Assembly (NCBI GenBank): GCA_030704615.1
Contig: CM060731.1
Coordinates: 21,514,001-21,578,000, forward strand
DNA length: 64,000 bases
From: Takakia lepidozioides
Lineage: Eukaryota; Plantae; Bryophyta
Direction: 5' to 3'
The stretch's first letter is position 1. Every line of letters begins with the position of its first letter. This document shows positions 1-64,000 of this stretch, piece after piece. Made by a program: the position numbers and the translations under genes. The notes below the pieces were generated by a model, which had not been told where the DNA came from, did not search any database, and saw nothing but the letters and a program-made list of their open reading frames with translations.

Positions 1-1372
1 GACTATAGACGGAGTGTCTGAGGACCCTGAGGCTAGTGATGAGCCAGGTGGTGCCAGAGATATACATGAGGATTCGGCTGTGTTGGACTACCTCTGCACG
101 GGAGACACGGCAGCCACTGTGACTGCCAGGGAGAGGGATCGGATCCTGCAACGAGCCAAGAGGTTCAAGTGGGAGGGGATACATCTACTTCGATTGTGGG
201 AGGATGGTCGGGTGAGGATTGTGCCTCACCCCACACAGCGTGCACGGTTAGTGCGGCATGCCCATGAGGAGTTGGGGCATTTTGGAGTGCGACGCACTCA
301 CAGTTTACTGCAGGGGCAATATTGGTGGCGTGGTATGCATACAGAGGTGCAACAGTTCGTGGCTAGGTGCATGGTGTGTCACATGGTGCGTGCTTCATTC
401 AACGCCCCTAAACCACAGTTGCATCTTTTACCAATCATGGGATTGGGCTACAGGTGGAGTCTTGACTTCGCAGGACCGTTGCCACTGACTATGCGCCACC
501 ACAAATATGTGTTGGTGATGGTGGAGCACTTCTCCAAGTGGATTGAGTTGGTTCCATTGCTTAAAGGCTAGTGAGGGGGCTGCGTATGCATTCTTGGATC
601 GTGTGCTTAGCCGATTTGGTGCTCCAGCTGAGGTACTCACGGACCAAGGGAGAGAGTTATTGGGGAAGTTTCAGGCTTTGTGTGATAAAGCCTTGATAGA
701 CCAGAAGGGACACCCATGAGATTGGGATCTTCAGGTTCCTTGGTTTGCCATGGGCTACAGGTTCAGCAAACAAGCATCACTTGCCTCCTTCTCACCATAT
801 TTCCTTCTCTTTGGCCGAGAGCCGGATTTGCCTGCAGCCATTCGTAGGGATACTGCTCAAGTCCTTAACCTTGACGATCCGGACATGTGGGTACGTGCAT
901 GTGATCAGCGTGCAGAGTTGTTCAAGAAAGTCATGCCCATGGCTTTTGAGAACCTTGCCATTGCACAGCACCGTGATACGTTGAGGTATGCCACTATACG
1001 TGGTGGAGGATATCGTCCTGGGGTTCGGAGGTTTAACCCTGGTGACTATGTTTATTTGCAGCAGACTGCTCCTACGACTCTGGATGTTACTGCAGGGCGT
1101 GTTATTCTTAGGGTTCGAGAGGTGTTGCCCTCAGGGGTCCTGATCTTGGAGGGTTGGGATGGCACCATGTGCGTAATTGTGCGCTATGCCACCTTCTTAA
1201 TGTCGATGGCAGAGTTGACCCAAACTTGGCAGTGGTACCTGCAGGTTTGAGGTGCATGCTCTGTGGGTCTGCCAAAGGGGCAACCACCATGCTGGTGTGT
1301 GATCGATGCTCAAGGGGTTGGCATATGGGATGCTTGACACCACCTCTTGGTTGTGTCCACACTGCTTGGTAT
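1..1372 (+). mobile_element. Degenerate Ty3/Gypsy LTR-retrotransposon pol 3' end: integrase (HHCC zinc domain, rve core) with C-terminal PHD finger
   Basis: ORF 14-571 has HAHEELGHFG...YWWRGM...CMVC (integrase H2C2) and WSLDFAGPLP...VMVEHFSKW (rve core). ORF 750-1250 has SPYFLLFGREP. 1154-1372 has CMLC-CDRC-HMGC plus WLCPHC in a shifted frame. Stops, frameshifts and a deletion are present. Confidence 0.9.
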
Positions 1373-1622
1373 AGTGACAGTGGACATGACTGGAGGCAGC
1401 TAACAAGACATGGGAGGCCAAGCTCATAGGAGTTAATACATGAGATCCCAAGCTCAAGTTCACAGGTTGCAAGACGACGACTAACGATGGGGCAACTCTT
1501 GCACCCGGCTTCTTGATCTATCGAGTTTGAGTGTAGTAGGGATAGTGGTGGATGACTTAATGAGGCTATGGTCACTATCACATCTTATGGCTACCTGGAC
1601 TTAGAGGGACCTAAGCACCAGC

Positions 1623-1948
1623 TAGGGGGGCGATTGTGTGGACTAGTGACTGCCATAGTGGGCAGCATAGTGGCAGCCTAGTGACTGACTAGTTGTAGCC
1701 TAGTGGTTGGACTAGTGGTTGGACTAGTGATATACTAGTGTGTGGCGTGCACATGTGTTGTGTGGTTTTGGACAACGATGTAGTTGTGTAGTGATATGTA
1801 TGCGCACGACAGATACCTCTTCTGCGGCAGATCTGCTTGCAAAGTTTTTGAAGAAGGACTGATAGTTGAAGTGGTGCATGTATTCTTTTAGATTGAGGAA
1901 CCCATAGTTTTAGTTACTACGAGAATTCAGTAGGGAGACTACATGACA
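1623..1948 (+). repeat. Polypurine tract and putative 3' LTR of the Gypsy element
   Basis: AGGGGGG at 1624-1630, then TGTGTGG at 1635. Internal ACTAGT-rich short repeats. Candidate ...ACA end at 1948 where the sequence turns AT-rich. The right boundary is approximate. Confidence 0.55.
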
Positions 1949-2030
1949 CTCATTTGATTTGATTTTTGAGACAGTTCAATTTACTGATAACATTTGCAGA
2001 AACTTCAATTAAAAAGAAAAAGAAAAAGAA

Positions 2031-2203
2031 GTATGATGCCTCCCGAAAGGAGCGTAACTTATGGTGTCACTTGACCCCGAAGGGCTACTTCTAGCAAGAA
2101 GGTGCACACCTTCATGACACACCAGACGGTGGTTTGAACCCACAACCACATCCAAATCCAACGTGGTATGTGCCCATTACCACCGGGCTACATGCTGGTT
2201 GTC
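2031..2203 (-). mobile_element. tRNA-derived SINE, copy 1
   Basis: Minus strand has an A-box-like TAGCCCGGTGG and B-box GGTTCAAACC, with a T-rich tail. Clearly homologous to 31151-31320. Confidence 0.65.
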
Positions 2204-5116
2204 GAAACTTCAATAATAATTGTTCATGAACCATCCAAGGGCATATTTTGCCCAATGCAGAATCGGTCCTTAACGAAATGGGACTCAAAAAGAAATATCC
2301 TGCAATATAAGAAGCCTAAAAAATGGCAGAATCGGCCCCCCAAATCCATTACGACTATTAAGTCACTGGCCACTCTCATCCTCAACAAATGCAAAATTGA
2401 AAGTGACTAGTTGGTAACCCGTAGGTAGGCTAGGTTGCTTCCGATCCAGCGTATTCCCTCCAAAAGGGAGTTGCACCCTGAGGCAAGGAGGCTCTAAATT
2501 ATTTACCCTAACTTTGGTTGGCATACAATAATAGTAATATTTGGGTGTATCAGGGGAAAACCCCAAGTGGAAGATCGGTATTGTTTCGCATTTATCATAA
2601 TCTGTTAACTGAGAGGAGGAAAGCATGGGCCTCTGTTTGTGCAGCTATTTCCAGAGCTTCAGAGCAACGAGGGAGAAAATTGCTTGAAGATTTCCCTCAG
2701 TCCTGGGGCAAAGGTGACTTGCTCGGCTCCAGTCTACCCAACATGCGCTTTACCTGAAATCTATCCATCCCCAATCAATGGGAAGTCCCCTGGTGATGGG
2801 GAGGAGTCTGAATTCAACTGGCGTCACAAGAAATCTTGGGACCCGAAATTTAGAACTCAACTCAAGTTCTGATACTGGTACCTCTTGCTTCACAGATCAC
2901 CAGGGTACATTCAGAGGCTCCTTACTAATACCTCTTGCTTGCGAGATTTCTTCAGCTCACTTATCAGCTCCTCGGCTTCACAATCCTTTCTTGCTTTGGG
3001 CAGCTTTCATCTTTACTAGGATTGTTAGGCTGCTCTGCAATTTCGAATCTCATCTCCTTCTTTACGACTCATCTGACTCCTGCCTGTCTCTCATTCGTTT
3101 CTCACCAACTCGTCTCTTAAATCGGAGCCTCCTGCTCTCTCCTCTTAGTCTCTCTCTAACCTTTCCCTGTTGTTAGCAAGTTAGCTAGGGTCACGGGGAA
3201 GTTCCCCCTCAATAAGCCTCCACGGCCTCTCTAGGTGGTTATTTTTTCCACCTCTGTGACTTTTTGTTCCTAATAATTTGATTAAAAAGGCCTCTGTCCC
3301 CTTAGTCTAAGAAAATAAAAAAAATAAAAAATAATAATTTTTTTAATATATATTGTTGGCATACATATATATACAGTGTCTTTTCGTTCCCAAGGACTCT
3401 TATTGAAGGTAGACACTTGCCTGTTCGAACTCAGTTATGTTAGCTTTCCTGCCCTCCCCTCCCTCCACTTATCGGATGCGGAATTGAACCCCGGGCAACC
3501 CCCAGGTGAGGCTCCACATGTGCCGAGTGCTGGTTGTACCACCACACGCCCTTCCGAGCCTGGCATCTCAGCCTAACCTAGACCCCTTCCCCGAACTATC
3601 TTCCGAACCTGAAGGTAGATTTCGAACCTGAAACCTCATCTATACTACTGTATTTCCGTGCGTAAGTTCTCGTAGCTACCGTGTAACAGAATACGGCCCA
3701 AAATACGTTAGTTTCTATCTGGCACGTGGCAAGGGTCGTTGTATTTGGTTCCAGGTTTTACTTTAGTAAATCAAGCCGCATCATTTTCGGGGTAAGTTCT
3801 AGTATTTCCATGCCACGTGGGCCGGGAAGATTGGTAAAAGGACATACAGCGCAGAATACCTACGTGGCCTGCTCCCGTGCTCAAAACAAGCCCAGCACAA
3901 CGCACTGCGCTTTTCTTGTTTCTGTTTCTCGGATCACACCTGCGTCTGATCTTCACGCATTGAGCTGTTTCAGCTGGGATTCTAGGGACGTTGACAAACT
4001 TTTTTTCGTCCTGGACTGGCGGTGGAGCTGCTGAATGCTATCCCGTTGAGTAGACATGGCCATTGTTGCTAATGGTCATTGTTTCCCCAAGCTTGTTCCA
4101 TCATTTTCCCGCATGGCTGTTGTCTAAGTTTTGCAGACCAGAAGGCCTTATCTCTGATTTTGAGGGGTTGGAACACATGTATTGTTTGTTATGGTGCTCC
4201 GGGGAGCTTGTAATTGGCAGTCATTCGGAAACATTGAGATTCTGGATATCTTGTTGTACATCCATACTCCCTCAAATTTGTCGAGCTTTCTAGCGTCCGT
4301 AGTGTTTCTAAGGGTCGCCGCTCTCATCACACACAGGGATAATTTTTTAATAGAGACGGGCTGGCCAGGGAAGACTGTGTGATTGCTGGAAGAGAGAATG
4401 GCAGTATGTCCCTGCAGCACGGGATTATGGCAGCTTCTTCCGAATACTGGTCCTGTTTCTGGCTCTCTGTCACCTCAGGTACGGAAAGCAGGGATAGAGA
4501 TGGAATTTTGTTGGACCGAGCCTTGTTATTTTGATTGGAAATTAATTGTGTGTGTGTGAGAAGGAGAGATAACTTCATTTTTTGCTCTCCCCCTCATCAA
4601 GTAGCTGGATCAACGTGTAATGAGGGAGTGGATGGTGAAGGAAAGCCAGCCAGGCAGAGAGAGACAAGTACAGATAACGGTCTGCAGGGGTGAGTGAGAA
4701 AGATGGAAACTTGTCGCCGCTTGTTACTGTTTGTGAAGGTGGTATTTGAAAAGAGATGAAATTTGTCCTGATGTTGAGGCATTGCTTCCATCTTAACGGC
4801 AGCCCCCTCTTCCCTTTTCCACCATCCATCTCTCCTATGTCTTGCACAGGCAGACTTGCAGGGACTCCTATCATCTGGCAGTTGCAACTCGAGATTTTAA
4901 TGTTGATCTATCGTGATAGGGTTGGATGCTGAGGACATAGGAGTTCATCCTCTAGAATCCTTCAGAGTTCCATACATTTTCTTGACAAACAGTACTCCAA
5001 GTGTGTGATCATCATATGGTTTCTTGTAGAGAAGCAAGTTGTCTGTTGAAAATGCGATTGATAAGCTCTTGTTCATTTTGCAGCTGAGGCCAGAGAGGGG
5101 AGTGCAACGCAGGGAG

Positions 5117-8100
5117 ATGTCGCTTTTCGTAGCAGGTCCACAAGGTGCATGCTATGTTGGGTGGGGTGAAACGGAGGGTACTCATAGTCAGTGTATGTCT
5201 GCTGACAAATCTGGGGTCTCAACCTCCCAAATCGTGCCTCGAAGGTCATTCAATTTCAAAAGGGAAATTGGTGGGGTTTGTCAACTTCGAAAGACCTGCA
5301 GGAGTGTTGGAAGCCTCGATAGGAAGCCTGCAGTGGAAGTGCAGGCCCGGGTTCAGGATGCTATGGTACAGGAGACCTATGTTGTAGAGAAAGGATTTGA
5401 TAACAGGGGCAAAGGGTGTAGGGACCGCAACCTAAGGCAGACCAATAGTGGCGGGGGACGAATACGTCGGGTGCAAGTTGCTAGGAATAATGGAGTTGTG
5501 GACTTGGAAGAGCAACGCGGACAGACAAAGCCTACCAAAGGGGGAAGCTCAAGGTTGAGACTGAGTAACCAACGGAATGGATCGAAAGTGCAAAGAGATG
5601 AGGAAGGAAGGCTTTATTTTGAGTATGAATTTAGTGGAACAGACTCTGATGAGAGTGAGGAGCTTGATGGCAACGCCCTTTACACAGCAGAAGAATTGCA
5701 AACCCGGCAAGCAGGTGATGCCCCAAGTTTAGCTGAGGCAGGTTCTCTTGTGGAAATGGGTTCGTCTTCGGCACCTGGAAGAGGTAGCTTTCATTTCCCT
5801 TTGCTAGTCCGATTATTAGGCTTTTAGTGCTTCCCAGTTCCAATCTTATGGAAACTGCAGCTTTTTATCTGCTATATGTGATTTCATTTCCCTTCGCTGG
5901 TCCTATTATTAGGCTTTCAGTGCTTCCCAGTTCCAATCTTATGGAAACTGCAGCTTTTTGTCTGGAATAGGTGATAGTTGGTCGTTCTGTGTGTGGAGTG
6001 TTCTTTTGCATTGGTGTCACCTGACTTAACCTTAGTCTTGTGTCATTTGCAAGTAAGAGAACGGTCTCAAACATGACTGGTTGGAAGGCTCACTGACGCC
6101 GTGTGGTTGTTGTATTAAGCACCCTCACAACTTCTCTGAAAATCCCTCAAATGTATATAGCACATGAGGGGATTTTCTGCTCTATTCTGAAACTTTCTAT
6201 AAGGGTGTTTGAGTGGATTAGCCAGGTCCAGCTGTAGAACCTTCGATGCACATCAAAGCTAGCTTTTGCCCCACATAATGACTCAATGCCTAGCAGAGAA
6301 ATGTTAAATGATGGTATTTGTCCATGTGACCAAGTTGCAAAGAGGAAACTAGAATCATTCACAGATGCTATGCTTATAAATGGCTACTCCCTACCCAAGT
6401 GCTTGAGAAATGGTGTTCTTTGTGTTTACTATTGACCATGTAGAGGTAAACTCTCTTCTAAAGCTTTGGTGCCTTTGTTAAGCAATGATGATTGGCTTTG
6501 TCACATCACACCAATCAACTGATCGAAGCCCCGTGCATATGTTAGTGTTGCAAGTACTTGCAGTGGCTGCCAGGATTTTATCTGTTTCAAAAACTATAAG
6601 GTACCTGTTTTTGCAGAGAGGGGGCAGACACCTGCTGAGACACCAATCTGTGTGGCTGATGTGGAAGTTGATGGCAGCTTATCTGCCGAGCAGAGTTTCA
6701 CTGGCGAAGTAGATGTGGAGGAGGGTTGGATTGGTGTTGGAGGGCAGAAACCTAACTCACTGGTGGAATTACCAGGGGGGCAGCGAGTGGTCCAGCTAAT
6801 GGGTGCCTGGGATGGATTGGCCGGGAGATTACCTGTAGACTTCGCAAGAAGCACTGGGTCTCAGCTTCTGTTGACGGCATTGAAGCTCACAGTCTCTGGG
6901 TTGCAGCATGCTGCCCCTTCTGAAGATGGTCGCACTGCTCTCTCTGTGGCTCTTTCCACTGCGTACATTCTGGCTGATCTCCGAGTGAGTTTATATCTTT
7001 TAGCAGCTTGCAATTCACTCTATCTAGCAATCGAGATGTAGTCAGTGTCAGAAGTTCTGAAGTAATAAGTCATCATCTCCCTGTTGGGATTGTCCATGTA
7101 ATTCAAGCTGGAGGTTTGGACTCAAAATTTGCTGATTATGCTTGTTTACAATTTCTCCACAGTGGCAGTGGCCTAGTTAGGACAGTAAAATAACTGAGTC
7201 CATTTCAAAACTTGAAGGCAGTTGGTGCTAATGGATTCTTTGGCTCGTGAAAATCCAGTGTACTGAACGGCTGACAAAACTTTAATTTGTAGGAAGCTTG
7301 GGGGTGCTTAAGTTGGCAAATAATTGCAAGGGTGGATTCAGCTTTCATCATGAAGGCGAGGGCAATGAGCATGTGCTCATGGGGTGGGAGAGTCTGCTGA
7401 TCTGCTGGGTCTGACAGATGGATGCTGAAGTGATAGCTGCCGGGCTTCTTCGAGAGGTTGTAGAGGCAGGGTATGTGAGGATTGGTGCGGTGGAACAGAG
7501 CTTGGGAGAACGGGTTGCCCAACTCCTTCATGATTGCTTCCGTGTGAAGCACATGCCTTCCCGCGTGGATACTCTGGACGAGGACAGTGCTAAGGCAATC
7601 CGGCAGTTCTGCCTGGCATTCCATGATGTGCGTGCTGTGGTTGTAGAGCTTGCAGTGCGACTAGACACCATGCGACACACACAAACACTCCCAAGATACC
7701 GTCAACAGATTCTAGCACTTGAAACCATGCAGATATATGCCCCTCTGGCGCATGCAATTGGAACTGGCACCATGAGCCTTGAGCTGGAAGACCTTGGCTT
7801 TTGGGTCCTTTTCCCAGATTCATATACGCACATTGAAAGCTGGCTGAAGAGGCACTGGGCCAATGGCGACAGCTTGGTGAATGAATGTCGGGGTAGACTG
7901 CTGGTGGCCTTAGAGGAGGATCCAGCACTACAGGAGCTGCTGGATTCAGTCACAATATCTGGTCGTTTCAAGAGCCGGTACAGCATCATGAAAAAACTAC
8001 TGAGAGACGGCCGCCAACCTGAGGAAGTTTATGATGTACTTGGCTTGAGGGTTATTTTGACCCCCAAATCTGGTGGGAGTGCCATAGATGAGAAGGAAAG

Positions 8101-11100
8101 AGGACAGCGCGCTTGCTACAGGGCCATGGTGGTTGCGACAATTCTTTGGAAGGAGTTGCCGGGCAGGCTTAAGGACTACATTGTTAGGCCTAAGCAAAAT
8201 GGGTATGAAAGCCTGCATCTGGCAGTCTGTTTGGATGATCGTGGGAATTGGTCTCCACCCATGGAGATTCAGATTCGCACAGCAGCCATGGATGCCATGG
8301 CTGAGGGTGGTGTGGCCTCTCACTCTTTGTACAAGGGGGGCCTCACTGAACCTGAACAGGTTGGTACCTCTAATGTTGAACGTTTTTCTTATTTTACTTA
8401 TGTTGTGCTATTTCCTTTTGTCATTGTAGACTCTAATTTTGTAACTTGTAGTTGCTCTTAACGCTTTTCACCTACACGCAAGTTCTGGTATATCCATTCT
8501 TGCTGACTTGTTTCATTTGGCTTTTCTGTGGGTGGTCAATCCTTCCAGATTGGTTACCTGAAGGATTTCATGATCGCCGCAGCTGATGTGGCAGCTTCTC
8601 GATTTTCTGACCTTGCGGGTAACACAGTGGAGGTTCTGGAAGGGAAAAACTCACTGGTCAATAATAGTGACCAGATTTTCTCACTATTTGATAGAAATCA
8701 GGATGGGCTGATTAGCATGGATGAGTTCAAAGAGGTTATGGGGGAGCTTGGAGCTGATGGTGATGATGCCCATGAGCTCATGCAGCTTGTGGATTCCAAT
8801 ACTGACGGTACTGTCAGTATTGAGGAGTTCGAAGAGTTCCGACGGCAGGTTCTCTCTCTCTCTCTCTCTCCCTCTACCTGGCTAAATCCAAGGAATCCAT
8901 TCAGGCTGCAGTGCTCAAAGGAAGCATGTCGGCTTGTTAGAGCAGCTTATGTGGCTGTTGAGGGTGAGTTTGGCATACCTCCCTTAAGTATGGGGTCAGT
9001 TGAATTGCATGCCTAATACCAGATACCCTAAGATAATGGAATCTATTTCTTGGAAGCAAGACCGTCCTGTTAAACAGGCCAAGTCTTGGCGGAAAAAGGT
9101 TGATGAGATTTGTAAGTTTCTGAATATCAGTCCTGATGACTTGACCCTACTGGATGAATCTGACCTGGAGGGGGTTGTGTCCAAAGCCATGTCTGATGCC
9201 CAAAGACTGTCGGAGGAAAATGAAGTTAAGCATAAAACTTCCCTGAACTTGTTTCCAGTCTGTGACATGGGCAAGGACCTTAAGGATGCTGTCAAGGGCC
9301 TACCTACCCTTGGCACTGGACTGAAATTCAAACTCAGGGCAGGAAGCCTACCTTTGAACAATAAACATGTGGGCAAGTGCCTCTGCGAGCGCCTTAATGG
9401 CAGTTGTGGGAAAATAACCTGCAGCTGAGTTGCGGTGTCAAGCTGAACCCTAGAGGATGTGAACCCCACAAAGGCTCTGAGAGGGTCAGTTTCACGCAGA
9501 GTCGATGGCCGTAAGGGTATGGCAAGCCAACATTCGCAGGGAATGGCAGGAGTACATTCTCTCTCTCTCTCTCCCTCTGGTCTATGGCCACAGTGCTACA
9601 GATACTAACATTCTCTCTCTTATTTTTAATGCTCTGTTTGTTGGAAATTTCTTTTCCTGTAAGCTCCTGGGGCTTCCATGGATGCTAGTTACAGCTTCTT
9701 GTTTTCTGCTTTTGGTTTTTAAGGTGAAAGTGCAAGTGCAAATTTCTTAGAAAACTTGTACACAAAATACCTCAACGAAATGAAGAAAGATTTGAAGGAA
9801 GGAAGCCATAAAGGTGCCAAATGAATCAGCCATGAAGGCAAGAAGCTAGAGGCCACAAAAGAAGCAAATGCATTGCCCTCTACCTTGAGGCACAACCAAC
9901 AGGATTTATCTTTTGCTCAATGGAGTTGCTCTACATTGGTTTGATTTTTGTCGATGTCTTGCTGCAGGTGAAATTATTTGAGAATTTGGCTGGAGTGGAT
10001 AAGCAATTCACGACACAGCTTGACCAAAAACTCCTCGCAGGCTCAGTAGAAAGTAAGGAGGGAGTTCGTGGAGTTGTCCATGTTACAAGCAAAGATGTGC
10101 AGGCTGAGCAGATGGAAGCCATTGAGATTTCATCAAAGAATCGAAAAGAGGGAGTGAAAGCCCCTATTGGAGAACCTGCTAATGCAGTTGACTTCTCTTC
10201 AGACTCCACGGTAGAAAACCTAGAAGAGGTGCAGCTCCAAGTGCATGAATCTCCCTCAGAGAAAATGGAACAGGGGAGGTGGATGGACAGGATTGAAGGC
10301 TCCAGCAAGGGCTCTACCAGTACCAGCAGTTCCCAAAATCATGTCGACAATCCACAAACGCGAAGCACAGCTTCTGGCAAGCAGAGTGATTACTCCAGCA
10401 ACCGGAATCTGAGTCTGGCAAAACCAGCAAAACCTGCACGGAGGACAGTGGAGACTGAAAATTTGTCGGACTTGAAGGAGAATAGAGACTTCAAGAGCTC
10501 TCCCCGACCCTCAACAGTTGTCCGAAGTCCAGATAGTTGGGATGTTAAGAACAAAGGGAAAGACACCTCACTTTTGACCGAGGTAAAGGAAGCTGGTGTG
10601 AGTGGCACAATTGATGATGAGCTGGGGGAGATTAGGAGGCAGATAGACTTGGACAACCTGGCGTCTGCTCGCAGTTTATTGCAGAAGGTATGTACAATAA
10701 AGTGCTGTGTGTGTGTGTGTGTGTGTGTGGCTTGCAGGCCCTGCATACTATCCAGAGTGATGTGTGGTAGCTATAAAATAAAATCAATAACCTGCAACCG
10801 GGCTGTTAGGTTGGCATGTGGACAAGTAGGGTTTAGCTTTACCTGCAGGGTTTAGCTTTCAGGGACAAGCTAAACCCTGGTGGGTGCAAACCCCACAGAA
10901 GGACCCAGGAGGGTTTGTTGGCCGTAAGGCTATGGCAAGCCAATGTTTGCAGGGAACGGCAGGAGTACATCTCTGGCCTGTGTGAAGGGCTTTCTAGAGG
11001 AAATCTGGAAAGCCAGAACTAATTGTTTATATCAAGGTAAGTACAACTACTGGAGTGAGCCCCTCGCAAAGGTAGTTTCAGTTCCATCTTGTTCCGCCCA

Positions 11101-14100
11101 AACTGGGGGGGTTGAAAGGCTACAGCAAACATCATCTTGAGTACATCTGGCCTGAAGACAGTACTCATTTTCTGGGACAATGTCAGGTGTATTATCATCA
11201 GAGAGCAACCTCTGCAGGACCATGAAGAACATAGTCCCTGCACTTCTGTTCATCAACTTTCAAAATCTAGAGGCTGAGCCTAAACATCTGGCCCCGTTGG
11301 GGTCTAATTGCTGGGCATCTCACACACAGCAAGATTGCGAGGGGCTTTCTAGACGAAACTTGAAAGCCCCAACTAGTTGTTTATGTCAAGGTAAGTTACT
11401 GAAGCGAGCCACTCACAAAGGTAGTGTCTGTTCTGCCCAAATTGGGTGTGGCTTCTATGGACGGCAAACAACGTCTCATCAGTACATTCCGGTTTTGCAT
11501 CCATTGATTCAGAGTTCCTGTAACGTCACTTGGCTGCACAAAACCAACCAGGTCTCAGATGTGTAAAGCCCGATGTCTGGTCTTCCTGGTTTTGAAGCCT
11601 TTACTTCTAATGGCCCACATAGAGATGATTTTCTTGGAGGGTGGTACTAATCTTTGCTTTTGTAGTCATTTCAGCTTTGGAAGCACTTCATGGGCTTTCA
11701 CAATTTACAGGAGTAATAAACTTGTATATTGGGGTGGGCAGCTGTCAAGGAAACATCCTGATGATGCCAACATCCTGGTTCATTTTGCACACCTTGAAAG
11801 GAAAGGAGGTATTTTCAATATAATCCAACTTCTGTGTTGAGTTTCAGAGTTCAAAGTTGAAGATTGTATGTGATTGTATGCTAGTGGTTTCAAGGTCTGA
11901 GTTGGAGTTTACAAAAGGGGAAACAAAAGGATTCTATGCGTCTGTTCTGCATTGGGCTCGCCTCCTTGTCTCTTCCACTAATATTCATTTCTGGAATCTT
12001 GTCATTGATATTATAACTTTTCTTCTATGCACTATATGCATCTCTAATATTGTTTCTTGTACTGAGTTTAGGCTGAACTCATGAAACTGATTTTGATAAT
12101 TATGGTTGAAGTTTAGCATTCTACAACTGATAAACTTCTCTGATGTTTTTTGCAGGGGATTCGGTAGCAGCTGGAGCCTTTTACTCCAAGGCAATCCAAG
12201 CATTCAAGGAACAAGGAGATCGTGGTTTTGCCTATGTACGTGCGCTGCAGGCCTGGGGCTCATTGGAGGCTCAGGCTCGCAATACAACCTGGGCACGATT
12301 CCTCTTCATCGAATCCATTCGTGCTGCTCGCAAGGTAAATGAGCTTGTTGTTTCTTTCTGAATTGGAAAATGTTCACCGCTATCAATTCCCTGTTGTCAC
12401 CGGCTGTCCATTGAGAGGTGTGACAAGTGCCTGATAAGGAATACTCCATCATATTGTATTACTCTCGTTTCCGTTTGTGGTGGCTTTTACATAGTTTGAT
12501 CCAGTACCTACACTAAGAGAGGTCCAGGGAGCTTGCGACGTGTCAAGGGTGGAAGATTTGTGAGCTCAGTTGTGTTCGGTGATTGAGCTGACATTGGGGT
12601 TCCTCATTGCAGGGAGAGACACAAGGTCAGAATGAGCTAAAGGGGGGGGGTGTCTTTGGACTTCATGCATGGGCAATGCTGGAGCAAAAACTAGGGAATT
12701 GGGGTAAGGCGCGTATTCTGTTAGAAAGGGCAGAAAGCCTCCAGCCAGGTAATGCTGTTGTCCTCCAAACAAGAGCCCTTCTGGAGGCACAGGCCCATAA
12801 CTATGCAGCAGCCCGCTACTACTTCCGTCTTGCTGTTGAGGTAGCCCCTGACGATGTCAAGTGCTGGCAGGTAAGGATGGTTTTACAATCATTTTGCAAG
12901 CTTCCTCACTGTACTTCTTGACCCGGTACCTTGACAAAAAGGCCATGCCTAGTCTGTCAACCTTTGTTTAAGTTGCGGTCTCCCTTGTTATTGGTCATGG
13001 GAAGTCTCTCAAATCTGGTTTCTCAAGATGATTTGTGCCTTACTGGAAGGAGCTGTCTTGCTGCAGGCATGGGCATTGTTCGAGGCCAGTCAGGGCAAAC
13101 CAGGAAAGATGCGGCAGTACTTCAAAAAGGCCCTTGAACTAGAACCGGAGGATATGCACTCGTTGCAGGTCTGCTTCTCTGGTCCCCAATTCCATATCAT
13201 TCCTGATGGCATGAAAGTGTGATTACTCAACTTCTAAGATCTCAATGGTGTGATTGTAGTAACTGAGTATTGTGTCAAAGTTTGGCAGTTACAGCTAGTT
13301 CAGTAAGGAGGAGGGAATTGGAAACATTATACATGTGCTTTACTGTTTCAGGCCTGGGCACATCAGGAAGCTTTAATTGGCTCTGATGCGTCAAGAGTGC
13401 GTGCCAGAAAGCTGTATCAACGTTGCGTTGAAGTGAACCCTGAGAGTGTGCACTCCTGGCAGGTAGATTGCTGTCTCTTACACGCTTTCCCTCTCTCTCC
13501 ATGACCACGTACACGATATTAACATGTTGTCGTTGAGAGTTGTTAGGTGTTTCTTCTGGTGTAGTTAGATATAATGGCTGGGCATGAGCATAATTTCAGG
13601 CTGAGCTTCATATCCTGGTATCTGTGACTAGTCCTGTGTAGTCAGTACTCTGCAGGGACTTGGATAGCAAGAGCCACAACCAATATTTGGAGGAAAGATC
13701 ACTTGATACATGTCTACCTCTCGCACTTCTCTCTACTGATATCCTCTTTTTAAATCAGTTGTTTCCTTACAGCAATAGTGGAGAGAGCTTGGAAATTGAC
13801 CTCCTTACAAATGACATGAATGTTTATCCCTTTGTGAAGTGCAGGCATGGGCAATACTGGAGGAAAAGGCTGGTAACTTCCCTGGGGCTCGTATTCTTTT
13901 TGAAAGGGGAATTGGTGCTAATCCTTCCAATGTTCCCTGTCTTCAGGTGGTCTCTCTCTCTTTTCATCTCCTATAGATATGGATTCCTGTAGAAGGTGAC
14001 CAAATCCTGTCTGCTTCTCAGTTAGATCTTGAAGTTAAGCCGTCTTGTGGAGGTTTGTGACCATACGTGTTTGTTAGTGGTTATAGGCTTATGCACATAT

Positions 14101-14747
14101 GGAGCGGGTCTGTGGAAATTTGGAGGCTGCCCGAAAGTTATTGCGGGCTGCTCTTACTGTGGAACCTGAGAACGCTCCTAGCCTGATGGTGCGTGCTATA
14201 TAGTTTCTGATGTTTCTGTTTATTTGGAAGGTGACATGTTATGAGAACCAATGCTCTTTGACAGTCTTCTCCAACAGAGGATGAGAATGACTGAGGGTTG
14301 AGATGGCTAGAATGGATTGTCTTGCTGTGTGTTGGGTCTCAGCAGAGGTGCTATATTGGGGTCACAAGCATACTGAAATGACACTGTGCTCATGTAGAAT
14401 TTGGTGTCATTGAAGTGTGGAATTATGTATTGGTGGATTTCCATGTACAGGAATCGGCTCTTGTGGAACAGGGTTTGGGAGACGAAGAAGCAGCGGCAGA
14501 TTTGTTCAAGCAGGCTGGCATAGCAGACAAGCGAAAGAGTCGTGTAAAACGACAAATGTTCGAGTCCCGTAAGAGAACTCCGCACTGGAAGAAACCCCAA
14601 TCGAATCAAAGTGCAAAGAAGGGTGGCACGTCAAGCAGTAGAAATTTTAAAAAGGATGCACCTGCAGAGAAGCAAGTTCTGGAGGGGTATGTGACTGCAC
14701 GACTCCCAAATAGTGATGTGGGTCTGTCACAATCAAGTGAAAGTTAG
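5117..14747 (+). CDS. CRSH: Ca2+-activated RelA/SpoT homologue (CRSH/RSH4-type (p)ppGpp synthetase, EF-hands) with C-terminal HAT/TPR repeats; 13 exons, ~1404 aa
   Basis: Exons 5117-5783, 6617-6984, 7418-8359, 8549-8848, 9968-10687, 11742-11808, 12156-12334, 12613-12870, 13067-13168, 13352-13462, 13845-13946, 14087-14188, 14451-14747, all GT-AG with matching phases. Motifs: YAPLAHAIG, GRFKSRYS, DVLGLRVI, RLKDY..PKQNGYESLH, EIQIRT, AEGGVASHSLYK. EF-hands DRNQDGLISMDE and DSNTDGTVSIEE. Repeats of the form AWA.LE...G....AR..F. Confidence 0.88.
5788..5958. repeat. ~90-bp tandem duplication (2 copies) at the start of CRSH intron 1
   Basis: TTTCATTTCCCTT.GCT.GTCC.ATTATTAGGCTTT.AGTGCTTCCCAGTTCCAATCTTATGGAAACTGCAGCTTTTT occurs twice. 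Confidence 0.85.
8877..9556 (+). mobile_element. 5'-truncated LINE fragment (RT C-terminus and 3' end) in CRSH intron 4
   Basis: MPNTRYPKIMESISWKQDRPVKQAKSW...GLPTLGTGLKFKLRAGSLPLN is near-identical to the LINE ORF at 60722-61711 (-). Flanked on both sides by (TC)nCCTCT. Confidence 0.85.
10735..11420 (+). mobile_element. LINE 3'-end fragments in CRSH intron 5
   Basis: ACVKGFLEEIWKARTNCLYQGKY matches ACVKGFLEDIWKTRINSLYDGKSY at 60538-60750 (-). The GGCCGTAAGGCTATGGCAAGCC tail is shared with 9505-9555 and 35255-35293. Confidence 0.7.
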
Positions 14748-15249
14748 GTAGAGCAACATTTCCTCTTGTTAGAGCCCGAGTTTTTTTTCAGGGGCTTCTG
14801 TATTGTATTAGAAAGTGGACTGAGAAGAGGTTTGATTGTATCTATGAGTGCAGCATTGCCACTAGCAAAAAGTTGCTGTTTGAGATATTTCCACAGTCAT
14901 TAGTATGGAGATTGATGGGCTTGGAGTCTGTTTATTATTGAGTCCACCCTTTTTTCAATCTGTACACTGGAAGGTGGTTTATCTAGATACACTAGTTTTA
15001 CTGTAGTTTCACTGTAGCTGGAGATTTCAGACATTGAACAGCATTCATTCAGCCCATGTGAAGGCAGTGCCAAGGCTGCCCTGCCACAATGGGATTCAGT
15101 TGAATAAGAGAGAAACATAACAATGGAAAGTTTGTTAGAGTCTCTGAGTACTTGTATGGTTCATTCTTGTGTGCAGAGGAAGTGTGGTAACTGTTGTTAC
15201 ATCAGATTCATTTGGGGTATTGTAATTGACCCACCGATGAGATTAGTTA

Positions 15250-16340
15250 CATTAGCATGACCCCCCACTAGGACAAGTAGATCTACTGGAGTACGGGAGT
15301 TACATAGCAGTAGTATTCATGGTGCGCACAGCTTTGGATAAGCTTCTGTTCCTCCCATACAGCGATCTCTACAGTAACACTCTTTCTTCATGGTTTCAAG
15401 CCAGTCTGTGCATGGTTTGATGCATATTACCGCATGAACGACCAACTCTGTCATAGGACTTCCATGAGCTTCTTTACAATCCATGTCAAAAGCTGATGCC
15501 GAACAATTATGAAGGGACTCCAGAACACACATCACTACAGTGGAACTTGTTGAATCCAGATTCTGTTTCATAACCATTATAGAGCAGAAAGTAGTACACA
15601 CACAAAGGCCTCCTCCCTTGCTTGTGATCAAACCAAGAGTCAAACATGAATATGTTCCCATTTCCTGAAATCAGTGAAATGAGATCTCTCGCCTCACACT
15701 GATCCTGTTTTGCACACACACACCCACATTTTCTGCAAAGTGAATGATGTTTCAATCCAGGAAATACTACATCCACAGTGAATTCTACGGAGGGCGTGGA
15801 TCCAATTTGTGAAGTCGGTTGTCCTCCCAGCTTTGCTATCCCTGCTTGACCGCATGGGGTGAGATTCAAATATTCATAACCAGACATTGGCAAGAGGTTT
15901 GTATTTTCACCGAACCATATTGGATGTGGTATCCCTTAGATTGCAGCTGCTCCAACAAGTTCCCCTCACAAGGTCTTCCCCCGCTGCTACCAAAACTAAT
16001 GATGCATCCTGCAAAATCAAAGATATGTCATAAAGTTATCAAGATCATTCAGAGCACTCCTCGAGGTACGTTTCCTCTCTCTCTCTCTCTCGGCCCTACG
16101 GCGACGACCATTGGAACCGGGAGCCCCACCTCCATGGTCCTTAACCTTGGGAACCTTGTCAAGAATGTGTGATGTTTGGGTGGCCATGGAAGCAGTATCA
16201 ACTTCCGGAGACTCATCCAGGTCAGGAGATGAAGAGGGACAAGAATTATGGGAGGTTGATTTCTTCTTAGTGTCCACAATGTGATCATTCTAGACAAATC
16301 TCCCAAAACTTCCATACCATGGTAACATCTCATCAAACAT
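15250..16340 (-). mobile_element. Possible highly degenerate LTR retroelement remnant
   Basis: PPT-like GTGGGGGGTCA-TG on the minus strand near 15258-15270. Frameshifted gag-like string (KQGRRPL..YY). Weak support only. Confidence 0.3.
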
Positions 16341-16749
16341 CTCCTTGGTGAAACTGACAGGTAGTTTGTAGCTTGTCTCTCAACCTTGGACTAAAGATCT
16401 TTAGAAAGATCTCATTCTCTATTTTTGTTTTTGGAAAATAAAAATTCTAATTCTAATTCTAAAGATCTAAACCTTATAGCCATCACCAATAATAATTTAA
16501 TCCTTACTTTTCTTGCTGCAAGGATTGCTTAGAGTCATTCTAAGAAAATTATATTTGGAACTAGGGTTGCACACTGACGAGGTCATGTCAAGTTACATGA
16601 AACCTGACGCCGACGCGGGCCTGCGTCATGTCTTAAAATAAGTACATGTAATCGGGTGTAAAAATGAAAATGTTTGCTAGCTGTCCCGCTTTTATCCAAA
16701 AAAATTAATTAAAAAACAAATCAGGACCGCCAGCTTTGGCGGTCCGGAC

Positions 16750-17215
16750 CAGTGTTGGACTGGTATATAGGTGAAGGACTGGTATCTGTACTGGTATATG
16801 CACTGGTCTTAGATACCAGACCAGTCTGGTATCATTTGGGAGAATACTTGGTCATATACCAGACCAGGCTGGTATCAGTCTTTCATACCAGCCACAATAC
16901 CAGTACTCCACCACCGTCTTCCTCATTTACTCTGGTATACATACTGAATTAATTTATGTACATATTGGTACTTAAGTTTATTTACTTCTATATGTATATT
17001 TTATTTGTTTTCACTTGATACTTGCCATTTGATAAATTTGTAACTCAAGATGGCTTTGGAATGATACCAGAGTTGATATCTCATACCAGCTGGTATTGTG
17101 GTCATGATACTCATATTGTGGTCATGATATTCATACCAGTATCTGGAAAAGAAATACATCCACCATTATATAGACCAGTCTGGTGTGTAAAAAACTTGAT
17201 ACCAGTCCAACACTG
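16750..17215. mobile_element. Non-autonomous hAT-type MITE (466 bp)
   Basis: Perfect TIR CAGTGTTGGACTGGTAT / ATACCAGTCCAACACTG. 8-bp TSD GTCCGGAC at 16742-16749 and 17216-17223. Many subterminal CTGGTAT/ATACCAG motifs. Confidence 0.85.
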
Positions 17216-18441
17216 GTCCGGACGACCGGGCTTTATCCAAAAAAAAAACAAACAACAAACTGGCACAGCCAGCCTAGTTGACAATCCTAATTTCATACCT
17301 AAATATATTTTTATTTTTCTTGAAGAAATTGGATTTGCTATCCCAAAATTATCATAAACAAATTGGGACCACCAGAAATGGCTGTCCCAGATTTTTAATG
17401 AAACTTACAAAACAAGCCTCAAGCGGCAATTGGCTCTCTTGCGTTGTTTTGGCACAACATAAGAGGAAGGTAAGACTAACAATGTAGTAGATTTTAGTAT
17501 GCAAAGTGAAGTGAACTCAGAACGGCTGCAGTCACCATGTGAAGGATAAAGAACATGGGCAAAGGGGTTCACCAGTTTAAGCCCCCGGCGGAAAACTGAT
17601 GAACCGACATGCTGCGTGTCTTTACCGAGCATAAAAATCGCCTCAAACCTCAAACATCGTGTGCTGATTCAACCAGTAACACCCCCTAACACACTCATAG
17701 GAGAGCCCACACCCCTATAGAAAAGCTATCTTCTTTCATTAGACTTGTGGCCAAAATCCCACACAAGTCCCATATACATCCCAGTTGCTGAGCCAGTCAA
17801 CAATGTTATTGACCTAAGTCATAGCCTAATAAAGAATCATAAATAAGAATCACATGAATTCTGTACAATCTGAGAAGGCTGTAAATATTTGTGATAGAAA
17901 TTCCTATCTTTATCTACAGGTATTGATCTGAGAACGGTTTTTCAAAATCCAATATCGGCCGGTTTCTCATAAAGCCGATGTTATGGGTCTAGTTCTCAAT
18001 ACCCTGATCAATACCCGCCCAACACTTGCACAGACAATGCTTCTGGCTGAAAACTGAGAGTGTGCCCAGTGAGCAAGGGATTGAGTGGGGGAAATGGCAC
18101 ATGACATTCCCATGACTATAGGCTATGAGGGACAGTCCCTACAACCCATCAGAAACCGGGTGCTCAGATTGCCACCCATCAGGTTATGCAACTCAGACTC
18201 AAGCTCTCAGCCTTAGGCCCAGCAAAAAACAAAACGTCCGCTCAGTGGTTCTTGGATTGAAGGGTCATTATCGTCATCTACAAGCATGTCTATGATGTTA
18301 AGGGTAGCGGACTGGAGACCATGCGAGGTTGGGAATGCATACTGGTATAGAAGGGCTCCTGCAGACAAGATCTTCCTATGAACTGAGACCTCCATAAATG
18401 CTAAGGAGTTGCAAATAAAGCAGAAAAAGATGCCCTTTTTG

Positions 18442-21223
18442 TTACCCTAGATTCAAACTCTGTCTTCGTTGCTTAGAAAGGAACCAATACAACAACCCTG
18501 CTACAAAGAAGCCGACAAACCAGGAATTGTCATAGAGAGCTGCAAGCACCCTTGGAATTCGCTGAACTTGACCTGCTGCAAGAAGAAACCCAGGGATATT
18601 TGGTGCAATGCCAGCAATAAGGGCCAACACAGCTGAGACGTTGAAGCCTTTTGTGTACCAATATGGGCCTGATTCATCCATGGAGTAGAGAGCTCCAATA
18701 TCGAGGGTCCGACGCCTGACTGCGAAATACTCGACCAGCATAATCCCCCCCACAGGACCCAGTAAGGCAGAGTACCCTATCAGCCAGGTGAAAATGAAGC
18801 CCTGGCTAGATTGGATTAACCGCCAGGGGGCCAAGAGAATTCCAAGAATAGCTGTTAAAAGCCCACCACCTCTGAAGGAGAAGATAACAGGGTTCAAATT
18901 CACAAATGCATTAGCAGGGGCAACTATGTTAGCGGCAATATTGGTTGTCAGGGTTGCCAAAATAACCCCCACTAGAGAGAGAAGGATGGGAAAGAAACCA
19001 CCAATTAGCCCCAGCACTTCGATTGGATCAGATATTGCCCGCCCAAATATCACCACTGTTGCTGAGGTGACAGCCAGACCCACGAATGTGAAGGCCGCCA
19101 TAAAGAGAGGGAGACCTATTGCTTGCCCTGTCAGCTGATCACCCTGGCTCTTTGAGTACCTTGTGAAATCTGCATCAAAATGCAACAGTTAATGAGCTGT
19201 CAACATAATGGAAGACCAAAATTTGGACGAGGTTTGACAGTTGAATTAACATAATCCATGGATTGCGATTTGCAAGTCAAATTATGGTAGCCAGAGCTTT
19301 ACCTGGTGAAGCAAAAACTTACTCATATGGCAATTTGCAACTCACTGCTATAATAAGTGGATATACTTTCTGGCAACAAAGCTGGAAGTCCCAATGGGAA
19401 GAGAGAGAGCTCCCAAAGAAGCTATTGCACGGAAAGACTCTGCTTGCAATACCGTGTCCATAAACCTCATCTCCATGGGAAGGAGACAGGAAAGAATGTA
19501 CACTTAGTATAATACTTAGTCATCACACATGCTGTACCATTGACAGACACAATCACTTCTCCCAGTTGTGTGACTACTCAGTGTGGACCCGCTATGGTTC
19601 TAGCATGCAAAACAACCTGGTTTGATGCAAACTAGTCTATCGGGTCAGTAATGTTTTTATTGAAAGAGAAAAGGAGAAAAGAGAGAGAACAACAGAAAGA
19701 AAGAAATGAAATGGTACTTTATAACGTACGTGGAAAGAAAGCAATTTATTGAATCCACAGGAAGCCAAAACGCCCAAAGGACAGAGAGGAAGAGACAGAG
19801 TGAGAGAGGGGGAGTGGGTGGTGTTGGTGTTTCGATGGGAAGTACCAGGTATGTTAAGGCTGAGAGTTGCCCAAAAACCGACATTGGCAGTCAATGCAGG
19901 GAAAAAGGTTTGCCAAAACTGGCCAGCTTTAGGTCCTCCGGGCACGAACTGTGAGGGAGTCGACAGCATTGGGCCAAACCCACCCGCAGCTACATAAGCC
20001 CATGCAAGCAGCGCGCCTGACAAAACAATCAGAATCGGCGCACAGTACTTTTCCAGCTCTCGAATGCTCTCTATTCCATTCCATATAATCCCAACCTGCA
20101 GGCCAGCCAGAAAAGTTTCGATCGTCAACTTCTAACCAAAAAAGTGCACTTGAAGGTGGGGGGAAGACATCAAAAAGCGGAATTGCACCTGTAGCAACCA
20201 GAAGATCATGAAGCAGCCGAATTCAGAAGCGCTGATCCCAAGCCACGAAATCACAGGCCCAACAAATCCGCCCTTCGCAAGAGTATTCAGGAGCTGGTAA
20301 ATTGCGTTGCCTCCTATCCATGTCTGTATTCCAAACCATCCACATCCCACTAAGGCCCTCAATAGAGCGGGTACACTAGCCCCTCTAATCCCGAAGGAGG
20401 CTCTCGCTAAAACAGGAAAAGGGACTCCATACTTGGTACCCGCATGCCCACTCAAGATCATGGGGATCAGTACCACCAAATTTGCTATGAACACTGTGGC
20501 TATCCCCTGCCACCAGGCCATACCCAATTCCACTAACGAACCTGCCATGTAGTATGTGGGAACCCCCACAACGAGGCCCACCCACAGGCACGCCATGTCC
20601 AAAACTGAGAAGATTCGGCCTTCCGGCATGGTGGGTGCAAAATCGCTGTTGAAGAGGGATTTGTTGGGATTCTGGGGAGTAGATGGACAAATGGGCTCCA
20701 GCATTGCCCTTGCCATTTTGCCGGGAATATCCACATATCCACTTGAAGCCCTAATAGCGCTTGAGGTCGTCTGGTTATCTTCCTCTGCAAATGATGCTGA
20801 ATTGTCGACAGTCTCCACAGTTACCTCCTCTTTGTCTGAGCTTGCATAATTCAAAAGCCCCTCGGACTCCTTGCCCCGCTTCTTCCATTTCCAACCGAAT
20901 AAACCTTTCACAGAAGGTCCAGAATCCGACCAAAGACCTGTGTTTTTCCATCCCTCTTTTGTAATCCACCTGCTGGAGTTAGAAAACCCAGCAAAATCAC
21001 CCATTTTCACCACCCCACATTTGGAGCTGTACAAGTTTGTGAAAGGTGGGGAGAGATACACATTTCTGCAGGGAGAGGGGCTAAGACTTGTCTTACGGGT
21101 TCTAAATAGTAAGGGAGCTGTAAAAGTAGCTGGCACAGTTAACCTAGAGCTGAGGTGAGATATGTATGGACTCGTGAATTTGGACTTTGCATCACAACAT
21201 GGAAACATCTGCATAAGGTTCAA
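18442..21223 (-). CDS. NCS1: Nucleobase:cation symporter-1 (NCS1, PLUTO-like plastid purine/uracil permease); 3 exons
   Basis: Exons ~21223-20189, 20095-19846, 19169-18442. Motifs [68 protein letters not shown]. Ser-rich, transit-peptide-like N-terminus. Confidence 0.93.
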
Positions 21224-21284
21224 CTCGGAAACAAATACAGATGCAGCACCTGTCTCTCTCCCCCTACCCGTTCACACCTTCCCC

Positions 21285-21316
<32 letters not shown>

Positions 21317-21612
21317 GACGAACAAAAACCAAAACTCAGAACGAATCTGAAATACGTTTATATGTTTTCTACTCTGACACACTCATTTCAGCACTGGATT
21401 CAACCGAACCAGTTCACAAGGAATCTCTATCTCACTGCATTCCTGGCGTAAAAGGTTGTGTCTGCACTGCAGGGGAGCCAAAAATTGCTCAGCGAGGGAT
21501 TCAGACGGTAACCCAACGTGGAATCGTTGGTGACCACAGAACGCTTGCATTTGGAGCTGCAAAATGAAGAGAAGAATTTTGATGCAGGTATAAAAATTAG
21601 AATATCAGATAG

Positions 21613-21694
21613 CGTGCTCGGCAGGATTCGAACCTGCGCGGGCAGAGCCCACATGATTTCTAGTCATGCCCGATAACCACTCCGGCACGAGCAC
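21613..21694 (-). tRNA. tRNA-Ser(AGA)
   Basis: Reverse complement is GTGCTCGTGCCGGAGTGGTTATCGGGCATGACT-AGA-AATCATGTGGGCTCTGCCCGCGCAGGTTCGAATCCTGCCGAGCACG. 7-bp acceptor stem, anticodon stem CATGA/TCATG, long variable arm, TTCGAA T-loop, G discriminator, T5 run ~17 nt downstream. Confidence 0.95.
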
Positions 21695-22608
21695 TGCTAC
21701 GCTACAACCTGGATAGCTAATGGTTATAATTTAAATTTCTTAAGCAATATTCGAAAGGACAACCAAAAAGTCGCTCAGTACAGTGCTCTGATGGAATTTG
21801 TGAACAAGAAATTTGCAGAAACTGGCAGTTCGTGTTGCTGCTGTAAAGTCTGAGACTTGTTCATTTGTATTCCCTACTCGTGAAGATTATGTAAAAGTCT
21901 CGAGAGATAGTGGAGTCCCAGTTGAAGCATCAGTGTGGTTGATAGAATTTGTTGCTTCATTTGATCATCATTCTCTCAGACTCCCACTTTTAACAGTTGG
22001 AGCAGGTCTCAGTTGCTATTTGGACACAGCCAGGAAACAGGGTTACATTGCCCAACAAATTCTCTGGGTATTGATGACTGAAGAAATTTCAGCACTCCTC
22101 TTCCCAGATCTATGTAACCATCCAACTCAAATACTCCTGCTTACACTTAAGTCAGGAACATATCTCTTGAGTCTTGGATTCTTGGGTAGGACCAATACGA
22201 TGTTCACACATGTGTCCTTGCACAAAACCTACATATTTTATGGTTCATACTGCTGGTCCCACACAGATCTTCTACCCAGACACCCATGGTGGAAAAAGGG
22301 TGGAGCTGGTAAAGAATTTAAGAATGCTTTGAAACATCTTGATATGAATGAAACAACTGTTCCTCTCATAGCCAAAAAGACAACTGGGCTGCCTGGAGTG
22401 TCCTTACAGTATGTGTAGGGCCAATGCTGGTGTCCTCTTCCATATGCTTTAATGGCCTCAACAAAACATAAATCTGAGCCTCTCCTACAAAACATAAATC
22501 TGAGCCTCTCCTACAAAACTTGATCTACCATCCTTCGACCAGACCAGCGTTGCCATTTTGTGAACAATTTAATCATTGCTCGTGTGGTTGTTACATACTA
22601 AATTTCAG

Positions 22609-25600
22609 TCATACCCTTGACTGCTGCAGTAGAGTATAGTTGCCATTTGGCACAATCGAATGCAAGCACCTGCATTCCTTGGGAGCGCAGCACATGGAGA
22701 TGTCAATGCCCGCAACTCCCATGGCACTACATACCCACTCTGGGACATCTCCCTTCGGAAACTGCAAGAGACGAAACAAATTTCTGTTACTTATGCCCAA
22801 AGCAGAAGGCTTTAGTAATGAGGCTGTCATGAATATACAAGGAAACAGTTTGTCCCAAGTTGTTCCTTAGCATTCTTTTCAGTCCAATTTCTGCACTGTA
22901 CTATTGCAACGAGCTCAAAGGTTTTTTGTATGAAGCCACAATTTTCCACTTGCGGGAAACTCTATAAAATATGCTTATTTTCCAAATTCTTCCACGCGGC
23001 TTTTCTCTACATCAACAAACAGAAAGACAAACAGAAAGGTGACATACCTGCTTTTGCAGAAACGATTGCACAAACCTGTACACAAACCCAAAAAGTCACT
23101 TGAGTCACCAATAGATTTGAAGATTTTTGTGCATGACAATATCAACTGCCTGTTAGATGCGTGATGTCACTAATGTCTCCTCCACGGAAAGACAAACTTG
23201 CTCAGTGTAAGTGGAACCTGGGAACTACCATGATTCTATTCTGCTCCAGATGGGGCTGGGTCTACGGCCCAAAGAATATGGCAAGCAAACATGAAGTACC
23301 TCATAGAACAAAATGGTGAAGGAGACTAGATTAGGACTCACTCAGGAAACCGACCCTCCAAAATGGAATTATGTAGATTGCGACTCAGCTGCATCATGCA
23401 CAAAAACCTCCAACTTCAGGTCAGTATCGACTGAGCAAAGCTACAAGACTGACGTTCTTGTGGGTTTATTTCTGCAACTGGGAGTCTCATGAACAGCTGT
23501 TAAATATACCTTTAGCCATGCAACAACACTAGAGCTAAAGCAGAACATCTCATGTACAGAAAAAGGTTGCCTCCTATGGAACCAGCAGAAAACAAAGTCT
23601 CGGCACTTGCTGCAAGCAGTCCTTGGTGCCCAGTGAATAGTAGATTTTATCTGATACTAGAGATTTAATCGTGTTTAGTACAAAAAACATATCCCTCTAA
23701 TTTGCAGCTTTCAAGAGCCTCTTAATATAATCAAGCACAAACCTGCATCATGTAGGCAACATTGTGGTAAGAAACCAACTGAGAGCCCATTGCTTCTTTG
23801 GTCACCAGCGAGTGAAGGTAAGCTCTCGTATACCGCTTGCAAACCTGTTCCCAGCAGAATGCATATTTGTTTAACCTACCTAATCCATACAATATTGTGA
23901 TACGGCAATGGGTTCCAAGAGGAGATTCATATACTCCCCTCTCAATGCTGTTTCTGCATGCACCATAATCATATTCAGCTATTGCTCTAAGGGTTGACGA
24001 GACATCAACGTCAGCACGGTTTCCTTCTGTTGCAGCAGTTGGGCTCATGGTCCCTCTCTCTCTGTCTGTCTTCCTCTCTAGCAAGAAGTGGCTTACTTCT
24101 TGTTCTACTTTGTCCTATGGGGGTGGGGGCTACAGTGCACATCTTAATTCCTTCTCTATCTCTACACCAAGTGCTCATTTCCCTCAACGGTTTGACTAGC
24201 ACTGCAACCATGGTCCCATGTCACATCATTTGTGGACTGCAGGCTTAGAGGAGCAATGCTATAATCAAGCCCATGCTTTTGACACTGAAAATTCAAGCAT
24301 TGGTGTGGGATTTGTGTGAGCACTAGGTAATTTCTAGGTTGATTTCCATATATGGTACTAGTGAGAGGGTTACTATCCCGTGGGAACAACGTCCTCCCAA
24401 CCAATGTTTGCAGCGAGCTGTGCAAGCCTGACTATGCAAAAAACATATGTACTGACAATGTCATACTGGAAGAAGAGTACCATGCATGAGCACGACGAAT
24501 CGAGAGGTCTATAATCGGTGGCCATGGCTGCATGCTTTAGTTTCAGAACCCCCTGCTTGGAAGTGCCAACAGACAAACCATGATGTACTCCTGAAGTAAA
24601 AGGAGACAAACAAAAAGAGATTCAAGTTGCCATGACTATGTGCAATACTCCTCTGCAGGTGTATATATGCCAGCCCACAATACGGTTGTTGATTTACAAA
24701 TCGTACATAAGAATTGTATACTATGAGCCAATTGCAAATCACCAAAGCTACCAAGCCAAACTGTGAAGAAAGATCAGTGGCATAGTGAGGTGTACAGCCC
24801 TCCAATGATGATACTGCTGATGATTAATCAGTGCTGTCTGCTGTCTATAGGGGAGAAAATACCTCTGGGACAAGTGCAGTTCCAAAACGAGCAGTCCGCG
24901 TGGGATACACACAGTCATACATATCTGCCCCAAGAGCACTGCAAACCACGATGTCTAGTGGAAACCCTATGCCCTGCTTACCCAATAGTCATCAACCAGC
25001 CAAAACAGATTACAAAGCTTCCACATCACTCTATCTTCATTTATCTATCGGTTCCTAAATTTGGTTCAGCAACCTCAGGTCGGGTTGACCATTTACTTCA
25101 AAATCCAGACATTGTCAGATATCTGTAATCACATACCATGACATACCGAGGTTTGTCCTCAGGAAGCCCTGCTGTACACTGTGCAACAACCCTCCAAAAT
25201 GCATCCTTCTCTTCCCCTCCCGCCAAGCCTCCTATTGCATATCTGATGACCCTCAACCATTGCAGTTCTATCAGATTTACAATTACAGATTTACAATTAC
25301 CGAGAACTTGATTTTGGACACAAAGTCATCTATCCTTGATCCCTGTCAAACTTGAAACAATGCATTAATACTCTCATTGCTTGAATCCTACCAACTTGTG
25401 CAGTACTTTCTTCAGGCAGTCAGTAACTCTGTCAGTTTTTCCCTCACATAGCATGCACCTCAAGTTCCATGGTCAAAGGCTGACTCTGGTCTTAAGAAAT
25501 ATATGAAATAGCTTATCTGGTCCACATACCCAGGAAGGTTGCGTGCCACAAGGCCTTTTAGACACTGATCTCTGCACCAGAAGCCAACCAATCCTCTTTG

Positions 25601-27715
25601 TTTAGTCAGCTGCCTCGCCTTCACAGTTAGCTAACAAAGACACTATACATCACATAAAAATCTCCCAAGAATTGAGGCTTGCCTGAGATATGGATCCAGT
25701 CCTCCTTGCACTATTCCAAATAAGCTCTGCTCCTTTGGCCTTGCATGTGCTGGCCATACCCAACAGCAGCACAAGACAAGGAACACCTCTGAAATATAAC
25801 ACAAAATCAGAACACACCAGCAACCAAAACTCATGCAAACTCACCTGCTTGTTACTACCAGCACAGAAAAGGATTTAAGTGGTGGAGATTTATAATGAAA
25901 TTTTGTCATAGTCCACAATGAGCCCAGATGAGCAAAAAGTAAACCAATTAAAGCGGTAACTGCATATGGTCATACAACCATTTTATGGGTATGTCAACCA
26001 AATTTTGACACAACTTCCAATTATTGGTTACTACAACTTAATAGAACTGATGTGTCACCTGCAATACAGCGATCAATCCACCGCAATGTTCTATACATGG
26101 CCTCCTCTACCCGAGGGCCTGAAGTTGTGGTTTTCACGACGTCATCTAAGGCCATTATTATATCTGCACCTATTTTGTTCTGCAGTTGAAAGGCACAATC
26201 GAATGAAACAGTTAAAAGAAGAAAAACATTGAGTGAATGAAACATACGAACAAATTGGTTGGGATTTACTGGCCAAAAAGCTCATTGAAACGACAAACAT
26301 GAGAAACCATTGGGTAAAAGAGTTTACAAGTGTACCTCACACTAATTCGTACAATTACAACAATAAACAGCAGCAATGAATGGGAACTTGCTTTTCCGCC
26401 TTCTCTGTCAAACCAAAGTTGATACATACCTGTATCTGTATTGACTCTTCTGGTGTAAGCAGCATAGATTTCCCATCTACTGGGGACTGCAGAACAAAAG
26501 GCATTCAATATCCCTCATAAAAAATGCATTTGTAGCTTACAAAATACGCACATATGAATAGAGTCTGTCTTTCATATGGGTCCCTCCTCTCCCCCTCCCT
26601 TCTCCTCTCCCTTTGACTCGCTTGTGCTCTTATCTAGACACCAGGTCATACCTGAAAAGTGACACCCTCCTCTGTGATGTCTGCTAAATGGAGAAGTGAA
26701 ACCTGGAAAGTGTGGAAACAGGAGGATTAGCAGTCTGCCATATTATTTTTGTGGCATGCAAATAACTTGGTCATGAAGCGCTGCATTTCATTATCATTGC
26801 CACAGCTAGGCATTTCCATCATCCACAACATCCAAGCTGCCCAACTCCTGATGAATACCCAATACCTCAAAAATGACAGAACCACATGGCACAGTACCGG
26901 CATGCAGCAACCATTGAAGGGAAAATTACGAAGGGAGAGAAGGGGAACAAAAGGTGAGAAGGAAGAGACCATTTGGAAGCCCCCAGAGTCAGTGAGCAGG
27001 GCACGGGGCCAGTTCATGAACTCATGAAGCCCGCCCATGCAATCCAACAGATCAGCACCAGGGCGCAGTGCCAAATGGTAGGTGTTTCCCAGAATTATCT
27101 GGCAACCCAAATCCTGAAGCTGATCACCTGCTAGCCCCTTTATAGTTCCTGCAATAGTTGAAAAAGTTAAATACTATAAAATCCTCCGCAGTGGGCTTGA
27201 GCAGACTCCAGCCATTTCAGAGCTACACACTCCCTCCTGTAGATAGCAGCAAGACAATCCCTTAGAAGCTTTTTCTTTCATTATTTCACCAATGTAGTCA
27301 CTTACATGACTCCACTCTAAATGGGTTTAGGGTGTAGGGTTTATGAGTGAGTGAGACGGAGAGAGAAGACTTGAACTATAATTTGGAAAAATTCTGATCA
27401 GGCAAGACCTTGGGTGCCGACAGGCATGAATAGAGGTGTTTCACACACGAAATGAGGAAGAGTGAGCCGGGATGCGCGCGCTCGATTATGACGACCCATG
27501 ACCTGACAATGGCCCACGGTGATCACTCATAAGGAGGGCAAGGAGAACGTCTAAAATTTCGCAACAGACATTACTGCTAAAGATAGGAAGAATAAAACAC
27601 AGTCACAACGAGCACTCGTGCAAACACTGCGTTTAAAAGAGCACCGATATGATAATTTCAACACAAGAAAACAGGGGAAATAACAGGGGAGACATACCTC
27701 AAAGGTGAGAGCCAT
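22609..27715 (-). CDS. QTRT1: Queuine tRNA-ribosyltransferase catalytic subunit (tRNA-guanine transglycosylase), multi-exon
   Basis: Spliced peptide MALTFE|[22 protein letters not shown]|[22 protein letters not shown]|..|[11 protein letters not shown]|..LFGIVQGG|..|[16 protein letters not shown]|[22 protein letters not shown]|..CSCM|[15 protein letters not shown]|..[10 protein letters not shown]. Catalytic Asp and zinc-binding CxCxxC..H are present. Confidence 0.95.
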
Positions 27716-28543
27716 TGCGTGGGAAGCCAGCATATGGGTCAGAAGTATTGCACGACACTCACCAACCAATGCTACACGCTTATGCATATGCAAGTCTCCA
27801 AGCCAAACTGAATTACATGAGGCAATGCTCACGGAATTTGCACTAGAGTGTGGAGACAGTTCCATCAACATGCGAATTTCTCACCATCCGAGCATGCTCA
27901 TCGATTGCATGAGGATTCCCGCTGCCACACACTGTCAACTGTTTCCTAGAGCACTGTCTTTTTTTCCAGTAAAATCAGAAGAAAACCAAAAACGATGCTT
28001 GTCTCAACTGCAAAACGATCAATATTCCTGATATTCCCAGCTCCATGAAAAGAGACTACTACGGGTTGACTGGGACGCAGGGAGCTCCGCTGTCCCCCCA
28101 AAAGTACTTCAGAAGCCCACGTTATCATGCAAGGAAGAACCTGTAAGCCATGAAAAAAATCAACACCTGGAGGAATCTCAGACGGGATTATTCAACCCAC
28201 CTTTGAGAGACGAAACAGCGAGCCGCCCCTCGGACTACAAATCCAGAGAGACGGGGGAAACTAGGGATGAAGTCTAGACAGATGACTAGTGTATTTCCTC
28301 CATTCGTTCTGGTAAACGATACATGCTAAAACCCATTTCCGTTGATAATCAACCAAGGATCTCCGAGGTCTTATGCATCCATGCACGGAGGGGCTTTTGG
28401 AGCCCTGTGTCTCATCGCTGTAGGACTGTGGCCCACGACAGAGTTTCCTTAACATTTGAGTCTTGGAGGAAGGAGAGGATTGTGGTCACGAGAACAGGTC
28501 TTTGGTTTTGGGTTGTCTTTTTGGGTGGGTGGAAAGGAGAAAT

Positions 28544-30124
28544 GAGGGCTTCAACGAAGAAGGGTGTGGGCTCAGTAGAAGGAGTGATCAAGCCTTCATG
28601 GGGGTTATCCATGGCGTGTGCTTTCATGGCTGCCCTATTTGCATATTCTGCATCCGTGCAGCTCAACGACATCGGTATTCCCTTTCGCCCTCTGTCTCCC
28701 TGCGGTTCTCTTTATCTCCGCCCATACAACTCGTACATGGGCATGTGTGTTGTGCATGCCCTTGCATTTCCAAATACGTGCATATTCACTCAGTTACCAT
28801 GACATTTTCTACGCACTTTGGTAAGCCCTAGTCAGGATGGAGGCAACGAATTCAGAGTTATTGTAAGAATATTTCTAGCTTGGACCATCGCTTGTCTTCC
28901 ACACTATGCAACTCTTTATATAATCTGCATTTCAAAAGCTGATTGTTGTAGAGGCTGCTCGAAATTTCTCACTTTGTCACAAAGTTCGCAGTCACTTGTC
29001 TCACATCCAAGCTTGATGTTGAAGCTTTGATGTGAGACCAGTTACTAGTAAACGTCTGTGGCTGACGTACTAAGTGGATTTGAATTCTGGATACAGGATA
29101 GAGGTTAGATCAACCCACCAAAATGCCTTTAAAATTTTGGGACGTACTTCTCTTTTGCAGTCTCTGCAAGGAGTCCCAGTATGACTTCAATCATGGTCAG
29201 TGTCCAGCCGTGCTAGTCACATTCTGAGCGCTAAGGAAGTCTGAATGTTGTTGCTGCAGATTGGTATTTCTGGCTGCCATTGTACACATTGGCATGTTTT
29301 GTATGCCTAGTTCACACTTTTAGGTTCAGTGGTCTCAGCCGAGGCACAGCATATGTTGTGCTGGTGGGAGGAATAGTACTATTTTTGAAAGTTGTGGCAG
29401 AGGCATGCATAATTGGCTGGAGTTTTAACTGGCGAGAATTTGTGTCCTTCGACATGGAGAAGAGAGAGGTGCGGGAGAAGCTTGGGAGCATGCTAGTGTG
29501 GCTGTCCATGGGGATTCAATTAGATGCCTCTGGCGGCTTGTTCAATAACACAAGTAAGGGTAAAATGGGTCCACAATATGGTATGTATGCAAGTTGGCTG
29601 TCTCTCTTTTCACAAATCCCCCCTCCCCCTTCTCCCGTCCTTTTGCCAACAATCTCCTAATCAGATGGCAGTTGGCTGTGCACAAGAGCAGTAGTGGTAA
29701 TTTGTGTTTCGTCTCCATATCCTAAAAACTCCACCATCTAGAAATCCTGTTGGGGTTGCAGCCTTAAGGGTAGGCTCTAGGCAACATTCCTGGGAAGCTG
29801 TCAACAAGCACCTCTCTCCTTCTCCAATTGACGGAGTATCTAAGAGCGAGTTCCACGGCCTGCTGCTTATGTTTGCAACCAGCTATGATAAGGCTAAGCT
29901 TGCAGTTGGTTGTGTGAGAGCTATGCCTGTTGCAGTGAAACCAATGGGTAGATGATTGCAAGGAGATGGCTTTCCTAATAGTGGCTTTTCAAGTGAGGTG
30001 TCCATCTCTTTTGAAATTGATTATAAGTGTCTGGCCTGTGTATATGTTGGCAGGGATGCTCATGGTTGTATCGGCCAGCATCATTATGTGTGTCGCATAT
30101 CTTGTCCAAAAGCCTAAAATCTGA
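28544..30124 (+). CDS. TMEM220-like small membrane protein; 3 exons
   Basis: Exons ~28544-28674, 29260-29580, 30054-30124 join in frame to give ..LFAYSASVQLNDIDWYFWLPLY..VREKLGS..PQYGMLMVV..KPKI*. The VQ.ND.D...W..LY signature is recognised from memory of TMEM220/PF15071. Start codon uncertain. Confidence 0.75.
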
Positions 30125-31150
30125 CTTGAAACTCAAGCCCTTCAGAATCGGCAACCTCGAGTGCTCAAGGGTGGCTCATCCATGGGAAGGAGACGACGAG
30201 GAAATCTTTTGGAAGCATATTTTATTCTCGACCAGCCCCTGACATCACCAACTTTTGTACCTCTAAAGAGCGGGAACCATCTGGGTCTGTGTACCATACA
30301 GATTCTGGAAGATACAAGAGGTCCATGTCTTTAATTTCCTACATCTCCATCCCTTTCAGTGATAATCACATCTTTCCGTGTCTTTTGGCCTCTCCCAACC
30401 CAGGCCTCTTGGACTGCGTGTGTACTCAGCAATTGGCAAAAGAAAATTGCATCATCAGGCAGAAAGAACAGGACTTAGGTGGGCACAAAGAGCTCACCAA
30501 ATGAGATATTTCTAGCGGAGGGGATGATTTCTCATGTTGAAGGTTCAGCTGTTCTGTGACTCCCTTTAGCAGGGATGCAACTTTATGCTCCGCAACAAGC
30601 AGCTCACTTTGCCATCAGAGCAGGTTGAAACTCATAGGTGGACAGTTAGGACTCTCATGCCAGCCAGCTACCCGGATTGTGGGCTGGTGTTTGCTTCTTG
30701 TCCTCCTTGAGCAGGGTGGCAACCTTTTGCCTGCTGGCAACGGTTAAGCTTTTATTCTGAAGCTGATAGGTTTACCATTTAGAAAGCTTGAAGCACTGAG
30801 TTGGAGATTGATTTAACATGCATAGTTATTCACTTTCCCATGTGCACTGGTCACTGGTGATATCATCTGGAAGAAAGTCATGAGCCAAAAAGGCCACCAA
30901 TTGGAAACTACCTTCTGCCCCCAGGCATGGATTGTCAGTTGTAAGTTGACATAATACATCAAGGGGAAACTGTGATTAGTGAGAGTATGTGGAATCCTTG
31001 AGAAGAGATCAGCATTCGACTCCATCCCATTGAAGTGCCCAGAGCTTGGCAAGTGAAGAGCAATGGCAATTAATTCGAGGGATCCTAGTCAGTATTTATG
31101 GAGAGTGGCCTACTGTAGGCACGCACTACATTCTGCCATTGTCTATAATA

Positions 31151-31320
31151 TATGATGCCTCCCCCGAATGAAGCGCAAATTATGGTATTTCTTGATCCTG
31201 AAGGGCTACTGCCTTCCAGTAGGAAGGTGGACACCTTTGTGACACCAATTGGTGGATTGAATCCACAACCACTTCCGAGGTGGTATGTGCCCATTACCAT
31301 TGGGCTTTAACTTGGTTGTC
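31151..31320 (-). mobile_element. tRNA-derived SINE, copy 2
   Basis: Diverged homologue of 2031-2203 (TATGATGCCTCCC..GAAGGGCTACT..GGTGG.TTGAA.CCACAACCAC..GTGGTATGTGCCCATTACCA..GGTTGTC). Confidence 0.65.
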
Positions 31321-31560
31321 GCCTTGTCTATACATCTTATGTGTATTATATGCGCAAGTGCGGGTCCCGTGCGCCTCGGCCTCCCCACTAAGGAGTCACC
31401 ACCCCTGGCCACCCCCCACCCAACGTCGTCTTTTAGGCGTCGTTGGTTTTCCAGGTGTTGTTGGTCCCTCTTAGGCGTCGTTGGTTTTCCAGGTGTTGTT
31501 GGTCCCTCGTTGTTGGTATACAACGTTGGTTTGCCCCCCTAGCTTTGGTCTGCTATGGTC

Positions 31561-32448
31561 TGGTACTCAGTTCAAGAGTATGAAGAAAAAATGGCAGAAG
31601 CCTTTATTGATCTGAAGGTCAATAAGGCAGTAGGTGGTTGGAGAAAAGATGTCCATTTTGTGAAACTAATTTCAAGGACAAAACCACGTTAAACAGACAG
31701 TGTGTCCATATGGGGTGTCTTGGTCAAATACCAGCTGGTTTCAAGCCTTGGCCTATTGCACGGTCAGTGAATGCCGCATGTGTAATAGCAAGGAAGGTCA
31801 GATGTAGAGGTGCCCAACCACGAAGCATGCAAGACATTGTAGCTCAATATACGGTAATGGCATCTAGTTACGGTATCCCTTCACATAGATGTTTCTTTCG
31901 AACTCCATACACTGGATTTGCCATGTTCATGTCATGGGCGAATGTCCCCCATGACAAGAATTTGAGCAGTGATAGACATTGCCTCACTATTTCAGGACCA
32001 TGTTGCAATGCCTATCATTGTTCAAATTTTTGTCATGGAGGACATTCGCCCATGTGACATAATGGATTTCAGCATGGCACATCCAAGTGTATGGAGTTCG
32101 GAAGAAACATCTACATGAAGAAATGCCGTAACTAGATGCCATTACCGTATATTGAGCAACAATCTATTGTATGCTTCGTGGTTGGGCACCTCTACCTTTG
32201 ACTCTCTTTGCTATTACAGATGCAACATTCGTTGACCCTCCAATAGGCCAAGGCTTGAAACCAGCTGGTATTTGACCAAGACATCCCGAATCAATACAAT
32301 GTCTATTCAACGTGGTTTTGTCCTTGAAATTAGCTTCACTAAATAGACAGACCAGTCGATCTTTTCCCCAACCACCGACGGCCTTATCGACCTTCAGATC
32401 AATAAAGGCTTCTGCCATTTTTTCTTCATACTCTTGAACTGAATACCA
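31561..32448. repeat. Long imperfect inverted repeat (fold-back): arms ~370 bp, spacer ~140 bp
   Basis: TGGTA.TCAGTTCAAGAGTATGAAGAAAAAATGGCAGAAGCCTTTATTGATCTGAAGGTC at 31561 has its reverse complement ending at ~32448. Both arms translate NFKDKTTLNR..GCLGQIPAGFKPWPI..GAQPRS. Confidence 0.9.
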
Positions 32449-32529
32449 AAACCTGTCACTGCTTTTGAGACTTCGTTGTGATATGCACAAAGGATCTCCA
32501 ATCTTCATTCTCTGGTTTCTTCTTGTCAA

Positions 32530-32820
32530 AGTCTACACAAGATGAGCAAAATCTATACATGGGGTAATTGTCCCCAAGCAGTCAGACGGACAATCTGTCC
32601 CTAAGGGTGCGGAGCCTGTACGTCGTGTAACTGAAGGATTTGGTACCCTGAATGGTTTACCAATTCTCAAAGTTTACACAAGATGAGCAAAATCTACACA
32701 TGGGGTAACTGTCCCCCGTTTGCAGAACGGTTGGCCGTCCAGGAGCAAGCACAAGCTACCTAGACGACAAACAATTCATATGCAAAGGGCTGGCTTGCGG
32801 CTGGGTACTTTCAATTTCTC
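32530..32820 (+). mobile_element. LINE 5'-region fragment (with partial internal duplication)
   Basis: GTTTACACAAGATGAGCAAAATCTACACATGGGGTAACTGTCCCC..GCAGAACGG..CTAGACGACAAACAATTCA matches the reverse complement of 62900-63050. Confidence 0.75.
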
Positions 32821-34356
32821 AATTAACACTGCTTTGCGGGTCACTCCAATACTATGCCGTAGATGAGACCCTAATGTATATATATGTATGACCATTTCTG
32901 GAGGTCACATTCGGATGACAGGTCATGCAGACCAACGTTGGTATTCAACGAGGGGCCAACGATTGAATTCCTATTGAAAGCGAAGTCATTACGGGATGTT
33001 GAGGCTTGAGACTGATGTTGGCATAAAGCTTGTCCTGCAGTGGGGCCCGGAGTTCTACTCGGGAAGGAATTCAGATGGCACCAGCATTGCAAATGGTTGT
33101 TTAGAGGCTCCACACTCCATAACTTTATTCATGGCCTCCATTTCACAACCAATTGAAACAATGCGAACCGTGAATTGCGACGATCATGCGCCTGCAGCCA
33201 CACAATGCGTGTGTGTTTCTGTGATGTAAGGATATCTGCAAGTTTTGTAAGCTGGGGGCTCGATCTTTTGTAAATTTCTGGCTGAATCATCGAGGGCTGT
33301 TCTTCAACGTTCTTGAGTGCATTCCGAGGGACATAGTAGAGGTGTGCATATCTTGCAGGGACGGAGGTCGAGAGCAATGGTGAGGTAGAAATCCAGTGAG
33401 AGAGTAGGCGTAGTTTATAAGTGGATGCAAGGAAGAGCGACGATGATCGTGACTTCCTTAAATAAAGTCCTCTGCTCCTCCTGCACAAGTGTGCGATCTG
33501 CAGATACTAGATATGCACGAGTGAGGCGAGATGTAGGAAATTATGCCGCAGCAATCACTTGCCACCCCTCCTCCTCATGTGCGTCCATCTCACTTTGTTT
33601 CTGTAGTGTATTGAATCCAATAAATTATAAAATATGGGCAAAAGGATGTCCAACATGCCAAGCAAATGGAGGTGGGCACGTATTGAAGAGCAGTTGCCGG
33701 CTGAGGTTCCCAAGTAAATTGACACAGTGTTCTGCCTTCCAGCCATGTGAAGAGTACATGCAAAGTAACAATGCAGACCTCGCCAGCTCTAATAAGAGCT
33801 CGAACAGTGTAGCCGTCGACTGTGGTATGAACGGCCAGAGGAATGAAATGTGGACAGCAGAGGAGCTCAACACAACCCTGCCATCGCTTGATGTGATGGC
33901 TCAGGCTTTGGACAGGGCAGGACAAAGCCACACAGAAGGCACTGACATATATCATCGCCGGGTATGTAGCGGCAGACCTGGGTAGTGGCTGCTATGGGAC
34001 AGACAGCGGCCTCTAAATTTGCATGCTTGGGGCCTGTACTTGTTGGGTCGGCCCTATGATTGTTTCCAACAGAGGAGAGTTGATGTTAATCAGAGACATT
34101 CCCAGTATGCCCTGTGGTTTGATTTTCCAAGAGCTACTTGAATCCATGATTCCCGTGCGTACCAACCTACGCTTCCAGGAATCAAATATTTTGAGAACTG
34201 TGTAAACATGCTCAGTGAGAGTTGGAGATATCACTAAGTTAGGACACTTATGTGTGAAAGTCTACATTTACCAGGAAAATGTACGTTCCTGCTGCCATGC
34301 TCATTCCAGGGAGGGCGTGTATTAGTGGGCTATCATGCCTTTCTACATGTTAAAGT

Positions 34357-37300
34357 ATGTGTTTAGAATCTGACACGAGCATTAGCCAGGATGCCACAGT
34401 TTTCAGAGAACAAAGAAGGAATAGGGGGATGACACGGAGATTGGTACTGTCCCTGCTGGTCGCTACACAACCCACTTTGGTTAGCACGGCTGTGGTGACA
34501 CCCACCGGAGAACGCTCACTTGGCAATTCCCTACTTCGCAGCCTTGGTATTGGAGACGCAGACATTTACTATCCAAGGTACTATCCCTTCTCTATGAGTA
34601 TATGTGTCTTCATGGCACTTTTGTCTGAGTGGGAGTGCCATCGTAGGTACGTATTTGTTGGGTAGAGATCTTTGAACTGTCTGACTTGTTCACTGAAGAA
34701 AATGCCAAGCATAATCCTTCTGTTCAATAATTCGATAAGGTCAAGGCCATCTTCAGCTGTGCTGGAACCAAAATCGGGATGTCTAGTGTGCAGGGCAGGA
34801 AGAGGGGGAGAGAGAATTGGTAGTTGTGGTGAAAAAATGATGTTTTGCTGTGTCGTATACTATGATTTGCAGCTCCTGCAATTGTATAGAGTTTGGGCAA
34901 TCTGGAAATGGCTCCCAATGTTGCTTCCTTGTTTTGGGGCAACTTAACCACAGCCTACCAGTTTGGTCCATTCCCAGCGAGGCCTTCTGTGCTCTGCACA
35001 GGAGGGGGGGGGGGAGAGAATAAGAGAGACATGCCTGCACACTCCCCAGGCATGTATTTTTGTGATAAACAAGAGCTATAGAGCTAAAATCAAGAAACCT
35101 GCAACCGGGCTGTGTGCATGCGGACAAGAGCCTCTGTGAGTGCCTCAGTTGTGGGAAAACAAGTTTATACCTGCAGCTGAGCTGCGGGCATAAGCTAAAT
35201 CCTGGTGGGTGCAAACCTCACAAAAGGCTCTGGGAGAGTTTCTCGTGGGGTCAGTGGCCGTAACGCAATGGCAAGGTTGCAGGGAATGGCATGAAGATGT
35301 ACTCATTTTCATACGATGTCGAATGTCGCATGAAGATGTACTAGTTGATTCTCGGCTGCTTATTTAGGGCCCCACTCTCTTGTTTCATGCTCTCTCGTCC
35401 CACAAGCTCTCTCAGTTTTCCACAAACGTCATAAAGCATGTGTTCATTTCGGTTGTTTCTTTTTTTCTTTCTCCAGAAGCTAATCCATCTCGTGCTCTGT
35501 CTTCCAGATTCTTTGTAGGGACCTGGAGTTGTTACTCAACACTAATTGCTGTGGATACACCCCAGGTATACATCTTATGTATTTAATTCACGAGGGCTGT
35601 TTGCAACCAGAATTCTACCTTCCATGCTTGAGCTGTTTGCTCCAGAAAATTGCTCCTGGAAAAACTTTGTTTAATTTTCTCGTGGCCAATTCTGCGAAAT
35701 ATGACAATGAGAGTAGCTGTAGGGTGAAGACAAAGCAGATCGTAAGAGCTTGGAGTTTTCACGCAAGCAGCTTGGTTTCACAGTAAGTACATCCTGTGCT
35801 TCCTTTCGTCAAGGTTTTCATGTGCAGTTTACTTTGTGGATGACTTCTTCACATCGTTTGATAGCAGTGAGAATTGCTTGTACACTGGTGACTACTGGGG
35901 GCAAGGCTTGCAGCACGAAATAACCAAATAAAGGGTTTTTTAAATGCTTGATAATAGGCACTTGCCTAAGTATATGCTACATTTGTATTGCCCAAGAAGA
36001 GGATTCTGAACAACATGTCTATATCTCAGCTAATCGTTTTATCCTTGGTTCCTTATTATAGGTCCAAAAAGAGGTTCACTTTGTTGTGGTTCTGATTGTG
36101 ATTTGTGTTCTGATTGGAGTCTGTACCCTTCACACATACCAATGGTTGATATTTGCCAACATACAGCGAGAGGGTAGGCACTACTCCTTGATGACTGACC
36201 TCTTGGACTGCCAAGAACATCTGCCACATGAGCACCCACTAGTTATCAGACAACTTCTGGTTCTGAAACTGACATGCATTGCAAGGTTCCCATGACTGAC
36301 TGTAGACTGCTTGTCCTCCTGAAGTGAGTTTTGGGGTGAGCTCGAATGTATTGAGCAAAATTTCTTGGTGTCCATAAACTCCATGCCTGTTATTTGACTG
36401 CATTATGGAAGCTTCACAAACAGGGTGCAACTGTTTGTTATATTTGCACCATGTTGCTCCGTGGTGTCTTCTTGGCTCATTCAGTGCATGTGAGGAGGCC
36501 AACAGGTGGAATACCAGGCACGATTTATGCCCTTTCAAGCAAACGTCATTGGCGACCGGTTTTTTACCACATATGTATGCTCCAGCTCCTTTGCTCTAGT
36601 CTCCAGTCATTATATGTTTGTAGCCCAAGGTAGGTTGCATTAAGATTTTCTATTTGGTTATTGTTTGGAATTTTCTTTGGTCTGAAGGATTTGGCCCAGC
36701 AAATGTGAAACACTCTGAAGTGCACACATGTGTTGTAGTTGCTACCTTGAATGGCAATACCCTTTCAGCACGTTGGATTCAAATTGTTTTAGTATGCCAA
36801 AGGTAAGAGTAAAATGCAAGTGATGCAATAATGATTGTGATGAGAAGATTGATTGTGTCAAGTTGATAAAATTGGTTTTCTGTCCAGTCCCTGGTGGAGT
36901 CAACAGTGGGAAAGGATGTTGTACAAAGTGGAATATGGACTCCCGAAAAACCCAATCGGCTTACACTTATTCTCCGTGGTGGACTGAAGGTACTAGACCA
37001 ACCTCATCTTGACATTCCCTATTTTTCTGCATAAATATGGGGAGTGTTTTTCAGATTCAGTCATTTTTTATAATGGCTATAGTCTTAGGACAGCCATGAA
37101 ATCCTCAGGCAGCAAACGATGCATTGTCTTCCTACTATGAATGGCAAACTTATAGTCCGGCTTCCTGACGTGTTGTGTAGGTTTGTATTTTGTTAACCGA
37201 TACAGATGATAATGTGGAAAGCAGCATTTATCCTCTGCAGACTTTAGGTCAGTCACACCACTGTCTACAAGCGCCTAGTTAGTACATTGCCTGGCCCTGT

Positions 37301-38606
37301 GGGTGCTTGATACATTTGAAGATGGCGATGACTATGCTAAGTCCCAAGGTTTTGGAGGTGTGCAGGTAGAGAATCTTGTTACGAAGCGCTCATCTGAGAT
37401 AACTGGTCCTGGTCAATTTGACACCTCTGAATTCTCTAAACAGGTATGCGCTTGCCTTGTATCACCATAGCATCCTTCCTTTCCAATCGCATTTACCTTC
37501 CTCTCACCTTGATCTCGACATCAGGTACAGTCTGCCTTGCACATAATTACACGTGGGTCAGGGATTTCCTGCTCATAATAGAGCATCCTCATCATCGTCC
37601 TATCTGTAGTGCATGCATACTCTGCTGATTTCTTCCCCTTTTCTTCCTGGGTTGCTGTTGCTGGACATGTGGCACATTTCTAGGCTGACACATATAGGGA
37701 GGGGACTGGGCAAGTCATACTAAGGTGACATGGTATGAATGCAGGTTTTTGATAATAGCTCCATAAAGGATGGCCCTCCCTCTGTTAAGGTACTTTCTTC
37801 TTAGACTCATGACAGTACAAGGTGAAACTGGACATGGTGTTACCATGGCTGTTTTGCAAAGCAACTTTTGGGATGCCTTTGACAGGCAGTGGGCAATCAA
37901 ATTGCAGGCAAGCCAAAATCTGACACGTTATCGTTGGGATCCAACAGAGGACCCAGTCTCGGTGATTGAGGTATGCATGCCTTGTTCAATTCATGGATAT
38001 TGCAGTCAGCAAATTTTTATCAGCTCTTGTAATGATTATTATGTCTTCTTAGTGGTTCATTCTCAGCTTCTTCGTGACTTTTCCTGGAAGTGGTATCCCT
38101 AAAGCAAAATGGTAAATGCTGATTGAGCAGTCCTTCGAGGTAAAAAGATTTGCTGATAGTGCAATCTTTAGAGGTACAGAGGTTTGCCTGTGTAGCTGAC
38201 CACCATCCTTGTGATTGTCATCTCTTGATTTCTGTAGTGTGAAGATTTGTACCTTGTTGCATCTAGTAGTAGTATAACAGTAAGTGCTGATCTCTCTCTA
38301 GATTGATGGAACCTACAGGCATTGCCTTGAACAATTGAGAAAAAGTAGACTGCTTTCTACTAATCATCAATGTTTGTATCTGCACTTCCCATTCTTGACA
38401 ACACTTAGATCCATTGTGTACTGTGACATCTGTCTCATTCTCTACAGGCATTCCAGAGGGTGGCAATGTTTCCTCTTCCAGGGGAAGGGATGGATGTGAT
38501 GGATGTGATGGGTATGGATAAACCCATTACAGTGTACAAATACCTTGTCCGTTTTACTCGACAGACGGGGTCTTTAATTGCCCCGGGATCAGTAAGAAAA
38601 TTTTGA
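34357..38606 (+). CDS. DUF6816-like plastid/cyanobacterial-type protein, multi-exon (model incomplete)
   Basis: Exons give ..TRRLVLSLL..DIYYPR|FFVGTWSCYSTLIAVDTPQ|..|SLVESTVG..WTPEKPNRLTLILRGGLK|VENLVTKRSSE..FDTSEFSKQ|VFDNSSIKDGPPSVK|ASQNLTRYRW..|..PITVYKYLVRFTR..RKF*. GT-AG junctions are visible. Family assignment is from memory; start and some internal exons are uncertain. Confidence 0.6.
35030..35293 (+). mobile_element. Intronic copy of the LINE-related 3'-end module
   Basis: AACCTGCAACCGGGCTGT..CAGTTGTGGGAAAA..CCTGCAGCTGAG..GGCCGTAA..GGCAAG..GCAGGGAATGGCA is shared with 9375-9555 and 10790-10970. Confidence 0.65.
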
Positions 38607-40706
38607 TTATGCTCAGATCGCCTCTGTCATGCGGGGTCCTCGAACTGAATTACATTATTTGCTTCCCCGTCTGCCCATTTCCAGTTTGAGGGGGTTTGTC
38701 AGTGCAATGATGTCAATGTAAGACGGTCAAAAGTCTGTTAGCTTCGTTGCACTTCATGTTGAACCCTGTGTGGCCTGCTCCCATTGGTCGCAGATACAAG
38801 GACATCAATCCAAAGAGTTTCAGTAATAAAGGAAAAATCCTGGCCTGAGTTATCAACTTGCCACCTTCAGGCTCAGTGAGACAAAAATTGAAGGCGAAAG
38901 AAAACAAGCCAAGGGAAAAGGAATGCAAATTCAACAACACTCGTGAAGATCTTGTGGAGGCCTACTAGGGATCCGCTAGTGCCGGGGTTTGAAAGCTCCC
39001 ATTTTATCTACTTTTTCGGTCCCCATTAAGTTTCAGATTTTCCACCTTGCACGGCTCTCAACATGACAGGTACTTTGGTTTGAGTTGAACCCGCGGTTGT
39101 GCATCTCATTCCCAGCTGCGTTATGAAATATAAACAAGCCTAAAATGACGATGGGCTCTCCTGCTGTGGCAAAACATCAGAGGAAGGTGAGAGTAAGGGG
39201 CATGACTCAGCACAACACTCCAATTGAAGCCCTGAGAAGGTATAAGGTCCTTTGACCACATTTTCTCCATTGACTTGTACATGATGCAAAGTCTCTCTCC
39301 AAGAGAGCCAACAAACACCACAAGCCAAAAAGAAACATGTAATGAAATTAAACTAACAATTTTTTTCTAAGGGTCAAGGTACAAAGGAGAGAGACTGGCT
39401 GCAGCCAATGGTGAGCTCCCAATGGGGTCGGATTAGAGGTTTTCTTTTGTTAGCAAGTGTCAATATGGAACTTGCAATAACCGCCTGCCTTTGGGTCCCA
39501 AGTCTCTTTCAGAGTGTCTGCTTTGCGAGCATGCAGAGAGGGGCAGGGAGTCTGGTATCGCATCAGCAATTTCCAGGGAAGTATGATCATACGTTCCGTG
39601 TTTGGGATCCATATACCCCGACGGAGTCCTATTGGCAAACACGTCATCCCCCAGGTGAGCACTCACCTTCCCCCCTGCTCAGAGTCAGCGACAGAAGATA
39701 TGGAAGTTCACAAGCACAGCTGCAATCTCAATTGAGAGTCATGCTCACCTGTGCCTTGCTTGGGAGCCAGCCACCGCAACATAAGAGATTGGCAAGCGGA
39801 TCAGCAATCTCCAGAGAGAGCCATGGTCAGCTGTTCACTCGGTCTGCGCAATGCAGGCTTGAAAGTATCTTTCACCTACAGCGGAAGAAATACCCATTTG
39901 GGTGGAACACCGGATGCTCAAACAAAGGCCGTAGAAAAACGTGAGCATGACCGAAACTTGTATCGTAACCCATCAGCGTTTTCAAGATTTTCTGCACCAT
40001 CTGCGTCTCCGTTTGATCCATATGTGTCTGCATGTCTGTCCCTGAAACACAGAGAAACTAGGAAAGCTGACAAGGATCTTATTCTGTCCCATTGTCTGGC
40101 ACGCAGGCCAATCAACGATATTCTGGCAGGAGTTCCTCTCAGATGGGATGAGAGGTTTGTGAAGGTGAGGCTGTAATATTCACTCACGATCTGAAAGGCT
40201 TTGATTTGAAAGATGCTTGGCACTTTAGGTGGTCGTAGTTTGGTCTACACATGACAGTGAGGATCACATTGGGTTTGCTTGAAACTGTGGCTGCTGATCT
40301 GCCTTCGACTGGTGGGTTTAACAGAAAAGGCGAACATATTTGGAGTTCAACCGTAGTGTTATAAAGGAGGCCCTATGTGTAGGGTAAAGCCTCAGCACAG
40401 GCCATTACCTGGTTCGAGACTAGGTCGAGGGCGCACTACAACTACACATTAAAAAATGATGAGGTTCTTTAGGGATGGAGAGTGGATCGAAGAACCCTTG
40501 GGTGAGAGCACAGCTAAGAGCTATGACACAGGTTGGAGAACAATGTCGTGAAGGTTCTAGGGACGATATGCAGCATGTACCTCCCGACCAAGCATACACC
40601 GGGTATTATCTCGTGGATTATGATTACAACGGTTTAAAATTGCCACAGTTGGATTTGAAAGTAGATGACTCAGTGACGTGCTGCAGCTCTTGAGAAGTCT
40701 GTCCTG

Positions 40707-43649
40707 ATGAGAAGACCTTTCTTTGAATTTCTACAAGCTGTGACACGTTTTGAACCTAAATTTGTAACCAGGAGTCTGGAGTCTCGCAGGATGGCAGGGT
40801 TACATGAGGGACCATTGTTTGTTGTACATCCAAATGGTAGCTATGGTAGCTGGGGTAGCACCTCCACCCTCACCAAACCCTTTAAAAGAGGGCCAGGAGA
40901 GGAGATCAACAAGATTACGTCTGGCCAAGGTGCGGATGTGAGGACACTATGTAAGGAGGGGAAAGTGAAAGAGGCTCTGCGCATTTTGAACCAACAAGGC
41001 TCTGGGGTAAACTCCAACATGTATGTCTGTCTCTTGGAGGGGTGCATCAACATGAAAGCGCTGGCAGTGGGAAAGCAGGTGCATGACCACCTAATTCAAA
41101 ATGAATTCAAGCCTGATGTCTTTGTAAGTAACACCCTTATCAAAATGTATGCCAAGTGTGGGAGCATGGTCGACGCACGGCAAGTGTTTGAGAATATGCC
41201 TCAACGAGATATATTCACATGGACTATGATCCTGGCAGGATATACTAAGCATGGGCTTGCAGAGGAGGCTTTCAAAATCTATGAAAAGATGTACTGGGAA
41301 GGGGTTATGCCTGACAGAGTCACATTCATTTCGGCTCTGAGTGCCTGTGCGAGCCTAGGATCCCTGGAAAAGGGCAAGCGAGTTTATGCCGACATCATCA
41401 AAGCTGGAATTAGATCATGCATTAAACTGGAAAATAGTCTTATTGATGCATATGCCAAATGTGGGAGTGTGGATGATGCACGGCAGGTGTTCGACAAAAT
41501 GGCCAAACGAGATGTGGTCTCATGCAATGCAATGATCACAGGATATGCTCAACATGGACATGGTGAAGAGGCTCTGAAAATCTACGAGAATATGAAACGG
41601 GCTGGGATCATGCCTGACAAGGTCACATTCATTTGTGTTCTGAATGCATGTGCCACTCTACGAGCCTTTGATAAAGGCAAGCAGATCCATACTGAATTCA
41701 TCAAATCCTCACTTAAGCCATTTATTAATTTGGAGAATACCCTTGTTGACATGTATGCAAAATGTGGGAGCTTACAGAGTGCGCGTCAAGTGTTCAACAA
41801 TATGGCTACACGAAATGTGGTCTCATGGAATGCAATGATCGGAGGATATGCTCAGGATGGGCATGGTGACGAGGCACTCAAATTGTATGAGCAAATGCGA
41901 CAGGAAGGTGTGATCCCCGACAGGGTCACTTTCATTTGCATTCTCAATGCGTGTGCCTGCCTCAAACTTCTGGAAGAGGGCAAGCTGGTCCATGCTCACA
42001 TTGTCAAAGCAGGGATCGGATCATATATAAATTTAGAGAATAGCATTGTTGACATGTATGCCAAATGTGGTAGTTTAAAAGAGGCCCGTCGAGTTTTCAG
42101 CAAAATGGTTAAGCGAGATGTAGTATCATGGAGTGCGATGATCGCAGGATATGCTCAGTATGGACATGGTGAAGAGGCTCTCCAATTCTATGAGCAAATG
42201 CAGCAGGAAGGTGTGAGGCCCAATGGGGTCACATTCATGTGTGCTCTAAATGCGTGTGCAAACCTAAGATCCCTGGAAAAGGGCAAGCAAGTCCATGCTG
42301 ACATAAAAGAAGCTGGAATTGCATCATATGTCTGCTTGGAGAATACCTTGGTTGATATGTATGCCAAATGCGGGAGTCTAATGCATGCGCGGCAAGTGTT
42401 TGATAAAATTGCTAAAAGGAATGTGGTATCCTGGACTGCCATGATATCAGGATATGTTCAGCATCTGCAAGGTGAAGAAGCTCTCAACGCCTATGAGCAA
42501 ATGCAAGTCGAGGGGATAATGCCCGATAGGGTCACTTTCATGTGTGTTCTCAATGCATGTGCTAGCCTTGGAGCCCTGGAAAAGGGCAAGCATGTCCATG
42601 TGGACATCATCAAAGCGGGGATAGCACCAAATATTGGTTTGGAAACAACCCTTGTTGACATGTATGCCAAATGTGGGAGCGTTAAGGATGCACGTGAAGT
42701 TTTTGACAATATGCCTACCCAGACTGTGGTCTCATGGAATGTGATGATTGCAGGACATGCTCAACATGGGTGTGGTAAGGATGCCCTCCGACTATTTGAA
42801 CAAATGCAGCAGGAAGGCTTGAAGCCGGATGGGGTCACATTCATTTCTGTTATCTCTGCTTGCAGCCATGTCGGCTTAGTAGATGAAGGCAGTCGCTTTT
42901 TCAACTCCATGACTCGAGATCATGGAGTCACACCTACACTCGAGCATTTTGGCTGCATGGTGGACCTTCTTGGTCGTGCAGGACGATTGGATGAGGCAGA
43001 GGATTTCATTAGTAAAATGCCAATTGAACCAGGTGCTTCAGTGTGGAGGACCTTGCTTGGCGCCTGCAGAATTCACGGGGATCTCAAGGTAGCAGAACGT
43101 GCTGCAATGTGCATTCTGAAGAAGGACCCACAGCACGGTGCAGCTTATGTGCTGTTATCGAACATCTATGCTGCAGCTGGCAGGTGGGATGACAAAGCAA
43201 AGGTGAGAAAAATGATGGAAGAGAGAGGTGTCAGGAAGGAGCCAGGGCGCAGCTGCATTTTCATCAACAACCGGGTGCATGCATTTACTGTAGAAGACAG
43301 ATCACATCCGCAAATTGAGCAAATCCATGCTGAGTTGAAGAGTTTGTTTCTGCAAATGAAGGAGGTTGGGTATGTGCCTGACACGCACTTTGTATTGCAT
43401 GATGTGGAGGAGGAGCAAAAGGAATTTTCTCTTGGCCACCACAGTGAGAGGCTGGCCATGGCTTTTGGGCTCATCAGCACACCCCCTGGGACACCGGTCC
43501 ACATCATCAAGAACCTTCGGGTGTGTGGGGACTGCCACACTGCTACCAAGTTCATCTCGAAGATTGTTGGGCGAGAGATTGTAGTACGGGATGCCAACCG
43601 CTTTCACCACTTTGAAGATGGTGCTTGTTCTTGTGGGGATTATTGGTGA
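40707..43649 (+). CDS. PLS-class pentatricopeptide repeat protein with E/E+/DYW deaminase domain (C-to-U organellar RNA-editing factor)
   Basis: Intronless 980-aa ORF with repeated P-L-S triplets ([25 protein letters not shown]), PG box [19 protein letters not shown] and terminal SCGDYW. Confidence 0.97.
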
Positions 43650-44972
43650 AACAAGCAACATCCTTACAGGTGAAGACAGTCTGCAGCAAGTCCATTTTTT
43701 GTTGTCTTTATGGATACAACTGGTGTCATTAAAGTCAAAGATTAGTACCTCACTTTGGTGAAGCCGAGTCCCATCAAATCTGCATGTGTTGAGGTGAAAT
43801 TTTTCTTACATATTCTTGACTTGATTACAAACTAGAATCCACTCCATGTTATTTGGAAAACATTTCTGCGGTTTACTTTGCCATATAACATTTGAGCGAG
43901 ACAATCTATATTGATTTCGCCATTAGCCCAAGATCAAACTTTATAATATCGAAAAACCATGGTTTCCTGTTTGTTTTTTTGCATATGCTGAAAGCAAGTG
44001 GGCATCCAACACTACAGTGGTGTATGAAAGTGTCCAACTGTTTAGGCATGAGTAACTCAATTTTCAGACATGCCTAACTTAATTCAGACTTCTACAAAGC
44101 CTGATTTTCTACATTACTAAGACTAAAGACATTATGCTTGATTATACATGCTAACCCTTGGCCTCTATCTGACACAAAATCTTCCAAAAAGTCTCCCTGC
44201 AGCTGACTCAAGAAATCACACTTGACAAAAATGCTAACCTTGCCTCTACACAAAATCTTCTAGAAATCTACTCATCGCGGTACACACTTTTGGCATGGCT
44301 TCTCAACTTGGTAAGATATGCTCAAGACAAGATCAGTGGCTGGTTGCATGAATTACAAGCTTGCAGTACTAGAGAAGTCATCCTAATCAAATTAAGCACT
44401 TCCTCTTGATTACGCCTACACCACCAGCATACGAAAGATACGTAGTGTGGCTATATATTGGTGGGATCAATGGAAGTTTCACATTTACAGGATTTATATT
44501 GGACAATCCTGTAGGCCAGGACATCCAATGTTAGAATTGGATGCTCCCACAATTAGCATTAAAAACATAGGAACATACAATCCATGGCTAGCTAGCTGGG
44601 GTCAGAAGGTAGACATTTCCAATTGATGGCCTTAAATTGGGCTCATGAATTTCTTCCAAATGATGTCACAAGTGTACATGGGAAAGTGAATAAATAAGCA
44701 TACAGGTCAAAAATCAATCTCCAACTCAATGGGTCAAGCTTTCTAAATGGTACCTAAACCTATCAGCTTCGGAATAAAAGCTTGACCGTTGCCAGCCGGC
44801 AGAACGTTGCCACTAGATCTTTAAAGTGGCCCTCCCGGGGCATCCTGGATTAGAGGCCCATGGTGCCTATAGCACTCGAAGAATGTACAGGTCATACTTG
44901 CAATCCTAACGGTGAACACTAGCTAGCACATCATGGCCGTTTATAATCTTGACCAGTGCTTTGAGCCCTCCT

Positions 44973-45611
44973 TCAAGAGGAATGGCCTCCAATTTGTAGA
45001 GAAGTCTTTTTCAATTTTCCGTGCAAGAATTGCTCAAAGAGATCAGGGTCGCAAGAGATGCGCACACCCCCCTCATTCTCGTATCCGTATTCCTCCTCGG
45101 TCTTTGCAAGCAACTCACCAAACAGTTTATGCTTCAGGAGCATAATGGGGATCACATATCGACGCCTCTCTCTGCCCACGTAAACCGCCACGCAACCCCT
45201 TGGCACCCCCGGTGGGTGTGAAACAAATTTTGTCACAGATTTGAGATGGTCAGTACCAGACTCCAACGACAGTCTATGGGACTGGTGGGTGGCCAAACCG
45301 TTAGTCTTTCCAAGTTCCCTGCCCAGTAAACGCTTCTTGGTCTTAGACGACCTCTGGAGACACGTCGAAATCAGCAAACTTGACCGATCGGATTGGGTGT
45401 CGAGAGATGCTTCGGACTGGAAGGAGGCCAAACTTGGAGGCTTAAAGCCTATGGCCTGTAAATGATGCTTCACATAGCTGGCCACTTTATTTGGTATCTT
45501 CGTCTTGGACACCAGCTTCTGACTCTTGGATGTCGACATCAACGGAGTGCGATCGGAGCTCGAATATTGTACTGCGTCCATACAAGGAAAAGAGAGTGTA
45601 CTTGCCAACAT
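44973..45611 (-). CDS. SAUR-family (small auxin-up RNA) protein with long N-terminal extension
   Basis: VPRGCVAVYVGRERRRYVIP..LFGELLAKTEEEYGY..GGVRISCD..LFE. Intronless. TATA-like TATATAA on the minus strand at ~45807-45813. Start codon uncertain. Confidence 0.85.
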   Translation of the reverse strand: MLASTLSFPCMDAVQYSSSDRTPLMSTSKSQKLVSKTKIPNKVASYVKHHLQAIGFKPPSLASFQSEASLDTQSDRSSLLISTCLQRSSKTKKRLLGRELGKTNGLATHQSHRLSLESGTDHLKSVTKFVSHPPGVPRGCVAVYVGRERRRYVIPIMLLKHKLFGELLAKTEEEYGYENEGGVRISCDPDLFEQFLHGKLKKTSLQIGGHSS

Positions 45612-46314
45612 ATTGTGGAGCAGTGACGATCAGCTCTAGAGAGTACGAAACTGATGCGGTGAAGATCAGAGAGGAAATGAAATGATACAAAACTTTATAT
45701 CATCCGCAGAATGCTCAAAGAGCTCAAAGAGAGAGTCCGACAGTGAGACAGTGAAGGTCAGACAGACAGGAGAGAGACACGCAAAGCGAGCGGGGTTGGC
45801 GGGGCTTATATAGCTCCAGGCTAAAAGTTAGTTACACCCTAACTTTTATCCTTGTTTAGATCCCCAGAAATGTTTAAATTTAACATTTTTACCCCTAAAG
45901 GACCCAGCGACCCATTTTGGGCCTCTACGTGTCATTCAATCTGCCACCTTGCCACATTTCATTTATCTTGAAATGGCGTTAGCAAAAGCTCAAGGGTACC
46001 TTTTTATTAATTAATTTATTTATTTATTTCTTAGGGCACCTTGTCAATGACCACCGTAAGCCACTTCGGTAGCTGCACACACTATTCATTATTTGTAACA
46101 TACAAAGCCTATATCCGTGCCTCTATCTCTTTAAACAAAAAGAAACAAAAAAAGTAAAGCTAAAAAAACAAGGAAAAGTAGAGTGGCTAACTTTTTAGCC
46201 AGGGCTATATAACCCCGCTTTTCACTTCGCTTTCATACTCTCTTGAAAATTTACCTGAGTCTTCAGAGGTCGTACGGATTTTCAATTCTCGAGTCCTGAT
46301 TTGTCTTCATACAG

Positions 46315-46540
46315 ACTTAGCTTGATTCATATCATCAATTCTCGAGGATTAGTCTTCAGACAGATCACTTAGCTTGATTCATATCATCAATTCTCGAGGA
46401 TTAGTCCTCAGACAGATCACTTAGCTTGATTCATATCATCAATTCTCGAGGATTAGTCTTCAGACAGATCACTTAGCTTGATTCATATCATCAATTCTCG
46501 AGGATTAGTCTTCAGACAGATCACTTAGCTTGATTCATAT
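46315..46540. repeat. 52-bp minisatellite, ~4.3 copies, between the TATA box and CDS of SAUR copy 2
   Basis: Unit ACTTAGCTTGATTCATATCATCAATTCTCGAGGATTAGTCTTCAGACAGATC starts at 46315, 46367, 46419, 46471 and (partial) 46523; nearly identical. Confidence 0.95.
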
Positions 46541-46561
46541 TAGGTATCAACTCCTTATCAA

Positions 46562-46939
46562 ATGGCAGGAAATTGTATAGGGTACTTCGCTATGTCGGCA
46601 CCCTGGTTCATTGTTTCGCACCCACCGGCCGGGGTCAGCTCGATGCGAAACCGGATCAAATCTGTGACAAAATCTCATGCTTCTCACCCACCAAGGGTGC
46701 CAAGGGGCTGCGTGGCGGTCTACGTGGGCACAGCGAGGCGCCGATTTGTGATCCCAATTATTCTCCTGAGGCTTAAACTGTTTCTCTTTCGTGGGGGTGT
46801 GCACATATCTTGTGACCCTGATCTTTTTGAGCAATACTTGCAAGACCAATTGAGGGAGACTTCTCTACAAGTTGGATGCCATTCTAATGCGGGCGCTGTT
46901 TGTGGCATGGAAGGAGGGCTCGAAGCACTGGTATTATAA
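46562..46939 (+). pseudogene. SAUR paralogue with in-frame deletion of the central LL..AEEEYG helix (probable pseudogene or altered protein)
   Basis: VPRGCVAVYVGTARRRFVIPIILLRLKLFLFRGGVHISCDPDLFEQ lacks the GELLAKTEEEYGYENE segment found in the other two copies. Confidence 0.7.
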
Positions 46940-47088
46940 GCGGTCATGATGTGCTCGTCTCAGTCTACTAGTACTCGCCTGAGAAGTATGACCTGTACAT
47001 TCTACCTCACATTTAGGCCACAAAGGGCCCCTAACAAAGGATGCCCGGGAGGGTCGTTTTAGACCTGTACATACTCCATGATCTGTAA

Positions 47089-47950
47089 AGGTACAGAGTT
47101 GTGCCTATGTAGCAGCTGATCACCATCAGTATGATTGGCATCTCTTGATTTCTGTAGTTTGAAGACTTGTAGCTTGTTGGGCAATGACTCTAGAGCTAAC
47201 TAGTAGTAGGATTTAACAGTAAGTGTTGATTTCCCTCTAGATTGATGGTGCCTTGCATTGCCAAGTTGAACAGTTGAGAATAGGTAGACTGCTACTAATC
47301 AATATCAATTGATGTCGCACTTCCCAGCAAGTACCAGGTACTTAGATCCATTGTGTACTATGACATCAATCTCAAAATTCAGCACCACAACTGTCTCATT
47401 CTCTAGGTAATATTATAGGCATTCCAAAGGGTGGCTGCAATGTTTCCTCTTGATCCAGGGAAAGTTGGATGTGATGGATGCACGATGGGTATGGATGGAC
47501 CCATTACAGTCTACAAATACCTTGTCCATTTCACTCGACAGACAGGGTCTTAAATCGCCCCACGAGATCAATAGGAATTTGAATATTCATGAATATTATG
47601 CTCAGCTCGCCATTGTCATGCGGGTCCTCCAAATGAACTGAGTTACATTATTTGCTTCCCCCTGTTTCCATTCCAGTTTGAGGGGGTTGGTCAGTGCAAT
47701 GATGTCAACGTAAGATGGTCAAAATGTGTGTTTGCTTCGTGGCACTTCATGTTGAACCTTCTGTCGCCTCTTGTTCCCATTGGCAGTACTTAGATACCGA
47801 TACATCAATTGATCTAAAGAATTTCAGTAATAAAGGAATCTAATCCTGGCCTGAGTTATCAACTTGCCTCTTTCAGGCTCAGTGAGACAAAAATTAAAGG
47901 CTTTATTGAAAGGAAAAAAGGAAACAAGCAAAAAGGAACGCAAATCATAC
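47089..47950 (+). repeat. Segmental duplicate of 38174-38940 (last intron, last exon and 3' UTR of the DUF6816-like gene)
   Basis: Collinear similarity, e.g. GTACAGAG..GCCT.TGTAGC..CACCATC, CTTAGATCCATTGTGTACT, GGATGTGATGGATG..GGGTATGGAT..ACCCATTACAGT, CCTGGCCTGAGTTATCAACTTGCC. Confidence 0.9.
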
Positions 47951-48620
47951 AACAGTTGACAATGTACATCAAAATCTCGGGCTTGAGTCTTCTAAGCCTT
48001 ACTCAAGATCTGTTATTGCCCTCTCTACTATGAGATCCGTGGGAGATTCAACATGTCTATAATTCGGTGGAACCCAATCTCTCACAGAAGTCTCCCATCA
48101 GACAAGCTTGGTAGCTTATCTGCATGCATGAGGCCTTGACCCCTTATGCAATCCCCTGAAGAGTAGCTGCTTTTGGGCTGCTTTTGGCTCTCTCTTTGAG
48201 TGGTTTTGTCTTATTCTTATTTCTTGTTTTTCCTTTTGTCCCCATAAGCGTAACTATAAAGTACTGGTCATTTCATTTCATTTCTCTTTGGCACGATCAT
48301 GGCTGTTATGGATTTTTGGCTCATTCCTCTCCGGGGAATTGTTTTACGCAAAGAAATTTCAAAGCGTGATGCGGCCTTCTTCCCACGAGATACACTCTGT
48401 TCTTCTAAAAACCAGGCTTACAAGCTGTACATTCTTGGTCACACTGCAACCCGCATTGCAAACTAGTGTACAAGTTTGACAGCACATATGATGAACTCAT
48501 TTTACCTGCTCTAAGTCGAGCTATAAGATTTTGTTTCTGTGATTGAGCTGCTGTTGTCTATGCACTCAAGCCTTGTTCACGGGTAATGCTCGCCTGCCGT
48601 TGCCGACTTTAATTTCTCAG

Positions 48621-49730
48621 TCTACCGGGTACTGTGCAATGAAACTGGTCCTCTGATTCGAAGGACAGAGGCGGGACCAGCCTGCGATTCGCAGACAACC
48701 GTAAAATATAGATTTTATCCCGTGACGTTAGACTCAAACGATGGCAACAAAGTGAAATTATGCACAAGCATTGATTCACCATCCTTTGAGGCCTTGGATA
48801 CGACAGATCAGGAGCGATTGAAGAAATTATTAGATGAGATCACCGATGGATCCAGGGAGCCCACTGATTCCATCGGATGAAGATGGGGCAGGCCGTGGCG
48901 GAGGTGGCTCGGGTTCCAGATCCGGGCGGCTGAAAGCTCAACCAGACTGCGTTCTCATAGTTTTGAGCGCAGTTCAGGCAGACAGATACAAGAACCAGGG
49001 CGTTCAGCTCGCAAACATGCGAACAATTCTGCGAAAGAAGGGTGAGTTTGCAGATCTGTACTCATGTAAGTACTTGAATGTTTTAAATTCTGATGTGAGG
49101 TTTGTGCATTATATGTTCGGCTAGCGATTTAACATACCTCCAACTGAGAGTCATACGTTACTGTTTCGCCAGAGCAATGAGAATTCATTTTGTAGCCTGG
49201 CTTAAACATTGTCAAGTTCTGGGTTAAAGTCTTAACATGATCAAGTATGTCATGTGGTCCTCGGGAGCATAGCTCGTGTATTCAGAGGGTTCGATTTAAC
49301 ATAGTAGACTACACTTAGAACTAAAAACGTCAGATGTGGCCTGCAAGAAATTTTGTTTCACCTCATTGTAGATGTATAGATCGTCAATGAGAGTGGAAAC
49401 GACTAGTTAGCTCGCCTTAATTTATCCATTCTTACGACGTGCAAGTGATTGCAGCATATTATAATTTATATCGCGGTTGTGCTGATCTGCAGGCATGCCA
49501 TTCGTGATTGTCATCACGAATGAAGACAAGGTGAGCGCAGAGGATTTGAAAGTCGTCGTGGAGAGAGCCCGGGGAAATGGCAGTACAGACTCTGTAAATT
49601 GCTTAGCTAACTATGTGCAATCACCCCTTTTCTGGAGACAATCTCAAAGTGAACATAAGCGCAGACCGGGAGATATTATACATCATGAAACAGGCCCACG
49701 AGTATGCCAAAATGGGCAGAATTCTTTCTA
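48621..49730 (+). pseudogene. Frameshifted fragment of an IFI44-like / plant P-loop GTPase-like gene (G1 exon not found)
   Basis: After the acceptor at ~48620: YRVLCNETGPLIRRTEAG..QTTVKYRFY..IDSPSFE..LLDEITDG (stop/shift) PDCVLIVLSA..LRKKG|MPFVIVITNEDKV..VNCLANY (shift) NISADREILYIMKQA. Motif order resembles the G2-G3-G4 region of IFI44-type GTPases. Confidence 0.5.
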
Positions 49731-50194
49731 AAGTTGCGTTTAGTCACCAGTTGTTGCTAAAGACGTTTTCTCTCAAATATAGTTCTCCTCCTGACTGTCT
49801 ATTTTCTAACATTTGGAGAGACTTTCCTTGGAATGGATTCTGCAATTTCGAGCACTTGATTGATTACATGTTTATACTGTCCATCAGCAAGCACGTTCAG
49901 GGAGTAAGTGTTGCGTTAGCATATGGGTCATGAATCTCCAACCGTAGAAATTCCAACGGTCAAGCAAAGTGATAGATATAGCCCTATCTCAAATTGGAGA
50001 TCTCTCCGATCCGTAACCCCCTTTTCCAAAAGTAAGTAAAAATTAAAAGTATTCGCTTAAAAAGTAAACCTAAGAAAAGAAGGAAGTAGAAACTAAGCTT
50101 TTAGCCTGGACTATATAATGATAAGCGCGCTTCACTTGAAGAACGTTCTTCAAGTGTTACTTGCCTACTCTTACATACTCTGATCACTTGCTAG

Positions 50195-50412
50195 CTGACT
50201 GGTCTGATCTTCACTTGGGTACTCTCACAGACTGTCTGATCTTCGCTTTCGCAGTCTTACAGACTGTCTGCGCTTTCGTACTCTTACGAACTGTTCTGAT
50301 CTTCACTTGCGTACTCTTGCAGATTGTCTGATCTTCACTAGCGTACTCTTACATCTGAGATTTTTTCACTTATAGACTTTTTGATCTTCACTTTCGTGCT
50401 CTAGACTGTCAC
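50195..50412. repeat. Degenerate ~30-bp tandem repeats in the 5' UTR of SAUR copy 3
   Basis: Recurrent CTGATCTTCAC/GCTT.CGTACTCTTAC/AGACTGT units. Confidence 0.7.
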
Positions 50413-50415
50413 CAG

Positions 50416-50952
50416 TTGCTCCATACGATGTGGGCATCCTGTTTCTCACACCCACAGGCGGTGCCAAGGGGCTGTTTCACCACTACTGGTTCAATATATC
50501 CACCGGGGGTCAACTCTATGAAGCAGCGAAGCCTGATCAAATCTGTGACAGATTCTCATGTCTCACACCCACCAAGAGGCTGCTTCACCTCTGTTTTAAA
50601 CCTACCGGGGGTCAGCTCTATCATTAAATTTGTGACAAAATCTCATGCTTCTCACCCACCGGGGGTGCCAAAGGGCTGCGTGGCGGTCTACGTGGGCACA
50701 GAGAGGCGCCGATTTGTGATCCCAATTGTTCTCCTCAGGAATAAACTGATTGGTGAGTTGCTTGCCAAGACCGAGGAAGAATATGGGTACGAGAACGAGG
50801 GGCCCGGCGTGCGCATCTCTTGCAACCCTGTTCTCTTCGAGCAATTCTTGACACGGCAAATTAGAATGTCATACATGCAGAGAGGCGTACTTAACGGTGG
50901 TCCGAGTGTGAGGTCCCAAGACTCGCGAACTAATACAGACTCGAGCGATTAA
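50416..50952 (+). CDS. SAUR-family protein with triplicated N-terminal SHPP.GC motif
   Basis: SHPPGVPKGCVAVYVGTERRRFVIP..GELLAKTEEEYGYENEGPGVRISC. Upstream TTTTAGCC.GG.CTATATAA promoter block as in the other SAURs. ATG likely at 50428. Confidence 0.85.
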   Translation: MLHTMWASCFSHPQAVPRGCFTTTGSIYPPGVNSMKQRSLIKSVTDSHVSHPPRGCFTSVLNLPGVSSIIKFVTKSHASHPPGVPKGCVAVYVGTERRRFVIPIVLLRNKLIGELLAKTEEEYGYENEGPGVRISCNPVLFEQFLTRQIRMSYMQRGVLNGGPSVRSQDSRTNTDSSD

Positions 50953-53821
50953 ACTACGGTGGAGCCCTACAAGAAGATTCCAGCACTTTGAGGACTTCTG
51001 TGTGCTTAGTGACACTAGCGTTGTACCAACTCTAGCAGCAATTGTTTGAAATTAGGACTTTGTGAATGACAGCCTCTGGCAAATTTCTAGTTAGTTTTCT
51101 GATAGTTCTCTGAGGCTTCAGTTTAGGTGCGTACTGATGGTGCTCCTGCTACTTTAGGATGCTACTTGACCATCGATTTAGTCAAATGACCAAAGACTTT
51201 GGTCTGTGTACTCTGTCGGCATTGCAGCGAAAGGAAAATAACAGCAAATTTCTATTCTACAATTTCTAGCACTTGATTGATTACATGTCCATCAGCTATG
51301 CACACTCAGAGGGTTAGTATTGCGTTAGCACATGTGGTCATCTCCAACCAAAAGTAAACCCTCTGTATGTTCGTCTTTAGAAAATCTCCTTGTGATTTCT
51401 GTTTTACATCTAATTAAAAGTGATATACATAAAACAACTCCCGGGAATCTAATTGTAGCAAAGGATCTCGAATAACCCTATAGAGAGTCGAGACTGAACA
51501 GATTCCTTACATAAGGCCAGCCTTCTCATGATCTCATCACATGACGAGTACTGGCATCGTTCTCGAGTAGGTGGTTTCTGATTTCTGCATACAGTCCGCC
51601 TTTCTACATTAAAATCAGATGGTATCTCCAGCCTAACATGAAATCGACCACACCTGATCACATCGCCGATTTGAGATCCCAGTTTTTCTCCTGGCAAAGC
51701 ACTAATATTCACAGTGACATAACTATGTTTCCTAGAGTGCAGAAGGGTTTTTTTCTTTCCTCCAGTACAACGGCGAAGGGATTATAGTAATTCCACCGTA
51801 TTCGCAAGAAACCTAGATATCACTCTTTCCCAGAAGAACCACAGCACATTATACAGATGAATTACCGCGACACGCAAGTACAATGTCAAGATTTTTGATG
51901 CTATAGGATACTTCAGTAGGGACCCTGCATGAGTTCTACAACACAGACAAAAGAAGCAGCACAGCTGGAGCTGCCGACTGTAGACTCAATGAGGGAGGTG
52001 GCTACTGAAACGCAAAACGACGGAGAGACAAAAGAAGGTAGCACACGCGCCCCCTCCCCTGGAGATAGACAAAGTGCCAATGTTGCAGATACAATTAGGG
52101 TAAAGCAAGTAGAGGGGACGGAGATGTCAAAGGAGCATCCAAGTGTGCATTCAGTGGTAACACGTGCAAATCAATCAGGCCACAGAAAGACGAGAGGAGG
52201 AGGTAGCCTCAGCTCTCCAGGCCATGGTGACAAACAAGTGGCGGGGAGGCGAGCAGGACATAGACAGTGGTGAAGGTGGAGAATACATGTTCAGAGTCTA
52301 GTGAGGGAGCAGAATACCGGATTACAGAAAAACGAGATGGAGAAGGGTGTCCCTGGCGCCAGCCGCAAGAAGAGAGTAATCAACATGAGAGCACCAAGCA
52401 GAAGAGATAAAAGTGCAGAGAAGAGAAGAGACACAGGTCTTGCAGGTCCGCGACTTTCCAAAGACTGTGATGGCGGCAGTCCAAATTTAGTCAGGTTCAT
52501 TGCCTGATCCTCCAGAGGATGACACATGCACTATTTTGAATGTACTCATGCGTGGGGGAAAATTTTTCTTCTTCGCCTCCATCGACACTATGTTCGGTAG
52601 GATCTCTCGCACACATTGTCTCTCAATGGGCGTGGACCTGGGTGGCGGGGATCTTCTGCTCTTGGCCAGCCCTTTCCCTCTCTCGTTTTCCCTATCGCAG
52701 TAGTGATTTTTACAACGTTTCCTTGATGCCTGAGTTCCAGGGAATATACCTTTTGATCTGCCGAGGTACATTACGTCGGTCTCTAGTCTGCACGCGTGTA
52801 TTGGAAACTGTGGCAACGATCTTGTGATGGGCATCGACAGATTCTTCCCTCGGTCGAGGTATAGAGAATCTCTCAATCCGAAAGTAGCGGAACTTCAGCA
52901 GAGGAATCCCAACATGCATGCATACGGGTGCTGTTTCTGTTTCTCTCACCACTTAATGCGATGAAGCACATAAGCCCAAAACTTAATCTTGCTTTCACGA
53001 ATGGAGGTTCGCTCTCAGAAAGTTGGTGGTGGAAGACAAAACGAGTCAAGGTATGTGTGTCAATATTAATTAAATACAGTGCCATGTAAAAAGCATTTCA
53101 GATTCCATAATATAGATCACAACTGCGTCTTGACAAGCTCAACACAAGATTTGGGAAGGGGAGGTTTGATGGGACACCAACAACGCGCATAGCCCATCAA
53201 AGCATGCTTCATCCTTCAACTCAGGTAGGGCTTAGGGCCTCCAACACAGCTCGACAACACCCTTCACACAAGCATCATTGTTGTGTGTACACACCAGTGA
53301 GATCCGGATTAACTTCATCGATGCCTTCCATTAGCTTTTGGAGAGTGAGGAGCACCTTCTGGACTGTTTACCGTATCCTTGTTTACCGTATCCTCCAAGT
53401 CATCAGTTCGGTGTCTCCAATCAATGTTTAGCGTGTCGTGCAGTCATTCCTCTCTTCAATTTGCAACTTCTTGTAAATTAGCTTGCTCTGTGCGACGCTG
53501 AACGGTGATCAAGATGACATCCTAATCTCTGAGAGCTATTCATGTTGCTCTACTCAAATGAGTGCATATAGGGCACCCTCTACCTTCTGAACATTTGCAG
53601 TGTGTCTGAGACAGCGCTGGAGAGACGCCTTGAAGTCTTTCAGGGACCTATGCATTCTTGTACAATTAAGCCTTCAAGGAACTTCCACAGTAGCAACTTT
53701 TGTAGTGGGAATGAGACACTGTAGCCTGTCTAGATCCAGGGTCCAGAAAACGAGTTACTTCTTAGAGAGTTTGTTCACTTCAGTGTTTTACGGATGCTCC
53801 CTCAATAGCAAGTTGGATATT

Positions 53822-55041
53822 TGTTAGATGCTTTTGCTATTCATGTCATGACAGACATAGGAGTGCAGATTAGAATAGCACTAGGACTTCAAATAGAAAT
53901 ATCTAAAGTTGAGGTTTGTGTATTTAAGTAGGCACTTCAGGCCATTGAATCAATCTCTTTCAATCTCTCTTGGAATAAAGTGTGTCTCTCCAGAAACCTA
54001 TCTTTGTCTCTGTTTCTGTATAGTTAGCATAGTTGTATGCTAGAGTACTCATCGTCTTTCCTCCTGTGAAAATCCTGAAGTTAAGTCATCATGACTTCTG
54101 GTGCAACCACCAGCTCTAAGAAGAATTCAGGTCAACAGGTTATGGGCCCACAGGGTTCAGATGAGTTAGTGTCAAAGCTCCTACAGACGTCACTCCCAAA
54201 ATTTGGTGCTGAAACAGAGAAAGCTTTGGAACATAGCAAAGGGCACTGAGCATGGACCTTTAGAAAGTGATGCTGTAAATAGGTTGCAACATGATGAGAG
54301 GGATCAGAGGGCACAGGCCTTAATTGTATGTGCGTACAGCTACAACTGCTAAAGAGACATGGGATAAGTTGGAGGCTCAATATGAGCAGAAGGCATTAGC
54401 AAACAAACTATACCTTCTAAGACAACTGATGAACATACAGATGCAGTGCAGGAGACACCATGACAAGTCATATCAATAAGCTAGAGTCAGTGAGTGATGG
54501 CATGTTAGTAATGATTTTGTTGTTAGGCTTGCCAGAGAACTATCACAACCTCATTACTACTCTAGAGACTAGGATAGATGCTCTGACGTTGGAACTTGTA
54601 AGTAGGAGGTTGCTGCATGAGGAGTTGGAGATGAAGATGAAGATAGAAGGGACATCTTCAAGTGATGAAAAAGCTTTTTATGTACAGAAGCTGAAGGGGA
54701 AACCCAAACAAGAGTCATATGGACAGAAAAAGCAACAACCGAAGAAAAAATTCAAGCAAAGAGGCAACTGTAACAATTGTCATGAGCTTGGTCACTTGGC
54801 ACAAGAATACCCACATCCAAAGAGGTCCGCAGAGAAGGGGCAAGCACATACAGTTGAGAATGCTTTTGTGACCCGCTGACAAGGTTTCAGCAGCAAACAA
54901 TAACGTTAAACGCAGAGGACCAGGCATGATGCCCAACAAAGCCACTCAATCCAATAGAATTGAAGTTTGTTCCATCCTCGGCAGAGCCAATAGAGGTCGT
55001 GTGTCTTCCAGAAGCTTCAAAATCAGGGAGCTGATATGTTG
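53822..55041 (+). mobile_element. Truncated Ty1/Copia element: 5' LTR (~53822-54137), half-tRNA-Met-type PBS, degenerate gag
   Basis: LTR TGTTAG...CAACA is followed by GGTTATGGGCCCA (54138-54150). Gag fragments WDKLEAQYEQKALANKLYLLRQL, LLLGLPENYHNLITTLE, RLLHEE and a degenerate knuckle CNNCHELGHLAQEY. Confidence 0.85.
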
Positions 55042-58000
55042 CACTACTACGTTTAGGGGGGGTTAGCGATGCCGAGACCCCGAGCGCGCCGGACACGCCA
55101 ACCCCCTGCGACTGCAGCGTCGCGTAGATGCTCGGCCCGGGACTTGCGACGTTGGGGCATCGCAATGTCGGCGCTCGGACGACGTTGTGGCATCTTGCAA
55201 TGCCATGCCGTCGTCGAAAAGGGACCTGACCTCATTCCCCGCCAACGCATTGGGGGGTTTGTCCCATTTTTTGCATGGATGTAGTGGTGCAAAGCCTGAT
55301 GTCACAAAACAAAATAGAGCTAAAAATAAAATCATTACGCCCCTCAAAACCACAATAATATATTTTCTAAATGCAAATATTTATTTTAAATTCGATTTAA
55401 TTCGAAATTGGTGCAAGGGTGAGTGCGTCGTTGGGGAGTTTTTTTATTTTTTATTTTTTTATTTTCTCCTGCTGGATCTTTGTACAAGTGTTGCACACAT
55501 ATTTAAGCACATGTAGGAAAAACTGAAGCTTGAGCCACATCCGTTTGTTGGGTGCAATGGCATGAGAGGATTTTCTTTTACATTAATAAACAAAAATTGG
55601 TTGATAGGATGAATGTGTCATTGGGGGGGCAAATGATTTTGTATGAAAAGGGCGCCCTCGCTGGCACTAGATGCCGTACTTGCCAGGTTCCGTGAGACTA
55701 GATAAGATATCAATGTACATACCAGGAAGTCCACCAACAGTTTCAAGTAAGAAAAATGTGATCAATGTGTAGAAAACAAATACGACATATTGAAACTTTG
55801 CATGCGTGTACGTTGCGCACATACATGTAATTATTGAATGACATATTTGATGCACACACACATTGAAGGTTGTTGTTTGCATTTCGCTTATAATGAAGTG
55901 TATGGTTGCAAGGACACATTATAATATATGTCCCTATGTTCATTTGTTCGTATCAGGACTTTGTCCATCCCTTCCCGGTCTTTTTTCTTGGCACCCATCC
56001 GAAAACAACCCAAGTACATCAGGCGGGAGCCGTGGGCGAGACGCTGCCCCCACGGTACCGGACGATGATGACGATGACAGTGATAGTGACAGTGATAACA
56101 ACAATGAGCATGGAATTAACCAGGAGGATGTGCAAGCCATGGAGGATCTCTTAATGCATCATGTGGGCGCTGAGGCATCCCATGAAGAAGGAACCCGGCC
56201 AGTCGATGATCCTGAAATGGCCCCCTCAAATGACATGGAGAGGGAGGCGAGAACTCCCTTGTACGAAGGGGCGAAAGTGAGTCGACTTTCAACAATCTTA
56301 CTTTTGCTCAATCTTCAAATTCGATTTGGCATAAGTAATGTTGGGATGTCTGCCATAAAGCGAACTATTACAGACTATATCCTTGCTTCACACTTGAAAC
56401 CCAAGATGTCACGGTCGCGGAAAGAGGCGCGTGAAGTCTTGGACTCTGTGGGGATGGGCTATAAGATTTTTCATGCATGTCCATGTGATAAAAACCCTAT
56501 ATTACGGAGAGGATTCGCATCTCACCAAGTTCCCAAAGTGCAAGAAAGACCGATATCGGGATGATGTCCAAGGGAAAAAAGTACCACGCAAGGTATAAGC
56601 ACCATTCCCCCTCGCATGGAGATTATTAGAGAGTAGTACTCATGCAAGATCTGATTGTGGTTTTGGAAGGAGTGAGTGAGGAGTGGAAGGAGCGACGTTT
56701 GGGTTTGACCATTCACACCCAAATGAGGGAGAGGCTGCATAAAGAGAAAGGCATAAGGGTGTTGTATTATGTGTGCTAATGGGATGATTACATGTGGGGG
56801 CGTGGGGTATTTCATCCTAGAAAATGCATTACTTTCCGATCATCCCGCGATTGAGGGCACAGTACCGAAGCCCCGAATTGGCTAGACTCATGAGATGGCA
56901 TGCCTCGCATCGGAGCCCCCCGGGAAAGGTGTGCGGGCCACAAGATTCACAAGCATGGAGGCATATTGAAGAGATGTGGCCTTTTCTCTTGGAGGACCCA
57001 CGACATGTCCACCTCGGCTTCTCCTCGGATGGGGTCAACCCATTCTCTGTCCAGTCATGTAGTCATTCCACTTGGCCGATGACCATGGTGAATTACAACA
57101 TCCCTCCGTATCTTTCAATTAAAAAAGGTCATATCATGTTGGCTGCCATTGTGCCAGGTAAGTGTATTCATTTCATGTTTATTATTGCCTTGGACTTTAC
57201 ATTAAACTTCTGATCTTTGACGCAATTCGGATGCAAGATTGATGAGTGACATAATCATGGAGTAAGATGTGTAATTCATTTTGTAGTATAATTTGTATAT
57301 TGGTGGAGCATTGAAACAATGATGTGAATGTCTCAAAGGGAAAAAACAAGTGGCAAACATGGACACGTACTTACGACCTCTTGTTGATGAACTTAAAGAG
57401 CTATGGAGGGGGGTCTCGGCATTGGATGTTTCACTTGACCTTATGGCCGGACAATCTTTTCACATGAGAATTGCTTTGGACAATGCATGATTATCCAGGT
57501 ATATTATGTTCCCCATGAACAACCCGCGTACATTCACTTGTCAATGCCGGATGAGGATGAGGATTGGGATTGATTGAAGTAGCGGCGACAGTCTTGTGTA
57601 CCGTAGTGGGGTAGATGGCATTATGGGCCATGCACATGACAACTTTTTGTTTTTGCTAATGTGGCGGGATGTGTAGTACAGGACTAACTGTTTGCTCGGG
57701 GCTAAGCACCAAAGGGCACCATGCATGCTTGCATTGTGGCAATGATCTTGATGCACATAGCTCCCGCCATCTTCACAAGATGGTGTATCCCAACTACCGC
57801 AAATTTCTTCCTATGAGCCATCGATGGAGAAGAAGAGAGAAACACTTGTTTGATGGCAAAGAGGAAGTACGTCTCCCCCCTATGACACCGTCCGGGCAGT
57901 TTTGGGAGGACCGATGGAAGGAGACCCATGCGGGCACGGACGGTGAAATGGACGTGCCCGACATGAAATGACTTCAATCTTCTACGAGTTGCCATATTGG

Positions 58001-59230
58001 GCGGTACATATTCCACAAAAACACCGTCAATATCCATATGCATGCATGTGATATTGCACATTTGGTATGCATTGCATTGTCACTTTCACGTAAAAAAATT
58101 TGTGTAAGTCTTTGTGGGTGGGGATATATGTAGGACCTGAAGATTCGTCATCTTCTAGATCCCATGCATATTGAGAAGAATGTCTGCTCGTCCATTTTTC
58201 GGGTTCTTCATGGCACGCCGGCAAAGAAGGGAGTGGCTGCAAAAGGAGATTCTCTCGGTGTTAGAAAGGAACTTGAGGAGCAGGGTCGCATGCGCCATCT
58301 ATGGGCCGAACAAAATGGTGTGGACCCAAAGGGTGTTGTACAGTGGAAGTATAGGCGCGCACCTTGGCAATGGACAAAGGAGGAATACAAGAAAGTGATA
58401 GCCACCATAAGTGCTGTCCGAACACCAACTGGTTATGGATCATCCCTCCGTATGAAGTTCAGCGAAGAAGACGGGGTCCATGGTTTGAAGTCTCATGACT
58501 ACAATCTATTGCGAGACATCTTGCCCATTGCAGTACGTGGGGCATTGACTCCCGAGGTTCGTGAGACAATCTATAGATTGGGAGGCTTGTTCCGGTGGAT
58601 TTGCTCCAAAGAGTTGGAAGAAGCAGATTTTCCACGCATGAAGAAGGAGGCGGCGGAGGTAATGTGTATGTTGGAGATGCACCTTTCTCCCTCCTTCTTT
58701 GACATCCAAGTGCACTTGGTAGTGCACTTAGTGGAAGAGGCTTCGATTGCCGGCCCCGTTCATTCTCGGTGGATGTACTTCCTTGAGCGTTATATGAAGA
58801 CTTTGAAAGGATTTGTAAGACAAATGGCGCACCCGGAGGGTAGCATGGCGGAGGGATATACGTTGCAAGAAACTATGTTCTATTGCACGGAGTACATGAC
58901 AAGGGTGGATGAGGAATCCCCTCGGATCCCGGGGGGTGCACTCTTTATAAACTGTGTCTATCACGTGCGTTCGTCGCCTAATAAAAAAACCCCCTGTATA
59001 CGGGTCCTTGGATAATTTATACCCCCTCTGTACATACTTTTTGAAGATTATAAAATCCCCTCCTGTAAATATACAAAAATTTACAATTTTCGAAAAGTAC
59101 CCCCTTCTGTATGTATATTCTCATTTTTCATCATTAAAAATAACCCTCCAATATGTATATGTATGTTTTTATATTATATCGAATTTATTCATTTAAAACA
59201 TAATAAAATCTAACAAATTAATTAAAAAAA

Positions 59231-59683
59231 TTATTTGCCTTTGATAAAGTTGTCAAAGACTTTTCGGTCATTTGCATCAAGAACATATGTGTTTGACTTG
59301 ACATTGTACTTTAAACATGCTAACGCGATAATGGAATCCAAATCAACCATCATGTTATCCGTTAAATCGTACGTATAGACCCCTCCTCGAATTTTTTGGT
59401 ACCATGCTAACCCAATCTCCATATGAGAAGGACGCTCCAATAAATCAACAGAATCCCTACATTCTACAAACCGCTTATTGATTTTCTTCCGCATTCTTTG
59501 AACCCTGCCCAAATACCAAGTGCCTTTGGTTGCTCCTCTGCAAGTTTTCCCTGGTCTACCTTTCCTGTTTGTAGTTTGTATCGCAGTCTCCCCATCAACA
59601 AAAAATACAGCACAATCCGAACCCAATCCCAAGCTCGTGGCTTTGTTGCTGGTAGTTGGTTTGTTTTCTCGGCAAAACAACAT
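59231..59683 (-). CDS. Unknown ORF remnant inside the TIR element (possible C-terminus of its own protein)
   Basis: 150-codon open frame with protein-like composition, ending just inside the left subterminal region. No motif recognised. Confidence 0.35.
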   Translation of the reverse strand: MLFCRENKPTTSNKATSLGLGSDCAVFFVDGETAIQTTNRKGRPGKTCRGATKGTWYLGRVQRMRKKINKRFVECRDSVDLLERPSHMEIGLAWYQKIRGGVYTYDLTDNMMVDLDSIIALACLKYNVKSNTYVLDANDRKVFDNFIKGK

Positions 59684-59774
59684 CGATGCACTTCTTACTC
59701 ATGTCAATCTATCATTGGATAGAGTAGGGCTGCCATTGAGTTGGCTAACCAAAGTGCTTTTGAATATGGTCTTC

Positions 59775-60050
59775 CCGTCTACTTTGACAAATGGAACCAC
59801 TGCACTTCCCTGAACTTGTTTCTAGTCAGTGAAATGGGGGAGGACATCTTGGATGACCTCAAGGGTCCACCCACTCTCGGCACTAGACTGAAATTTAAAC
59901 TCAGGGAAGGAAGCCTACCTTTGAACATGAAACAGAAGCAGAGAGGAAAGGGGGAGTGCACTCTCCCAAGTGAACCTGCATCATTCAGTTGGCAAGACCG
60001 TGTCTGAAAAATTGATCCATTTGAAGACACCATGGTGCAGCTGAGCACAG
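59775..60050 (+). mobile_element. Short inverted LINE fragment
   Basis: TSLNLFLVSEMGEDILDDLKGPPTLGTRLKFKLREGSLPLN..KQRGKGEC is an opposite-orientation copy of 60800-60960. Confidence 0.75.
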
Positions 60051-60480
60051 CCTGAATGACAACAATTAAACATCATACTGAGACAAGAGAAGCAGTCAAG
60101 GACACAGTCATGCATATGGCAGCAAGTGATCACCCTTCAAACATGATTGAAAACATACATGAGGTCAAAGGCAATAAGAAATCAGCAAATGGTACTGCAG
60201 CTAACAGTTGGAGTGTCTTTAAAGACAAAGGGAAGAGAAAGAAACACTTCACTGGCAATGAGGGGAGGCTGTGGAAACGCCAAGAGGATGGCACAAATGA
60301 TAGAAATAACAGGGCTGGGCAAAGGATCCTGCAGGAAGAAGAAAGGGTATGTCAGCATGGAAAGGACGTGCGGCTCATTCCAACAGAAAGGGGAACATTC
60401 GTGCAGTTAAGTACAACAACCAATTGCCCTTCAATTATGGCTGGAATTTTCCAAAAGGCGAGGGATGATAAGGATGAGAT

Positions 60481-63165
60481 TGTACTCATAAGACGTTGTT
60501 TGCCGTAGCCTTGTGGCCATTGACCCCGCGCCCAGTTTCAGTGGGAACAAAAGGAACAGGGCTGACGTTGGTAGTAAGACTTACCATCGTATAAGGAATT
60601 AATCCGGGTTTTCCAGATATCCTCTAGAAAACCCTTCACACAAGCATCAATCTGTTGTGTGTGATTTGCCCAAAAACTAGGCCTCAGGTGGGCCTGGGCT
60701 TTTGGCTCAGTCTCGAGACTTTCAAAGTTGGTAAACAGGGGTACAGGCACAATTCCCTATTGGAAAATGAATATTGTCTTCAGATTGCCCACACAACGGA
60801 CAATTGCACTCTCCCTTTCCTCTCTGCTTCTGTTTGCTGTTCAAAGGTAGGCTTCCTGCCCTGAGTTTAAATTTCAGTCTAGTGCCGAGAGTGGGTAGAC
60901 CCTTGAGGTCATCCAAGATGTCCACCCCCATGTCACTGACTGGAAACAAGTTCAGGGAAGTTCTCTGCCTAACTTCATTTTCATCAGACAATCTCATGGC
61001 AACAGACATGGCCTCAGACACTACAGCCTCTAAGGCAGATTTATCCAGCAGGGTCAAGACTTGCGGATCCAGGTCCAGGTCCTTGAGAATCTTTTCTACT
61101 CTCTTCTGCCAGGACTTAGCCTGTTTGACAGGGCGGTCCTGTTTCCAAGATATAGAGTCAATCAACTTAGGATATCTGGTGTTGGGCATATGTTGCAGCT
61201 GACCCCACCATCTGACCTTGAATTCATCTCGTCGGGAGCTTAAGGATGGAATGCCAAACTCACCCCAAACAGCCACATTGGCTGTTTTGGAGCATGCTGA
61301 CATACACTCCTTAAGCACCCCCACTTGAATGGATTCTAGAGACTTAGCCTGGTTGGAGTTATCAACCCATATAGCAGATCCGTACTCCAAGGCAGGTCTA
61401 ATAACGCGACAAAGCATGGTTTTCTTAACCTCAGAGATGACCCCTCTGCAGTGGAAAAATTTAGTGAGCCCCAGAGCTTTGCCCTTGCCAGTTCGAACAA
61501 CTTTCCGGATATGTGCATCCCAATTACAATTGGAGGAAAACTCAACGCCCAGGTAAGTGTAGGAAGGGAGGATCGGGATCTCTTGGCTACCCCACTGCCA
61601 CTTAAGATCACTTCCTCCCTCTCCTCTGTCGTTGAATGCTACCACTGCACATTTGCTGACATTAGCCTCTAGCCCCCAAAGATCAAAGTATCTCTTCGCG
61701 CAATTAATCAACTCCTGAGTGTGATGCCACGGTAGTTCCCCGGTTCTTCTCTGTCACCCTTCTTGTATAGACTGACAATGACCCCCTGTCGCCAGCGAAA
61801 GGGGATCATTTCAGTCTTCCAGATAAGGTTAAAGAGGAGAACTAGGGCCTCTATCATGGGATCGCCACCGTGCTTGATAAGCTCGTTGACAATACCATCA
61901 GGTCCACCAGCTTTATATCCATTTAAATGTTCAATTGCTTCCACAATCTCAGAAGAACTAATGGGAGCGTTATAAGCCATTGAAATATACTCCAGTTCAT
62001 CAGGGCTGTTTTGAATCATAGGAACAATTTTTCCAACTGTGTCCCTCCATTCAGCAGAAGACCCCTCACTGTTAGACCTAGAAGTTCTGCCAAGGATACT
62101 GTAGTGATTTTCAAAGGTTTTGACAATGTCAACCGATGAAGTCACCACTGCACCTTTAGTAGTCTTCAGCGCTTGTACTTGCTGACCGTTTTTAGGCTTG
62201 TACAAACGTTGAAGGGCCAACCATAATTTCTTGTCATTACCACCATGGTGGTTTGAGTTTATTTCACTGTATAACTTATCCCAGTATAATTTCTTCTGAG
62301 ACCTAACAAGCTGATTGATATCTTTCCGGAGCTGATAGTACCTCGCCCACAATTCTCTGTTGGTTTTCAAATTGCAGCACTCTTTATAGAGGGCTCGTCC
62401 TCACCAAAAGGCCCAATGATATCGTCCTGATGGAGCCCTTTGCCCACCCGGGCATTGAAGTCACCCAATAGCACTACCTGACCTTTGGCAAGGAACGAAG
62501 CACAGTCCAGCTTTACATCTTCGAAGGCTTTGTCTGCGTCAGCACTAAGGGTCCCCTCTGTGGGCATGTAAACACAACCCACAAAGAGGTCCTTCGTACT
62601 CATGCCGCCCTTCAGATTCAGTTTTAGCCAGATACTATGTTCGTACCTCAAACCCTTGTTGATAATTTCACAATTATCAAACAAGAAATCACGGACAAAG
62701 AATCCAACCCTTTTTTGACCGCGTTTGGCAGAGGCTGCCTTGAGAGTACACATCCTACCTGCCCATTTATAACCATTGACATCTCCAACCAGTTTATCCG
62801 AAGTTTCCCATGTTTCTTGCCCAACACAGATATGAATATCATTAGTCCGAAGGACTTGTCCCACTTCGAGTTGTTTCCTTTGGTAAGTAAGCCCTGAGAA
62901 GTTGAAAGTGGCCAGCCGCAAGCCAGCCCTTTGCATGTGAATTGTTTGTCGTCTAGGTAGCTTGGGATTGCTCCTGGACGCCCAACCGTTCTGCAAAGGG
63001 GGGACAGTTACCCCATGTGTAGATTTTGCTCGTCTTGTGTAAACTCTTGAGTACCAAATCCTTCAGATTCAGGACGTTCAGGTTCTGTACACTTAGGGGC
63101 ATCTTGTCCCTCTGGCTGTTTGGATTCAATAAGGATGAGAATAGGCCTGATACAGTGAGTACAAC
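60481..63165 (-). mobile_element. Non-LTR retrotransposon (LINE): APE endonuclease, RT with core deletion, C-terminal CCHC-like finger
   Basis: 62367-62996: ATFNFSGL..VGQETW..VGFFVR..CVYMP..LLGDFNARVG (APE). 61708-62370: KAGGPDGI..LFNLIW..IP..WRQGVIVSLYKKGDREEPGNYRGITL (RT domains 0-1). 60722-61711: YTYLGV..RPALEYGS..CPLCGQSEDNIHF. The YADD-containing core is missing. Boundaries approximate. Confidence 0.9.
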
Positions 63166-64000
63166 CATTGTGTCACGCCAATCATTATTAGGAAAGAAAA
63201 TAGGCCTAATGTGCTCATTACCTCTGATGACTGGGAATCTTGATGCACATGTCCTCCTGTCATTGCTGCACAACAATCCGCCACCACACCCGCATATCAT
63301 CACCGATCAGCCCAGGCCTGCCCCACATTCCCGCGCACTTACTTCATCCCCTTCGATTCCTGCCCTCTACATACATCACAACCTCAAACCTTCTCCCAAG
63401 TCAGTGCCCTCACCACATTCTGGTGCCCTCACCACATTGTCCTACCATGCCCTGTGGAGAGGAGGGGAGAGGAGAGGAGGAAAAAGAGAAAGCCTGCGGA
63501 AGGGAAGGCGAACGCGGGAGAGGAGGAGAAAGAAAAGAGAAAGCCGCGGGAGGTCAGGGGAGAAAGATCGTGGAGCGAAAAAAAAAAAAAAAAAAACAAA
63601 CATACAAAACGACGATTCCACTATTCGTTCCCGGGATGCATCGCGGCGGAATCGCCATTCTTACCACTACACTATCCCTAAAAACTCAACAACCCCCTCC
63701 TGTAAAATTATATTTAAGGTGTTTTAAACCCCCATCTGTATGTATAATGTTGTACATGGGGGGGTTTAAAATACCCCCTCCTGTGCACGCACGTGGCTAG
63801 TACATTTAATGAGGAGTGCACCCCCCAGGCCTCGGATGTGGAAGGAAGAGGAGGATGCACGAACCAAGGACATTGTTTTGCCCAAAAAATTGAAGAGGGT
63901 AAAATTGCCGACCTTGGTGATTGAGCAAGCGCATGACTTCATACTGAAGAACACCCCATCCATACATGAGTGGGAGGCAAGATACAATAATCTTGTTCAA

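Follow-up and report, generated by a model that had tools for sequence, protein, structure and literature searches.

An RSH4/CRSH orthologue of the moss Takakia lepidozioides with a HAT/TPR repeat arm on a long tether

Introduction

It is an open question how RSH enzymes in plastids register the condition of the chloroplast (PMC10107265). Work in the field rests on the CRSH proteins of Arabidopsis and rice, for which Ca2+-dependent ppGpp synthesis has been shown in the literature; both appear to be truncated forms that lack an arm of about 600 residues. The window analysed here, 64,000 nucleotides of Takakia lepidozioides contig CM060731.1, contains a CRSH-like synthetase whose reading frame seems to run on past the EF-hands into an array of helical repeats. 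Is this one gene, is the combination peculiar to this moss, and what could the repeats be doing on an alarmone synthetase?

Results

A gene of 14 coding exons

The 13 exons proposed in the earlier note have AG/GT ends and consistent phases, and amount to 4,215 nt, or 1404 codons plus a stop, with no internal stops. We verified the model exon by exon by phases, stops, Pfam and BLAST. The proposed in-phase splice from the RRQ donor at 8848 into exon 5 was borne out, with GT-AG borders throughout and a single open frame. The start at 5117 was not: tblastn with the N-termini of moss orthologues rules out this ATG, which is internal, and an upstream exon at 4398-4478 joins an acceptor at 5084 in phase. 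Inclusion of this missed exon therefore corrects the protein from 1404 residues in 13 exons to 1442 residues in 14. By sequence comparison, exon 0 is predicted to be the first coding exon, spliced 4478>5084; it is 49-66% identical to the N-termini of the Ceratodon, Physcomitrium and Sphagnum orthologues (tblastn), and its 27 codons comprise six Ser/Thr and no charged residue. The N-terminus is likely a plastid transit peptide; in Table S2 of Avilan 2019 (PMC6881373) the Physcomitrium orthologues are marked C and the Marchantia entry is blank. An Rfam scan of 2000-18000 gave no match near the gathering score. The coding exons are as follows.

Exon 0, 4398..4478, plus strand: true ATG at 4398, likely start of the plastid transit peptide; GT donor at 4479, phase 0.
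Exon 1, 5084..5783, plus strand: AG precedes 5084; remainder of the N-terminal extension, one segment of which is conserved among bryophytes.
Exon 2, 6617..6984, plus strand: N-terminal helices of the degenerate hydrolase (HD) domain; 47-60% identity to orthologues.
Exon 3, 7418..8359, plus strand: remainder of the HD domain and intact RelA_SpoT synthetase (Pfam).
Exon 4, 8549..8848, plus strand: two canonical EF-hand loops (Pfam, RNA).
Exon 5, 9968..10687, plus strand: CRSH post-EF tail helix, disordered tether and first array hairpin; RNA joins it to both neighbours.
Exon 6, 11742..11808, plus strand: HAT array (RNA).
Exon 7, 12156..12334, plus strand: HAT array (RNA).
Exon 8, 12613..12870, plus strand: two HAT repeats (Pfam, RNA).
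Exon 9, 13067..13168, plus strand: single 34-residue repeat (Pfam, RNA).
Exon 10, 13352..13462, plus strand: single 37-residue repeat (RNA; weak Pfam HAT match, E 0.012, under the curated cut-off).
Exon 11, 13845..13946, plus strand: single 34-residue repeat (RNA).
Exon 12, 14087..14188, plus strand: single 34-residue repeat (RNA).
Exon 13, 14451..14747, plus strand: final repeat, basic capping helix, variable tail and stop codon (RNA).

One spliced transcript

RNA contigs from two runs (X1 and X2) were compared with the window over 8540-14530. A spliced contig extends from the synthetase across EF-hands and linker into the repeats, and crosses exactly the two joints that the earlier note had named for checking, 8848>9968 and 10687>11742. 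The first of these was derived from record positions, as a CT repeat at 8843-8883 was skipped in contig matching: in X1 contig 1, window 8842 corresponds to record position 1407 and window 9964 to 1410, which places 8848 at 1413 and 9968 at 1414. Both runs contain the joints 10687>11742, 11808>12156, 12334>12613, 13168>13352, 13462>13845, 13946>14087 and 14188>14451, and X2 only contains 12870>13067. At times intron 8 (12871-13066) stays in the transcript, leading to a stop at 12919.

The reading in which two adjacent genes have been wrongly joined, a CRSH stopping at 9016 in intron 4 and a separate HAT gene, draws on three observations: HAT genes without RSH occur elsewhere, a 920-residue Sphagnum isoform (P0293) is annotated without repeats, and intron 8 retention is observed. 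Against it stand the spliced contig, the position of the conserved CRSH tail in exon 5, and the continuous full-length ORFs carried by transcript contigs of other species. Moreover, intron 4 is a dispersed repeat from about 8876 onwards, on which ground a terminal exon within it was rejected. Two separate genes are thus refuted as the main form by the spliced contig, and we regard this reading as very improbable.

Intact synthetase, dead hydrolase and paired EF-hands

Exon 3 matches HD_4 (3.5e-23) and RelA_SpoT (8.7e-30) in Pfam, and the HD_4 match of the Physcomitrium protein begins in the region corresponding to exon 2. In comparison with orthologues and with a Rel protein of solved structure, the synthetase motifs GRxK, DxxGxR, KxNGYxSLH, EIQIRT and HxxYK are all intact, while the hydrolase HD motif is lost (LLHD to LLRE), as in other CRSH proteins. 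Exon 4 encodes two canonical EF-hand loops (EF-hand_1, 4.4e-14), both conserved in 14 of 14 RSH-containing proteins checked. No TGS or ACT domain was found by Pfam in the exons of the window protein or in its orthologues. Pfam, the motif comparison and RNA thus agree with the proposed RSH4/CRSH-type synthetase with two EF-hands. All named top homologues are CRSH-type and the protein is nested in a 99/99 moss clade, by which it is grouped with RSH4 on sequence grounds; the Marchantia and Physcomitrium orthologues were placed in RSH4 by Avilan 2019 (PMC6881373). From the intact motifs, the protein would be expected to make ppGpp in a Ca2+-activated manner.

A conserved tail and a disordered tether

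The earlier note had Arabidopsis and rice CRSH end at the EF-hands. Seed-plant CRSH does not end there: a tail of 30-45 residues follows, similar to what the opening ~33 codons of the exon that begins at 9968 encode. In exon 5, this post-EF tail helix (~33 residues) is followed by a disordered Ser/Glu/Lys-rich tether of ~190 residues, which contains a short LxKP motif, and then by the array's first hairpin. Among orthologues the tether varies in both length and sequence. The analyses of the whole array and the whole protein were run on the Sphagnum, Physcomitrium and Marchantia orthologues as stand-ins. The AlphaFold model of the Sphagnum orthologue shows two well-folded modules with a linker of pLDDT ~30 (pTM 0.45), although the underlying alignment is shallow (30 rows) and real contacts between the domains could be hidden. 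In the predicted structure the array is attached through a disordered tether of ~200 residues.

The repeat array is HCF107-like but is not HCF107

We count about ten helical hairpins rather than the eight or nine repeats given before, namely nine repeats anchored on E11 and one that already begins in the final part of the linker exon. The repeat profile, Q/H5, W7, E11 (anchor), G15, A20 and R21, agrees with that of the HCF107 repeats, and Mbb1 is among the nearest Atlas clusters. Comparison of the array with an HCF107 protein by hhalign gives an E-value of 1e-41 at 28% identity; in a repeat-by-repeat comparison no register stood out, and a global alignment is possible. The hairpins are predicted by AlphaFold with pLDDT 93. 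The earlier likening to HCF107/Mbb1 HAT repeats is therefore upheld by profile, by hhalign, by the tandem ~34-residue W/E/AR hallmarks and by the predicted alpha-solenoid. HCF107 and Mbb1 share with the array the repeat consensus, a number of ~10-11 repeats and 28-31% identity over most of its length. The identity of the array with HCF107 itself was nevertheless rejected, as true orthologues share 50-77% and HCF107 stands apart in the searches as a group of its own; it also has no further domain, whereas the window protein adds RSH and EF-hands.

Pfam matches to TPR and HAT models fall in 12613-13462; TPR models outscore HAT models, and HAT models match the orthologues. Foldseek retrieves only TPR solenoids of a generic kind, among them OGT, CTPR, SPY and PAF-complex subunits. 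Metagenomic nSTAND-NTPase proteins, probably prokaryotic, are among those with the closest non-orthologous arrays and score as high as HCF107 or higher, so repeats of this type also occur outside plastid RNA binders. In each of the 15 proteins checked, array and tail together have a basic pI (8.95-9.9); exons 6-12 of the window carry a net charge of only +6, and the capping helix in exon 13 (DKxKSRxKxxMFxSRK) is conserved and basic.

An ancestral architecture, apparently lost in seed plants

The RSH4-EF-TPR combination is found in Marchantia, Riccia, Calypogeia, Sphagnum, Physcomitrium and Ceratodon, in the fern Pteridium, and in the algae Closterium, Mesostigma, Chlorokybus, Cymbomonas and Ostreococcus; two other moss loci have identical architecture and exon order. 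Every full-length RSH4 retrieved from bryophytes and streptophyte algae, and at least two from ferns, bears the ~600-residue arm. No named seed-plant protein with an orthologous array was among the matches listed by searches limited in word, length and rank, and one unnamed fragment (P0161) could not be placed. A tree of exon 3, built without an RSH1 or RSH2/3 outgroup, follows plant phylogeny: the window protein is sister to the other mosses within a 99/99 clade, and the seed plants group next to the TPR-bearing ferns as their sister. On this topology the lack of the arm in seed plants is a loss; a lineage-specific gain in this moss is rejected by the tree and the wide distribution. The fusion is thus predicted to be the ancestral state, with the tail lost in seed plants, and Arabidopsis and rice CRSH appear to be truncated derivatives. 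We consider it almost certain that the locus is the RSH4/CRSH orthologue of an early-branching moss with the ancestral green-plant architecture.

Array genes without RSH, with introns placed as in the fusion and 52-57% identity in the array, are found in lycophytes and in Adiantum. Further RSH-free array proteins come from Ceratopteris, Closterium and a moss; some of these (P0122, P0307, P0224, P0267 and the Closterium models) could be incomplete transcripts or gene models that were split. Judged from these sequences, several seed-free lineages would retain the array as a separate gene, besides or in place of the fusion.

Relation to described proteins

The fusion, put forward before as possibly new, is widespread in the green lineage, and Avilan 2019 (Table S2, PMC6881373) tabulates a TPR domain on Marchantia polymorpha RSH4 (Mapoly0002s0095 / Mp1g27830; P0126); the architecture is therefore not new and the locus no surprise. 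The earlier caution that it might be both widespread and characterised held in its first half only: the literature searched, including Marchantia and Physcomitrium gene names, yielded no functional study of an RSH4-EF-TPR protein. The Marchantia protein is alike in its whole architecture (1412 versus 1442 residues, colinear exon matches), with 69% identity in the synthetase exon and 47-73% in the repeat exons; apart from the linker, only ordinary sequence divergence separates the two. RSH4-TPR proteins of Klebsormidium nitens, Chlorella variabilis and Ostreococcus tauri are attributed to Ito 2017 by Avilan 2019 (PMC6881373). The algal proteins likewise combine RSH4 with a C-terminal TPR array and are more divergent; Ostreococcus OUS43685.1 has both EF-hands and repeats, and the Chlorella protein has an additional FHA domain, unlike the window protein. 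Table S2 lists Physcomitrium XP_024363061.1 and XP_024374482.1 without a TPR note (PMC6881373), and hence says nothing of the spread among mosses; both, like Sphagnum CY35_15G044400, are direct orthologues with the full array and 70-77% identity in exon 3. Seed-plant CRSH shares the dead hydrolase, the synthetase, the two EF-hands and the post-EF tail helix, with 52-58% identity in exon 3 among the sequences retrieved (a set apart from those of Arabidopsis and rice), but has only ~450-550 residues, with neither tether nor array. What is new here is the reading of the fusion as ancestral with a loss in seed plants, the HCF107-type but non-HCF107 nature of the repeats, the ~200-residue tether, and the RSH-free genes with shared introns. 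As an ordinary orthologue of a protein tabulated in 2019, the locus has its value in this evolutionary reading.

What the arm may do

Our best overall explanation, to which we give a probability of roughly 0.55, is that of an RSH4/CRSH orthologue with plastid import, a Ca2+ switch and a tethered arm that binds RNA or ribonucleoprotein. Judged from its N-terminus and its family, the protein would be imported into plastids, where a rise in stromal Ca2+, for example at dusk, would fill the EF-hands and turn ppGpp synthesis on. The HAT solenoid would fold independently at the end of its ~200-residue flexible tether and bind a plastid RNA or ribonucleoprotein, either to keep the synthetase beside the machinery of gene expression or to serve an RNA task of its own; the psbH leader contains the 11 nt bound by HCF107 (PMC5897788). 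For this last part, an autonomous arm that docks the hydrolase-dead synthetase or does its own RNA job, we see about an even chance.

The arm may instead be a scaffold for a protein partner at the nucleoid, ribosome, thylakoid or RNA polymerase, with the enzyme unchanged. The fold matches to peptide-binding TPR solenoids, the repeat type shared with metagenomic nSTAND proteins and the higher scores of Pfam TPR models all speak for such a role, while the consensus, the HCF107/Mbb1-like nearest named eukaryotic clusters and the basic arrays with their conserved basic helix speak against it; we hold it to be a serious but less probable alternative. The earlier suggestion of a second regulatory input, with a HAT ligand gating the synthetase jointly with Ca2+, would liken the arm to the C-terminal domains of ribosome-bound bacterial RelA. 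Retention of the fusion from prasinophytes to ferns fits this idea, as do the regulatory C-terminal regions of bacterial RSH and the regulatory role proposed for domain gains in RSH4 (PMC10107265). However, the disordered tether is constant neither in length nor in sequence, and each half persists alone in several lineages, which makes gating rather unlikely. The disordered tether and the repeated survival of RSH-free arrays speak for a module that binds or localises on its own rather than for direct allosteric control.

A more specific version of the RNA-binding reading, which we offer tentatively, is that in algae, bryophytes and ferns the HCF107-like arm ties the synthetase to a specific plastid RNA or ribosome, with ppGpp localised to, or gated by, plastid gene expression, and that the RSH-free copies are an undescribed plastid RNA-binding protein. 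If true, the fusion would be a counterpart of ribosome-bound RelA made from eukaryotic parts, and the target of the RSH-free lycophyte and fern protein would have been lost or handed on in seed plants.

The gene and its transcript

The gene joining a CRSH (RSH4) synthetase to a helical-repeat array is real and is expressed as one transcript. The thirteen exons described by an earlier note are all present, with AG/GT ends and agreeing phases, and splice to 4215 nt (1404 codons, one stop). The start, previously placed at 5117, moves upstream to an additional exon recognised by its similarity to the N-termini of the Ceratodon, Physcomitrium and Sphagnum orthologs; the predicted protein therefore has 1442 amino acids encoded by 14 exons.

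Main features of the locus
4398-4478, plus strand, first coding exon (ortholog N-terminal matches; GT donor; in phase to the acceptor at 5084)
7418-8359, plus strand, HD_4 and RelA_SpoT (Pfam, exon-by-exon)
8549-8848, plus strand, EF-hands (Pfam, exon-by-exon)
12613-13462, plus strand, TPR/HAT repeats (Pfam, exon-by-exon)

The uncharged, Ser/Thr-rich N-terminal stretch appears to resemble a transit peptide. A 93-nt tandem duplication of 91% identity (5789-5974) lies immediately after the exon 1 donor.

Two sequencing runs from separate studies, X1 and X2, contain fractions of 0.43 and 0.40 of the sequence words in 7400-14750, near the exon share there. Over 8540-14530, their assembled contigs have zero depth within introns 6, 7 and 10 and GT-AG joints for introns 5-12, that of intron 8 in X2 only; these spliced joints secure the RNA nature of the runs, otherwise a guess. 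A 2972-nt X1 contig comprises 1110 nt upstream of exon 4, the loose end being the end of exon 3, followed by exons 4-9. The two proposed splices are borne out, 8848>9968 by adjacent positions 1413 and 1414 in the record of this X1 contig and 10687>11742 (intron 5) by its GT-AG joint in the contigs. Termination at the intron 4 stop (9016) is contradicted, as the main form, by the spliced contig that crosses 8848>9968; read-through falls in a dispersed repeat that recurs near 35.1, 59.8 and 60.8-61.4 kb. Intron 8 (12871-13066) is retained in the 2972-nt contig, and in X2 the retained, minor contig has a depth of 5.45 and the spliced one 16.2, although contig depth poorly reflects isoform share. 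Retention introduces a frame stop at 12919 that cuts the array roughly in half.

Arabidopsis and rice CRSH had been taken to end at the EF-hands; most seed-plant CRSH proteins in fact carry a 30-45-aa tail resembling the start of exon 5 (its first ~33 codons), which is conserved in bryophytes, and thus the exon 4-5 splice belongs to normal CRSH. The synthetase has intact motifs, RE replaces the hydrolase HD motif as in CRSH, and both EF loops are canonical and retained in every RSH-containing protein checked. Orthologs stood in for the spliced Takakia protein wherever a whole sequence was searched or folded. In the AlphaFold model of the Sphagnum ortholog, a confident RSH-EF module and a confident solenoid (ten hairpins and a long capping helix) occur with ~195 residues at pLDDT near 30. 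The tether between EF-hands and array is thus predicted to be flexible, and with a pTM of 0.45 no fixed orientation of the modules is predicted.

Distribution and origin of the fusion

According to Avilan et al. 2019 (PMC6881373), Ito et al. 2017 described TPR domains at the C-terminus of RSH4 in some green algae. Table S2 of the former gives TPR for Klebsormidium, Chlorella, Ostreococcus tauri and Marchantia Mapoly0002s0095, the last being the ortholog retrieved in our exon 8 search. The novelty of the fusion, which the earlier note wanted checked, is not supported: the architecture is already listed and widespread in green plants, and the gene is a further example of a known form. In the literature found, some algae are described as having acquired the array; statements on its ancestral status, its presence throughout mosses and in ferns, its HAT nature or its free copies did not turn up there, Ito et al. 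2017 not being covered.

Searching with exon 8 only retrieved nine long proteins that also have the RSH and EF region (Marchantia MARPO_0002s0095, Closterium, Mesostigma, Chlorokybus, Cymbomonas, a pedinophyte and three further). The Marchantia protein added Riccia, Calypogeia, Ceratodon, two Physcomitrium genes, Sphagnum, the fern Pteridium and Ostreococcus. Exon order is identical at two further moss loci. In an exon-3 tree, midpoint-rooted and without an RSH1 or RSH2/3 outgroup, the protein of this gene branches as sister to the remaining mosses, Sphagnum among them (clade 99/99, inner split 91/87), a placement that would suit Takakia. Seed-plant CRSH forms the sister group of TPR-bearing fern proteins (91/84), within the fused forms. 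This nesting argues that the fusion is ancestral in green plants and that seed-plant CRSH arose by loss. Two algal-like RSH4-EF-TPR proteins (P0295, P0325) additionally bear an FHA domain (PF00498), which Table S2 of Avilan et al. 2019 (PMC6881373) gives for Chlorella.

Arrays without the enzyme

In Selaginella, Diphasiastrum, Adiantum and Ceratopteris the orthologous array occurs in proteins that lack any RSH or EF region; RSH is absent from the array genes and 10 kb of flank in the first three. The intron positions of exons 7-13 recur at these three loci, apart from intron 8, which is missing in Selaginella, and several RSH-free proteins keep the LxKP motif of the linker. Those of Selaginella and Ceratopteris are automatically annotated as Mbb1-like, yet are not HCF107/Mbb1 orthologs. 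In a moss-like transcript (P0309; L010:324-2534), an exon-1-like N-terminus is joined straight to linker and array without RSH or EF; its structure points to duplication followed by enzyme deletion, and it is likely a paralog from which an internal deletion removed the enzyme. Free and fused forms interleave in the array tree, so the array separated from the enzyme several times. Its conservation without the enzyme suggests that the array has a ligand and role of its own.

Relatives and possible role of the array

The noted resemblance to HCF107/Mbb1 HAT repeats holds: positions Q/H5, W7, E11, G15, A20 and R21 are shared with HCF107 repeats, the array aligns to a protein named HCF107 by Atlas (E 1e-41, 28% identity), and its closest clusters include some named Mbb1. 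It is not HCF107 itself, because orthologous arrays share 50-77% identity and HCF107 groups apart; a register test did not reveal repeat-by-repeat descent from HCF107. Metagenomic nSTAND-NTPase proteins carry equally similar arrays. Those classed as nSTAND_NTPase5 (P0121, P0128, P0310), probably prokaryotic, have long arrays of the HCF107-like type and are the top match for most non-plant hits.

CRSH proteins are imported into plastids and make ppGpp upon Ca2+ activation, linked in Arabidopsis to a dusk Ca2+ transient (PMC10107265; PMC5633626). By family analogy, this protein would enter the plastid, where Ca2+ would switch on ppGpp synthesis through the EF-hands. The array may then bind plastid RNA or an RNP and dock the enzyme there, or act on RNA independently, a reading to which we give about 50-55%. 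An RNA target is favoured because the arrays are basic (pI 9-9.9) and HCF107 is a known RNA binder (PMC5897788). That the array is instead a protein scaffold is a lesser possibility; Foldseek returned generic TPR solenoids only. Direct gating of the synthetase by the array seems improbable; the tether is predicted to be flexible, and the array persists in proteins that have no synthetase. Returning to RNA binding, the further step that the array ties ppGpp synthesis to plastid RNA or ribosomes is tentative. Our literature search found no study of the function of the RSH4 array domain.

Other elements of the window

The dispersed repeat has fragments at 8876-9560 (intron 4) and 10770-11433 (intron 5) and other copies near 35.1, 59.8 and 60.6-61.4 kb. 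The intronic fragments have no Rfam match and their 142-aa ORF at 9000 no Pfam match; summed RNA contig depth over the repeat is very high, up to ~2100 in X1. The stretch 14-1429 holds the fragmented integrase region of an LTR retrotransposon (Integrase_H2C2) and, after it, a PHD finger. The convergent neighbour (18442-21223, minus strand) encodes a nucleobase/allantoin permease of the NCS1 family (Transp_cyt_pur), whose N-terminus carries a long extension.
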